This document shows, piece by piece, positions 1-64,000 of a DNA stretch of 64,000 nucleotides (its first letter is position 1; each line of letters starts with the position of its first letter). The position numbers and the translations under genes are program-made. The DNA is from Raja brachyura. Taxonomy: Eukaryota. Under the pieces are notes generated by a model that saw only the letters and a program-made list of their open reading frames with translations, made no database searches and was not told the DNA's origin. The stretch covers positions 18,910,001-18,974,000 of the forward strand of contig OY740786.1 of assembly GCA_963514005.1 (NCBI GenBank). The letters are read 5' to 3'.

Positions 1-695
1 GCCTTTCGAGTGTCTTCATGACTACAGAGGTCAGTGCAACAGGCCTGTAGTCATTAAGACAAGTAATCCTTGCCTTTTTGGGTACAGGAACAATAGTGGA
101 GACTTTGAAGCAGGCAGGGACAGTACATGTTTGCAGGGACTAGTTAAAATTGTCTGTATAGACCAGTGCCAGCTGTTTGGCACAGAGCTTAAGAGTAGAG
201 GGGGAAACATTGTCAGGTGCTGGAGATTTACGGCTCTTTTGTCCTCTGAAATGCCTCTCCACTTCCTCTATTTTTTTTGTTGAAATTGGATAAGTTATGT
301 TGTGCAGCACAGAGAGTGTGGGTGATTGGGTGTGAAGTGGTGATTGGAGGGGGGGTGGGTGTATCAGGGTTACTGAGGTCAGACTGAGGTCAGGCTGTGA
401 GTGGGTGTGAAGTGTTGGTTGGGGTGGGAAATGGTCCAGTCTTTTCATACTGGAGTCTTGTCTTAAGTATGTGTGAAGTGGCGAATGGGAAGGAGTGGGT
501 GCAGGGTCCATTCTTTGTAGACTGGGGTCTGACTGTGTTGGTTGGGGAGGGGGGGAGGGGGTACCAGGGTTACGTTTCTGATTTTCAAACCTGCAGTAAA
601 ACTCGTTCAGGTCATTGGTCAGCTGATGATTGTCCAAAGAGCGGGGGGCTTTCCTCTTGTAGCTGGTAATTTCTTGCAAGCCCTTCCAAACTGAA
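1..695 (-). mobile_element. Rex1/Babar-type LINE fragment (RT N-terminal region)
   Basis: VWKGLQEITSYK, LNEFYCRFE, RKSPAPDNVSPSTLK and downstream [14 protein letters not shown]; in-frame stop. Confidence 0.8.
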
Positions 696-1072
696 GAAAC
701 ATAGAAACATAGAAAATAGGTGCAGGAGTAGGCCATTCGGCCCTTCGTGCCTGCACCGTCATTCAATATGGTCATGGCTGATCATCCAACTCAGTATCCT
801 GTACCTGCCTTCTCTCCATACCCCCTGATCCATTTAGCCACAAGGGTCACATCTAACTCCCTCTTAAATATAGCCAATGAACCAGCCTCAACTACCTTCT
901 GTGGCAGAGAATTCCAGAGATTCACCACTCTCTGTGTCAAAAATCATCGCGGTCCTAAAAGATTTCCCCCTTATCCTTAAACTGTGACCCCTTGTCCTGG
1001 ACTTCTCCAACATCGGGAACAATCTTCCTGCATCTAGCCTGTCCAACCCCTTAAGAATTTTGTACATTTCTA
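696..1072 (-). mobile_element. CR1 LINE 3' end
   Basis: (CATAGAAA)n tail; antisense GYGEKAGTGY / RVVNLWNSLP ORF2 end. Confidence 0.88.
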
Positions 1073-1434
1073 AGTGTAAAAGAAGAGCCTTTTTGCGGCA
1101 GTGGCAAGTTCATATATGGTGAGTTACAATACATTTATCTTCAATTACATTTGTAATGAACTGGTTGATCCCATGTTGGCAAGTGGGAAAATGTGGTTGG
1201 ATTGCTGGGTTGAGTGTTTTTTAACCATCGGTTCTGAAGAGAAATAATGTTGTAAATATTATTCTGATCTTTCAGGGAGAGGGGTTTGGGGTCCAGCTTG
1301 GTAATAGGGATGAAGATGCTTCAGAATTGGGGGATAATCTTCCGTCCTCTGGAAACAAATGCTGGAGGTCAGAAGTCTAAAGTCAAGTTTATTCCTTCTC
1401 AAAGACGCAGGACTGGTCAGAAGAGCTACTGTAA

Positions 1435-1713
1435 TGGCCCTGTCCCACTTAGGAAACCTGAACGGAAACCTCTGGAGCCTTTCCGCCCCACCCAAGGTTT
1501 CCGTGCAGTTCCCGGAGGTTTTTGTCAGTCCCCCTAATGGCCGAAAGTGGTTTCCTTTTTAAAAATTGGTAATTTTTTAGTCGAAGCCGGTTGCTATGCT
1601 AGTTGAAGGTGGTTGCCGGATGACAAAAACCTCCGGGAAGCACACGGAAACCTTGGGTGGGGCGCAAAATCTCCAGAGGTTTCCGTTCAGGTTTCCTAAA
1701 TGGGACAGGGGCA
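1435..1713. mobile_element. Harbinger/PIF-type MITE
   Basis: Long TIRs (GCCCTGTCCCACTTAGGAAACCTGAACGGAAACC...) flanked by TAA/TTA. Confidence 0.85.
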
Positions 1714-1984
1714 TTAGATTAAAACTTTGTAAAGCTGGCTATTTGAATCACAAGATAGTGCGGAGATGTTTTTGGGAGAACCCTGATACAATGATCTCTT
1801 GTGCAGGAAGAGATACCATTGCTTTGCATGTTAATGCTTGTGGTATGATCCAAATTAAAATCAGGCTCTTGGTCATTTTTAATTTGGCGAATCAAAAATC
1901 TGATTGTTGTCACCTTATTTGCAATAAAGAGCGAGCAATACTTCTGGCCCTATCACCTTCAGTATTTTCCACGAGGATATTAGT

Positions 1985-2275
1985 TTAGACTTTAGACTTT
2001 ATAGATACAACGCGTAAAAAAGGCCTTTGGCCTACCGAGTCTATGCAAACCAGCGATCACCCTGTACACGTACACTACACACACTAGGGACACTTTTACA
2101 ATTTTACCAAAGCCAATTAACCTGCAAACCTGGACGTCTTTGGAGTGTGGGAGGAAAGCCAGACCCCCCGCAGAAAACCCATGCATTCATAGGGAGAAGG
2201 TACACAAACTCCCGTAATCAGGATCGAACCGGGTGCCTGAGACTGTAAGGCAGCAACTCTACCGCTGCACCACCA
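1985..2275 (-). mobile_element. tRNA-derived SINE
   Basis: Reverse complement of the family with TTTAG tail. Confidence 0.8.
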
Positions 2276-5139
2276 TGTCACATGAGAGTCAAGTGTGTTT
2301 TATTGTTATATGTCCCAGATAGAACAATGAAATATATCTCAAATTTCGGAGGATTTAACAGCACCCTTCAGGTTTTTGGTAAATTGTCTCTTCCCATGCA
2401 ATGTATTATGTTGGGCTAAAATTTGTTCCATTGTTATGTTAAACCAAAAGTGTACACAGGGGCCAAGGCCCATCTCACATGTAGGGTCTTCTCTCCAATA
2501 TTTTACAATGTATAACAGGCTGTGAGTTCAAAGATATCTAGTCTGCTGCCTCCATTATCGGGAAGCTGCTGGAGGAATTCAGATTGATGTTAGATCGTGA
2601 TTGGTGTGGAGACACTAGAACATGGAATTAGTGAGGATGGTATTTTAAATCTTCAGGTGGGATGAAGTGACGTACAGTTAGGTGTTGTGAGGACACAGTT
2701 GGGAGGTAGGGTAGGCAGGAATGAGATCAAGTGTGAGAAAGGGTAAGAGTCCAAGGTCTTATGTTAAAATCTTTGGAGATTTACATACAAGGAATCCTTG
2801 TATCAATAACCCATGAGCAGACACTAGGTAAGCTCTCTAATTGATTCCTTATGTACAGTGTTGAAAGTCTGTCTCTACGTATGTAGCTACAGTATATACA
2901 GGCTATGTCTGGGTAATAGAATGTGTAGCACGTGGCATTCAAATAAGTACCAATATGCCTACTGTCACATGTACACTCAGCATTCATATGACGGAGCTGG
3001 AAGCAATTTGGCTCCCTTTATGAATCACTCATAATGTCCCTGACTGCTTTTAAGTACAATTCTGTCACACTGTGTACAAAGGGTTGCATAGGTTGTTATT
3101 AATTTTTTGACTATTATACTTAAATGTCATGCAATAAAACAGTGCAAATTTACGCTGGTTTATAAAAAAGATATGATGTATGTTTAAACACTCTGCGTTA
3201 AGCCTGACTGAGCCATCATGGAATATCTTACACCTTCAGCTTCAAGAAAGGACAATTGGAATCACTGACCACACACATCCTTGGTCCTGAGGCAAAATAT
3301 CCCTTAAATTCCTTAAACCTAAATTCTAAAGTGAGGAAGAAAGGAAGCCATGTCTTACAAACCAACTTCCTGATAAAGCTCATAGCGGAAAAGTGGTCAG
3401 TAAGATTACTAAGAGAACATTGAGGAGACTGGTACACGGATAGGACAGGTACATGGATGGGACAGGTTTGGAGGGGTATGGACCAAATGCAGGCAGTTGG
3501 GACATGATGGCTGGTGCGGGCCAAAGGGTCTGTTTCCAAACAGCATCATTCTATGACTCTATGACTAACTTGGAGGAAACAAAGATAAAGAAATACAAAG
3601 GCAATCAGACGGTCTAGTCTCCAGAAAAGGAGAATCCCCTTGCCCAGTACTGGTCAGGATTGAATGGCAAAACAGTCAAAGTCACTTTGTTAGTTTATTT
3701 TATTTTATTTTATTTTATTTTAGTTGTAGTTAAGTTTACATTATTGTCACGTGTACCGAGGGACAGTGAAAAGCTTTTGTTGCGTGCTAACCAGTCCGCG
3801 GAAAGGCAATACATGATTACAATCGAGCCATCCACAGTGTACAGATACATGATAAAGGGAACAACATATAGTGCAAGATAAAGTCCAGTAAAGTCTGATG
3901 AAAGATGGTCCAAGGGTCTCCAATGAGGTAGGTGATAGCTCAGGACTGCTCCCCAGTTGATGGTAGGATGGTTCAGTTGCCTGATAACAGCCGGAAAGAA
4001 ACTGTCCCTGAATTTGGAGGAATATGTTTTCACACTTCTATACCTCTTGGCCAATGGGAGAGGTTGAGGGAGGGAGTTGGGGTGAGACTCGTCCTTGATT
4101 TGCCAATAGTGTGCTGTATTTTTATTATTTTACTTGCCTATGAGCTTGGGTTGAATTGGGTGGTGGTGCAGAGTTTGTAATTAGTTGAGTAACTAAACAA
4201 TTAGGGCGAGTGTAGGTCATTTGGTCTTTTAGATCTGCTCGGTCACTCATTAGGACTGACCTTCCACTTCAGCTCCCAGTCTGGCTCTGTCCAATTCCTC
4301 TATTCCTTACTCTCCAGGAATCTATTGATCTCTATTTAGAATGAACAAAATGACCAAACCTCCAGTGCCCTGAGGTGTGGAAATTCAAACCTTTTTGCAA
4401 AGCAATTTCTCCTTCCCTTAGTCCAAAAGGCATATTCCTTCTTCTAAGACTGTGAATTCCCTGGTTCTTGACTCCTCAACTCGGGGAAAGGTCTTCCCTG
4501 CATACAAGTTGATAGAAGTATTTAACATTTTGAGAGACAATTGTTAGGCTAGAGAGTCAGAACCGTTTTACCAGGGTGGAAATGTCAAAGACTAAAGGGA
4601 ACAGCATTAAAGTGAGAAGGGCAAAGTTTAAAGGAGTTATGCGGAATATGGATTTTATTCTTCACACAGAGAGTGATGGGTGCCTGGAATACGCTCCCAG
4701 GGATAGCGGTGGAGCAGATATAACAGTGGTATTTGAGATCCTTTTAGATAAACACATGGATATGCAGGGAATGGAGGGATATGGATCATGTACAGGCAGA
4801 GGAAATTAGTTTAACTTGGCAGCATGTTCGATACAGACATTGTGAGCCAAAGGGCCTATTCCTGCGCTGTTTTGTTCTATGTTATCCCCATTGTTCATCC
4901 TAAAGTGCATTTTGGAATTTTGTAAAAGACAAACGTAGGTGCAACAGACACAAATCCAGTTCAGACTCTCAGGCAGAGGAATAGTGTCCTCCTTATTTCT
5001 CTGTAGTTTGATACCTTGTACTTCTGCCCCTGTCCCACTTAGGAAACCTGAACAGAAACCTCTGGTGACCTTGCCCGTGACCCAAGATTTCTATTGTATT
5101 CATGTATGGAAATCAGATTATAATCAAACACTTGGCCCA

Positions 5140-5400
5140 TGTTGACCAACCTGAGTCTCACTGCACACCTGGTACTACTCCTGACCTTGACTCCAGTTGC
5201 ATACCTTCTCTCATTCCTGACCCTGAGCCCAGTCTTACACCTGGCCCCCTATTCTACCCTGATCATAGCTGCTTACCTGCTTAGGTTCCCAGTGCTGAAC
5301 ACTCTCATCATCCCAGCTTTGACTGCACACCTAGTACTATTCCTGACCTTGACTCTGGATGCACACTTGGCCTTGCTCCTAGCCCCTCTGTACTGACAAT
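5140..5400. repeat. Degenerate tandem repeat (CTGCACACCTGGTACTACTCCTGACCTTGACTC-like unit)
   Basis: Recurring CACACCT/CCTGACC motifs; clear copies at 5160 and 5322. Confidence 0.6.
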
Positions 5401-6981
5401 ATATCTGGCCCACACATAAAGCCCCATATCTGACCCCCTGGACTTAATCTATTACGTTCAAGTCCACAGGTGCTTATCTAATGCGGTAATCTTTTATGGG
5501 GCACTTCACAGACCAAATTTCGTATAACAAAATTTGCTACATCCATTGGCTTCCTTGTTATCTAACATGCTAGTTACTTTGTCAAAAAAGTAATCAATTG
5601 GTTGAACACAATTTCTCATCCATAAAATGATACTCACTCAGCTGTGTAAGTATTCTGTTACAATTTCCTAACAAATTGTCCTCAAGTCATTTTCACCCGC
5701 AATATTTTCAGTATTTTGCTGTCTTCCTCTCAGCTGAGACTTTTCCAAAATGCAAAGTCCATAACTATATATTTAAGCAATAATATTCTATTTAATGTGA
5801 TCTTGAGATTACATAATATTTTCTGTGGTATTCATAACACAACAATGATAAAAAGATCATAGTTTTGATTGCACCTACCAACATGCATACATTATTATAT
5901 TACAGTTAATATGTACCGAGGGCAAATTTTTGTTCCAATGCTCCCCATTCTCAATTACTTTTACATTGAAGTGATTGAAATCCAAGTGAACTTTAAATGG
6001 CATCACGAAAATAAAACCTCCGGAATGGATGATATTCATTACATAGTTGGTTGGAGTCAGTATCAGCACAATTACTATATTATACTTTGAATCTTCAGAT
6101 GTCCTGGTTCAAGCTAAAACTAAAGACAAATAATAACCTCCTCACATATTCCCCTGCAAGTATCTCTATCACTCCTTTAAAATATGCCTCTTCTTTGAAC
6201 AAGCTCTTAAACATCACATCTAAATCAGTTTCCATCTGATTACACTCCTTGAGGATGTTCAGCTACGTGTTCAATTAATAAAACAATGAGATTGGAGACA
6301 TTTCTATTCAACCTGTCAAAGGAATTTGGGGTGTGGGGGTGGGTTTAGAAATAGTCAGTGAGGTAAACATAATAGTTGAGTGGCAAATGACAATAGTGTC
6401 ACCTTCCAGTACAGACATTTCCAGGCCGCTGAGGAGTGTTGGAGTTCCAGCTTTCCAGCAAGAGGGCCTGAAAAACATCGGACTGGCTGCGGAAGCCACA
6501 ATAGGCCCGACTATGGGTGAACAGGGGATGGGACTGGACTTTGCTGCCTTCCCCCACAGTGGGAACCATTGTGGGGGGATGTTTTTATGTTTATTGTTAA
6601 ATTCTTTAATGCTATGTCTTATCTTTATTCGTGTGCTTCATTGGCAAGTCAAATTTCACTACACCATTTGCTGTATGTGATAATAAATGTTCTTTGTCCT
6701 CCTACCTTCCCAATATTTAACTGAAGGGAATAATGGGTTATCGGGACTGTATGTTGTGACAGACAGCCTGACACCTTGCATATCATTTTAATATTACACT
6801 TATTCCATCCCCCTAGATATTCTGGATTAATAAATTAAGGTTTTGTCAACTAATTACAAATCAATAACATTAGCCAACTCCGAAACATGAAGCACTGAGC
6901 ATTGGGATCCAGACATCACGGCCAACTGGCCTCAGTTCCCCGCTTACATCAGTGTTCTCCATCTGAACCAGGGGCCGCGGA

Positions 6982-7788
6982 GTGACCATTTATTATCTAA
7001 ATGGAGGCCGATTAGGCTATTATCTAAATGGAGGCCGATTAGGAAAAGGGGAGATGCAGTGCGACCTGGGTGTCATGGTACACCAGTCATTGAAAGTTGG
7101 CATGCAGGTGCAGCAGGCAGTGAAGAAAGCGAATGGTATGTTAGCTTTCATAGCAAAAGGATTTGAGTATAGGAGCAGGGAGGTTCTACTTCAGTTGCAT
7201 AGGGTCTTGGTGAGACCACACCTGGAGTATTGTATACAGTTCTGGTCTCCAAATCTGAGGAAGGATATTATTGCCATAGAGGGAGTGCAGAGAAGGTTCA
7301 CCAGACTGATTCCTGGGATGTCAGGACTGTCTTATGAACAAAGACTGCATAGACTCGGTTTATACTCTCTAGAATTTAGGAGATTGAGAGGCGATCTTAT
7401 AGAAACTTACAAAATTCTTAAGGGGTTGGACAGGCTAGATGCAGGAAGATTGTTCCCGATGTTGGGGAGGTCCAGGACAAGGGGTCACAGCTTAAGGATA
7501 AGGGGGAAATCCTTCAGGACTGAGATAAGAAGGACTTTTTTCACACAGAGAGTGGTGAGTCTCTGGAACTCTCTGCCACAGAGGGTAGTTGAGGCCAGTT
7601 CATTGGCTATATTTAAGAGGGAGTTAGATGTGGCCCTTGTGGCTAAGGGGATCAGAGGGTATGGAGAGAAGGCAGGTACGGGATACTGAGTTGGATGATC
7701 AGCCATGATCATAATGAATGGCGGTGCAGGCTCAAAGGGCCGAATGGCCTACTCCTGCACATAATTTCTATGTTTCTATGTTTCTATG
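6982..7788 (+). mobile_element. 5'-truncated young CR1 LINE (ORF2 C-terminus open for 235 aa)
   Basis: [36 protein letters not shown]; (TTTCTATG)n tail; 27-bp tandem duplication at the 5' end. Confidence 0.92.
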
Positions 7789-9229
7789 AGTGTTTTTGAG
7801 TGGGAGGGCTGAGCGATCACTGATCACTGGCCTTGGGGGTACCCGGCGAGGGAGTGGAGTGACCGAGTGTGGGGAGGGTGCCGGAGGGGGGTGTCCCCCC
7901 TCTCAGGGTAGGGCCTTTTTGAAATTTGATATATTAAAATCATGTTTTAGTGCATTGTGGAAGTATGATTTTATTGTTTTTTGTTTGAAGTATTTTTAAG
8001 AGGTAACTTTTTGCACACAAAGGGTGGTGGGTGTATGGAACAAGCTGCCAGAGGAGGTAGTTGAGGCAGGGACTATCCCAACATTTAATAAACATTTAGA
8101 CTGATACATGGATATGACAGGTTTGGAGGGATATGGACCAAAAGCAGGTAGTGTGGCTGGGACATGTTGGCGGGTGTAGGCAAGTTGGGCCGAAGGGCCT
8201 TTTTTCACACTGTATCACTCTATGACTGCGTTATACCTCCACCATGATCAAGTGGTTGCGTTATACCTCCACCATGATCACTCTCCAGCCCCGGCTCCCC
8301 GTCCGCATCTGCCCCCACCGCTGCTTCTGCTTCCATTCCTCCCTCCGCCCTGGCTCTCCAACAACCGCTGGCCCATGCAGTTGATATGAGTTTTGAAATT
8401 CTCGTTGATCACAGAATTTCTCACAACAGAGCATGAGAAATTTGTGATCAGCGTGAGAGCGTGAGAATTTGGCGAACTGCGTGAGTCTCACGCTCAATGC
8501 GTGAGACATGGCAGCTCCGACATGGACTCAGTGGGCTGAAGGGTTATCACGTGGCCTCCCTCTGTGACACTATGGCTTGACATGTTATGCCAAGTGGATT
8601 TATCACAGTTAGGAACCAAGGTTTTCTGTCTTGAAACCTTCTTTCATCACCTCACCCATATTCATCAACGGAAGCTAGCCATGGAGAATCTCAGGCAGAC
8701 CAGCAGAAGACGCAGCCCAGAATGTTTCACGCAGTTTCTCTATTACGCAAAAGAATGCTACATTATCAAGTTCCAGTGAGGAGTTAGTCAAAGTTGGCTC
8801 ATTTAAAGACATAATACACCAGAGTAAATCTTATAAAATATTTTTTCCAAACACATGAAATATTTCATTCAAAATACTACAACTGAAAAAACACAATATC
8901 ACTTGCAGCCCCTGGGGGATAATAAATAGCGTAGAAAATGTCAGTGAAGTTGGGATAAAATATCTACCGCTGTGTAAATGTTTCCATCACAATAATTCCA
9001 GAAGTGAGAGTTGAGTGAAAGTAAACTCTAATCATGAGCCATTTTACCCTACCTTAAAATCAATGGGTTCCGACACAGGTGAAGCATCAGGGTCTTCATA
9101 TTTCCTGACTTTAGTCACCTTATAACCTCTCACAGCAAAACTATTGCTAAGGAGACTCCAAAGATGAACAGTTTAAAGACTCTACTTAGACAGTCCCTCA
9201 GATGTTCTTAAGTTACAGGAGCAGAATTA

Positions 9230-9549
9230 AACCCCTGTCCCACGGTACGAGTTCATTCCAAGAGCTCTCCCGAGTTTGCCCTGATTCGAACTCGGAGATT
9301 TACGGTAATGGCCACACGTCGGTACTCGGGGCTCTCCTGGACATTCTTCAACATGTTGAAAAATCTTCACGAGCTTTCCTGTGCTTACCTGCCGTTAGCG
9401 AGTCTTCCCGAGTACCTGCCGTTAGCACTAAGAGAAGTCCCCGAGCTCCGACGTACCCGCTACGTTCATTCTCCATGCCTACCACGACTTCGATTTTTTT
9501 TAAACTAGGGAGAGCTCTTGGAATGAAGTCGTACCGTGGGACAGGGCTA
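9230..9549. mobile_element. Harbinger/PIF-type MITE inserted in a CR1 3' end
   Basis: TIR CCCTGTCCCACGGTACGAGTTCATTCCAAGAGCTCTCCC; TTA TSD; removing it restores the CR1 motif GCAGAATTAGGCCATT. Confidence 0.88.
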
Positions 9550-10034
9550 TTAGGCCATTTGGCCCATCAAGTCAGCTCCGCCATTCAAACATGGCTGATC
9601 TACCTTTCCCTCTCAAACCCATTCTCGTGCCTTCTCCCCTTAACCTATGACACCCGTACTAATCAAGAATCTATCAATTTCTGTGTGACATAGATGACAT
9701 TGTAGTTAAGTAACATCCAGAAACAAGCTGAGTTCTGTCTTGCAGTTTGCAATAGCACAGCTGGAGGGGCTCAGCCTTCTTTAACCTTCACTTATTAAAC
9801 ATTTGTCATAAAGGATAATGTCCAAAATCTACCAATTTAACCAGGTTGATCAAGATGGTCCTATTTTCCATTTTAAATCCTTGAAGCAATTGGACTCAAA
9901 GACATCACACAGTACAATCTACATTGGGTTTGGAATTAGCTCAGGAGCTTTTAGCCATCAGACCTTTTATTAATAAGTTGGCTGCCTCTTGTACGCCAAC
10001 ACATTGGTTTTGAATCATTTTCACATCTCCTTAC

Positions 10035-10127
10035 CTTTATCAGAAGTTCATAGCGGGGAATTCTCTGCACTGGCTTGATCATCAAATCAGACAGCGCCTG
10101 CTTTTCCTTGTTTTCCCTCATGCTTAG
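10035..10127 (-). CDS. ARHGEF17: ARHGEF17 DH-domain exon, LSMRENKEKQALSDLMIKPVQRIPRYELLIK
   Basis: 93 nt, ttgcAG acceptor and GTaagg donor; contains the DH CR3 motif LMIKPVQRIPRYELL. Confidence 0.94.
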
Positions 10128-10424
10128 CTGCAATGTTAGAAAGAACATTAAAACATAGAACTGTCCAGCACAGAAACAGGCCCTTCGGCCCACAATGTAT
10201 GTGCCAATCGTGATGCCAAATTAAACTAATCTCATCTGCCTTCACATGATCCATATCCCTCCATTCCCTGCACTTCCCTGTGCCTATCCAAAAGCCTCTT
10301 AAATGCCACTATCATATCTGCCTCCACCACCACCCCTGGCAGTGCTTTCCAAGCCCCTACTACTCTCTATGTGTGAAATTGCTGGTAAATTCCAAGCCCC
10401 TACTACTCTCTATGTGGAAATTGA

Positions 10425-10735
10425 CGGTAGAGTTGCTGCCTTACAGCAAATGCAGCGCCGGAGACCCGGGTTCGATCCCGACTGCGGGTGCTGTCTTTAT
10501 GGAGTTTGTACATTCTCCCCGTGACCTGCTGCATGGGTTTGCTCCGAGATCTTCGGTTTCCTCCCACGCGCCAAAGACGTACAGGTTTGTAGGTTAATTA
10601 GCTTGGTATAAATGTAAAATTGTCCCAAGTGGGTGTAGGGTAGTGTTAATGTGCGGGGGCTGCTGGTCAGCGCGGACCCGGTGGGCCGAAGGGCCTGTAT
10701 CGGTGCTGTATCTCTAAACTCAACTAAAACTAAAT
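10425..10735 (+). mobile_element. tRNA-derived SINE (HE1/V-SINE-like)
   Basis: B-box GGTTCGATCCC, conserved central domain, (TAAAC)n tail. Confidence 0.82.
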
Positions 10736-11238
10736 TCCTTTAAACGAAGAGAGAGAAGGTGACAGTTCCAACATCAGAACTTGACTTATAACAGCCATAC
10801 TTTCTACCCGTAAGAATAAGATGGGATATTTTAATAACTTCATAAGTGTTGAGCCAATCCAATTCCATCCCAGCAGTCGAACCAATCCGCTGACTGGTTA
10901 GTGTTCCAGGCCGATATCAATACCAGGCCTTTTGATGAAGTCAGACCAATCACATTCAGGCTCTGACACTGAGCCTAACCAATCCCCTTTCATCTCCAAC
11001 CCATGCTAACCAATCCGTTTCCAACCCCATTCCTAATCTTGACCAACCCCCTTCCAGACCTGAAGAAGGGTCTTGACCCGGAACATCACCTATTTCCTTT
11101 TCTCCAGAGATACTGTTGTCTGACCGGCTGAGTTACTCCAGCTTTTTGTGTATCCCCTGTCGCGGAAACATTCCAACAGTTTCCAAGGTGTCACTTAATA
11201 GCACCAGTAACCGACAGCCTTCGTGCTCAATCACCTAC

Positions 11239-11355
11239 CTCCAGAAACTTAATGAATGCAGGCTTTGCATCCTTGGCCAATCTCACAGCTTCCTTGGCAT
11301 TGAGGAAGTTATCGATGTATGCGGAGTACGAATTGGCCAGTACGTCCTTAGAGAA
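11239..11355 (-). CDS. ARHGEF17: ARHGEF17 DH-domain exon, FSKDVLANSYSAYIDNFLNAKEAVRLAKDAKPAFIKFLE
   Basis: 117 nt, ttgcAG acceptor and GTaggt donor; close to recalled ARHGEF17 FSKDVLVNIYSAYIDNFLNAKDAVRVAKEARPAFLKFLE. Confidence 0.94.
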
Positions 11356-11479
11356 CTGCAACAAAAACAGAGGTATTAATGTAGAGTGCATTGAAAAATT
11401 ACAGTAAGTACTGAAAGTATCAGGGGTGGTCTGTGGGTAGATAATTAGAACCACTTCAATGCTCCAGAACCCTTTGTTT

Positions 11480-11775
11480 AGAGTCTTTAGACTTTAGGTT
11501 TTCAAGATACAGTGCGGAAACAGGCCCTCCGGCCCACCGAGTCCATGCTGACCAGCGATCTCCCCGTACATTAGCACTATCTTACACACTAGGGACAATT
11601 TACAATATACAGAAGCGAATCAGCTTATAGACCCGCACATCTTTGGAGTGGTGGGAGGAAATAAGAGCACCCAGAGAAAACCAACGCGGTCACAGGGAGA
11701 ACATACAAACTCTGTACAACAGCACCCGCAGTCAGGATCGAACATGGATCTCTGCCGCTGCGCCACCGTGCCACC
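11480..11775 (-). mobile_element. tRNA-derived SINE (HE1/V-SINE-like)
   Basis: Reverse complement of the same family. Confidence 0.8.
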
Positions 11776-12858
11776 CCTTTATTTATGCATTAACTTTCAC
11801 TATTCTATCAGGCACTTCATTCTGAATCAATAATGATCCTGCTTAAAAAAAGAATCCTCCATATCTCGTCTTTGTTGTATTCAAAATTTGTGATCGCAGG
11901 TTACTGGCCCACCTATCTGTGGTAACGTTTTGTTTCCTAATGCATTCTTCAAACCCCTGATAACTTTCAACACCTCAGTTACAACTCTCCCTAATCTACT
12001 CTGCCTTAAAGAGAAGATGTGCAGTTTTTCTGGTCTGTTGAACCTCATTTGTATTTAATTAAGAACATGACAGTCTGCATGTGGAGTGCATCCATGATGT
12101 CCCAGAGAAGCCTGTGTGGAGGTGGCCCATGAGTTAGCAGGGTCCCTACCTCCTTCTGACAGGCTACAAATTGTAGAAATGGCAGCCACGTGCTCTTTGT
12201 GAAGGGAACAGAAATCCTGCAGTCAATGGGAAATGAACGCGTGGATGTTGGTTTGTTACCATCCATTTTACACCATCCATTCCACCGAAAATTCTACCTC
12301 AGCACAGTGGAGTTTGTGTGCGAATGAGAACAATCGCCACAGGGGGGCGCACGGATGGAGCTGCACAGTGTGTGTGAGGGAGAGGGACCCGACCTTTCAC
12401 CCACCAGAGCCCTCAGCTGACCTGCTGCATCCACTGTGTATGTTCGGCAATGATTCTGGATTTATGGTCAGGCCTTGGCTGCAAATGCACTCACAACTGA
12501 AACAGCATTCTGCACCCTTTTCATTTTCACAAACAAATAACACCATATACTATCTGGCAGGAATGATTAAATCTAATTTTTAAAGCCAGCAGTATATAAG
12601 TAAATGCTGATAAGCAAAGTGATCCACCTGAAGAATTCTGTGCAAGGTAAACGCAGGATATTGATGAGGCTGTGGATTGTAAACTGCTTCCACGTAAGTT
12701 TGTGACACCAATTATTATTATTGTAATACCACACACAGCCACTGTTCCATTGCCTCCTTCGTACACACGGAAGTGGATAAATTTATATCCCATTAAACCT
12801 ATACAGATTTGCCTCACTTTGATTTCAACTCCAGCGAATTCGTAACTAAGTCTATCTA

Positions 12859-13057
12859 CAGTATGTCTAAGAAGGAACTGCAGATGCTGGTTTACACTGC
12901 AGATAGAGACAAAATGCTGGAGTAACTCAGTGGGTCAAGCAGCATCTCTGGAGAGTAGGTGATGTTTCAGGTTGGGAGCCTTCATCAGACTGAGAGTCAG
13001 GGAGAGGGAAAAGGGAGGGGGAAAGCTCTAGTTTCCCTCTCCCTGGCTCTCAGTCTG
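12859..13057 (-). mobile_element. Penelope-derived short element with partial fold-back
   Basis: Same terminal sequence; flanked by ACTAAGT(C/T)TATCTA at 12845-12858 and 13058-13071. Confidence 0.7.
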
Positions 13058-16000
13058 ACTAAGTTTATCTATCTACTTTCTGTGGCCTATGGATCAGATC
13101 CACTACATATTGCTGATCGAAATTTAGCTGAGAAGTTTTCAAATTGACCATCATTTTCCTTTCTCGTATTCCCACATAGAGAAACAGGAAGGTGCCTCAT
13201 GGACACATGCCACCCTCTGATATCATTGCCATCAGCAAACCCATACCTTGCCTGGGTCCCATTATACTTGCCAAAGTGAAAGTGCTCTAAGGATCCACCA
13301 GTCTGATTCTAGGCAGGGCGGCTTTGCCATGTGAGGAGAGATGCTTGGATCCCATGGTGTTTAGTAGAATGTGAGGAGATGTCAGTGAAATCTATAAAAT
13401 GTTTTCACAACTTGACAGGCTAGAAACTGGGAGGGGTTTTCCCTGGCTGAGGAGGTTAGAACTGGGAGGCATTGACTAAGAAGTGGAGGTAGACCATCGA
13501 AGAGTGAAATGAGAAGATATTTCTTCACAGGGATGGTGTTAAGTCCTGGAATTCTCTCATCAGGAGGTCAGTGGAGGCTTAGTCACTGAATTCATACAAA
13601 TAGAGCTCGATAGATTTAGGAATATTAATGGAGACTTAGAGATAGTGCAGGATAATGATGTTGAGAAAGTAGATTAGACATGATTAAGAAGAAGGGATTT
13701 CAACCCGCAGCATGTAAAAATGTAATTGTTCCGTTGGCAGTACATATGACAATTAAACACTCTTGACTTTTGAATGGTGAAGCAGACTTGAAAGACTGGT
13801 GACTTCTTGCTACTACTAATTCCTCTCTTATGCACTTATGTTATAAGGTCATAAGGAATAGGAGTAGAATTAGGCCATTCGGCCCATCAAGTCTACTCCG
13901 CCATTCAATCATGGCCGATCTAGCTCCCCCTCCTAACCCCATTTTCCTGCCTTCTCCCCATAACCTCTGACACCTGTACTATTCAAGAATCTATCTATCT
14001 CTGCCTTAAAAAATATTCACTGACATGGCCTCCATAGCCTTCTGAGATAAAGAATTCCACAGATTCACCACCCTCTGACTAAAGAAATTTAACCTCATCT
14101 CCTTCCTAAAAGAACGTCCTTTAATTCTGACCTTGTTATGTTCTGCCCTCGTCTATCCTTCCACGGGGCAGTTTGCAAAAAGGAATGGTCATGGTTTATA
14201 TACTAATTGTCTTTAAGTCCTTTAACCTCCAAGTCAAATCAAAGTAACCCTTGTCATTCCCAATCCATGTAGTGGGAAGAGCTGATCTCTGTGGAGTAGA
14301 AAACTGTCTGCTCCAGTTTTTTAAAAAATTAAATCGGCATTAACAACCTCCATAATGCTCTTTTGCAAAGCTATAAAAATATCACAACATTTGTGTGGTT
14401 TTGTTTTAAAATAAAGCTATTAGTGGCACTCAAGGCCTTTGCTGTCTTTTGTCGCATCCCCACGGCCTCAAAGCTATGACCTCAGGAAGCAGTTCTTAAA
14501 GGGTCACCCCAAACTGCAAGCAGCGCTCTCTCTGTTACTGAGGAGAGTTGACGACGAGTAAATAATGGATAGACGGGTGGCTGATGTTTCTAGAAACCAA
14601 CACAGGCTACTTAATAACAGAATATGAAGGGGGGGGGGAACCTCTTTGCGAACGGAAGCTTCTGGAGAGAAGCTGCCAGGGGAGCTGTCTGGAAAGATAT
14701 GAATGCTCTTTCTGAATGCCTGTAGTTTGGGGAACCAAATATCCCTGACAGCTCTGAATGTTAAGATTGCACCACTTATTTAGGTTTTGCCATCACAGCA
14801 TATGAGCATTTTTCGACTTGGAATGGAGCAGTGAGCACCACAGTGTGATTTGTGACGTATATCAACTGAGACAGCCTGGAAGAATCCCAAAGCTAGGTTT
14901 CTGACTGCGAGCATGACTTTGACTTTGAGAGTAGTGCTTCTTTTGGTGGAGGTTTTCTGCGAGTTTGGATTATCGTGTAGAATGGTAGCTTGTATTGGAA
15001 TGGCTCCCTCGAGAGATGTTGATGCAAGGATGGCTCTCTGTGATGAAGACATTTGCGTACCTTCTCTCTCTTTTGTCACGTGCCTTCTGCATTTTATTTA
15101 GTCCTCATCTGATGAACATTAAACCGGTTCTCTATTTGCAGCATTTTGTTCCGGCGTATCTGAGGATGAGGGTGGTGACTGGGATCCTGGTTTGTGTACA
15201 TTTCCACGAGTCTTGTTTCATTGAGAATTGGCACTCTGCCTATGAATGCAGGAGCAATATGCCTGTCCTTCTAAATAAAGCTGCTGTATGTTGTTATTGT
15301 TATATACAGCTGGTTCTTGATGTGCGTGCCGGTGCCATTTCAGAGCAATCTGATTAGAGTCATAGGGTCATGGGGTCATCAAATCTGACAGAATGGAAGC
15401 AGGCCCTTTGGCCCAACTTGTCCACATTGGCCAACACGTCCTATCTACGGTGGGTTGATGGGCCTGTTTCCACACTGTATCTCTAAAATGAGAAACTATG
15501 TATCTCTAAAATGAGTACCCCATTTCACTGAAGCATAGCTTCACCATATTGTCTTGCTAGAGACACGTTTTGATCATTGCAGTACTCATAGAGTCACAGA
15601 TAGTAGTCGGTCATAGAGTGATACACTGTGGAAACAGGCCCTTTGGCCCAACCTGCCCACAACATGTCCCAGCTACACTGCCAGCATTTGGTCCAAATCT
15701 CTCCAAACCTGTCCTATCCATGTACCTGTCTAACTGTTTCTTAAATGGTGGGATAGTCCCTGCCTCAACTACGTCCTCTGGCAGTTCCATACACCCACCA
15801 CCCTTTGTGTGAAAATGTTCAGATTTCTATTAAATCTTTTCCCCATCACCTTAAACCTCTGTCCTTTAGTCCTCGATTCACCTACTCTGGGCAAGAGACT
15901 CGGTGTATCTACCCAATCTATTCCTCTCATGATCTTCAAGAGTCAAAAGAGTCAAAAGTGTGTTATTGTCATATGTCCCAGATAGAACAATGAAATTGTT

Positions 16001-16316
16001 ACTTGGTGCACCTCTATAAGGTCACCTCTATAAGATCACCCCTCAATAAGATTACCCCTCATCCTCCTGCTCTCCACGGAATAGAGTCCCAGCCTACTCA
16101 GCCTCTGCTCAGACCCTCTAGTCCTGACAACAACCTCGTAAATCTTCTCTGTACCCTTTCCAGCTTGACAACATCTTTCTTATAACATGGTGCTCAGAAC
16201 TGAGTACTGTTGATGTAATTTAACAAATGAGTTGCCAGAAAAATAATACTCAGGAGCAGGAAAAAGAACAAAATGGGATGGATCCCTTTCAGGCGATAAT
16301 AAATCTAAACGTCTAA

Positions 16317-16636
16317 TAGCCCTGTCCCATGGTACGAGTTCATTCCAAGAGCTCTCCCGAGTTTTAAAAAAACCAAACTCGTGGTAAACACGGAGAATGA
16401 ACGTAGCGGGTACGTCGGAGCTCGGGATGTCTCTTAGCGCTAACGGCAGGTACTCGGGAAGACTCGCTTTACAGCAGGTAAGCGCGGGAAGACTCGTGAA
16501 GATTTTTCAACATGTTGAAAAATGTCCACGAGAGCCCCGAGTACCGACGAGTGGCCATTACCGTAAATCTCCGAGTTCGAATCAGGGCAAACTCGGGAGA
16601 GCTCTTGGAATGAACTCGTACCGTGGGACAGGGCTT
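16317..16636. mobile_element. Harbinger/PIF-type MITE (same family as 9230-9549, opposite orientation)
   Basis: Same TIRs; TAA TSD; internal sequence is the reverse complement of the 9230 copy. Confidence 0.88.
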
Positions 16637-19186
16637 TAACATTGGTTATTTACACTATCCCTTATTGGCAGTAAAAATTTGAAAACAGCATATTATCTTA
16701 AGGCTGAATGGAGGCAGAGCAATGAGGTACAGTGACATCTGCGTCTCCAAATGTCTGGTTTATAAAAGACTCGTATACTGATACACCAAGTACATAAGAA
16801 AGCTAACAGAACATTTCTGTACATTGCGAGGATAATTAAATACAAAATTAGGGAATGTAGAATCAAGGAACTGCAGATGATGGTGTACAAAAGAAGACAC
16901 CGAGTGCTGATTCCTGGGCAGAGTGGGTGCTTTTAAATGACCTAGTGTTCAGTGGATGACGGAGAGGGAGTTGGTCCGGCGGGTCAGAGCTGGAAGAAGA
17001 TTTTTGAAAATACTCCCGAGGACTTGACACGGGGAAAACTTTGAGTTTGAAAAGTTTGACAAAAAAAGATTTATTTCCAGTGATCCTTCACAGCCCCATC
17101 AGAGTCCACACACACTTTCTGCTCCTTACTGGCTTTGTGGGGCTTGCATCATACAACAGTACAAGCAGGGCAATTGCCACATCTCGGCTTGAGCTGCCAA
17201 CTGATCATAATTTCTGTTTGGGAAACCATGAAAAGTACTTCATTCAATAGCTTCCTGTTACACAGCCAATGTTTCCCTGGACTTGACCCTTCACTTCCTC
17301 TATTACTCGTGCTGTTTGATATTGTGTCTTTAGTGCTCTTATTTAAGCTTCTTACCCCTAGTCACAGCACTCCCTCGCGTGTGGTGATTTTCACACTACG
17401 CTGCCTTGCTTCAATGTTATTTCAATACATCTCGTGAGATACATACCTTGCACCATCATCCACACGATTGCTGCCGGTGACTAGCACATAACAGCCAGGA
17501 TTAATGAGAACTATTTATATAATGGAAGAACATTCCACTAATCTGATGTTTTAATTTTACCACCGGAGTGTCGTTGCCTTTGCTGCCTCTCTTGATCTTA
17601 AGGTCTGCCACCCCGAGAGTCCACTCTGTCAAAGAGACAGGCTTGGGACATTCCTGGATCATTGTGAAATTCTGCACAGTGGTTTCTTGCAAGGACTGGG
17701 CGGATCATTCTTCAGTCAAAGATACCACGACTTCTGTGACTGTTTACAGGGCATGCATCACTCACATTAGGCAGTACAGTAGTGCAGCTAGTAGAGCTGC
17801 TACCACACAGCTACAGTGACCCAAATCCAATCCTGACCCCTAGTTCTTTCTGTGTGGGATTTGTACGTTCTCTCTGCAACTTCGGGGGAATTGTCTCGGT
17901 TCTCAGGGTCCTGCATCCCAAAGGTATTTAATTTGAGGGGTAAATTGCCCACTGTAAAGTTTCACTAGCTTGCAATGGTGGAGTCTGGGGAAGTGGAAGT
18001 TGATGGGACTATTGGGAGAATAAAATAGGATTGCAGAATAAAAGGGATTAATGTGAACGGGTGCTTGCTGTTCAGTGTGGGCCATAGTGTATCGATGCTG
18101 TATGAATCTGTGACTCACGGCATTAGTTTAGTTTAGTTTAGTTTATTGTCACATGTACCGAGGTACAGTGAAAAACCTTTGTTGTGTGCTAACCAGTTAG
18201 TGGAAAGACTACACGTGATTACAATCGAGCCACCCACAGTGTACAGATACAGGATAAAGGGAATAAAGGGAGTACAGGTTTAAAAGAATAGAGAGATTGT
18301 AATGCATAATTGCAGATCCACCTCTCTGACCAGCACACAAAGAGTCACCGGGCTTGGGCACCAACTTGGACGCCATCTTGGCATTAATAAAAGTCTATAT
18401 AAACTCTTGAAATCTGAAGACTAAAATTTACTCGGGGTAGTAATTCTTCCTTGATTGCCAGTGTTGTAGGGAAATGAGAGTCTTGTCCACCTATTCCACT
18501 CCTTTCCAGAGGTCCAAGAGCAACTCCTGTCCCCAGTTATCTTTAGGTGTGGAATTGGCATTTGGATGCTTGTCAATGCACTATTCTCTGCTGGTGCCTC
18601 CCTCCTTCCACATCACTCCTGCTCCTCAACCATGGTCTAGACCTCATTGCCAGGACTTAAAATATGTTCTTCAGCCAATTTCTCTGAAAAGAGTGGAGTT
18701 TCATCTGCTCTTCTTCCTCTGCAAATCATTGGTACATTAGACATCATCTTTTTCCTTCAGGTCAACTCCAAAGTTGGACTGGGCTGCATGTCTTTTCTTG
18801 CATTGCACATGTTCGGGTATGTTTTTTTGTATCTCAACATAAGATTGTAAGCGCAGGACTCTAAGTAACAATCTCCATAATCCTCTCTCTGGATGCTGTC
18901 TACAAAGAAGACACTGCCCATTCCTGCATTGTCGAGCAGAGGTCAATATACAGTTCATTTCACTGCTGTGTTAGGAATTACCCCTTCCCGTAGTCTTGGC
19001 CACATTGAATGGGCAGGAAGGACCTTCTATTACCTGGCATGGACAAAGCAAACACAGCCCAATCAAAAACAAAATCTCATTGCTAAGCAATTACATTTAT
19101 CCCCCTTGGGAGAAGGAAAATAGGTCCAAAGAAACAAGCGTAGCAATTTCAATTTCTGCATTGTTTGAGGTCCATATTATCTAGAT

Positions 19187-19820
19187 CAGGGGTGTCAAAC
19201 TCATTTTAGGTCACGGGCTGGATTGGGCAAAATGCGACTTCATGAGGGCCGGATCAGTTGTTGGGCTGATTGGGCAAAATGCAACTTCATGAGGGGCCGG
19301 GCCGCAAAGGTCAGTCAGCCAGCCCGAGGCCAAGGGGAGCTCAGCGCCGCCATCTTGTCTGTTTGACAATGGTTGCCGGGGCAACTGTCTCCTTGGCAAC
19401 CGTGGCCAATCATGGAGCAGAGGGCGGGAACGCCCCGCCGCCATCTTGCCTCTTTGACAGCAGTTGCCTGGGGCAACCGTCCCCTTGGCAACCACGGGCC
19501 AATCACGGAGCGGAGGGAGCGCCCCTGCCGACACAGACAGCGGTGGGAGAGAGAGCGGCAAGGGAGAGAGAGCGGCAAGGGAGAGAGAGCGGCGAGGGAG
19601 AGAGAGCAGAGAGGGAGAGAGAGCGGCGAGAGAGAGAGAGCGGCGAGGGAGAGAGAGCAGAGAGGGAGAGAGAGCGGCGAGGGAGAAGAGCGGCGAGAGA
19701 GTGCGGCTGCCGTTCAGATACATAATAAATGGTCATGAATATACTCTTTTTTTCCCCAAATCATCCCGTGGGCCGAATTGGACCCCTTCGCGGGCCTGAT
19801 GCGGCCCATGGGCCGACAGC
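19187..19820 (+). mobile_element. hAT-Charlie-like non-autonomous element, 3' TIR missing, with an internal GA-rich tandem repeat
   Basis: Starts CAGGGGTGTCAAAC after ATCTAGAT (Charlie-type target); GCGGGCC subterminal motifs; GAGAGAGCGGCGAGG-like repeats at about 19547-19700. Confidence 0.7.
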
Positions 19821-20054
19821 TTTCAGATAATGCCAGTAATTATTGTGCAGCCATATCCCAAACTCACACATACTATGCAGATTGGCCCCAATTCCATTTA
19901 AAGATTTTTTTTCTCTATGAATTATTTCAATCTTAAATCCTAATTTGAGAATGAAATAAAAACATGTTAGCACCCATAGTCAACTTGAGTGTAGTTCCAG
20001 GAACACTCAACAAGTTTGACACCATCCAGAACAAAGCATCTCACATGAGTGGTA

Positions 20055-20262
20055 AGATGGACACAAAGTGCAACAGTAACTCAGCAGGTTAGGCAGCATC
20101 TCTGGAGAATATGGATAGGTGACGGTTTGGGTCGGGACCTTTCTTCATACCCTAAATGTCACTTATCCATGTTCCCCAGAGATGTTGCCTGACCTGCTGA
20201 GTCACTCCAGAACTCTTTTTCCTTCTTCGTTAACCAGCATCTGCAGTTCTTTGTTTTCTACG
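20055..20262. mobile_element. Fold-back Penelope-derived element, 12-bp TSD
   Basis: Inverted arms; ACATGA(G/T)TGGTA at 20043-20054 and 20263-20274. Confidence 0.78.
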
Positions 20263-20534
20263 ACATGATTGGTACGCTATCCATCACCCTAACCATTTAT
20301 TCTATCCACCATTGGTGCAGTGTCTGCAGTGTGTATTATCTACCAAATGCACTATAGTTACCCATCTAGAATACACTGGCAGCTACTTCTATACCAACGA
20401 CCTCTGCCACCAGAAGAACAGGGGCAGCAACTGTACAAGAACCTTCATGTTCCCCACCAAGTTGTGTGCCACACTGACTTCATCATCACTGGCTCTAACT
20501 CCCTGAACTTGTTCCCCAACTGCTCTATGGGAGT

Positions 20535-20766
20535 TAGACACAAAATACTGGAGGAACTCAGCGGGGCAGGCAGCATCTCTGAAGAGAAGGAATGGATGAC
20601 ATTTCGGGTCATGACCCTTCTTCAGACCGTATGAAGAAGGGTCTTGCTACGAAACGTCACCCATTTTTTTTCTCCAGAGATGCTGCCTGATCGCTGAGTT
20701 ACTCCAGCATTTTGTGTCTATCTTGGGTGTAAACCAGCATCTGCAATTCCTTTTTACACGTTTTGT
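20535..20766. mobile_element. Fold-back Penelope-derived element, 15-bp TSD
   Basis: Inverted arms centred near 20628; CTGCTCT(A/G)TGGGAGT at 20520-20534 and 20767-20781. Confidence 0.8.
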
Positions 20767-21415
20767 CTGCTCTGTGGGAGTAACTGAACCAGGAAGACTG
20801 CCAGGTGGCTTACCACCATCTTCTCAAGGGCAATTTGAGATGGGAAATACACCATGTGCTTCTATGCCAGATCTCTCCACCCCCACCCCACCAATATAAT
20901 AAATATAAAAATAAAATTTGTACAAACATGGTCCTTTCTATGGTCCATTATGTGCTTCAACCATTTGCTGCTGCTCACTCAAATCCCCATGGCAACCATA
21001 TATGAAATGGATACAGGAGAGATGAAAACTGACATTCTGATTGCCATGGGTTTCCTGCAATATCAAATAGCAAACTTCCATTGTTTGATCCATTCTGCAA
21101 ATTCAACCTTAAATCTTAGCAACTGTTGCCTGCGAATTTATTTCATCACATTAAAACTCTCTTTACCCTTAACCAATTCAATTCATTCATAGAACCTAGC
21201 TGTTTGGCCCACAATGTTTGTGCCGAATATGATGCCTCTTTAATGCCACTATCATATCTGCCTCCACCACCGCATCTGGCAGTGATTCCCACCTGATAGG
21301 TAATCTTTGAAAAGGTATTAATGGCTGCAATTTAAATTATATTGTGTAGAAGAAATGGATAAAGAACCGTCTGTGATACGTTCAGTCAGCTAACCTGGAT
21401 AAGGAAGATGCCACA

Positions 21416-21718
21416 TGGGCGGCACAGTGGCGCAGCGGTAGAGTTGCTGCCTTATCGTGCTTACTACACCTGAGACCTGGGTTCGATCCTGGCTACGGGT
21501 GCTTGTCTGTACAGAGTTTGTAAGTTCTCCCCATGACCTGCGTGGGTTTTCTCTGATAACTTCAGTTATCTCTCAAACTCCAAAGACATACAGGTTTGTA
21601 GCATAATTGGCTAGGTATAAATGTAAAAATTGTCCCTGGTGTAGGATAGCGTTAATGTGCGGGGATTGCTGGTCAGTGTGGGCTCGGTGGGCTCAAGGGC
21701 CCGTTTCCACGCTGTATT
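21416..21718 (+). mobile_element. tRNA-derived SINE
   Basis: GGCGGCACAGTGGCGCAGCGG head, GGTTCGATCC B box. Confidence 0.82.
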
Positions 21719-23246
21719 AATGGAGTAAAACTGCAGATACTGGAATTGTAAATGGTGTTAGTACTGGCCAAATTAAAGACACCATAAAATGTAGGATCCC
21801 TGCACTTGTCATAATTGCTTAACCCTTGTCAGCTGAAATTTACGGGCTTTGGATGGTGCCAGCCAGTCTAGGCTCAGACTGGTATGCAGGATGGTGAGGG
21901 ATCCAGGTTTTCTTGTTCCTCCTAAATTGATAAAATGTATAGCAGTTTTGCAAACAAACTTTAAATGTATAATTTCAATTGGATCGCTGCAAGGGCATTG
22001 TAAATAGAATAAATAATGTTGCGAGATGGTCATTGATGATTGGTCGAACCTTGGAGAAACTATCTGAATCCCAAGGCACATGTTGCTATGTTTGTTTCCT
22101 TCTAGAAGCTCCTTTCGAATACAATGTATTAGTTACTGTGTTATTGGGTTAGGGAACTGTCTATCATGTTCCATGTAAATCGATATGTGTGATTGGGTTG
22201 TGGAGAGACCACCCCCATGTGGTTTGGTCCCTCAAAGTTCGGGGACCTATAAAAGGTCGCTCCCACGAGGTCCGATGTCGATCTTCTTGAAGAACACTTG
22301 GGGCTGCGTGACCTTTTGGAATGTCTCTGCTTGCATGTGGCTAGAAGAGCTTGGCAAAGCAGAAACAAGGATCAAACCCGTGGTGGTCAGATATAGTAGA
22401 GGCGAACTGTTGTTGTGTTATTCAAAATAAAGTTTGGTTGTGCAAGTACTTGATTCAATATTTTATTGACTGAAACGAGACTGGAGGAAGCTTACAATGA
22501 GCTATTTGCACTGGCAGATACAGCGTTGGCATCTAAGAGGGTTTTGGATAAACACATGGATATGGAGGGAACGGAGGGATATTGATTACATGCAGGCAGA
22601 GGAGATTAGTTTAACTTGGCATCGTGTTCAGAACAGATATTGTGGGCTGAAGGGCCTGTTCCTGTACTGTACTGTTCTATGTTCCAAAACAACCATGCTA
22701 TCATGAGAAAAACGCTCTTTCCATGCCTTTGAGGATGTCAATGAACTCACCACACCCTCTTTATGAAGCATTTCCACCACTTAGCTAATTTCTGTCGCTC
22801 AAATTTCTGCTTCCTGTGTGGAGTTTCTGTGTGGAGAATTTCTGTGTGGAGTTGTGCCCTGGGTACTCTAGATGCCTCCCGCAGCCCAAAGATGTTGCAG
22901 TCAGTGGGTTAATTGAACGCTTTCAATTACCCCTGGTGTGGTCGGTGACAGGAGAATCTGGGGAGTTGATGGGCAAATGGGCGAAAACAGGTCACAGGGA
23001 AATAAGTAGGGGAATACGACTAATGGGAATGGCCCTATAGATATTTGAGACTCGATATGCCAAGTGGCCATTAAAATAATGAGATCTGTGAATATAGGGG
23101 ATAGACTGTGATCTTATTGAATGATAGAGCAAGCTTGAAGGGCTGAATAGCCTACCCCGGTCTCACTTGTTTGGTGCTCGAGTTCCATACTTGGGGTGCT
23201 TTGGCATTAGCGATGTACTCCTTTAAATAAGGTTATAAACCAAGAC

Positions 23247-23339
23247 GGGGGTACACAAAAGGCTGGAGAAACTCAGCGGGTGCAGCAGCATCTAAGGAGC
23301 GAAGGAGATAGGCGACGTTTCGGATCGAGACCTTCTTCG
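23247..23339 (-). mobile_element. Single-arm Penelope-derived insertion, 11-bp TSD
   Basis: TAAACCAAGAC at 23236-23246 and 23340-23350 flanks a related terminal motif. Confidence 0.75.
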
Positions 23340-24339
23340 TAAACCAAGACCCTGTCTGCTCTCTCAGATGGTGCTATTTTAAGGAGAGGAGAAATTAATT
23401 CCGCTATGCTTTCCAACATTTATCTTCCAGTGAACATTCTTGAAACGCACGTTACCGCATAGCTGCTTGGGGGGGGTCGCTGTATGCAAATTGGCTGCTG
23501 CATTTCCTATATTGTAAAACTGTCCATCGGAAGTAATTCTTTAGCTTAGCAAAACCCTGATGGTTTGGAAGATGCTTCTTCAATGAGTGATCCTTTCTAT
23601 TCCACAGAAATGTGCCCAGCAAGAGGCAGTGCCATCTGTGCAATGAAGCAAAAATACAAGCTACTCTTGAATTAATTCAGAGATGGTAGGCAAGGGACTT
23701 GAAGTTGTACATGTAAATCCCCAATTAAATTCTCATCATCTGACATTAACATCCTGTTTCCAGCAAAACTTTTAAGACTTTATCATAGTTACAGAATGTG
23801 TGTGTGTGTGAGAGAGATACCATAGAAATATAAATGTAATATGTCCAGGAGTAGGTCATTCAGACCTTCGAGGTGACGTTTCGGGTCAAGACCAACAATG
23901 GGTGACGTTTCGGGTCAAGACCCTTCTTTCAGACTGAAGAAGTCTCGACACGAAACATCACCCATTGTTTCTCTCCAGAGATGCTGCCGGTTCCGCTGAG
24001 TTACTCCTACATTTTGTGTCCTTTTTCAAATGCGCTCCAGACGGCTGTGCGGGCACATGAAATCGCGCGCGACCTTCGCGGGACACGTAAGTGGGACAGG
24101 GGCTTTACTCTCTCTTGAAAACATCCAGTGAATTGGCCTTCACTGCCTTCGGTGGCAGAGAATTCCATAGATTCACGACTTCTCTGGGTGAAAACATTTT
24201 TCCTCATATCAGTCCTAAATGGCCTACCCCTTATTCTTAAACTGTGACTCTTGGTTCTGGACTCCCCCAACATCAGAACATTTTTCCTGCAATGAGAATG
24301 ACAATAGCAATGGAGACAGAAATATTCAACAATGCAGCA

Positions 24340-25075
24340 TAGGAACACATGAACAAGCCCTTCAGCCCACCATGATGTAAATCTAACCAATTTTATGTGC
24401 CTCCACATGGTCTGTATCCCTCTACTCCCTGCCTGCTCATGTATCACTCCAAATGTCTCTTAAACAGTTTCTATTGTATCTGCTTCCACCACTTTCCCTG
24501 GCAATAAGTTCCAGGTTCATAACACTCTGTGCAGTAAAATAATCTTTAAATCTCCTTTAAATATTTCCTCCATCCCACCTTAAACCTCCCTGGGAAAAAA
24601 GACAGTATCAACCCCTATCTATGCCTTTCCTAAATGTATATCCTTCTAACAGATCGCTCCCTCAGCCTCCGCACCCCAGCAAAAACAATCCAAGTTTATC
24701 CAGCCTCTTGTCATAGCTAACACTTCCCATTCAAGGCAACATCTTGGTGAACCTCTTCTGCACCCTCTCCAAAGTCTTCACATCCTTCCCACAGTGTGGA
24801 ACTGCAGACAGTACTCCAAATATGGCCTAACGAAAACATTTTACAGCTGCAAAATGAATTGCCGACTTTTACACTCAACGTCCTGCCTGATAAAGGCAAA
24901 GATACTGTCGGCTTTCTATCTACTTGTATTGTCACTTTCAGGGAGCTGTGGACTTGCACATAAAATCTCTCATCACATCAATGCCCCTGAGTGTCCTGCC
25001 ATATATTGTATATTTTCCTTTCGTATTTGAACTCCCAAAGTGAAGCATCTCACACTTGTCCAGATTAAACTCCAT
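24340..25075 (-). mobile_element. Degenerate CR1 LINE fragment
   Basis: Antisense remnants of QVHSSLKV and RPHLEYC motifs with frameshifts. Confidence 0.7.
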
Positions 25076-25359
25076 CAGTACCGCAACTCCACCATTTTAT
25101 GTGCCATAAGTGTTACACTGTGTTGTAATTCAAGCATCACATTATGTGTATAAATGTGTGAGAAAAGCGTGGTGTGTCTGTGGCACATTATGTTTGTATG
25201 TGTACGAAAGAGTAAGAATTACACAGTGCTGGCAGTACATAGATATATGACATTGTGTATATGCAGTTATTTGCATGTGATACACTAACTGTGTGTGTGT
25301 TTATTTGTGAACCTGTACATGCATTCATGCTATGTGTGCACACCTCCTTGTGTTAAATC

Positions 25360-25361
<2 letters not shown>

Positions 25362-25424
<63 letters not shown>

Positions 25425-25745
25425 GGGTGTGGGTGTGTGTGTTTATTTGTGAACCTGTACATGCCTTCATGCTATGTGTGCACANNNNNNNNNNNNNNNN
25501 NNNNNNNNNNNNNNNNNNNNNNNNNNNNNNNNNNNNNNNNNNNNNNNNNNNNNNNNNNNNNNNNNNNNNNNNNNNNNNNNNNNNNNNNNNNNNNNNNNNN
25601 NNNNNNNNNNNNNNNNNNNNNNNNGTGTTGTTGTGGGGGTGTGTGTGTGTGTGGGGGGGGTGTGTGTTGTTGTGGGGGTGTGGGTGTTCGTGTGTGTGGG
25701 TGTGTGTGGGTATGTGTGTGTGTGGGTATGTGGGTGTGTCTGTGT
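25362..25745. repeat. (GT)n microsatellite region containing an assembly gap (N at 25485-25623)
   Basis: Visible directly. Confidence 0.97.
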
Positions 25746-27474
25746 GTCCGTTCTAAATTAAAACAGGGAATACAACTGGAAATCAGTGGATGAAAGAAAT
25801 TCAGCAGCTCTGTCCATTTGATTACAATTATTTAGCTCAATCCACTCTCTGCCTGCTGCTGTCTTTTGCCTTCTTCCCCTTTTTCTTTCCATGCCACTGC
25901 CATTGTACTTTTAAGATGAAACTCCAGTCCTTATCAGGACCAATCCTTTACTGTGACCAAATAAGTAAAATTCCATTTTTATTACTTGAATTCCGGGATT
26001 TTTAATGGTGGTTTTGGGGGATTGCATTCCATCGTGCCGTCCAAATATCAAGGCTCAGTGGCTTTAGCCCTGATCCCACCTTCACTTAACAGATAAGCTC
26101 TGACAAATGATTAAAAAGGTTCACGGATCGTTCTTTTTGTTGCTGTTGAAAAGCTAAAGCAAAACGGGATTAGACAGCAGACTTGTAGCTCCCCTGTGAA
26201 ACCATGGTAGTTGTGGAATGCAGTGATAATCGCAGTGAATAAGCTGGAGACTGGGGCCATAAGTTGTAATGAAAGGCATTCTGCAGAGTGCCAAAGGGTT
26301 GCCACCCTGCAGTATTATCATGGAGTTAGCAGCCATTAAAGATTGATCATCGTGAAGGACAAAAAAAAATCTTTTGTACTTGGGTTAATGCGGACTTCCA
26401 ATACTATTTATAAAAAAACAATTGTTCATTTATTTATTGTTAAGGTGGCTGTATGACAGAAATTCCAATGCATATAAAAACACACAAGGATGTCAAAAAT
26501 ACTGCTACTTTGGTTATGGGCTGTCATCTTTTTGGGTCTCAAGGAGACACTGGCAACTATTTTCCTTCATGCGCTGTGGAAACTTCAATGCAAGGCTTGA
26601 CTGTTGCCCTGGAGTCAGGTGTGAAGTAGAGGCCTGCACAGAGTCTTGGGTTGGGTGTTGGGGGAGAAGGGTCAGCTCAAAGATGATGTGAGGTGTGACC
26701 GTTGGGTGAAGGGGTCAGTGCTGAGCAGAAATGGATGGGAAGGTCGGGGGGATTGAAAGATGGAAGATGAATAGCAGGACTTAATGTAGAAGGGGTGTCA
26801 GACCATCCTGATGTAGTGAAAGCTCGGTTATCCCAGAAGGATTAGTCCTCCTGATGAAGAGTGGCAGGTCTAAAACCGTGACTGTTTTTATTCCCACAGA
26901 TTTCATACGTGATAGGAACAGAATTAGGCCATTCGGCCCATCAGGTCTACTTCGCCATTCAATCATGGCTGATCTATCTCTCCCTCCTAACTCCATTCTC
27001 CTGCCTTCTCCCCATAACCTCTGACACCCGTGCTAATCAAGAATCTATCTATCTCTGCCTTAAACATATTCGTTGATTTGGCCTCCACAGCCTTCTGTGG
27101 CTGATCTGATGTTCCTGTATTATCTGTTTTGCTCCCTATACCCATGTCTTCTACTTTTGCTCCAAGAGAGGGTGCTGGGAGCAGTACTGGATAGGAGAAA
27201 AATGATCGCAGCCTAAGTGGTAATGCTAGATAAGAGATCTTAGTGTTACTGGCTGGCAAAATAATGAGAGAATGGAGCGCAGTGTTGGATATGTGAGAGT
27301 GAGCATAAAATAGGAAGTATAAGGTGGGGAAAACCACACAAGGAGTCGGGAGATGATGTGGTACAATAGCTCATATCATCTACATCAATAGCTCATATCA
27401 TCCACTATATAGCTGCGTAGGTCCAAACTCACATGGAGGGCAGACGAGTTTGGGTTTATGCGACAATCCATTAC

Positions 27475-27995
27475 ATAGAAACATAGAAAATAGTTGCAGT
27501 AGGCCATTTGGCCCTCGGAGCCAGCACCGCATTCAATGTGATCATGGCTGATCATCCAAAATCAGTACCCCATTCCGGCTTTTTCCCCATATCCCTTGAT
27601 TCTCTTAACCCCAAGAGCTAAATCTAACTCGCTCTTGAAAACATTCAGTGAATTGGCCTCCACTGCCTACTGTGGCAGAGAATTCCACAGATTCACAACT
27701 CTGAGTGAAAAGGTTTTTGTTCATCTCAGTCCTAAATGGCCTACCCCTTATTCTTAAACTGTGACCCCTGGTTCTGGACTCCCCCAACATCGGGAACATT
27801 TTTCCTGTCACATCTACCCTGTCACATCCTCTAAGAATTTTGTATGTTTCTGTAAGATCCCCTCTCATCCTTCCAAATTCCAGCGAATACACGCCCAGTC
27901 GACCCAATATTTCATCATGTCAGTCCCGCCATCCCGGGAATTAACCTGGTGAGCCTACGCTGCACGTCCTCAATAGCAATAATGTCCTTCCTCAG
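27475..27995 (-). mobile_element. CR1 LINE 3' fragment
   Basis: LGVYSLEFGRMRGDLTETYKI, SRTRGHSLRIRG; CATAGAAA tail. Confidence 0.85.
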
Positions 27996-28557
27996 GAGTG
28001 TAATTAGTTCCATGATCACCTTTCCTTCCTTAAGGGAAATCAGCAATAAATAACCGCTTTTGTTTGCAATTAGTTAATCAGCAGTCTGCAATACACCATC
28101 GCTTACCAATACTGCTGGAGCCTGTTCAAATCCTTAAATTGTAAAGGCTTAGGGGCTGCACTTACTTTAAGTCAATGTGCCAAGTGAACAAGTTAAAATG
28201 ATTTGACCATCGGGTGCTTGGTTCGACTTTTTGATACTTTTCATTTTTTGAGTCTTTTCTCGGGTGGAGTTAGGGCCTCTGGTCCACTGACTTTGGGAAG
28301 TATCATTTCAGTTCACAGCTGGTAAGGGTAGTAATACTATATTGGCCTGATGTTCCAGCTAATGGGGATTCAAAGCGGGCAAAAGCAGGAACTGGAAATA
28401 ATGCTTTATGTAAAAAAATTCCTAAGTCAAGGGAAGCTAAATTGTCATATGACAACATTGGCAACAGAACAATGAAATTCCTACTTACTGCAGATTATCA
28501 GGCCCATTAACGTAATAACACACTGATAAATATATAATAATCAATAATACAATAAAA

Positions 28558-28872
28558 TGGGTGCCACAGTGGCGCAGCGGTAGAGTTGCTGCCTTACAGC
28601 GCTTACAACACCAGAGACCCTGGTTCACTCTGGGCTATGGGTGCTTGTCTGTACGGTGTTTGTATGTTCTCCCTGTGACCTGCCTGGGTTTTCTCTGAGA
28701 ACTTTGGTTTCCTCCCACACTCAAAGACATACAGGTTCGCAGGTTAATTGGCTTGGTGTAAATGTAAAAATTGTGTGTGTAGGGTAGTGTTAATGTGCGG
28801 GTATCGCTGGTCAGTGCGGACTCGAAAGGCCTGTTTCCGCGCTGTATCTCTAACCTAAACTAAACTAAACTA
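28558..28872 (+). mobile_element. tRNA-derived SINE
   Basis: Family head, body and (TAAAC)n tail. Confidence 0.82.
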
Positions 28873-29949
28873 GACCTAACAGTAATATTAAGTAACCATA
28901 GTAGTACAAAACCATGACAGTACAAAAGGTTGTACTGGTGCAGTCTAAATCATGCTGCGGATGAACTTTAACTGACCCAGGGAGGGGTGTCACCAGCACT
29001 GCGAGATCCAGAAGGAAAGAATGGCTTGAATTGCCTGTGCATTGTTAGCAGCATCTCTCATGTGCCAAGGAGCTGGCCTAGATTTCCCAACAGCAAAGAT
29101 TCATTGTGCATGGATCCTCCCATGACCTCTGGTCTCTGGTTCAGCTTACTAGTATGCTTGCACTGGGTGACCTTAAAAGAGGAAGGCTGGCTTATTTCCC
29201 GGTCAACATTTATCCCTCACCAATCAGATTTGCCAAGAAATTCATCCCTAGACAATAGATTGCTACATAGAAGTAACAGTACATTGCACTTTATGTCTGA
29301 AATACCATTCATCAATCAGTTCCATTCATCAATAGAATACATTTCAGAGACAGAGTTCCATATGTCACACTGTGATATAGCTTATATGCTGCCACTGATC
29401 AGGCAGGAATTTTTAGACAATTTCTAGATTCAAGTACAAAATAAATTACAAAAAGTGGTGAATACAGCTCCCGTTCATAAAAATCCAGTGCGATTACCTC
29501 ACTGGTGACATGACTTCATCACAGGTACTGACGTCCCCGACATCGAAGGGATCTATAGGGGGCTCTGCCTCATTAAGGTAGCTGGATTTTTATCAATGAC
29601 CCACACCATCCAGGTCATGCTCTCATTTCACTCCTGCCATTGGAAGAAGGTATAGGAGTCTGAAAACCACAACCTTCAGGTTCAGGAACAGTTTCTTCCC
29701 AATAATCAGACTCTTGAACACTACAAATGCCAAGTAAACTGCAAATTGTCTGATTTACACTGGGGACTTTGAACGACTATATGCATTAATATATATATTT
29801 TAATTTAGAAAGATACAATGGCCATGATTGAATGGTGGAATAGACTTGATGGGCCAAATGGCCTAATTCTGCCCCTATATCTTATGAACATGAATCAGGG
29901 CTTTCAAAATGGAACTGAAGGAGAGTAATTTGAAGGAGAGTAATGTGCA

Positions 29950-30242
29950 GGTGGCACGATGGCACAGCAGTACAGTTGCTGCCTTACAGCGCCAGTGGTC
30001 CGGGTGCTGTAGGGAGTTTGTACATTCTCCGCGTGACCTATGTGGGTTTTCTCCAGAATCTCCGGTTTCCTCCCACACTCCAAAGACGTACAGGTTTGTA
30101 GGTTAATTGGCTAGGTATAAGTGTAAATTGTCCTTAGTGTGTGTAGGACTAGTGTCAATGTGCGGGAATCGCTGGTCGGTGCTGACTTGGTTGGCCGAAG
30201 GGCCTGTTTCCGCACTGTATCTCTAAACTAAACTAAACTAAA
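29950..30242 (+). mobile_element. tRNA-derived SINE
   Basis: Family body and (TAAAC)n tail. Confidence 0.8.
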
Positions 30243-31720
30243 GGGACTGTCTAGAATGAGCCGGGGAATGGTACTGATGAGATTACTCATCAAGGAGCTG
30301 GCATGGTCTTGATGGGCCGAACAGGTTGCTACCCATGCTGAAAGAACTTAGGCAGCCCACTGGTAAGCTAATCCCGACTCCACAAAACCCATTTCAACAG
30401 CGTAAATATGACTCAACTCTGCAGAAAGACGTTGCATATTCACCACACATTTGCTGTCCCTTTGCCAGTAGAGCTAATTCATGGATCATCTCACTGCATG
30501 AATAATTCTGGGCACTGCTCTGCTGCTGCCTACTGAACGCACAAGTTTACTTCCCGAGGTAGTGATTTCCTCGTCAGGAGGTCTGCCAAGGCCCAGTCTT
30601 TTAATCTGTGCAAGTCATGTCACCAGTGAGGTAATCGCACTGGATTTTTATGAACGGGAGCTGTGAGGCATCTTTGATGCAGGCAAAGCAAATGCCACTA
30701 AGGTCACCACCACTGAAATAGCTGGGATCCCCAAATCTGCTGTTATTGAACAATGTAGAAACCATGGAACCGTAGATGAAATTTCGCTTGGGAAGCTTAC
30801 AACACAGCAGTATGAACATCTCATTTTCTAATTTTAAGTAACTTCATCTCATACTCCCCTCCCCTCCCCCCTTACCCTCCCTAGTCTGTTGATCAGTTCT
30901 GCAGTTCACCACATTGTTTCTCTTGAGATTGCATCTTCCCCAGCCAACAATGGGCCTGCCCGGCAATGCCTCACCTGAGGTCATTTGTGGCTAGCCCCGA
31001 TTAGTCCTGGTCTTTTCTCGCCTCCAACTTTTCAAACACCCCACCCCATTCCCCACTTTTAGTATGAAGGGTCCCGACCCAAAACGTCACCCATCCGTTT
31101 TATCCCGAGATGCTGTATGACCAGCTGAGTTACTCCAGCACTTTGTGTCTATCTACAGCAAACAACCTATTGTACAGAAAATAAAAGTGCAGTAATATTC
31201 CTGAAAGAAAGTTGTAAACGATGGTCCTTTATACAATTTGCCTTGAAATCAGTCACAAGGACATCCAATAGTGTAAACTCCACACAGGCAGCACCCGAGG
31301 TCAGCATCAAAACCTGGTCTTTGGCTCTACCAGCTGCGCTACTGTGCTGCACCAAGGATTCAGGCTCTCTATCTGAGACTTCAACCATTCCTCTGCCACC
31401 ACAGATGCTGCCTGACCCGTTGAGTTCCTCCAGCAGTTTATTTGTCACTCTTATGAACGTCCCCTGCATCCCCAGAACCAGGGGCCACAGTCTTAGAATA
31501 AAGGGGAGGTCATTTAAGACTGAGGTGAGAAAAAACTTTTTCACCCAGAGGGTTGTAAATTTATGGAATTCCCTGTCACAGAGGGCATTAGAGGCCAAAT
31601 CACTGCATGGGTTTAAGAGAGAGTTAGATAGAGCTCTAGCGGCTAGTGGAGTCAAGGGATATGGGGAGAAGGCAGGCACGGGTTATTGATAGAGAACGAT
31701 CAGCCATGATCACAATGAAT

Positions 31721-32352
31721 TTGGAAAGGATTTGAGTATAGGAGTAGGGAGGTTCTACTTCAGTTGTATAGGGTCTTGGTGAGACCACACCTGGAGTATT
31801 GCATACAGTTCTGGTCTCCAAATCTGAGGAAGGACATTATTGCCATAGAGGGAATGCAGAGAAGGTTCACCAGTGATTCCTGGGATGTCAGGACTGTCTT
31901 ATGAAGAAAGACTGCATAGACTCGGTTTATACTCTCTAGAATTTAGGAGATTGAGAGGGGATCTTATAGAAACTTACAAAATTCTTAAGGGGTTGGACAG
32001 GCTAGATGCAGGAAGATTGTTCCCGATGTTGGGGAGGTCCAGGACAAGGGGTCACAGCTTAAGGATAAGGGGGAAATCCTTTAGGACCGTGATGAGAAGG
32101 ACTTTTTTCACACAGAGAGTGGTGGGTCTCTGGAACTCTCTGCCACAGAGGGTAGTTGAGGCCAGTTCATTGGCTATATTTAAGAGGGAGTTAGATGTGG
32201 CCCTTGTGGCTAAGGGGATAAGAGGGTATGGAGACAAGGCAGGTATGGGATACTGAGTTGGATGATCAGCCATGATCATATTGAATGGCGGTGCAGGCTC
32301 GAAGGGCCGAATGGCCTACTCCTGCACCTAATTTCTATGTTTCTATGTTTGT
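31721..32352 (+). mobile_element. Young CR1 fragment nested in the 3' UTR of another CR1 (31470-32420)
   Basis: Nearly identical to about 7155-7780; 7-bp TSD AATGAAT at 31714-31720 and 32353-32359. Confidence 0.88.
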
Positions 32353-33774
32353 AATGAATGGTGGTGCTGGTTCGAAGGGCCGAATGGCCTCCTCCTGCAC
32401 CTATTTTCTATGTTTCTATGTAATGGTTTTGGTTTTGTTTGAATTTTTTTTTTAATCATCTGGACATTTGTTACAGATGTATTAACATCTTATAATAGGG
32501 GCTAGGATTAGAGTCTTGGATGTGTTCCCATGAGTGTAAGATACTGCTCCAATTTTCCATAAAAGCGGGAAACTGGAAAATAGCCAGTCCACGTTGATTA
32601 GTCCTCTGCTCCTCCTATATAATAGCAAACTTGTCAAAGGCACTTGCTTACATTGTTAGAAAGGTTTCGAGATTTGATTTTGGTTCAAGAGCATTGTTTT
32701 GAAGAATAATACATTTTCATTTCTTAAGCTTGGTCCCATTTAAAAAAAATCCACCACAAAGGATATATTATTAGGAATAACTTTCCGATGAAGGGTTGCT
32801 CTCAAAAGATCAACCTGATCTGTGTGCTCCATTCATGGGTGCAAACTAATCAGCTGTTTATCAACATTGGCAGCACTTTCATGTATTTACTTAGCAGCGA
32901 TATTAACATTGAAAATATAAAGGAGAGACCAGCAGAGGAGCTACTGTATTTAACACTGAAACACAGAGAATGGAAACACGCAGCAGGTCAGGCAGCATCC
33001 ACGGAGAGAGAAACAGGGTTAACGTTTCAGGCCCAAGATTATTTGCCAAAAAGAGAGGGAAAAAAAACTAAAAGCTGACTCTTTTCTCGGTTTCCTAATT
33101 CTGACACAGATTTGAACCATTGATTTTTGATTTGAACCATTAACTCTGCTTCGCTTTGATGCTGTCTGACCTGCTGAGAGCTTCCAGCTTTTTTTGTTTG
33201 TTTTAGATAACCAGGATTTGCTGATTTTTGATCTTCTATTGAACAACAGAGTGCATCACCAAACAAACAGTATTCTGAATAATACTGTAATTTAACAAGG
33301 AAAGGGTCCCAAAGCTCTTCACAGGAGCCATTGTCACACAAGCGAGGCAGGAACTGAAAATAAACGTGTCACATTTTCACAACATTGCGCCTAGGCCGTT
33401 GATGGAATAATGGAATCAGAAACTGTCTTTGTCCTGTTATATTACTTAGACCCAACAAAGTAGACCAGGTGCAATATATTTCCAAGTCAGGACAGTGTTT
33501 GCTGCAGCGGCAAACCTGTAGGTGCCGATGATTCCATGTATCTACCACCTCACCTCAATGTATCCAGTTGTTCTACTATTAATGGAATCATTTGGGACAG
33601 TAAGTGCTGGAATAAGCACTGAAAAAAGGTCCCGACCTGAAACATTACCTATCCATGTTCTCCAGAGATACTGCCTGACCTGCTGAGCGAATCCAGCATC
33701 TGCAGCACTAGCATCTTTCATTTTCAAACCCGCAATCTTAGCTATTTTCTAAACCAATGTATGGGAACCATGTA

Positions 33775-34170
33775 ACATAGAAACATAGAAAATAGGCGCA
33801 GGAGTAGGCCATTCGGCCCTTCGAGCCTGCACCGCCATTCAATATGATCATGGCTGATCATCCAACTCAGTATCCTGTACCTGCCTTCTCTCCATACCCC
33901 CTGATCCCTTTAGCCACAAGGGCCACATCTAACTCCCTCTTAAATATAGCCAATGAACTGGCCTCAACTACCTTCTGTGGCAGAGAATTCCAGAGACTCA
34001 CCACTCTCTGTGTGAAAAATGTTTTCCTCATCTCGGTCCTAAAGGAATTCCCCCTTATCCTTAGACTGTGACCCCTTGTTCTGGACCTCCCCAACATCGG
34101 GAACAATCTTCCTGCATCTAGCCTGTCCAACCCCTTAAGAATTTTGTAAGTTTCTATAAGATCCCCCCCC
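33775..34170 (-). mobile_element. CR1 LINE 3' end
   Basis: Same subfamily as the 6982 copy; CATAGAAA tail. Confidence 0.88.
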
Positions 34171-34614
34171 CCCACCATGTACTCTCATAAATTGTAACAG
34201 TTCATTGTAATAAAATAACATCAAGGTACAATGTGGTGTGCTACATTAGGATTATCAACATAATTGACTACAGATGATGTCATAAACTTGAACAAAATGC
34301 AGAATGATTTATTCAGCCATGTAGATCCTGGGGTTAGGTTGTACCTTTTAACATCCCTACATCAGTCTTTATTAGGGCAATTATGTCATTAGTTGCACAA
34401 CATCGACTGCCACCAGCTGGATAATAGAGGTGCCTGGTTCCAAGAGGGATGCACCAATAATAATTACAAAATCATGGTTAAAACATTTAGACCTTTATAA
34501 AATAGAATCCCAAGAAGATCTGTAAATATGTTCCTTATGTCAGAGTCTTAACTGGATAGCAGCACTGGATGCCCGCTGTGTCTGCACCAAACTCAAAGCA
34601 TCCAGTTGCACTAA

Positions 34615-34819
34615 AGGGCCTGTCCCACTTGGGCGTCATTTGCACGTCATTTACGTGACATCTTTTTTTTGCGTTGTGACGCGCACGTGATGCGCGCATG
34701 ACGCGTGGTGGCATAGGCAGTGAAGCATGGTCGCAAGCGGCGTCCCAGGATTTTGGGATTCACAAAATCTTGGGGTGCCACCTGCGTGACGTGCAAATGA
34801 CGCCCGTGGGACAGGCCCT
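34615..34819. mobile_element. Harbinger/PIF-type MITE (third internal type)
   Basis: AGGGCCTGTCCCAC...GTGGGACAGGCCCT TIRs; TAA TSD. Confidence 0.85.
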
Positions 34820-36408
34820 TAATTGCACATTAACACCACATTATTCTTCCCACATTCCCATTAACCTAGGACAATAGACCTTCATGGTCAGATCAAGATA
34901 CCAGCACTTTGAACAACTGGGTCTTGAAAATGGCACCAAACTGGCGCAGTGGATGAGCAGAAAGGAACTGCCGATGCTGATTTAAACCGAAGATAGACAC
35001 AAAGAGCTGGAGTAACTCAGCGGGTCAGACAGTATCGCTGGAGAAAAGGTACTCCAAGTACTCTTGTTTCCTCCCGCTTCCCAAAGACGTGCGGGCATGT
35101 GGTTAATTGGCCTGTGTTAATTGCCTACAGGGCCTTTACTGGATATGAAAATGGAATAACATAGAACTAATGTGAACGGATGATTGATGGTCGGTATGGA
35201 CTCAGTGGGCAGAGGGCGTGTGTATGTGCGTGCGAGCATGTGTGTGTGTGTTTCTTTATTTCTTTCTTATTAGCAGGTGATTATTTGCCCGCGTATCAAA
35301 TTTTGTGCAATTATTTACCTATTCAGTGTCTTTGCATAAATTACTGATATTAATGCTCAAATCTAATGTGTGTAATCAATTTAGGTTTTCTGCTCATTTT
35401 ATTGACATTCAGGTTTTCCTGTTTTATAAACTCACAGTAGCACATGCCTTACTGTGCCTTAAAGTTGATGCTCAGCCTGGTGAGATTACAGCATAAAGAT
35501 CATTTTTTCAGTCGATGTTCAGATGTCTTATCCAGAATCACCATCACAGTTGAATTGAACAAACATGCTCAGTATGACTGACAACAGTAATAATACTGAT
35601 ATACTCCATGCTGGTGTCAATACTTTTGCTGGAACAACTTGGCTCTCTTTTTTGCTGAGATACTCTCAATGGTGTCAAAGGGTTTTGATCGCATTATCTG
35701 CACATGTAACAGGCTTCGGTCTGCAAAACTGCCCTGAAATCAGCTGGAGGTTGGTTCAGACCCACTTTGTAAAGAAGAAAGTAAAGGACTTATCAGAAGG
35801 AATTATCAGAATTTAAAAAAAGGTTCGTTTAGGAAGGAGATGAGGAGGAATTTCTTTAGTCAGAGGGTGGAGAATCTGTGGAATTCTTCGCAACAGAAGG
35901 CAGTGGAGGCTATATCAGTGGATATATTGAATTGAATTGAATTGAATTGAATGCCTTTATTGTCATTCAGACCTTTCGGTCTGAACGAAATTTCGTGCCT
36001 GCAGTCATACATATATAAAAATAACAATACCATACAATAAACACAAAATTAACATCCACCACAGTGAGTTCACCAAACACCTCCTCACTGCGGTGGAAGG
36101 CAAAAGTCTTAGAGTCTCCGCCAAATTTAAGGCAGAGATAGATAGATTCTTGATTAGTATGGGTGTCAGAGGTTATGGGGTGAAGGCAGGAGAATGGGGT
36201 TAGGCGGGAGAGATAGATTAGCCACGATTGAATGGTGGAGTAGACTTGTTGGGCCGAATGGCCTAATTTTATTCCTATCACATGATCTTATGAAACAGCT
36301 GCAGGAACACACAAAAAGGCCTGCCCGAGCTCAGCACCTTTCCACCCCACTGCAGCTCCCAGTGTGTGCCTTTGATTTGGAAGTCATGCACGTTTGCGTA
36401 ATACTCAC

Positions 36409-36591
36409 TGTTTCTATCATCAAGTCACCCACTTTCTGCTTCTCGTGCCAGTTCTGGACACACTGGTGAGCCTGTTCCAGGAACTTCTCGTGATGCTCCA
36501 AGATTTCCGGAATTTGGAAAAACATATCATCCACAAGGGCCAGGTCACAGATAGATGAATTCTCTGGTTGCTTCAGAGGTCTCATGTATCC
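36409..36591 (-). CDS. ARHGEF17: ARHGEF17 DH-domain exon, GYMRPLKQPENSS...KQKVGDLMIET
   Basis: 183 nt, cAG acceptor and GTgagt donor; continues the previous exon in frame; matches recalled ARHGEF17 GYMQPLKQPENS...QIPELLEHHEQFLEQ. Confidence 0.93.
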
Positions 36592-36648
36592 CTGCCGGAA
36601 AGAAATGTTAACACCAGTCAACAATGAGTATCAGAAAGCATGATCAAT

Positions 36649-36971
36649 GGTATAGGAAGGAACTGCAGATGCTGGTTTAAACCGAAAATAGACACAAAAT
36701 GCTGGAGTAACTCAGCGGGCCAGGCAGCATCTCTGGAGAGAAGGAATGGGTGACATTTTGGGTCGAGATCCTTCTTCAGACTGATGTCAGGGGAGAGGGA
36801 GATACATAGATAAATAAGGATGTGTGAAACCAGGACGAGGGGGTCCTGACACAGTCCTGGTTTCACACCTTACACTTCCTTATCTATCTCCCTCTCCCCT
36901 GACATCAGTCTGAAGAAGGGTCTCGACCTGATGCTGCTTGTTCCACTGAGTTACTCCAGTATTTTGTGTGT
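36649..36971. mobile_element. Fold-back Penelope-derived element with a perfect 13-bp TSD
   Basis: Two inverted copies of the Penelope terminal sequence; AAGCATGATCAAT at 36636-36648 and 36972-36984. Confidence 0.85.
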
Positions 36972-37527
36972 AAGCATGATCAATACATCCCTTATCATAA
37001 TCCACTGGAATTCCTTGGAATCAGATTCTGATTCTATCATTTACAAAATCAATACAATTCCTAAACCCATGACAAGTGTGTGAGCGCATCGGATTCTAAA
37101 TCTCAATCCAAATTTTGATCCTCAGATGCCATCAAGTGATTTCACGACAAACACTGTATCCTAAATAGACTGAAACCATGACAAAAAAAATAACAAGTGG
37201 TTTACTCTGGGAAGCTTGGAAAGTAAGAGTGAAGTTGAGTTTACTGTCATATGCACTAGCATGATGAAGTGCAGGTAAAATGAAAATCGGCTACGGGTGC
37301 CAAGATCGCCCCACCAACGGAAGGCTTGAGGCCCCCGACTGCGGGAGAAAGAAGGGAAGAGATTGAACTTTTTTTTTGCCTTCCATCACAGTGAGGAATG
37401 TGGAGGAGTCACTGTGGTGGATGTTCATGTTAAAATGTATTTTGTGAGTTTTGTTGCTTTTTAATGGTATGACTGTATGGCAAATCAAATTCCTCGTATG
37501 TTGCAAAACATACTTGGCTAATAAAGT

Positions 37528-37560
<33 letters not shown>
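37528..37560. repeat. (ATG)n microsatellite, tail of a retroposon after AATAAA
   Basis: Visible directly. Confidence 0.9.
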
Positions 37561-38414
37561 TTCTGATATCTAGAATTTTGCACCAAGAATACGTTCCATA
37601 TACAGAACAAGTTTGAGTACATGGAATACAGCATGTTACACAGTGTACAGATTGCAGTACAACTGCAATTAAGTGCCCCCAACTTGAGTTCACTGAATGG
37701 AAGTACCTGCGAGGGAACTCCCATTGTACCGTAAAGGGTAATCATTTTTATTTAAACTGTGGATTTAACATGGAAAGATGTCCCAGGGTCTTCACAGCCA
37801 CATTATCAAAAAATATTTGTCACTGATGGGATATTAGGATCAATTACGAATAGCTTAATCTAAAAGACAGGTGTAAACGACCACCTAAACAAAGGAAAGA
37901 AAGGTCTAGGAAGGAACGGCAAAATTATGTGATTGAGTGTGGTGGTGACAACCACTGTGGTGAAATGAATATAAGAGGTCAGTGTGGACAATTCAGTGAG
38001 CTGCACAGCTGGAGCAGACTTGAGGCAACGAAGTGGGTGAGGCCAAGAAGGGATTTGCAAACAATTTTGCAAAATTGTTAATGCTGACACTGCTAGACAG
38101 GCGGCAAAGTTGATGAACGAGAACAGTTGAAAGGCCGAGCAGGAAAATGGAGAAAATTAGGGCATTGGCATCAGAAAGTTAAACAAGGTCATGTAAGTTT
38201 GTGTGGTGAGAGGGATGGAATAATGAGCCACAGTGTAGATGCTGTACCTGCAGTAAATTGCACTGGATTAAGAGGTTAGATAATTTATATTGTATGGCAT
38301 TATATATGTAAAATTAATATATTGTAGAAAGTCTTCCAAAATGCATGTATAAAGTAAAACATATGTATGGTACGGGATATAATGCAGATATACCATACTA
38401 TGCAGACAAACTAT

Positions 38415-38860
38415 ATAATAGGCCACATTTAGAGTATTGTGTTCAGTTCTGGACACCATGTTATAGGAAATATGTTGTCAAGCTGGAAAGGGTCCAGAGA
38501 AGATTTACGTGGTTGTTGATTGGACAAGAGGGTCTGAGCCATAGAGAGAGGTTGAGCAGGCTGGGACTATTCTTTGGAGCACAGGAGAATGAGGGGAGAT
38601 CGTATAGAGGTGTATAAAGTCATGAGAAAAATATACTGGGTAGATGCACAGAGTCTCTTGCCCAAACTCGATACATTCAGGACCAGAAGACCTTAAGGTT
38701 TAAGGTGAAGGGGTAAAGATTTAATAGGAATCTGAGGGGTAACTTTTTCACACAAAGGGTTATGGGTGTACGGAACAAGCTGCCAGATGTGGTAATTGAG
38801 GCAGGGACTATCCCAACATTTAAAAAACAGTTAGACAGGTACATTGACAGGACAGATATA
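38415..38860 (+). mobile_element. CR1 LINE fragment
   Basis: RPHLEYCVQFWTPCYRKYVVKLERVQRRFT. Confidence 0.82.
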
Positions 38861-39624
38861 TATAACCACTGGTGTGGTTGACTTTTATCTGCTTACCCCA
38901 AGATAGGGCAATTGGAGCCAACCGTTAAAGCCAACAGCTAGTGATGTCCTAATCCTGTGAGTTTATAAGACAAATTAAGAGCCTGATTCAAATCTATGAA
39001 CCTCTCACGTGGTGGTTTTGGATACAAATACCATTCTGATACAGATGGTGGGGATCAGTCATTTCTCCAAATGGTGTGAGGAAAAATCAATTTGCAGGTT
39101 AACAAAGGCTGTTCTTATGCACCTTCCCATGGTCAATTCACCAGAGCCAACTGGAAGAACTAGGCAGGTAATAGCTCTTGATTTTGGTTGATGATGTTGC
39201 TTCTCAACCATTTGGAAAGACAGCTCTGTTCCTCTTTGGCACAATCAATTAAACAGAAGCAATGCATTATCCTAGCCCTATCTTGTTCTTTCCTGTAACT
39301 CCACTTGCTACTGCAATCCATGCCACCACTTGGATAATTATAGCTTTGTTACATTAATAAGTCAAGGGATTTAATTAAGATATCTTTATCTGACTTTAAT
39401 GCAATAATTACTTCTTTGACTGATTTGAACATGTATCCTCCAAGTCCATTACAGTTTGACATCTTTCTCGGCCTGATATGTGCTGTGCTGCAATGGATCA
39501 ATCCATTTGCTGTGAAACCTACTAGATATGCCTTATTCTTTTCTATTTCACCTCAGTCTAGGAAGTATTGCTTTCTCCATGTAACATTTTATGTGCTTTT
39601 GGATTAAAGACATCAATCATCCTT

Positions 39625-40610
39625 TGGTTAGACACAAAATGCTGGAGTAACTCAGCGGGACAGGCAGCATCTCTGGAGAGAAGGAATGGGTGACTTTTCG
39701 GGTCAAGTCAAGTTTATTCGTCACATATGAAGGGTCGAGACCCTTCTTCAGACTGATGTCAGGGGAGTGGGCGGGACAGAGATAAATGTAGTTGGAGACT
39801 GGTGGGAGGGGATTTAGAGAGAGGGAAAGCAATGGATATTTCAAGTGAGATAAGTCAATGTCCATACTGCTGGCGTGTAAGCTACCTAAGCGAAATACGA
39901 GGTGCTGTTCCTCCAATTTGCACTAGGTCTCACTCTGACAATGGAGGAGGCCCTGGACAGAAAGGTCAGATTGGGAATGGGAGGGGGAGTTAAAGTGCTG
40001 AGCAACCAGGAGATCAGGTAGGTTAAGGCGGACTGAGCGGAGGTGTTCAGCAAAACAATCGCCGAGCCTGTGCTTGGTCTCGCCGATGTACAGAAGTTGA
40101 CACCTGGAACAGCAGATACAGTAGATGAGGTTGGAGGAGGTGCAAGTGAACCCCTGACTCACCTGAAAAGACTGTTGGGGTTCTTGAATGGGGTCAAGGA
40201 GGGAGGTAATGGGACAGGTGTTGCATCTCCTGCGGTTGCAGAAGAAAGCACCTAGGGAGGGGATAGTTTGGGTGGGAAGGGACGAGCTGACCAGGGATGG
40301 AGATGGGAAGATGTGGCCAGGAGTGGGATCTCGTTGGAGGTGGCATAGTGTTGGAGGATTATATGCTGTATCCAATGACTGATGAGGTGGAAGGTGAGGA
40401 CAATGGGACTCTGTCCTTGTTGCGAATGGGGGTAGGAGGGCCAAGAGCAGAGCTGTGGAATATCAAGGAGACCCTAGTGAGAGCCTTGTCTATAATGGAA
40501 GAGGGGAACTCCCATTTCCTGAGGAATGAGGACATCTCCGATGATCTAGTATGGAAAGCCTCATCCCGGGCACAGATGTGGCATAGACAGAGGAATTGGG
40601 AGTAGTATTG
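39625..40610 (-). mobile_element. Penelope-like element 3' fragment (GIY-YIG endonuclease region and terminal repeat)
   Basis: ORF 39923-40444 has CNRRRCNTC, FTCTSSNLIYCICC and LYIGETKHRLGDCFAEH; followed by the CTGAAGAAGGGTCTCGACCC terminal motif. Confidence 0.88.
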
Positions 40611-40719
40611 GGTAGGTTATGGAAAAGCAGTAGGGGAAGTAGTTTGCAGATGGAAGTGAAATAATGACAGGGTGAGTTGATTAGAGCAGATACAATATAA
40701 GGAAGATCAGGGGGACCCT

Positions 40720-41189
40720 TGTTATACAAGGATTTTGCCCGAGCAGTCTGTGACCTAGACGCCACATCTGTAGCGCTGTGTATTGCTTTACGCGCCAGTC
40801 TGCGATTGATCCCAAAGACGAGGTGGCCTTGCTCGGATGCAGTCCCCTGCCATTGGTTATAGTTTGAATATGGGGGCAGCGCTATTGGCCACGACTTACC
40901 GGCGGTTATTTCAACAGCTGATTTCTTACCTGTGTAAAGGCAGGCTCCAGTAAGCCATAAGTTAGTTCATATACGAGAGGGGTTCACCGATGGGCTGAGT
41001 CACGATCAGCACCGCGGATGGAGGCAGAGAGATAGGGAGGTATGCTGCTGTAAAATGGACTCCGTGCATACCAAGACAAGTATTGTTTTTGTTCTCTCTC
41101 TTGCCAATAAAACTGATTTGTAACTAAACAAACGAGTGAGCTTTTTTCTGTTCTACTAGTCAGATCCTTGAACCTGTTCCCTTGCAACA
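40720..41189 (+). repeat. 5' LTR (470 bp)
   Basis: TG...CA ends; two ATTGG (reverse CCAAT) boxes; AATAAA at 41106-41111; homologous to 42209-42798. Confidence 0.9.
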
Positions 41190-41191
41190 AT

Positions 41192-41209
41192 TGGCGTAGT
41201 CGGCAGGAT
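41192..41209 (+). promoter_or_regulatory. Primer binding site complementary to the tRNA-Ser 3' end
   Basis: TGGCGTAGTCGGCAGGAT, 2 nt after the LTR CA, is the reverse complement of the vertebrate tRNA-Ser 3' end ATCCTGCCGACTACG-CCA (18 nt, from recall). Confidence 0.92.
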
Positions 41210-41228
41210 CTGACGAATAGAATAGAAA

Positions 41229-41889
41229 ATGTTTGGTAAAAAGAAATAGCAAACAAGATGGCTTGGTGCAGGCCAAGCACCCCCGCAATAAGCTGCTGCC
41301 CTCGGTACAGGGGAGCCTGCAGCTGGCCATGCTGCAGGTGGAACCAAGAACCTTGAGTCTTCAAGCTCCTCTAATGCTTTTAATGGGTAACGAGGGAGAA
41401 ATTTATTGTTGTAAATTTCACTCGAATGGATCTGTAGGATTTGAACGACTCGTATTGTTTCGGAAATATATGGCGAGTGCGATAATTATGTTACATTGAA
41501 AGGTCACAGTGGAGCAGTTCTGGAATTGCATTATAACACAAATGGCAGCATGCCTTTTCCAGCATCGAGAGACAAAATTGTAGCAGTGTGGGACTGTGAA
41601 ATGGGTGAAAGAATCAAGAGACGTCAAGGTCACATATCCTTTGTGAATTCATGTTATCCGTACAGGAAGCGACGACAAAACAGTGAAGCTATGGGACATT
41701 CGGTAGGCGGCTGCAATCCATAAGTTTCAAAACACGTACCAAGTACTGGCAGCAACGTTTAATGACACAAAGGATCAGATTTTCTCTGGTGGTATTGGAG
41801 ACGGCATTAAGGTTTGGGACCTCCCACAAAACAAGTTAATTTGGACCGTGCGTGGTCATACAGTCTCAGTGACTGGTTTGACCCTGAGT
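41229..41889 (+). pseudogene. SNRNP40: Processed, 3'-truncated retrocopy of SNRNP40 (U5 snRNP 40 kDa WD40 protein)
   Basis: Collinear peptides LQAPLMLLMGNEGEIYCCKFHSNG, YGECDNYVTLKGHSGAVLELHYNTNGS, AVWDCEMGERIKRRQGHISFVNSCYP, TGSDDKTVKLWDIR, FQNTYQVLAATFNDTKDQIFSGG, IKVWDLPQNKLIWTVRGHTVSVTGLTLS match recalled SNRNP40; no introns; frameshifts, small deletions and a stop. Confidence 0.93.
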
Positions 41890-42105
41890 GGGGTAAAAGA
41901 GAACATCACCAACCTCACTGACCACATCCAGCAAGCCAGAGAGAAGCTTCGAAGGGTCGGAGAACAGTACCACGACGACAACCCCTCGGGAGGATGGTAG
42001 CCTTTCGGGATGTTTGGAGGCTGGTGGACAACAGTGGTGCACTGGGGACTGACCATTGGGACAATCTTGTTGGCCATAATATTATGACGTTGTATATGCA
42101 GATTG
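41890..42105 (+). pseudogene. Remnant of a retroviral env TM subunit (C-terminal heptad, Trp-rich membrane-proximal region, transmembrane helix)
   Basis: Translates GVKENITNLTDHIQQAREKLRRVGEQYHDDNPSGGW*PFGMFGGWWTTVVHWGLTIGTILLAIIL*RCICR; sits just before the PPT and 3' LTR; two N-glycosylation sequons (NIT, NLT). Confidence 0.7.
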
Positions 42106-42197
42106 GCATCACGACCGCGTGGACCTCATTACATCCTGTGGGCAGGATGTAATGAGGTAACGCCTGTAGGCCGGATGTTACGGTAACCAGACTCTTC

Positions 42198-42208
42198 GAG
42201 GGGTGGAA
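42198..42208 (+). promoter_or_regulatory. Polypurine tract
   Basis: GAGGGGTGGAA immediately 5' of the TG that starts the 3' LTR. Confidence 0.8.
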
Positions 42209-42798
42209 TGTTATACGAGAATTTTGCTCAAACAGTCTGTGCCCATAGCGCTGCGGCCGGTAGCGCTATATTTAAAACTCATAGCACTGCAACCAACAGC
42301 TCTTTGCTTAAATCACCACATGCTACGCCAACAGCTTTAATGTTTTGCAAGCCAAACTGGCAGCGCAGTGTGTTTTACTTTACGTGCCAGTCTGCGGCTG
42401 ATAGCGCTCTGTTCCCAAAGGGGGGGGGGGGACTCGCGCGGATGCAGTCCCCTGCCATTGGTTATAGTTTGAATTTGGGAGCAGCGCTATTGGCCAGGAC
42501 ATACCGGCGGTTATTTCAACAGCTGATTTTTTTACCTGTATAAAGGCAGGCGCCAATAAGCCATAATTTAGTTCATGTACGAGAGGGGTTCACCGACGGG
42601 GTGAGTCGCGATCAGCACCGCAGACGGAGGCACAGAGAGAGAAAGAGACGTGTGCTGCTGTTATACGGAACCCGCGCATACCAAGCCAAGTATTGTTTTT
42701 GTTCTCTCTCTTGCCAATAAAACTGATTGTAACTAAACAGACGAGTGAGCCTTTTTCTGTTCTACTAGTCAGATCCTTGAACCTGTTCCCTTGCAACA
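42209..42798 (+). repeat. 3' LTR (590 bp)
   Basis: TG...CA ends; ATTGG boxes; TATA-like GTATAAAG near 42538; AATAAA at 42716-42721; about 120 bp more U3 sequence than the 5' LTR. Confidence 0.9.
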
Positions 42799-42931
42799 AC
42801 CATAAAGGAGGATAAGATGGCAGCTGATGTGATTACATGCCCCACAATCAATAGCACGCACAAAATACCATACACACAATCTCACTCACACTCACTCACA
42901 CTCACACACAATCACGTACACACAGACACAG

Positions 42932-43205
42932 TGGGTGGCACAGTGGTGCTGCAATAGTGAGCCGGAGACCTGGGTTCGATCCTGACTACGGCTGCTGTCT
43001 GTGCAGAGTGTGCTCATTCTCCCTGTGACCGCGTGGGTTTTCTCTGGGTGACCCGGTTTTCTCCCACACTCCAACGACATGCAGGTTTGTAGGTTAATTG
43101 GCTTCTGTAAATTGCCCCTGATTGAACTAGTGTACAGGGGTTATTGGTCGACTCAGTGGGCCAATGGGCCTGCACCACACTGTGTCTCTGAACTAAAAAA
43201 ACTAA
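42932..43205 (+). mobile_element. tRNA-derived SINE abutting the donor of the ARHGEF17 exon at 43222
   Basis: Family head and body; tail ends about 15 nt from the splice donor. Confidence 0.8.
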
Positions 43206-43221
43206 ACACACAAACAAATAC

Positions 43222-43299
43222 CTGTATGAGAGTTCGGAGTGACTCCACGTAAGACTGTTCCGCATCCAGCAGGGTCATCATTACATGCTTTCTCATATC
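43222..43299 (-). CDS. ARHGEF17: ARHGEF17 coding exon (start of DH domain; likely exon 2), DMRKHVMMTLLDAEQSYVESLRTLIQ
   Basis: 78 nt, flanked by cacAG acceptor and GTattt donor on minus strand; peptide matches recalled human ARHGEF17 DMRKHVAMTLLDTEQSYVESLRTLMQ; phase 0/0. Confidence 0.93.
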
Positions 43300-46200
43300 C
43301 TGTGTGAGGGAAAAAAAAACACAATGAGGGATGGCATTAGTGAAGAGCAAGGCGGTGAGCAGTTATGCACTTCACTTTAACATGTTACCGTCTGGAAACA
43401 GTTCCATCGGTGTTATCAACACTCTATTTCCTGGCCCTATAGACCATTAACAGAATTAAACCCAGGCTGCATCAGATGGCTAGTGGTCTGCTGGGCAACG
43501 GATAATTCTCCACTATCACACAAATGGCCTTTGTCAACTGGACAGCATAGGAAATGGGGAGCTCTGCCTAATCACCCAACCCCAAGTCAATGCAATCGCA
43601 TACTGCCATTTGATATCTCCCAACTCAAACAGGTTGAGAATCAAATCTTGAACATGCCTTATCCGTATGGCTCAATTCCAAAGCAATGGGTTGGTCAACT
43701 GTGTTAGTGGAAGAAACCTTGCTCCCTCATCTCAGTCTAGCTGTAATTGAAATGTAAGTGCAACAAGAAAGAAGGATGTGAATATTACTTTTTAATAATG
43801 TGTCTGTCACTTTCCAGAAGCATACAAGAGGGTGGATGCTTATTGCTCCACCTAACTCCAGGTTTACACCAACCTGATCCCAGTATTGCAATGCACAGCA
43901 TGGGTTTCTGATCAATTATATTATCATGTTCTTTGTTCTTGAGTAACAATCAGGATAAACTGCACCAGCTCAATGCCATAATGCCAATTCTAGGATTGTC
44001 CATCCAACAGTTTTAAACTTTGGGCCTTTGCCTTTTACTTCCAGAATGTTTTTGCAGTACTTGTGCAGGTACTGCAATAGTTTTGCACATGGACATTATC
44101 CCAGATTATTCACAACATTGAGAATAATAAACCCATCTGTTAAATTCCTGATTTATTAAAACACCACCCTGAAAACTGTTCGTGCCTGTTTTTTAAAAAA
44201 TGAAAACAAATTGTCTTTTTGTTTTAATTAAAAGTTTGGCCTTAAACGAATCCTTAAATGAATCCCAAATGTTCCAATGATCATATTTTAATTCTATTGA
44301 GTTCATATGGCATATCAGCGGAACTGGATATCAAAACGGTCCAACAACATCAGAGCCAGTTGTTAATCTGTGTAATATATAAAATGATTATGAATGAATT
44401 GCTGCTTTTTCCTCTTGTGAGAACGGAATCCTTCATTCCACTCACAATATCTACAGGCAAGGTGAACAACATCACTGTGCAACAGGAGGGAGCATATAAT
44501 GGTAATATCAAATGGAATATCATTGCAAAAAAAAAACATTTAGCTCCACCTCCAAAAATTAAAGAATGAACAACTTATTTGAAGTTGACCATGACCGTCA
44601 AACTAAATACCCACTGTATCAAAAACAGGAAATGCAGAAACATTAAGCAGATCAGCTTAATCTATGTATGTGGAGAGAGAAACAGAGTCAAACTTTCTGG
44701 TCAATAACCCTTGGTCCAAATTTACTGACCTACAGATTGTTTGGGGCATTTTCTGATTTCGTAAGTTCACAAGTTCAAAAGTTATAGGAGCAGAACTAGG
44801 CCATTCAATTATGGCTGATCTATCTTTCCCTCTCAACCATACAAACACATTTTGTTTCAGATTTCCAATATCTAACTATTTTTTGTTTTAATATCCAACA
44901 TAGCACCTTATTTGAATCATACTGGCTCATCTAAGATGGAATGATTATTTTCATAGATCTGTCTCCATTTATCTGGCACAGAGGTACAGTTGCTGCCTGA
45001 CAACATCAGAGACCCAGGTGTAATGGCCTAATTCTTATTGTATGTCGCGTTGTTACTTGCGAGCGGAGCACCAAGGCAAATTCCTTGTATGTGTACATAC
45101 TTGGTCAATAAACATATTCATTCATTCATTCAGGCATTCATTCCTGACTATGGATGCCGTCTATGACTGCGAGGATTTTCTCCAGGTCCACCGGTTTCTT
45201 CCCACATCTTCAAAGACGTACGGGTTTGTAGATTAATTGTTTTTTTTATTTGTCCCGTGCGTAGGACAGAACTGGTGTACTGGTGATTGTTGGTCGGTGG
45301 AGTCCCCATGCTGTACCTCTCAATTAAACTAATTCCTGAACTGGTGTTAGGAGAACGTATACTGAATGTCAAGTTGTCTGGGGTTAAAACGGAATAGTAG
45401 ATGTTTTGTGAGAAATACTATAAATGTCCCAAAAATCAAAAAAAAATGTTGTGAATGTTGTAGCTATTGCAAATGCCTAATATTTGAGTGGTAAATAGTA
45501 TAGTAAACATTGTACTAAAAATGTCAAGGGTTATGTTTTCTGAATATTGAATATTCACAAACAAGAAAATAAGACATGGTGAGCAAAACTGGCATTTCCC
45601 CATCCCTCACCACCTTCCATTCAAATTCTATTTCCACCAACTGTTTTCTGTACGTTTTCAGAATTTAGTTTAGTTTAGAGATACAGCATGGAAGTAGGCC
45701 CTTCGGCCCACCGAGTCGACGCCTACCATCGATAACCTGCTCACACCTGTTATCCCACTTTTGCATCCAATCCCTACACACAAAGGTTAACCTACAAAGG
45801 TGCACTGGGATGTGGGAAGAAACCGGAGCACCAGGTGGAAACAAACGCGGTTACAGGGAAAAGATTGTCAGGAATTAACCTGGGTCACTGGCGCTTTAAG
45901 GCAATAACTCTACCAACTGTGCCATTGTGCTTAAAAACGCAAGCGAGTGAAGATGCTGGAATATGGACCAAATACAAATGTTTGGAGTAATTTATCGGGT
46001 CAGTCAGCATCTGGGGAGGCATGATGCAGGGTCTTGACCAGAAATGTTGATCATCCTTTTGCCTCTGCAGATGCTGCCTGACCTCCAGCAGTTTGTTTTT
46101 GGCAGAAGAGGAAAGCTCCGTAATAGACGGGAATGTTTCCAAGGGATGACAGATTAATTTTATCCAGACTATTGTGGTGAATGTCATTGTCCATATCCAA

Positions 46201-47039
46201 TTAATACAAGACGTATGATGTGCAAATAAATAATAACTGAAAACATACAATACAAATTTTTTGATAGTAAATTTAGGAATTATACCACAAATATTGGTGA
46301 AAACTGCTGAAAATATAATCCAAACAAGCTGGGCCTCATTTGGAACTATTTCTTATTGCTGCAATGACCAGCAGTGCAGACTGGCCATTATTACAATAAA
46401 TCCCAGCTACAAGTATTTGAATAATCATTTTAATAGCTAGCACAATATTCAGTTACAAATACAGTCAACCGGCAGAACCACTCAGTCCCTTTTAGCCAAA
46501 GCCATGGAAATCCTCATCCAAGATTACAATATCTTGGCAAATGAGTTTTCTTCTTATCAGTACTTAACTACTGATTTAAAAAATGTATATAATCCTCACT
46601 GAATGGATTCATGACTTCAGACTCTAAGACTGGATCTGGAATATGTTTCGTTGCTCCAAATTGATGCAGTTGTTTTATTTTGGAGGCATTTTGTCAAGAG
46701 TCAAGAGAGTTTTATTGTCACATGTCCCAGATAGAACAATGAAAATCTTACTTGCAACAGCACGACAGAATATGTAAACATAGTAGACTGTAAACAATAT
46801 AATAAATGAGAAAAAAAAGTGTGTGTATATATACTTTTATACATATATACTTTATACATATACACAAAAATACATACATATATATATATACACACACACA
46901 TACATACATATATATATACAGACATACATAACTATATCACATTAATCTTTGATAACCAACTCACATTAGATTTTGGGAGAATTACAGTTTTACTGGGGAG
47001 ATGCTCCACTTTATCCATCAGTGGACTTCAAAGACGTCT

Positions 47040-47285
47040 TGTTGAGCCTCATTGTATGTAACTCGTTTTCACCTTGGCCACAGCTAACAATGGTCTGTCT
47101 CCTTTATTGTCATATTTTTTGCATATCTTTCATTCATTCGTTCTATATCACCATCTATATCTCTTGTTTCCCTTTCCCCTGACTCTCAGTCTGAAGAAGG
47201 GTCTCGACCCGAAACGTCACCTATTCCTTTTCTCCAGAGATGCTGTCTGAACTGCTGAGTTAGTCCAGCATTTTGTGTCTCTCTT
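47040..47285 (+). mobile_element. Penelope-derived terminal fragment with the best-preserved hammerhead-like core
   Basis: CTGAAGAAGGGTCTCGACCCGAAACGTC at 47191-47218, followed by the family tail. Confidence 0.7.
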
Positions 47286-48417
47286 CATGCAGTGGCTGAT
47301 TGCCAGGTACAATGGCAATAGAGGCATTAGATCTGAGTGCACTTGTCTTGGGAATCCACTGCAATTGGAATTGTAGAGAGGCTCAGAGTGGGCATTATCA
47401 GGCTGCGCTATGGATTCTTTCCCTCCCCCCTATAAAGATTATTATATTGTGCTGAATGGCCATTCATGTGAGGTCCCTGAAGGGAGCTCACATTTTTGAA
47501 TAAAGGCAATCAAGCCATCTATAAATTTTTGACTTTCCTGTCTTGCTGAACATAAGCTTCAAATAAGTGTAAGATTTAACTGGACCTTCGGGAGCAAAAC
47601 TAGCTTAACACTTCTATTAAGCGTCCACGCAAGTATGACAAATACTCAAACGTTTCTTAGCATTGTTCACTGAATATTGGCGGCATGTCAGTAGCAGAAT
47701 GATGTCTCATATACACGAAAGCCCTTGTGGCAAATCATGGTCAAAACAATTCTTCTACTATAGCAATATACTTGATTTTTATGTGTGCAAATAAACATGT
47801 CTTAAAACATTGAGCTCTTCTGCCTCCAGAAAGGTCACTACCTTATTAGCCTTTCTGTGGCTGGAAATGAATATGAGGACACTGACTCTGTGTGTTACAA
47901 GAGTGATGAACCAAGGCTTCTGCTCCAAATAAATGCTTACAATGGTAGAATAACCCAGTCACATTGGGAAAGCACTTTAAATGTGAAATATATTGTCACC
48001 TCGCACCATGAAAAGCATTGTGACCCTCCTGGACAAATATAATAAAATGCTTGCACAAAACCATTAGGCACAAGTGTAGCCTTGCTGTCTGCTATATCTG
48101 TTCAATCAACCACAATTGGAGAGTGTGGAGAAAACACGCACACGCACACGCATAAAAATTAAATTCTTAGAAGGTTCAACAAAGCAGATATGAGCAATAT
48201 GTTTATCCTGGAGCCTGGAGTTACTCTCTTCATCCCAGTTATCATGTGGGACTATGGTGATGACCTGGCGGTCGATGACTGAGCTTTTTTCACCTTTAAC
48301 TAGGTACAAATCAGTAGTATCGCGTAATACTCTCTAGTTGCTTGGATGAATGCAGCTCCAACGATACTGAAGAAGCTTAACACCATCCAGGAGACAGCAG
48401 CACTTTGAATGGTACCC

Positions 48418-48644
48418 TGTAGCGGCGCCTGCTGGCGCACGCAGATATCGAACCCGGCGTTCCAAAGCCGCGGGCACGTGACTCAGGAGGGGCTGCTGTT
48501 TTTGCGCGGTTTCGGTTTCACACCGCAGTTGTTTTGCTGACCATCGTTGTGATCAGACGTGTATGCAGAGACCTGTTTGCTAAGGAGCGAGTGTCCAATA
48601 AAAAACGTTCAGAAAACGTACTCGTCGTTTCTGCATCCGCTAGA
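48418..48644 (+). mobile_element. Solo LTR (227 bp, probably Gypsy-type) inserted in an older LINE-like fragment
   Basis: Ends TGTAGCGG...CCGCTAGA (inverted, 1 mismatch); 4-bp TSD ACCC; AATAAA at 48597-48602; interrupts a repeat also seen near 20015-20330. Confidence 0.78.
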
Positions 48645-49758
48645 ACCCCATCCACCACCATAACATATTCATTCCTTCGACGACAGGTATATAGTGGCTG
48701 CAGAGTGTACATTGGTGCTCTCCCCACATTACACAAGCAGCATTTTGATCCACAATCGCTACTATAGGTCCACCACCCATTTTCTGGCACCCTTGTTTCC
48801 AAAGCATTTCTGGATTATCCGTTTAGCCAGGCCGACAGAGGTCACGGCTTCGAGAGGAGTCCAACGCTACCGGAATGGTCCACCTAGGCAGCCGAGGAGC
48901 CGAGATATCGGCCCGCAAAGTCGGCCTTGGAAGTCGGCTATGGGAACGGATATGCCAGCTCCAGCCAGGCCAGAGCTCCAGAGCTCCAGAGACCCAGAGC
49001 TCCAGAGCTCCAGAGCCCCAGCCGCTGGGAGAAAATTCAACCCATCAAACGGTGGGGAAGTCCCGATGAGGTCACAATCAGCCACCTCACCCAGCCTAGG
49101 CGTCACATTTCAGGGGGGGCGGGTTGGATTTCACGTGCGGTCTTGGAATTTCGTCCTGGATTAAAGGAGGTGCCGGACCACCAGTTGCCAGAAAATCGGA
49201 GGTGGACATATACTAATAAGGACAAGAGCAGCAAGTACATTGGAACACCACCATCTGTGTCGAGCATAATCCTGACTTGGAAATATTTCTCCTCGACAGC
49301 AAAGTAACCTTCACAAGGGTGGCAAGAGTTCAAGACGGTGCTTCAAGCCAGGGGATGTTCAAATGGGCATCCCAGAACCTTCCTGAAGTCAATGCCAATG
49401 ATGCCCAAATCTCCAAAAAAACAAATGAACAGAATAAAACATCCATCCATTCACTCAATTCAGGTTGGGTCAAATCCAAATTAAACTCTCTCTGACCCGT
49501 CACTGTCTCAACCCAACCAGATTATCATCCACTCCATCACTACGAACCGCACTCTCCCCCAAATTAAAAATGAGAACTCTTGAACACAAACTTCTAAGAA
49601 ATCTGAATTACTTTATAAAAGCTATTTTTTCTGACTGCTATCTTATCCATTGACAGAGGGAGAGAGGAATTTGCTTTTGCCACAAAATAGTAAGATTAAA
49701 CGAGAACTTACCAGTTTGAAGTTTGATCTTTATTTTATGAGGAGTTGCGATGAGGGAT

Positions 49759-49794
49759 TTCGTGAAGAACCCGCCAGCACGCATGCGCGACATA
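49759..49794. repeat. DIRS inverted terminal repeat core (pairs with 54983-55018)
   Basis: TTCGTGAAGAACCCGCCAGCA(C/A)GCATGCGCGACATA, 36 bp with 1 mismatch against the reverse complement of 54983-55018. Confidence 0.93.
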
Positions 49795-49910
49795 CTTCAA
49801 AGCAGCGGTGTGGAATCACAGAACCAAGACCAAGAAATGACTTGTTATAGTAAGATTGAAGAGACTCTAGTTACCAGTTGACTTTATGATCGAGGGTTGG
49901 GAGCGGAGGG

Positions 49911-50023
49911 CACGAAATCCCTCATCGCAACTCCTCATAAAATAAAGATCAAACTTCAAACTGGTAAGTTCTCGTTTAATCTTACTATTTCATTTCGGAG
50001 TCACGTGAGTGACTTCGTGAAGA
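49911..50023. repeat. DIRS internal complementary region (ICR)
   Basis: 49911-49990 is the reverse complement of 49685-49764; 49988-50023 is the reverse complement of 55009-55044; the halves share TTT. Confidence 0.95.
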
Positions 50024-50171
50024 CTTCAAAGCTTCTGTGATTTCACGCCCTGGACAACGTCCATGCTATCACACACGCTACTGAAAGGATGGACAGGAGT
50101 AACCAATTTCCGAAGCTACTATTCTGAAAAATAATAATATTTATTAATAACAACAACAAAGAAAAAACCCC

Positions 50172-51161
50172 TCACTGAGGGGTGAATGTATGTTCTCGGC
50201 CTGCATCTAGCACGGCTCCTGCGAACATTCCAGGTATGGTGACGGGTTTATTATAAAACCGCTGAAAGGTGGCTTCACTGGCCCATCCCGCTGTGGCAAG
50301 TATCTGGTCCATGGGCACCTCCATGACCTTTGCCGCCGACGTAGATGCTGCCCTGGTGGAATGGGATTTAAAAACATCAGTGTCAATACCTGCCTTTTTT
50401 AAGACGATCCTGAGCCATCTGGAGATCGTCTGTGCCGTCACTCTATGGTGAGGTTTTTTGTGGCTGATGAGCAGGTATTGCTCCATTCCCCTTAATTTCC
50501 TCGTCACTTTAATATAGTGGCGGATATGGGTGGCTATGCACAGCCTAGCATCAGCGGGGTATGCTGGAAACACCAGCTGCAGCCCTGTGAATCCAGGTCT
50601 ATGCTGCTTCAGCAATTCATCAATGAAGAAAGTGACCCGCTCAGGGGTAGAGATCATCTTGTCAATATTGGCCTTGTGAAGCGTCTGCACCCTTTGTGCC
50701 GAAGTGAGCGCCATCAACATCACCAACTTCAGGGTGAGTTTGTCCAGTTCAAGCCCAGCCATGGGTGACCACGTCCTGAGTAGGGTCAGTACTTTTCCAA
50801 TATCCCAGGTGATGTTGTAACGGGGCCTTGGCGGGTTGGAATTAAATATTCCCCGCATCAGCTTGGAGACCAGTTTGTTAGATCCTACCTCAATATTGAG
50901 GTAGGATGATAGGGCACTCCTGGCGCTATTGATGGCACTGTAACTGAGATGTTCATCATGGTGTAGCCCCGCAAGAAATTCCAGCACGTCTGTGATGGAG
51001 ACGGAGTCATATGCAATGTCCAGGCGGCCGCAATAGGTTTCCCATTTCCTGATGTGCGATAAGTATTGCCGTCTTGAGGACTCCCTGCATGATGCTCCCA
51101 TGGTATCCATTGTCCTTGATGATAGACCATACTGTAGTAATGGTCTGTTCAAATCCTGCAA
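50172..51161 (-). CDS. DIRS tyrosine recombinase (integrase)
   Basis: 329-aa ORF with catalytic R (SAQRV), HSTR, GW and FQRFY motifs; overlaps the end of the MT domain. Confidence 0.95.
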   Translation of the reverse strand: MQDLNRPLLQYGLSSRTMDTMGASCRESSRRQYLSHIRKWETYCGRLDIAYDSVSITDVLEFLAGLHHDEHLSYSAINSARSALSSYLNIEVGSNKLVSKLMRGIFNSNPPRPRYNITWDIGKVLTLLRTWSPMAGLELDKLTLKLVMLMALTSAQRVQTLHKANIDKMISTPERVTFFIDELLKQHRPGFTGLQLVFPAYPADARLCIATHIRHYIKVTRKLRGMEQYLLISHKKPHHRVTAQTISRWLRIVLKKAGIDTDVFKSHSTRAASTSAAKVMEVPMDQILATAGWASEATFQRFYNKPVTIPGMFAGAVLDAGREHTFTPQ

Positions 51162-51380
51162 GCCAATAGATTCAAGTGACTATAGCAGGGGTGTGGTTTC
51201 CCTGTGACAGGGTTCGTCACCAATTGTGGGCAACCCTCTAAGAGGACCCATGGTTGACTTATCATTCCAAGGACCACCGGATACCATGACTGCGTAGGCC
51301 AGTCGGGTATGATAAGGATGCCCTTAGCAGCATCGAGCTGGATTTTCCGCAATACCCGACTGATGAGGCAAAATGGAGGA
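51149..51380 (-). CDS. C-terminal part of the DIRS N6-adenine methyltransferase-like domain, frameshifted from ORF2
   Basis: PPFCLISRVLRKIQ...ILIIPDWPTQSWYP...LLACRI continues the canonical YAFPPF motif if one C is restored near 51378-51380. Confidence 0.85.
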
Positions 51381-53157
51381 ATGCATAGAAAAACCATTTC
51401 CCCCAATCTAGCGAGAACGCGTCCATCGCCATTGCCCCAGGATCTGGTTCCCATGATGCGTATGTTGGTACCTGATGGTTCAACCGTGACGCAAAAAGGT
51501 CAATATCCGGTTTACCAAATTTGGCTGTAATTTTGGTGAATATTTGGGAGTTCAACATCCACTCGATGTTGTCATTAAATTTCCGTGACCTGGTGTCCGC
51601 CACTGTGTTGAGCTTACCTGGTAAGAAGGTAGCTGAGATCCAAATATTCCGTTGAATACACCAGAGCCAAATTGTATTTGCCAATTCATCGCATGAAATT
51701 GACCTGGTACCGCCCATATGATTCAGATATGCCACCGCAGTGGTGTTGTCTATTTGGAGACGGACATGAGTGTCAGTAATGTTTGAACAATAAGCTCTTA
51801 GTCCGTGGAATGCTCCCAGCATCTCCAAATAGTTTATCCCCTGTGCTGACAACAGAGTAGCTTCAAGTGAGTCCCATCTACCTCCACAACTGGTGTTGTT
51901 GTCCGTAGCTCCCCAGCCATGGGAGCTTGCGTCTGTTTGTAAGTATACCACCGGACGAGGCACAATGATGGGTTTGAATGAGTTATGGATATTGCCAATC
52001 CACCATTGCAACTCAATTTTTGCCTTGAGCGGCAGCTGCATAGGTCTATCAAAATGTCCAGCATTTGATTTTAATGCTGCTATTTTTGATCTTTGCAAAT
52101 TTTGATAATGTAAAGGTCCAAATTGAGCAGCTGGAAAGACTGCTACAATTTTCCCAATTACCTTGGCAGTTTGTCTAATTGACGGTATTCTGGCGCAGAC
52201 CAGATTCTTACATGCTTGAAACACATCCCCAACTTTATTAGTTGGTATGGTGGTGATCATGCGATTGGCGTCTACCGTGAACCCCAGGTAGTCCATGATC
52301 TGTGCGGGGAAGAACTTTGATTTGTCTGGATGGATAATAAATCCCATTTTTTGAAAAATGTCCACTGTGGCTGAAACTGCCAATTCTGCTGACTCCAGTG
52401 TATGTCCAATTATCAGAATGTCATCCAAATAAGCCATGACCGTATGATTTTGCCTCCTTAGTGTAGCTAGTACTGGCTTGAGTAGTTTAGTGAACAGTCT
52501 GGGGGCTGTGGTATGCCCATTGGGTAATGCTTTGTATTGCCAAAGCTGATCCATCCAGATAAACTTCAAGAACTTTCTGTGATGTTTCCGAATGGATACT
52601 GAATAGTATGCATCTTTTAAATCAATGCATGCCATGAAGCAGCCCTTCGAAATCAAAGATTTGGCTGTTTCGAACGTGTCCATTTTGAAATGAGTATATT
52701 TTACAAAGGTATTCAAGTGAGTTAAATCTATAATGACCCGACATCCACCATCTTTTTTGGTTTTAGTAAATATATTAGATACGAATTCAATTGGTTCATG
52801 TGTGGTTCTTTCTATCACCCCTTTCTCTTGTAATCTCAAGATTTCAGCATAGCCTTCTGCTGATTCCTTTTTGGAAAGTGCAAATTTGCGATTTGGCATA
52901 TGCTGAGGTGGAGGCAATTGGCCATTAATAAACTCAATTTCATAACCCTGAATACTTTGTAAGATAAACTCATCTGAGGTGATGGTTTCCCATGCCTCCT
53001 TAAATCCCCGTAGTCTGCCCCCAACCTGTGAGGTTAGACATGCAAGTGCATGGAATCCAGACCGCCTTACCTTCATGGTTATCGGTGGTCCCTGATATGT
53101 TTGGTGGGACGTGGAGGTGCTGGGTTGCGTTGTTGATGTGGAGTCCGCATTTTCCAT
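51262..53157 (-). CDS. DIRS ORF2: reverse transcriptase, RNase H and start of the Dam-like methyltransferase
   Basis: VGGRL, IDLKDAY, YLDD (RT); TDAS, INYLE, IDNTTAVAY, PGKLNTVAD (RNase H); DLFASRLNHQ (MT); leaves the MT frame after FYAF. Confidence 0.95.
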   Translation of the reverse strand: MENADSTSTTQPSTSTSHQTYQGPPITMKVRRSGFHALACLTSQVGGRLRGFKEAWETITSDEFILQSIQGYEIEFINGQLPPPQHMPNRKFALSKKESAEGYAEILRLQEKGVIERTTHEPIEFVSNIFTKTKKDGGCRVIIDLTHLNTFVKYTHFKMDTFETAKSLISKGCFMACIDLKDAYYSVSIRKHHRKFLKFIWMDQLWQYKALPNGHTTAPRLFTKLLKPVLATLRRQNHTVMAYLDDILIIGHTLESAELAVSATVDIFQKMGFIIHPDKSKFFPAQIMDYLGFTVDANRMITTIPTNKVGDVFQACKNLVCARIPSIRQTAKVIGKIVAVFPAAQFGPLHYQNLQRSKIAALKSNAGHFDRPMQLPLKAKIELQWWIGNIHNSFKPIIVPRPVVYLQTDASSHGWGATDNNTSCGGRWDSLEATLLSAQGINYLEMLGAFHGLRAYCSNITDTHVRLQIDNTTAVAYLNHMGGTRSISCDELANTIWLWCIQRNIWISATFLPGKLNTVADTRSRKFNDNIEWMLNSQIFTKITAKFGKPDIDLFASRLNHQVPTYASWEPDPGAMAMDAFSLDWGKWFFYAFLHFASSVGYCGKSSSMLLRASLSYPTGLRSHGIRWSLE

Positions 53158-54845
53158 GCTGGCCGCTGAGGGCCTAGTCCTAAAAAAGGCCTGGGCTGAG
53201 GAGGCTGTCGATATTGAGGAGGCGCCGGAATGTAGGTCCTTGCTGGCCTGTCGGTTTGACCTCGCGGCCTAAAATAAGGTGTTTTCTTGGCCGGAAGTCT
53301 GGTCACAGTATGTGATCTCATCAGACCCACTGTTTTAGCATGGTCATCTAGGTCTTTGACCTGCTTCGGGAGGTCTTCTCCGAACAGCTGTCTGGGTGGT
53401 GGTGTAGGAGGTGCTCTGCATAGTCCCGCAAATTTGGGGTTCAATGAAGGTTTAATTATGCTTTTCCTGAAAGCGTTGATTTCGTACTGCGTATTACAAA
53501 GCAGTGCTAGAGCATCCTCCTGTTCGGTGTTTAAATCAACTCCGTCCACTGACCTTGCAAAAGCGGTAATCCCAGACGTAAGTAGTTTCAGGATTCTCTG
53601 CAGTTTCACTTCCTGCGCTCTGATGCCCGGGCTGATATTGCCCCAGATTGGCATGTTTACAATCGGCACGTTGAGTGAATTGCAATTTCCTGGAGCCTTG
53701 TGTCTTTCCATGGCCTTCGCAAGGACCTCCTCCTGTAGCTGGTGGTTCGTGAGGTAATCTATGGTCGCGGCCAGTTTAGTGTTGAGGGGTTGTCCTGAAG
53801 ATACGGGTAACCCGAACTTGGCTGCCACATCCAGGAGCTCTTCCTGGGGGACCTCAGGTACTGCTGGGGCATGTACCAGGATCTCCTCCTCTTCTGGCCT
53901 CATGCTGTCCATAGATGGTGATGGGGATATGTCCATAAGTCCCCTGGAACTGTGAGCGTCCTGTCTTTGATTTAGTAGGACTTGTTCCAATATCCTCTCC
54001 ATACGGTCCAAGCGCCCTTCATCGTGCATGTATGGGCGGTTAGAGTCCTCATGCCTGAAGGAACTACTGAGGCTCCCGTCGTCGGCCCGTACCTCGTCGA
54101 GGTAATATCGGTGCCGTGACGATGTGTCGCTACCAGCCGCCTCGGCGAAGCTGAGCGATTCCCACGCGGATCTGCTCAAGCGCCTCCTTTTCGCTGAGCT
54201 GCATCCGGCTGCCTCTGAGGGCATAGGTGGGGAGAGGTCGGCACCCAACGCCGCAGCGTGGTGACCCGACATCCGCGCGGGCTTGCCGACTGTCCTTGAT
54301 CTGGACCCAGACGGCGTACGGTCCCGACCCGCCCCCAGCGGGGGAAGCGGTGACCGTGACGAGACTCCACCCGCGTGACTCCTCCTGGTCCCCCTGGGTG
54401 GTGAGTCCATGCTGGCCCTCCTTGGTCTGCCAGTGGATTCGGGTCTCGCCGATTCACCAGACCACATTCTGGTGGCTCCTGATGAGACCTCAGCCCTAGA
54501 AGGGCTAGGTAGTCGAGCTCTATCCCTGGTTCCTTCGAGAGGGCTCAGGGAGAAGGGCCGTGCGGCAGCACGCGGGTCCCTTTTGCTCGTCTCCGCCAAT
54601 GACCCAGTGGGTGACAGAGAAATGGAGTCAGGGTGCCCCTGCTCCGGCGCTGTACCGAGTTCTTGCTCTGCGGGACCCCCGCTAGAGCACAGCTGCGTCG
54701 GTGAACCGGGTCCTGTGATAACAGGGCTCCCCGATTTGCGCGCCTTTTTCCCGGCCCGTCCTACCGCTGTAGACGGGAACTCCGGGATGGGTGGCCGGCA
54801 ACTCCTTCCAGAAGTTCTGCGGCCCTTACTCCTTTTTACGTCCAT
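53079..54845 (-). CDS. DIRS ORF1 (gag-like), 588 aa from the ATG at 54845
   Basis: Uninterrupted ORF; S/P/R-rich N-terminus and a more conserved-looking C-terminal region (P.NC..L.VP.VN..IW; LFG.DL...VK); first ORF of the element. Confidence 0.85.
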   Translation of the reverse strand: MDVKRSKGRRTSGRSCRPPIPEFPSTAVGRAGKKARKSGSPVITGPGSPTQLCSSGGPAEQELGTAPEQGHPDSISLSPTGSLAETSKRDPRAAARPFSLSPLEGTRDRARLPSPSRAEVSSGATRMWSGESARPESTGRPRRASMDSPPRGTRRSHAGGVSSRSPLPPLGAGRDRTPSGSRSRTVGKPARMSGHHAAALGADLSPPMPSEAAGCSSAKRRRLSRSAWESLSFAEAAGSDTSSRHRYYLDEVRADDGSLSSSFRHEDSNRPYMHDEGRLDRMERILEQVLLNQRQDAHSSRGLMDISPSPSMDSMRPEEEEILVHAPAVPEVPQEELLDVAAKFGLPVSSGQPLNTKLAATIDYLTNHQLQEEVLAKAMERHKAPGNCNSLNVPIVNMPIWGNISPGIRAQEVKLQRILKLLTSGITAFARSVDGVDLNTEQEDALALLCNTQYEINAFRKSIIKPSLNPKFAGLCRAPPTPPPRQLFGEDLPKQVKDLDDHAKTVGLMRSHTVTRLPAKKTPYFRPRGQTDRPARTYIPAPPQYRQPPQPRPFLGLGPQRPAWKMRTPHQQRNPAPPRPTKHIRDHR

Positions 54846-56434
54846 GTCCCTGTGGGAGAAAACACAATTACTCACACAGGACAACCAACTCAAGGTTGTC
54901 TATACTTACCTGAGTGGCCCTTATGAAGGGCTGGTGGTGAGCCGCGCTCCTCTCCAGCCGTCGGCTGCAATGCGAGCGACGATATGTCGCGCATGCTTGC
55001 TGGCGGGTTCTTCACGAAGTCACTCACGTGACTCCGAAATGAAATTACTTCAGAATTGGCTACAAATACAAAGTCAATGTGTACAAAATTTTGCCTAATG
55101 ATGTTATAAAACACCAATCAAAAGTAATAGCGATTTATATTAGTAAGACTGGCTGCAACCCATGCTATCAGTCAAAGAAACTGCCAAAGAAATTACTTAA
55201 TTTTCAGCCAGGCTGCCCAACTGGAACAATGTAGACTACGGCTAGTAGCTGGCACCATCGAGAAGCCCAGGTTTTGGGGTGCAGCTAAGCTGCCTGTTGT
55301 AGGCAGATGGGGTTCTTGTGCATTTTTAAATCGTGGCTCCTGATGCTGTAATTTGGGGCCCTGTGTTGTTTTACATCAGAAATGCATAAATCCTGTAGAG
55401 ATTCGGAGCCACCATTAAAACCTGGTAGCAATCGGGATCAGAACGGGCAAGTACAGATAAAGAAGAATTTTAAGGTCTAACATGTCAGCCAGGGGATGTT
55501 CAAATGGGCATCCCAGAAGCACAATAATCTCCCTCTTCCCTGGCCTTGATGGTCAAGAACACTGCCAAACGTTCACCCCATTTGGGACATTTCCTTGGCT
55601 TTCTGGTCGCAATTTAACTTTCCTTTCCACATTTCCACATGGGGCAGTATTTAATATTTAATCAATGGAGTCAAAATTGTCCAAGCAATAGACAATAGAC
55701 AATAGACAATAGACAATAGGTGCAGGAGCCACGCATTAGCGCTATTACTGGCTCCATTATTTGACACATCATGGTCTTGATTGTGGTTAAAAGCAGTCTG
55801 GTGTTTTAGTGAATGGCCAATATAGGAATTATGCTGTTCTAACCGCATGTAACCCCCCCATTCACGTCAGATAGAATCCCTTTCTAATCTGCGTACAAAC
55901 AGCTGAAGATCTGTGCTGTCCAAAGCCCAAAGGAACAGCTTGTCATCTGTCTTTTTGTGTGATGTTCAGACATAGTCACCATTAACATCAGATAATTATA
56001 AGCCACCAATGTGGGAAGCATTGAATCACATCCTAGATTAATAATTATCCACTGTGACTGAGGTTAGAGACTCAATGAAAATCAAAAGCATTGTGGAGTG
56101 CACAAAGCAGGAATTTTGCAATTTCTGCTGCCTTTATATTTAGAACCACTTCAAAGGAAGTCATTCAGTAATAGGCTGGGATTCCTCCTGATGTTTATTC
56201 CCACTTCACTGCTGCACCTAGTTGTCAGATCTTCTGCAATCACCAAACAGTAACATGCCTGCTACTTGACACCAAAGACAGGACTGGGTGCCAACAGGAG
56301 AGTGATTGCTTAGTGGTCCAAAAAATAATGGCTTTGCTTTGGCTGTTTTTCATCTGAAATTACCACGGCTCTTGTATTGGGAGACATAATAGAGAATGAT
56401 CTATTCTCTAGCATGGATTATTTGCAAGCTATTG

Positions 56435-57050
56435 TGGCACAGCGGCGCAGAGGTAAAATTTCAGGATTACGGCGTCAGAGGTCCAGGTTCTATCCTGACT
56501 AGGGTGCTGTCTGTACAGAGTTGTACATTTTTCCTGTGAACCACATGGGTTTTCTCCAGGTGCTCCGGTTTCCTCCCACACTCCAAAGACGTACAGGTTT
56601 GTAGGTTAATTGGCTTTGGTAAAGTTGTAAAATTGTCCCTAGTGTGTAAGATAGACAATAGACAATAGACAATAGGTGCACGAGTAGGTCCTTCGGCCCT
56701 TCAAGCCAGCACCGCCATTCAATGTGATCATGGCCGATCATCCACAATCAGTACGCCATTCCTCCCTACTCCCCATATCCCCTGCTATCTTTAAGAGCCC
56801 TATCTAGCTCTCTCTTGAACGTATCCAGAGAACCAGCCTCCACCGCCCTCTGAGGCAGAGAATACCACAGACTCACAACTCTCTGTGTGAAAAAGTGTTT
56901 TCTCGTCTCCATTCTAAATGGCTTACTCCTTATTCTTAAACTGTGGCCCCTGGTTCTGGATCATGTTAGTGTACAGGGTGATTGCTGCTTGGCGCGGGCT
57001 CTTTGGGCCGAATAACCTGTTATCTCTAACTGTATCTCTAAAGTCTAAAG
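56435..57050 (+). mobile_element. SINE interrupted by a minus-strand CR1 3' end (about 56650-56960)
   Basis: SINE body breaks at GTGTGTAAGAT; (AGACAAT)n CR1 tail follows; SINE resumes at GTTAGTGTACAGG. Confidence 0.72.
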
Positions 57051-59189
57051 ATAGCAAATCTTTTTTGTTTGCATTTGATGGAGGTAGCATTAGCCTAACT
57101 GCCATTGAACTTTGGTCCTTCTAGGGACAGTTTAAGTTAATTTACTTTGGAGATATAGCATGGAAAAGAGTTGAGTTGACTTCGACCATCAATCACTCAT
57201 TCACACGAGTTCAATGTTATCCCACCTTCACATCCACACCGTGCATGCTGGGAACAATGAACAGAAGCCAATTAACCAACAAGCCCGCATGTCTTTATGA
57301 TGTGGGAGGAAACAAGAGCACCCAGAGAAAACCCAGAGAAAACCCAGAGAGCACTCAGAGAGAACATAGCAACTACACACAGACTGCACCCGAGGTCAGG
57401 ATTGAACTGTGGTTACTAGCATTGTGAGCTAACATCTCTAATAGCTGTGCACCCTAGGAGTTGACTACCTAAGCAGCTTAAAGCTTAAATAACCTACAAC
57501 CAACTATTGTGTAACCTGGCAAGGTGTCCCACCGAATGGTTGGGATCATTAGGAACAGGAGGAGGCAAACTTGCATCTCTATCCTGCTTTGCCAGCACCA
57601 TTTTCTTATCTGGTGCATTTCTACCGGTGCTGCCCTTTAACAAAAAAAAATCGATCTTCATTCTTAAACCTCAAATGCAAAGTGTCTTCAGCAAGTGTAC
57701 TTTACATGACATGCATTCCATTGAAAGACTGTATAAGAACATTCCCTCCATATTTAAACAGCCTGGGTCATTTCCTTGGTTTCTCAGTAGCCACCTAATC
57801 TCCAGACTGTGCACAAAGATGCACTGGTTGTCTTGGACTCTTTGCAAAAAGATTGCACTTCACACACAAAGAGACTGAAACAGCACCCTGTTCCCACGCC
57901 AGTTGATTCTCACTTATACATTAAATCAAAATTCTATTCTAAAAATACAACACTTTAATACTAAGTAGTTCTGATCAGAGGTGTAAATAACTTATGACAC
58001 ATCATAAACGGTTTCTTATGTCTGATGCTGTATCTACAAGGCACTGTTGCCAAATTCAACAATAATTATGCCATCACCCATCCAAACCAGCAATCATGTT
58101 GTTTAACAATCTACTTTAACCAATTTAAACTTTGTTGCAATAAGCAAATTAAATTATTGGTATTGTTGTTGGTTATTTATTGTAGTTTTTGTAGATTAAC
58201 CCTTATTAATTCATGCCATTTATAACCTTTACCACACATATGTGCATGCCACCCTTCACATGGTATTACAGTACTACACAAGGACAGTCAACTGGCTCTC
58301 TTTCCCTCTCTCAAACAAGCCAGCGGTGCCAGACGCGAGCAGCCGGCTGTGTGAATGTTCCTGTTTGACTATGGAATAAACATGTGTGTGTTGTGGATCA
58401 CTTATAAACAGTTTTGTCTATGTACTATCTAGTCAATTAGAATAATTCTATACAAACGTACAATCAACGTACAGGAGGATATTTCCACCTCACGCTACCT
58501 CAGCAGAGCCACTAAAATCATCAAAGACTCCACACACCCCGGTCACCACCTTTTTGAACTGTTGCCCTCTGGCAGGCGTTACAGGTCAGCCAAAACACGC
58601 ACCTCCAGACTCAGAGACAGTTTCTTCCCCAAAGCAATCTTCACACTCAACACGAAAAAACACTGAGTATTATTTTAGTTTTACTATCACCATGTACAGT
58701 ACTGATTACTTACTTATTTTAATACCTAATTTTTAACATTGTTTTTAAATTGTGCCCTGTGTTTTTATGTTTGTATATTATGCACCAATGGAGTGGCAAC
58801 AATTATTTCGTTGCATGCAGTACTTACAACGACAAATAAATGCAAAAAAAACACAAAAAAAACCTATACACAGTGCTGCGGGTAGTGCAAAAAGAAAAAT
58901 ATCAGAGTACAGCATCTAGTTTTACAGCATTGTAGCATTACAGTTAATGAGAAAAAGTCTGAGATGAGGTAGGATGGAAGATTGGAAGGACCGTTCAGTA
59001 CTCTGATAACAGAGGGGAAGAACCTATTCCTGAATGTGGTGGTACGTGCTTCTGTGATACAACCTTTTGTATCTTTTGCCCGTTGGGAGAGAGGTGATCA
59101 AGGTGGAAAAGGCCCTTGATTATATTGGCCTCATTCCCGAGGCAGCGTGGAGTGTAGATGGAGTTGATGTTGTAGATGGGGTTGTGAAA

Positions 59190-60010
59190 GATTGCAGCAG
59201 GATCTTGATCGATTGGCCAGGTGGGCTGCAGAATGGTTGATGGAATTTAATACAGAGAAATGTGAGGTGTTGCATTTTGGGACATCTAACAAGGGCAGAA
59301 CCTACACAGTGAATGGTATGCCTCTGGAGAGTGTTGCAGAGCAGAGGGATCTAGGAATGCAGGTGCATGGTTCCTTGAAGGTTGAGTCACAAATAAAGAA
59401 GGTGGTCAAAAGACTTTTGGTACATTGGCCTTCATCAGTCAGAGTATTTGAGTATAGAAGTTGGGAGATCATGTTGCAGTTGTATAAGACGTTGGTGAGA
59501 TCACATTTAGAGTATTGTGTTCAGTGCTGGACACCATGTTATAGGAAAGATGTTGTCAAGCTTGAGAGGGCTCAGAGAAGATTTACGAGGATGTTGCCAG
59601 GACTAGAGGGTCTGAGCTATAGGCAGACGTTGAGCAGGCTGGGTCTCTATTCCTTGGAGTGCAGGAGGATGAGGGGGGTCTTACAGAGGTGCATAAGATC
59701 ATGAGAGGAATAGATTAGGTAGATGCACAGAATCTCTTGCCCAGAGTAGGGGAATCAAGGACCAGAGAACATAGGTTCAAGGTGAAGGGGAAAGATTTAA
59801 TAGGAATCTGAGGGGTAACGTTTTCACACAAAGGGTGGTTGGTGTATGGAACAAGCTGCCAGAGGAGGTAGTTTAAGAAACAGTTGGACAGGTACATGGA
59901 TAGGAGAGGTTTGGAGGGATATGGACCAAACGCAGGCAGGTGGGACCAGTGTAGCAGGGACATGTTGGCCGGTGTGGAGTAAGTCTGCACACTGTATCAC
60001 TCTATGACTC
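59190..60010 (+). mobile_element. CR1 LINE 3' fragment
   Basis: LQQDLDRL..WA..WLMEFN.EKCEVLHFG, RSHLEYCVQ, ACTCTATG tail. Confidence 0.88.
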
Positions 60011-61927
60011 CTTGGGCATGCATGCCTCTGGTCATCTATCCTGGGTCCATCACATTGATGTAATTAGAAAGCTCATCTTTTCTTCTTCTGGGGTTTGAGA
60101 AGGTTCAGCATACCGCTGAATACTCTCGCAAACTTCCACAGGTGTATGCTGGAGAGTGCACTGACTGCTTGCAAATGGTTTGGTTACTGGAACACTGTGG
60201 TGTAGACGTTGAGTTGCTGCCTTACAACACCAGAGTCCCGTGTTCGATCCTGACTACAGGTGCTGTCTTTATGGAGTTGATAGGAAGAGACCTACCAATG
60301 TGCTTGCCTTGTAACTAGCCGAACAAACTATTCAGATATAGACAGATCATCACCACTTTTTCAAAGACCACGAATGTCTTTCATGTGATGTCCAGATCCT
60401 GAAAATGAATAAGCAAAAACATTGTTGGTGCTCTCCAAAGGATTAATTGTGCTGGATAGTGGGAAGGAAATAGAGAACTTATAACTTTTTCGAAAGAGTC
60501 AGCCTCTGTCCTCTTGTCTTAAAATCATAGTCCCAGCCTATCCAAATTATCCCTATAACTCAAGTCAGCAAGCCCAATTAACATTCTGGTGAATCTCCTC
60601 TCCACCCTTCCAACTTAAAGCCATTGTTCTAAGGATGTTCTGCCTATCAGAAACTGGACTACATCCAACACTCTTTGCAATTTCTTGTGGTCTTGTGCAG
60701 AAATGTCCCCAAACCATGCAGTGATGACACCCAATAGTATGCTTGCTACGGTACATCTGTAGAAATTGGTAAGAGTTGTTGGATTCATGCAGATTTTCCT
60801 ACCCATTATGCCACTAGGTCCTCCCGCCAGTAAATCACCATGGCTCTCCCCATTAATTATATGGAACTAAAGAGTAATAAGGATGTGCATTTTCATGTAT
60901 CGCTTCTAACAAGTGAGAGGTGACTTAGTGCTCTTTGCAATGAGGAAGAAATGATAAGAGTAGGAAATAAGCACAAGGGAGGAAACCTCCTTGAAATCTG
61001 TTTGACCCACACACGTTGTTCAGATGCATCTTCAAACTCACAGTCAAACTGCTGACTCATAATTTGCACTGCAGGGCACCTCACAAACCATAAAGTCCTT
61101 AAGCAGACATAAAGAACTGCAGATACTGGAATCTTGCGTAGAACACAATGTGCTGTATTAACTCAGCAGGTCAGGCAGCATCTATGGAGGACGTGGACAG
61201 GCAACATTTTAGGTCGGGACTATTTATTAGACTGATTGCAGTAGGAGGGAGAAAGCCAGAAGAGAGGTGGTGGGGGGGGACGGACGGACGGACAAAGCTT
61301 GGCAAGTGATAGGTGGATACAGGTGAGGGGAGGATTGATCAGCAGATGGGTGAACAAAGGCTACAGATGAAAAGGAGACAACATGGGGCTAAAGGAGACA
61401 AAAGAGTTTCAGATAAGGAGAGACGAGGAGTGAGAGGAGTGAAATATTAATCCAGAGGGAGGGATATAGATGGAAGGGAATGGGGGGGTGTGGGGAAGGG
61501 GGTAGTTGGGTGGGGGTGGGGATGGGGGAGTCCAAAAGCACTTTGACATGGGTAACAGATGCTGAGATTACCAGTATTTCACCCACACTCTAATGACATA
61601 TAGGTTTGTAGGTTAATTAGCTTTGGTAAAGATTGTAAATTTGTCTCTAGTGTGTAGGATGGTGCTAATGTACAGTGATTGCTGGTCGGCACGGACTTGG
61701 TGGGCTGTAGGCCTGTTTCCGCTGGCTCTTCCTTGGTTCACCCAGGGAACCAGCTCCAAAGAAACGCATGGAAAACCTACAGTTATTTATAGAAGGAAAC
61801 CAAAGCACTGAATGCAAACATAGATTTGTGCATAAATTATTTTTAATCCTTGTTTGATGCCCAAAGACAGTACCCTCACCATTACTACGACAGTCCTGTT
61901 GTGTATGGAAGATTTATTGGGAAGAGT

Positions 61928-62228
61928 GGGCGGCACGGTGGTGCAGTGGTAGAGTTGCTGCCTTACAGCGCCAGAGACCCAGGTTTGATTCTTACTAAGG
62001 GCGCTTGTCTGTACGGAGTTTGCACGTTCTCCCCGTGACCTGCGTGGGTGTTCCCCAGAAGCTCTAGTTTCCTCCCACACTCCAAAGACATACAGGTTTA
62101 TAGGCTAATTGGCTTGGTATAATTATAAATTGTCTTTAGTGTGTGTAGGATAGTGTTGGTGTGTGGGGAGATCGCTGGTCGGCGTGGACTCGGTGGGCCG
62201 AATGGCCTCTGACCAAAACTGAAACTAA
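61928..62228 (+). mobile_element. tRNA-derived SINE
   Basis: Family head, body and tail. Confidence 0.82.
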
Positions 62229-63061
62229 GGTGAGTAATGTTCATTGCTATCTACCAGCTGTGGGCTTAGATTCAGATGCTGTCAAGTGCACAGTATCATA
62301 TTTATTTAACAGTGAAATCAACCCGTAACCACTTATTATAGATTCACTCCCAAGATGTCACTTTTGGCAGGTTTTTAAAAAATGAATTTCATTGTAATTA
62401 CTGGTGAGCCAAACGCAATTTCATCTACAGCCCACGGTTTGATATCTTTGACTCCCCAGGTATAAAAATAGCAATTGGAGATGCTACTGGGAATAATTAC
62501 AACAGTGACGTTACTGAATTTGTTTTCTTGCTTATCCAGTTTATCATGAGCAAAAAACACTAGCTTCGATACACCTAACTTGCATATGAAAATGACCGGC
62601 CGATGCAGGGGTTTTTCACTGGTTGCAAGAAGTACCAAAAAATCCCCAAGAGGGTCAATGAAAATATCAGCAAAATGTAACAAAAACAGGACTATGTTAT
62701 GGTGAGAAGCTCTCTGCAACCTTTTCCATGAAAAACAACAACCTCTCGATGACGAGTCATTTTCTTTATGGCTGCAAGGATGAATGTATACAGTTGGAAG
62801 TGATCATCTTTCTAACATCATCTGTTCACAGTCCATTTGTCGTTCTGGGGGCAGTTTAGAGTCAACCTTGTTGGTGCGTCTGAACATTGGAAGTAAGGGA
62901 AAACAGGCTATAAGGCCCCTGGAGCACGATCTGCCACTTCAGAAGACCATGGCTGAAATTAGGGTCAGCAAAGCTGTTTTCCTACCTGATCCCCACCTCT
63001 TCTTTTCTCCGATATCCAGACTTCTATCAATCGCCTGTTTCCACGCTGTATCTCCAAACTA

Positions 63062-64000
63062 AAATGACGGACATCTTCAACACCTCGCTGAACCAGGCTG
63101 TCGTCCCATTGTGTTTCAAGACTGCCACCAGTGCCAAAAAAATCCAATATACGTCTCAACGATTACCGCCCTGTAGCACTCACTCCCATAATGATGAAGT
63201 GCTTCGAGAGGCTGGTCAGGGACCATATTACCTCCAGGCTCCCCTCCACACTTGACCCATACCAGTTTGCTTACAGGCCAAACCGCTCCACAGAGGACGC
63301 TATATCCTCCGTACTCCATCTGAGCCTGGAACATCTAGAGGAGAAGAGCACTTATGTGCGAATGCTGTTCGTGGATTTTAGTTCAGCATTCAACACAATT
63401 ATCCCTCAGCACCTGATAATCAAACTGGTTCCATTGGGCCTCAGCACCCTCATGTGTAACTGGCTACTGGACTTCCTCACTGACAGACCCCAGTCAGTGA
63501 GGGATGGAAATAACACCTCTAGCATTATCCCTTTGAGCACCGGCTCCCCTCAGGGCTGTGTCCTGAGTCTACTGCTGTTTACCCTGATGACCCACGAGTG
63601 TTGTGCCAGGTTTAGTACAAACCACATCATGAAGTACGCAGATGACACAACAGTGGTGGGCCTCATCAGGGACGACAATGAGCTGGCTTCCAGGGAGGAG
63701 GTGAAACAACTGGTGGACTGGTGCAATACGAACAACCTGACCCTGAATGTCGAAAAAACAAAGGAGGTAATCGTCGACGTCAGGAAAAACCAGCACAGTC
63801 CCACACCACTTCACATCAATGACAGCGATGTGGAGGTGGTCAGTGGCACTACATTCCTGGGGGTGCAGATCACTAACAGTCTGACCTGGTCAAATAACAT
63901 CTCATCAACAGTTAAGAGAGCGCAGCAGCGGTTGCACTTTCTGCGCCGGATGAGAAGTGCTCACCTCCCCCATCCCATCCTCACCACTTTCTACAGGGGC
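63062..64000 (+). mobile_element. Rex1/Babar-type LINE RT fragment, runs off the window end
   Basis: [69 protein letters not shown]. Confidence 0.9.

Follow-up and report, generated by a model that had tools for sequence, protein, structure and literature searches.

A spliced SNRNP40 transcript carried by a multi-copy, non-autonomous endogenous retrovirus offshoot in the skate Raja brachyura

Acutely transforming retroviruses share a common layout, in which an LTR, a primer-binding site (PBS) and the start of gag are followed by a host coding sequence (CDS), a tail of env, a polypurine tract (PPT) and a second LTR, and they are helper-dependent. Captured genes of this kind include v-src and v-kit (named in Chong 2014, PMC4299795). 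Endogenous retroviruses (ERVs) have been shown to capture host transcripts in a similar way. In the LTR-mediated retrocopies described from metazoans by Tan 2016 (PMC5131818), a partial mRNA replaces the internal open reading frames (ORFs) between two LTRs, the joins show microsimilarity, there is neither a poly(A) tail nor a target-site duplication (TSD) belonging to the insert itself, and the chimera can go on to retropose non-autonomously. When HERV-K captured FAM8A1, the host mRNA had likewise been spliced, and the joins show microsimilarity (Jamain et al. 2001, as cited in PMC5131818). Multi-copy captures have been described in crocodilians, namely CrocERV31 with nectin3 and CrocERV29 with KIT ligand, which are present in six and nine copies and have near-complete ORFs under purifying selection (Chong 2014, PMC4299795). 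The kind of event that we describe here is already in print, and the present case stands out for its copy number and for the completeness of its record. No SNRNP40-carrying ERV, and no such capture in an elasmobranch, was found in the literature searches, and a repeat-library entry may exist.

The window analysed here is a stretch of 64,000 nt from Raja brachyura (assembly GCA_963514005.1, contig OY740786.1, positions 18,910,001 to 18,974,000 of the forward strand). A sequence-only reading had proposed that an ERV within it carries the spliceosomal host mRNA SNRNP40 in place of gag and pol. All of the parts that it named (TSD, LTR, PBS, SNRNP40, env, PPT and LTR) are present at 40720-42798 (Table 1), and the element is almost certainly a dead copy of a non-autonomous ERV offshoot carrying spliced SNRNP40. 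The LTRs are direct repeats that share one TSD, and their divergence is 9.6% over 417 aligned sites. Some details of the layout were amended: a viral stretch does follow the PBS, but it is 46 nt long instead of the supposed 20 or so and includes the gag start; the SNRNP40 piece does begin near the start of the CDS, more precisely at codon 10/11, and it ends inside exon 6; the env-like remnant is indeed env, but consists of two env pieces fused together, and the PPT after it is short. The 150-nt deletion between these two pieces took out the ISD and CX6CC. A Pfam search with the 36-aa env piece of the window gave no match, and its identity as env comes from relatives.

The assignment of the PBS to tRNA-Ser was borne out, as it complements the tRNA-Ser(AGA) of the same genome. 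The PBS pattern has 13 exact matches in the Raja brachyura genome (control 0), and 6/6 of the fetched loci with the pattern were called tRNA-Ser(aga). Used as a search for copies of the element, the exact PBS pattern gave 10 matches only, being too strict for old copies. The U5-leader stem is predicted with z = -3.4 in the window and z = -1.8 in one sister provirus lacking the insert, and a fold of -20 kcal/mol or lower was obtained for 49 of 59 copies, a count made without a shuffle control. This predicted pairing may be the reason for the length of leader that was retained. Within the env tail, 42123-42158 forms a near-perfect 16-bp hairpin (z = -7.8); it was rejected as a feature of the family, being equally strong in only 6 of 56 copies and absent from two sisters, and may have arisen when a local template switch evened out an imperfect palindrome.

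Table 1. Features of the SNRNP40-carrying element in the window.
Feature	Positions	Strand	Remarks
Left TSD ACCCT	40715..40719	+	4/5 identical to right copy ACCAT
5' LTR, TG...CA	40720..41189	+	AATAAA at 41106-41111; about 120 nt of U3 in 3' LTR absent here
Predicted U5-leader stem enclosing PBS	41144..41229	+	About 41144-41168 pairs with 41205-41229; inverted match, fold
PBS for tRNA-Ser(AGA)	41192..41209	+	Complementary to tRNA 3' end
Viral leader and first gag codons, 46 nt	41210..41255	+	ATG 41229-41231, stop 41247-41249
Spliced SNRNP40 CDS nt 29-707 (exons 1-6)	41256..41891	+	Met11 codon at 41258
Host/env look-alike at 3' capture join, 11 nt	41881..41891	+	A/T-L-S-G encoded on both sides, one frame
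Gamma-type env TM remnant	41881..42186	+	Lacks 150 nt internally, ends joined at AGAG (41898-41901); stops 41998, 42085
Short polypurine tract, one T	42198..42208	+	Abuts 3' LTR
3' LTR, TG...CA	42209..42798	+	AATAAA at 42716-42721
Right TSD ACCAT	42799..42803	+	One mismatch vs ACCCT

Three neighbouring features were also noted in the window. A probable exon at 43213-43302 (minus strand) would code for the first part of the DH domain in a RhoGEF protein (Pfam E 0.02, with a weak Dbs match) and presumably resembles ARHGEF17; if this exon is real, the element would lie antisense in an intron of a RhoGEF gene, approximately 420 nt from it. The left flank at 39923-40462 (minus strand) has a Penelope-type look, and its motif, for which Pfam returned no match, is one that we take to be a remnant of a GIY-YIG endonuclease. 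Long overlapping ORFs at 50172-54899 (minus strand), which are gag-like, RT/RNase H and tyrosine recombinase-like, presumably belong to an apparently young DIRS-type retrotransposon.

The identity of the cargo was established by comparison with known proteins and with the genome's own gene. PDB searches with three pieces of the frame gave U5-40K/SNRNP40 as the best natural match for all three (E 6e-42, 8e-29 and 5e-13), with two designed WD40 proteins placed slightly above it for the first piece only, and the homolog search returned one protein, the SNRNP40 of the thorny skate (P0001). The parent gene, SNRNP40 of Raja brachyura, comprises ten exons at G000:C31:31935826-31955335, on a contig other than that of the window, and its residues 1-300 are identical to P0001. 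The insert shows 82% DNA identity (gaps counted) to the corresponding stretch of this gene and crosses five exon joins, at 41340, 41455, 41548, 41688 and 41811, without introns; it is thus the intronless copy of an intron-bearing parent that had been supposed. The host piece starts just before Met11, and the last 341 nt of the SNRNP40 CDS are absent from it. In the window, deletions near 41264 (1 nt), 41433 (12 nt), 41467 (1 nt) and 41660 (26 nt) disrupt it, and 3 nt near 41346 are absent here and likewise in most copies.

The guess that the element belongs to a multi-copy family proved right, as the SNRNP40 insert was found at 79 or more distinct loci among the loci fetched, a lower bound from which L049 was left out as a duplicate of L082. 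In the DNA search 40 of 113 candidates were scored and 40/40 match, and the protein search gave 77 matches, the parent's exons included. Among the 79 copies an LTR adjoins the insert on the 5' side in 62, on the 3' side in 65, on both sides in 51 and on neither in three, and the leader is retained in 61. Immediately ahead of the PPT, some copies have a 28-nt unit in tandem, up to approximately 10 times (L058:8675-9002; L088:1279-1391).

Of the 44 copies that retain the gag start codon in the leader, 31 have its frame closed by a stop no more than nine codons on. From the gag start to the env TM the helper sequence is replaced by the insert and not split by it, some 5 kb being absent there, which agrees with the original claim that gag and pol had been replaced. 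At the 3' join, an 11-mer of exon 6 matches the env of insert-free relatives at 9/11 positions in four relatives and at 8/11 in another four; five bases of this look-alike are exact, and host and env are in the same frame. The two mismatches between host and env fall on third positions of codons. Random host/helper joins reach 9/11 in 0.12% (a figure computed after the joins were seen). At the 5' join, approximately 1 nt is common to host and virus in what are old, decayed sequences, so that a template switch at this end is something we only infer. The same 5' join is found in most of the 61 leader-bearing copies. Five copies have env running uninterrupted from the 3' join, and 57 of the 79 have the main, short-env form with the further 150-nt deletion at AGAG; of the others, 14 were not scorable, two have another join and one is a recombinant with pol. 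This last copy, L071 (G000:C2, near 33.92 Mb), agrees with the others in its 5' part, exits the host piece at CDS nt ~305 and continues into pol, integrase and env. Its switch point is an exact 8-mer common to the host and two sister pol copies, a length that random joins reach in 0.014% (again computed after the fact). This single copy is best read as a recombinant of chimera and helper RNA, and hence as a probable fossil sign of co-packaging, and it could instead be an early side product.

Any account of the family has to accommodate its anatomy, the parent gene, the loss of introns, the one common pair of joins, the separate TSDs and the sister proviruses, all of which are observed. We consider it likely that there was a single capture by two switches of reverse transcriptase (RT), followed by copying in trans, by a class III-like parent, to at least 79 sites. 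Minus-strand synthesis would have passed from env to a co-packaged SNRNP40 mRNA at the 11-nt look-alike, and the return switch would have taken place in the GC-rich exon 1, just past the gag start, with the LTRs, PBS, U5-leader stem and PPT being retained. The longer-env form would then have spread (five copies), the 150-nt env deletion would have produced the main form (57 copies), further deletions would have led to the subfamilies, and one copy would have recombined back into helper pol. As inner support in the tree is weak, the proposed order of the steps from the spread of the longer-env form to the subfamilies is taken from the nested deletions and not from the tree. Later deletions are common to unlinked copies (D2 in 14, D1 in eight and D3 in four of the 79), showing that copying went through several rounds.

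An unlikely but credible alternative is read-through, the classic model of oncogene capture. A provirus in or just before exon 1 would have undergone a DNA deletion that fused the gag start to exon 1, and the LTR-driven transcript would have been spliced and packaged, leaving only the 3' join to be made by an RT switch, after which the family would have spread as in the two-switch account. The 5' join suits this account in that it lies within exon 1, adjoining the promoter, and is nearly without microhomology, compared with 9/11 at the 3' join. However, two additional rare DNA events are required, and the 50 kb around the parent SNRNP40 hold no LTR, leader or env match, although such an allele need not have fixed. 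Joins without microsimilarity are also known from template switching, at 4 of the 29 switch joins reported in Tan 2016 (PMC5131818).

Whether the cargo was of use can be judged from its reading frame and its pattern of change. The reading frame runs on from the host piece into env, the 150-nt env deletion leaves it intact, and 21 of the 22 copies scored have lost 3 nt where exons 1 and 2 meet. These three shared frame-keeping events, for which the chance is about 1 in 27 (counted after the fact), speak for selection of the chimera as an oncogene- or accessory-like protein, in which SNRNP40 from Met11 is in frame with the env membrane anchor. We regard such selection as improbable. Private changes have a pN/pS of 0.81-0.83 against a neutral expectation of 0.74 derived from the observed base-change spectrum. 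Changes common to five copies have a corrected pS of 0.097 and a pN of 0.012; if host drift made up ~0.08 of pS, the stem ratio is ~0.7 (with equal rates assumed, few changes and low power), and the shared changes are therefore read as neutral. Among the 29 copies scored there is no long open frame from Met11, the longest being 90 codons, and none has an intact captured ORF under selection; the captured piece itself is an incomplete propeller. Moreover, the D2 subfamily (14 copies) exits the TM frame and the D1 subfamily (eight copies) lost much of the WD40 part, and both spread anyway at a later stage. The cargo was probably a passenger. The likeness to acutely transducing retroviruses that had been drawn from the window copy was overstated: it would mean that the cargo functioned and was selected for, yet selection left no sign that we could find. 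The wider proposal, that a membrane-anchored SNRNP40-env fusion aided early germ-line spread of a fossil transducing retrovirus of skates, appears equally improbable; if true, a splicing gene would have been captured in the manner of a v-onc and become fixed in at least 79 copies across several skate lineages.

It is established that intronless copies in vertebrates are usually LINE-made, and LINE-like remnants do lie within the window. Nevertheless, it is very improbable that a LINE-made processed pseudogene was inserted into an existing provirus and that viral and host deletions followed: a run of ten or more A residues after the host piece occurs in 0/79 copies, in agreement with the poly(A)-free end first noticed in the window, and there is no TSD around the insert. 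In addition to the loss of the CDS end, the missing helper sequence is absent exactly at the insert, and the 3' join falls on the look-alike. Internal ORFs replaced between LTRs, microsimilarity at the 3' join and an insert free of poly(A) or its own TSD are together the features of an LTR-mediated retrocopy.

Both ends could be defined in 17 copies, of which 11 are flanked by a 5-bp TSD that is exact (five copies) or has a single mismatch, while the other six have two or more mismatches and no clean 5-bp TSD. The left 5-mers differ in 17/17, and a TSD-grade match was found in 0/272 cross pairs. Given these separate TSDs and different 5-mers, the copies are separate integrations. Multiplication of one chimera by segmental duplication in place of retrotransposition is refuted for the family as a whole by the 17 differing TSD 5-mers, flanks that the 17 complete copies do not share in register and the distribution of copies over more than 25 contigs, leaving it a vanishingly small probability, although it may apply to single copy pairs. 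One such pair, L039 and L040 (G000:C16:1.227 and 1.242 Mb), sits on a single contig with 15 kb between its two copies; these resemble each other, also in their 3' flanks, and are likely a local duplication.

[quoted passage not shown] They were found by searches with the env tail (150 of 310 candidates scored), upstream env, a pol piece and gag. The same leader continues into gag in 11 of the 23 sister stretches examined, and the sister at G000:C30:13373386-13379954 holds remnants of all genes, in order. Natural ORFs in the sisters match retroviral protease (L079, E 1.6e-6) and an RNase H-like domain (L121); on L124 the RT match is weak (3e-4), as is the integrase match; TLV_coat matches lie on the relatives L041 and L045; and most of the sister ORFs scanned gave no domain match. 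RT-core motifs are present in 3 of the 11 sisters scored. A deletion of the RT core is apparently common to the insert-free sisters L072, L079, L076, L063 and L077, and the parent family therefore apparently includes at least one further non-autonomous branch. The sisters carry env, and spread between cells by means of helper env would fit them as well as copying within germ cells.

Several candidates were set aside as helpers. L050, L056 and L057 have 49-60% identity in the env tail but are without the LTR of the element and belong to other families, as do L125-L130, and an MLVIN_C match on L048 lies ~5 kb upstream of env and was not assigned to the family of the SNRNP40 element. Two of these other ERV families, seen at L128:about 6060 (minus strand) and L129:1804 (plus strand), share the tRNA-Ser PBS with the element and resemble it in the gag start and, at ~70% identity, in pol, with different LTRs.

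An ERV-S/class III-like helper had been suggested for the window copy, and HERV-S is linked to tRNA-Ser. The insert-free relatives contain both an ISD and CX6CC, and their env is therefore gamma-type as defined in bioRxiv 10.1101/2021.11.23.469661. A 5-bp TSD is given as the rule for class III, and ERV4 has a 5-bp TSD too (PMC4299795); class III elements with a class I env exist, an example being HERV-S (PMC4724089). The parent family is like these in its gamma-type env, 5-bp TSD and Ser PBS. The RT-connection piece has 59% identity to a stingray protein and 48% to P0003, a Pol with a dUTPase after the integrase. The pol of the parent family is nearest to this dUTPase-bearing Pol. The parent may belong to ERV-S, to another ERV3 group or to ERV4. 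A class III-like parent virus would fit the 5-bp TSD, the Ser PBS, the pol and the class I-type env of the family.

The family is old and is shared with other organisms. The median divergence of LTR pairs in 38 copies is 14.8% (range 8-19%), and among 51 copies with at least 500 nt the copy-to-host distance is 11.6%, calculated from only nt 1-748 of the parent CDS, and the copy-to-copy distance 14.0%. The tree, built from the 51 of 79 copies that retain 500 or more of 675 nt, is star-like and does not resolve the subfamilies. These distances and the shape of the tree fit a burst of copying soon after capture, and at an assumed 1-3 x 10^-9 per site per year the age is ~27-82 million years. At least part of the element stretch is held by 20 of 21 sequencing runs (six organisms, 9 studies), and five other organisms carry the family. 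None of the runs holding it was listed as RNA, and run X19 may be RNA. In organisms D, E and F there are contigs spanning both chimeric joins, and in B the 5' join is spanned. In organism C a contig leaves the left flank and continues for 36 nt of LTR sequence, and the window insertion is therefore common to C; that of organism B ends 29 nt into the LTR, below the 31-nt rule.

One genome thus holds an unusually complete fossil record, comprising the parent gene, the virus, the joins, early and later forms and a back-recombinant. It shows that a captured housekeeping mRNA can become highly multiplied without any visible advantage, and can serve as a control for the claim that cargo has to be useful. 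On the practical side, gene annotation and read mapping in skates can be misled by the ~80 SNRNP40 pseudocopies, whose sites of insertion offer skate phylogeny presence/absence markers.

Set beside the known systems, the SNRNP40 element differs from acutely transforming retroviruses in that these carry an intact, selected oncogene, whereas every SNRNP40 copy scored is broken and its changes look neutral. HERV-K/FAM8A1 left a processed pseudogene and, unlike the present case, involved a class II helper in primates (PMC5131818). The CrocERV captures resemble the skate family in being carried by an old ERV that spread after capture, occurs in several species and has a 5-bp TSD (ERV3/ERV4); their cargo replaces env or is added, whereas the SNRNP40 cargo is partial, replaces gag-pol and gives no sign of selection (PMC4299795). 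The retrocopies of Tan 2016 are alike in anatomy and mechanism (PMC5131818), and what sets the SNRNP40 element apart from them is its 79 or more copies, its nested subfamilies, its back-recombinant and its occurrence in a cartilaginous fish.

Follow-up and report, generated by a model that had tools for sequence, protein, structure and literature searches.

A stretch of Raja brachyura DNA 64,000 nucleotides long (the window) carries, at 41821..42186, a WD40-coding frame that runs without a shift into the membrane anchor of a retroviral env gene, and the question is whether this join records a chimeric protein that once served a retrovirus or a passenger carried along by copying. A sequence-only reading of the locus had described the peptide and both of its stops in one frame, as they indeed are, and had suggested that the ancestral element may have expressed a truncated, membrane-anchored WD40-env chimera in the manner of transduced oncogenes. 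With a probability of roughly 0.78, the locus is best explained as a broken copy, one among at least 79, of a small non-autonomous endogenous retrovirus that contains a fragment of spliced SNRNP40 message; the fragment was likely acquired through template switching and then likely dispersed as a passenger by helper enzymes.

The window copy has the organization of a whole LTR element, in which the SNRNP40 piece replaces most of gag, all of pol, and most of env (Table 1). Its LTR pair shows 86% identity with gaps counted and 9.6% mismatches over 417 aligned bases, and the LTR pairs of 23 family copies differ by 9.3 to 19.6% (median 14.7%). An exact 5-bp target duplication is present in four of the seven family copies with both ends visible. 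The primer-site sequence has 14 exact matches in the genome and the reversed control has none, and all four of the matching loci that were scanned are tRNA-Ser(AGA). Within the env remnant, the membrane helix lies at about 42028-42084 (hydropathy 1.88 over 19 residues), and stops occur at 41998 and 42085. The cargo of this copy is damaged by frameshifting deletions near 41264, 41467, and 41659 and by a stop at 41704. The stop-free stretch spanning the join, 41707-41997, is devoid of any ATG.

Table 1 Features of the window copy of the SNRNP40-carrying element (window coordinates)
Feature	Position	Strand	Remark
Whole LTR element	40720-42798	+	2.1 kb
5-bp target-site duplication, 5' copy	40715..40719	+	1 mismatch to the 3' copy
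5' LTR, TG...CA	40720..41189	+	about 120 nt shorter than the 3' LTR
Primer-binding site	41192..41209	+	complementary to the 3' end of tRNA-Ser(AGA)
Short upstream ORF	41229..41249	+	gag ATG of the parent retrovirus, stop after six codons
SNRNP40 cargo, intronless	41256..41891	+	host codons 11-234 (exons 1-6), about four WD repeats
Host/env switch region	41882..41891	+	8/10 bases common, same frame in both parents
Second join	41898..41901	+	150 nt of env gone between two 4-nt repeats
Env TM remnant	41902..42186	+	C-terminal heptad-like stretch, Trp-rich segment, membrane helix, tail
Polypurine tract	42198..42208	+	from sequence
3' LTR, TG...CA	42209..42798	+	
5-bp target-site duplication, 3' copy	42799..42803	+	

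Elsewhere in the window, a young-looking DIRS-type retrotransposon occupies 49685-55045 on the reverse strand, with open frames of 606 aa (no Pfam match), 668 aa (RT, E 2.5e-21, and a weak methyltransferase match), and 335 aa (tyrosine recombinase, E 3.5e-7). Its ends are inverted; an 80-nt inverted pair at 49685-49990 is perfect, as is a 32-nt direct repeat at 49346/55487. In addition, 140 N lie within a GT microsatellite at 25485-25624.

The upstream part of the peptide had been attributed to SNRNP40, and this identification is borne out by the best of 188 PDB matches (E 3.5e-30) and by the host SNRNP40 gene on contig C31, which has GT-AG introns and of which the cargo is an intronless copy. 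The cargo spans codons 11-234 out of 348, that is, two-thirds of the spliced message, and contiguity across each of the five exon junctions was seen in 46-62 of the 79 copies. Over this span, the host protein is identical to the Amblyraja radiata SNRNP40 record at 224 of 224 residues. The complete SNRNP40 protein is a propeller of seven blades; the cargo stops inside a WD repeat, after its GH (residue 224) and before its WD (252). The loss of introns is accompanied by two LTRs, a primer site, a polypurine tract, and a target duplication, and the cargo takes the place of internal viral ORFs, while poly(A) and a LINE-type duplication are absent.

The downstream part was read as the env TM protein, and the relatives of the element confirm this. 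Searching with the env tail retrieved copies that carry the same DNA but no cargo; in these, the DNA upstream of the tail reads as a retroviral TM protein that includes CX6CC and an ISD-like stretch. The Pfam family TLV_coat matches the host-free copy L064 from the switch point through the membrane helix (E 1.5e-7) and likewise matches a long chimera, L155 (E 9.3e-6); in this homologous stretch of the two copies the features of a gamma-type env TM protein (ISD-like stretch, CX6CC, heptad, and membrane helix) are present. The window env peptide alone gave nothing meaningful in Pfam, because its ISD/CX6CC segment has been deleted. Host-free relatives have the same LTR, primer site, and leader as the chimera and carry gag-like DNA, which follows the shared leader in L127, L128, L130, L132, L133, and L135; other relatives carry RNase H and integrase remains.

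A dUTPase domain occurs in 8 of 13 integrase matches, and together with the 5-bp duplication these dUTPase-bearing relatives suggest a class III parent with an env of the gamma type. Defining features of class III (ERV-L/ERV-S-like) retroviruses with such an env are found in the skate family as the tRNA-Ser primer site, the 5-bp duplication, the TLV_coat env, and dUTPase among the integrase relatives, whereas its best integrase matches are only 57% identical (bichir). The parts of PMC6114882 available to us were of no help in classifying the parent. The relatives read included no helper whose pol is unbroken. Four pol-bearing ones (L070, L176, L177, and L178, on C1218, C1237, C419, and C25) resemble one another at 88-90% over 2 kb, and a LINE-bearing upstream region is common to at least three of them, which suggests segmental duplication of one broken provirus. 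In the host-free copies L064, L182, and L183, gag-like DNA runs nearly straight into env; these copies seem to represent another deleted lineage of this virus.

The junction between host and env DNA had been placed near 41889/41890. The frame is kept there as described, but the point falls inside a region where the two parents agree, and a second join just downstream had gone unnoticed. A look for microhomology at the junction, which had been proposed, found the shared bases listed in Table 1 at the 3' switch; host and env have 275 look-alike pairs of 10-mers in the region, this one included. Since 93 of these pairs (34%) are in frame, the warning that an in-frame junction arises by chance one time in three was well placed, and microhomology was rejected as the cause of the shared frame. 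At the 5' switch only 1-3 bases are shared, as judged by eye. Among the 79 copies, 5 are long, 57 are short, and 17 have no visible junction. The long copies (L026, L043, L140, L155, and L159, with L043 assigned from junction measurements) retain the 150-nt env segment, which comprises the ISD-like stretch and CX6CC; the window copy belongs to the short class. The frame is kept over the join in 40 of the 47 short-type copies in which both anchors were measured and no insert was present, out of 59 examined.

On the 5' side, an open reading frame from the ATG at 41229 through the TM helix had been envisaged, and this we reject. That ATG is the gag start, which in the window copy meets a stop at 41247-41249 and is out of frame with the host ATG at 41258; the 29-nt spacing between the two ATGs was seen in 34 of 45 copies and the stop at codon 7 in 29 of 45. 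Any chimera would therefore start at the host ATG, which has a strong context in 42 of 59 copies.

Host DNA was found at 79 of the 88 loci examined, on 29 contigs and without duplicates, and the count is a minimum because the searches scored part of their candidates (40 of 164 in the chimera search). The searches gave 164 candidates for the chimera versus 61 and 18 for host-free relatives. None of 42 near-full copies is unbroken, although break counts may be inflated by BLAST gap placement. Both env stops had been regarded as later decay, and the copies agree: among aligned copies, the stop at 41998 occurs in 3 of 33 chimeric and 0 of 17 env-only ones, and that at 42085 in 10 of 56 and 0 of 18, respectively, the counts being drawn from 79 chimeric and 21 env-only loci of which the remainder did not align at those sites. 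The codon at 42130 is a stop in 10 of 18 env-only but only 10 of 54 chimeric copies, so that an end of the chimeric frame at 42186 in the short form is not unreasonable. A shared early frameshift, which would have spoken against translation of the fusion, was looked for and is absent from most copies: no small frameshift is common to more than 6 of about 68, and the sole majority-shared small indel is a 3-nt deletion (47 of 58).

Several larger deletions mark subsets of the family. Two shared env deletions, one of 131 nt in 11 copies and the other of about 50 nt in 5, cause a frameshift ahead of the membrane helix; a deletion of 27 nt leaves the frame intact in the 11 copies that have it. Five of the measured 131-nt copies also lack 263-265 nt of cargo, and their shifted host frames stop within 7-12 codons. 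A tree of 59 copies (host nt 352-700; 20 copies omitted for low cover, L140 not included) was star-like, with terminal branches of 4.04 and internal branches of 0.33, and placed three long copies at its base and L026 nested inside with little support. The deletion classes were not recovered as supported clades in this tree, which is too star-like to test them; some deletions may accordingly be recurrent. As separate observations on structure, the minimal member L078 (G000:C42, ~14836.9 kb) has between its two LTRs nothing but the leader and some 36 nt of SNRNP40; a 28-nt unit immediately upstream of the polypurine tract is tandemly expanded in the 3' untranslated part of L084, L136, and L019; and a unit of about 36 nt is expanded in the 3' LTR of L043.

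The element is also covered by sequencing-run contigs from organisms B-F. The host/env join is crossed by contigs in C (41808-42012, with no gaps), D, F, and A, and the 131-nt join was found in contigs of A and F. A 340-nt contig from organism B matches the window copy with 8 differences and no gap across the private 26-nt deletion of that copy, which makes it likely that the window-copy insertion predates the split of organism B from the lineage of this genome. In organism D, two runs of one study (X19, marked as probably DNA, and X20) gave contigs over the leader/cargo and cargo/env joins beside one that follows the spliced host message; their status as RNA being a guess, this is a hint and not evidence of transcription. 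A search for expression listed no RNA run with the element.

As both env stops are minority damage, the frame of the founder was likely open, and given that most copies share no early frameshift, the founding element was likely able to encode a WD40-env chimera beginning at the host ATG. To this extent the proposed ancestral chimera stands, whereas no sign was seen of the selection typical of a transduced oncogene. The product would have been tail-anchored, with its WD40 piece in the cytosol, as it has no signal peptide and its helix lies near the end. v-Myb and v-ErbB have env-coded C-terminal residues. A protein search with the env part, aimed at longer proteins and at WD40 fusions among them, had no scoring candidate out of 102, which is weak evidence.

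Comparison with the parental SNRNP40, which had been suggested as a test, revealed no protein constraint. Among singleton changes the ratio of replacement-plus-stop to silent is 3.29, versus 3.33 for sites, and private changes in 56 copies gave a pN of 0.071 and a pS of 0.086 (pN/pS 0.83); these values indicate neutral decay following insertion. The 30 near-fixed differences from the host, 12 replacement and 18 silent, suggest constraint at first sight, but 15 of the 18 silent ones are common to all long copies, close to the about 13 expected from host evolution alone. The near-fixed changes that arose inside the family comprise 9 replacements (3 at CpG sites) and 3 silent changes, and 6 of the 9 replacements strike residues conserved in 7-8 of 8 outgroups. 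Without CpG sites, the ratio of 6:3, which is based on 9-12 sites and 3-5 long copies, fits an omega of 1, rejects 0.1 (P 0.010), and does not reject 0.2 (P 0.10). The trunk events (the switch, the 3-nt deletion, and the 150-nt deletion) all keep the frame, a coincidence of about 1 in 9, given that 34% of look-alike pairs are in frame and that the locus was flagged on account of the first join. The chimera was probably not under selection as a protein, given the neutral decay, the changes at conserved WD40 residues, and the continued spread of frameshifted sub-lineages. Expression and selection of the cargo protein, which characterize viral oncogenes, were not found, the numbers on internal branches being small; nor was the unbroken frame at an orthologous locus that marks a functional retrogene, other species being represented by short contigs only.

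These observations are consistent with a scenario that begins with a parent family of the same LTR, primer site, and leader, which carries gag-like, RNase H, integrase, and gamma-type env DNA. Reverse transcriptase would have jumped from the viral RNA to a co-packaged, spliced SNRNP40 mRNA at the 10-nt look-alike within the region for env TM, followed this mRNA as far back as codon 11, and then resumed on the viral template immediately downstream of the gag start. The product retains its cis signals (LTRs, primer site, leader, and polypurine tract) and was re-inserted many times with 5-bp duplications. A long form with the env ISD/CX6CC segment probably gave rise to the dominant short form and this to further deleted sub-lineages; the forms themselves are preserved, and their order is the probable one. 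Although translation of the founder RNA from the host ATG may have given an incomplete propeller bearing a membrane helix at its C terminus, the protein would not have been needed, small size and intact cis signals being sufficient to account for the spread. The copies have decayed neutrally since insertion.

A selected protein would give the join a different meaning. The tail-anchored truncated SNRNP40-env protein of the founder could have aided spread, for instance if it tethered U5 snRNP partners to germ-cell membranes or titrated them there, with the loss of ISD/CX6CC as an in-frame refinement. Such a benefit would fit the three in-frame trunk events, two of which are independent of the flagging, as well as the minority status of both env stops, the strong context of the host ATG, and the abundance of the chimera relative to host-free relatives. 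It is nevertheless unlikely: conserved WD40 residues were replaced during the spread, frameshifted and cargo-deleted sub-lineages reached 5-11 copies, the cargo ends inside a WD repeat and is preceded by an upstream ORF, and no near-full copy is unbroken. Equally unlikely is the boldest form of the idea, in which a retrovirus joined a spliceosomal WD40 fragment to its own env anchor and refined it by in-frame deletion of the fusion/immunosuppressive segment into a membrane-tethered decoy that boosted spread, an endogenous fossil counterpart of oncogene transduction.

Premature stops destabilize retroviral RNA, and an open frame rather than a protein could have been favored if translation shielded the element RNA from nonsense-mediated decay while the amino acids drifted. 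We consider this quite unlikely, as the element RNA is only about 1.5 kb and unspliced, a sub-lineage with an early frameshift spread nonetheless, and the events are few, even though it would account for in-frame trunk events alongside unconstrained residues. Far less probable is that a LINE-made SNRNP40 pseudogene landed in an existing provirus and was trimmed later by deletions. The genome is rich in LINEs, but the cargo lacks poly(A), a 3' UTR, and an internal target duplication, its end falls within exon 6 where host and env look alike, and it replaces kilobases of viral DNA. Capture by template switching followed by passenger spread thus remains the preferred explanation.

The structure is that of LTR-mediated retroposition, with unusually many copies. 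LTR-mediated retrocopies that were re-copied as non-autonomous elements have been described (Tan et al. 2016, PMC5131818), and in the parts of that paper available to us the cases are young, occupy one or a few sites, and come from species that include no cartilaginous fish. Those cases and the skate family share a partial spliced mRNA in place of internal viral ORFs, in the sense orientation, further copying as a non-autonomous element, and perhaps microsimilarity at the switch. The skate family, by comparison with what is accessible of PMC5131818, has at least 79 old copies (LTR pairs 9-20% apart), preserves its structural forms, and resides in a cartilaginous fish. Similarly, HERV-K captured FAM8A1 mRNA with microsimilarity at the joins and gave a processed pseudogene (Jamain et al. 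2001, as cited in the accessible part of PMC5131818); the skate family differs in retrovirus group and host and in having its cargo in frame with an env membrane anchor. The analogy with v-myb, which the sequence-only reading had drawn, holds for the 3' recombination point of AMV in env (PMC2442608, seen in part), and extends to the truncated host cDNA recombined in and to helper dependence (PMC2442608 and PMC10970396, likewise in part). It fails for selection: in these partial accounts the AMV cargo protein drives cell growth and is selected, whereas no protein constraint is seen in the skate element, whose gag start is unfused and which spread in the germ line. Literature searches found no report of an SNRNP40 retrocopy or ERV capture in cartilaginous fish, although the family may be in Repbase or Dfam, and none on HERV-S, class III, gamma-type env, and fish or on env-encoded v-myb residues, subscription papers lying outside the search.

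The skate family is therefore a real in-frame SNRNP40-env join in a large, old, and dead set of retroviral retrocopies. Through it, the range of host-mRNA capture by retroviruses comes to include cartilaginous fishes, and it shows that a host-cargo chimera can outgrow its parent family in abundance. Had the chimera been selected, it would represent a novel means by which an endogenous retrovirus manipulates germ cells. The steps are documented by the long, short, and deleted forms that survive, and these offer a rare test of cargo selection, of which there was seemingly none here. On the practical side, annotation and RNA mapping in skates can be misled by the dozens of SNRNP40 pseudogenes.
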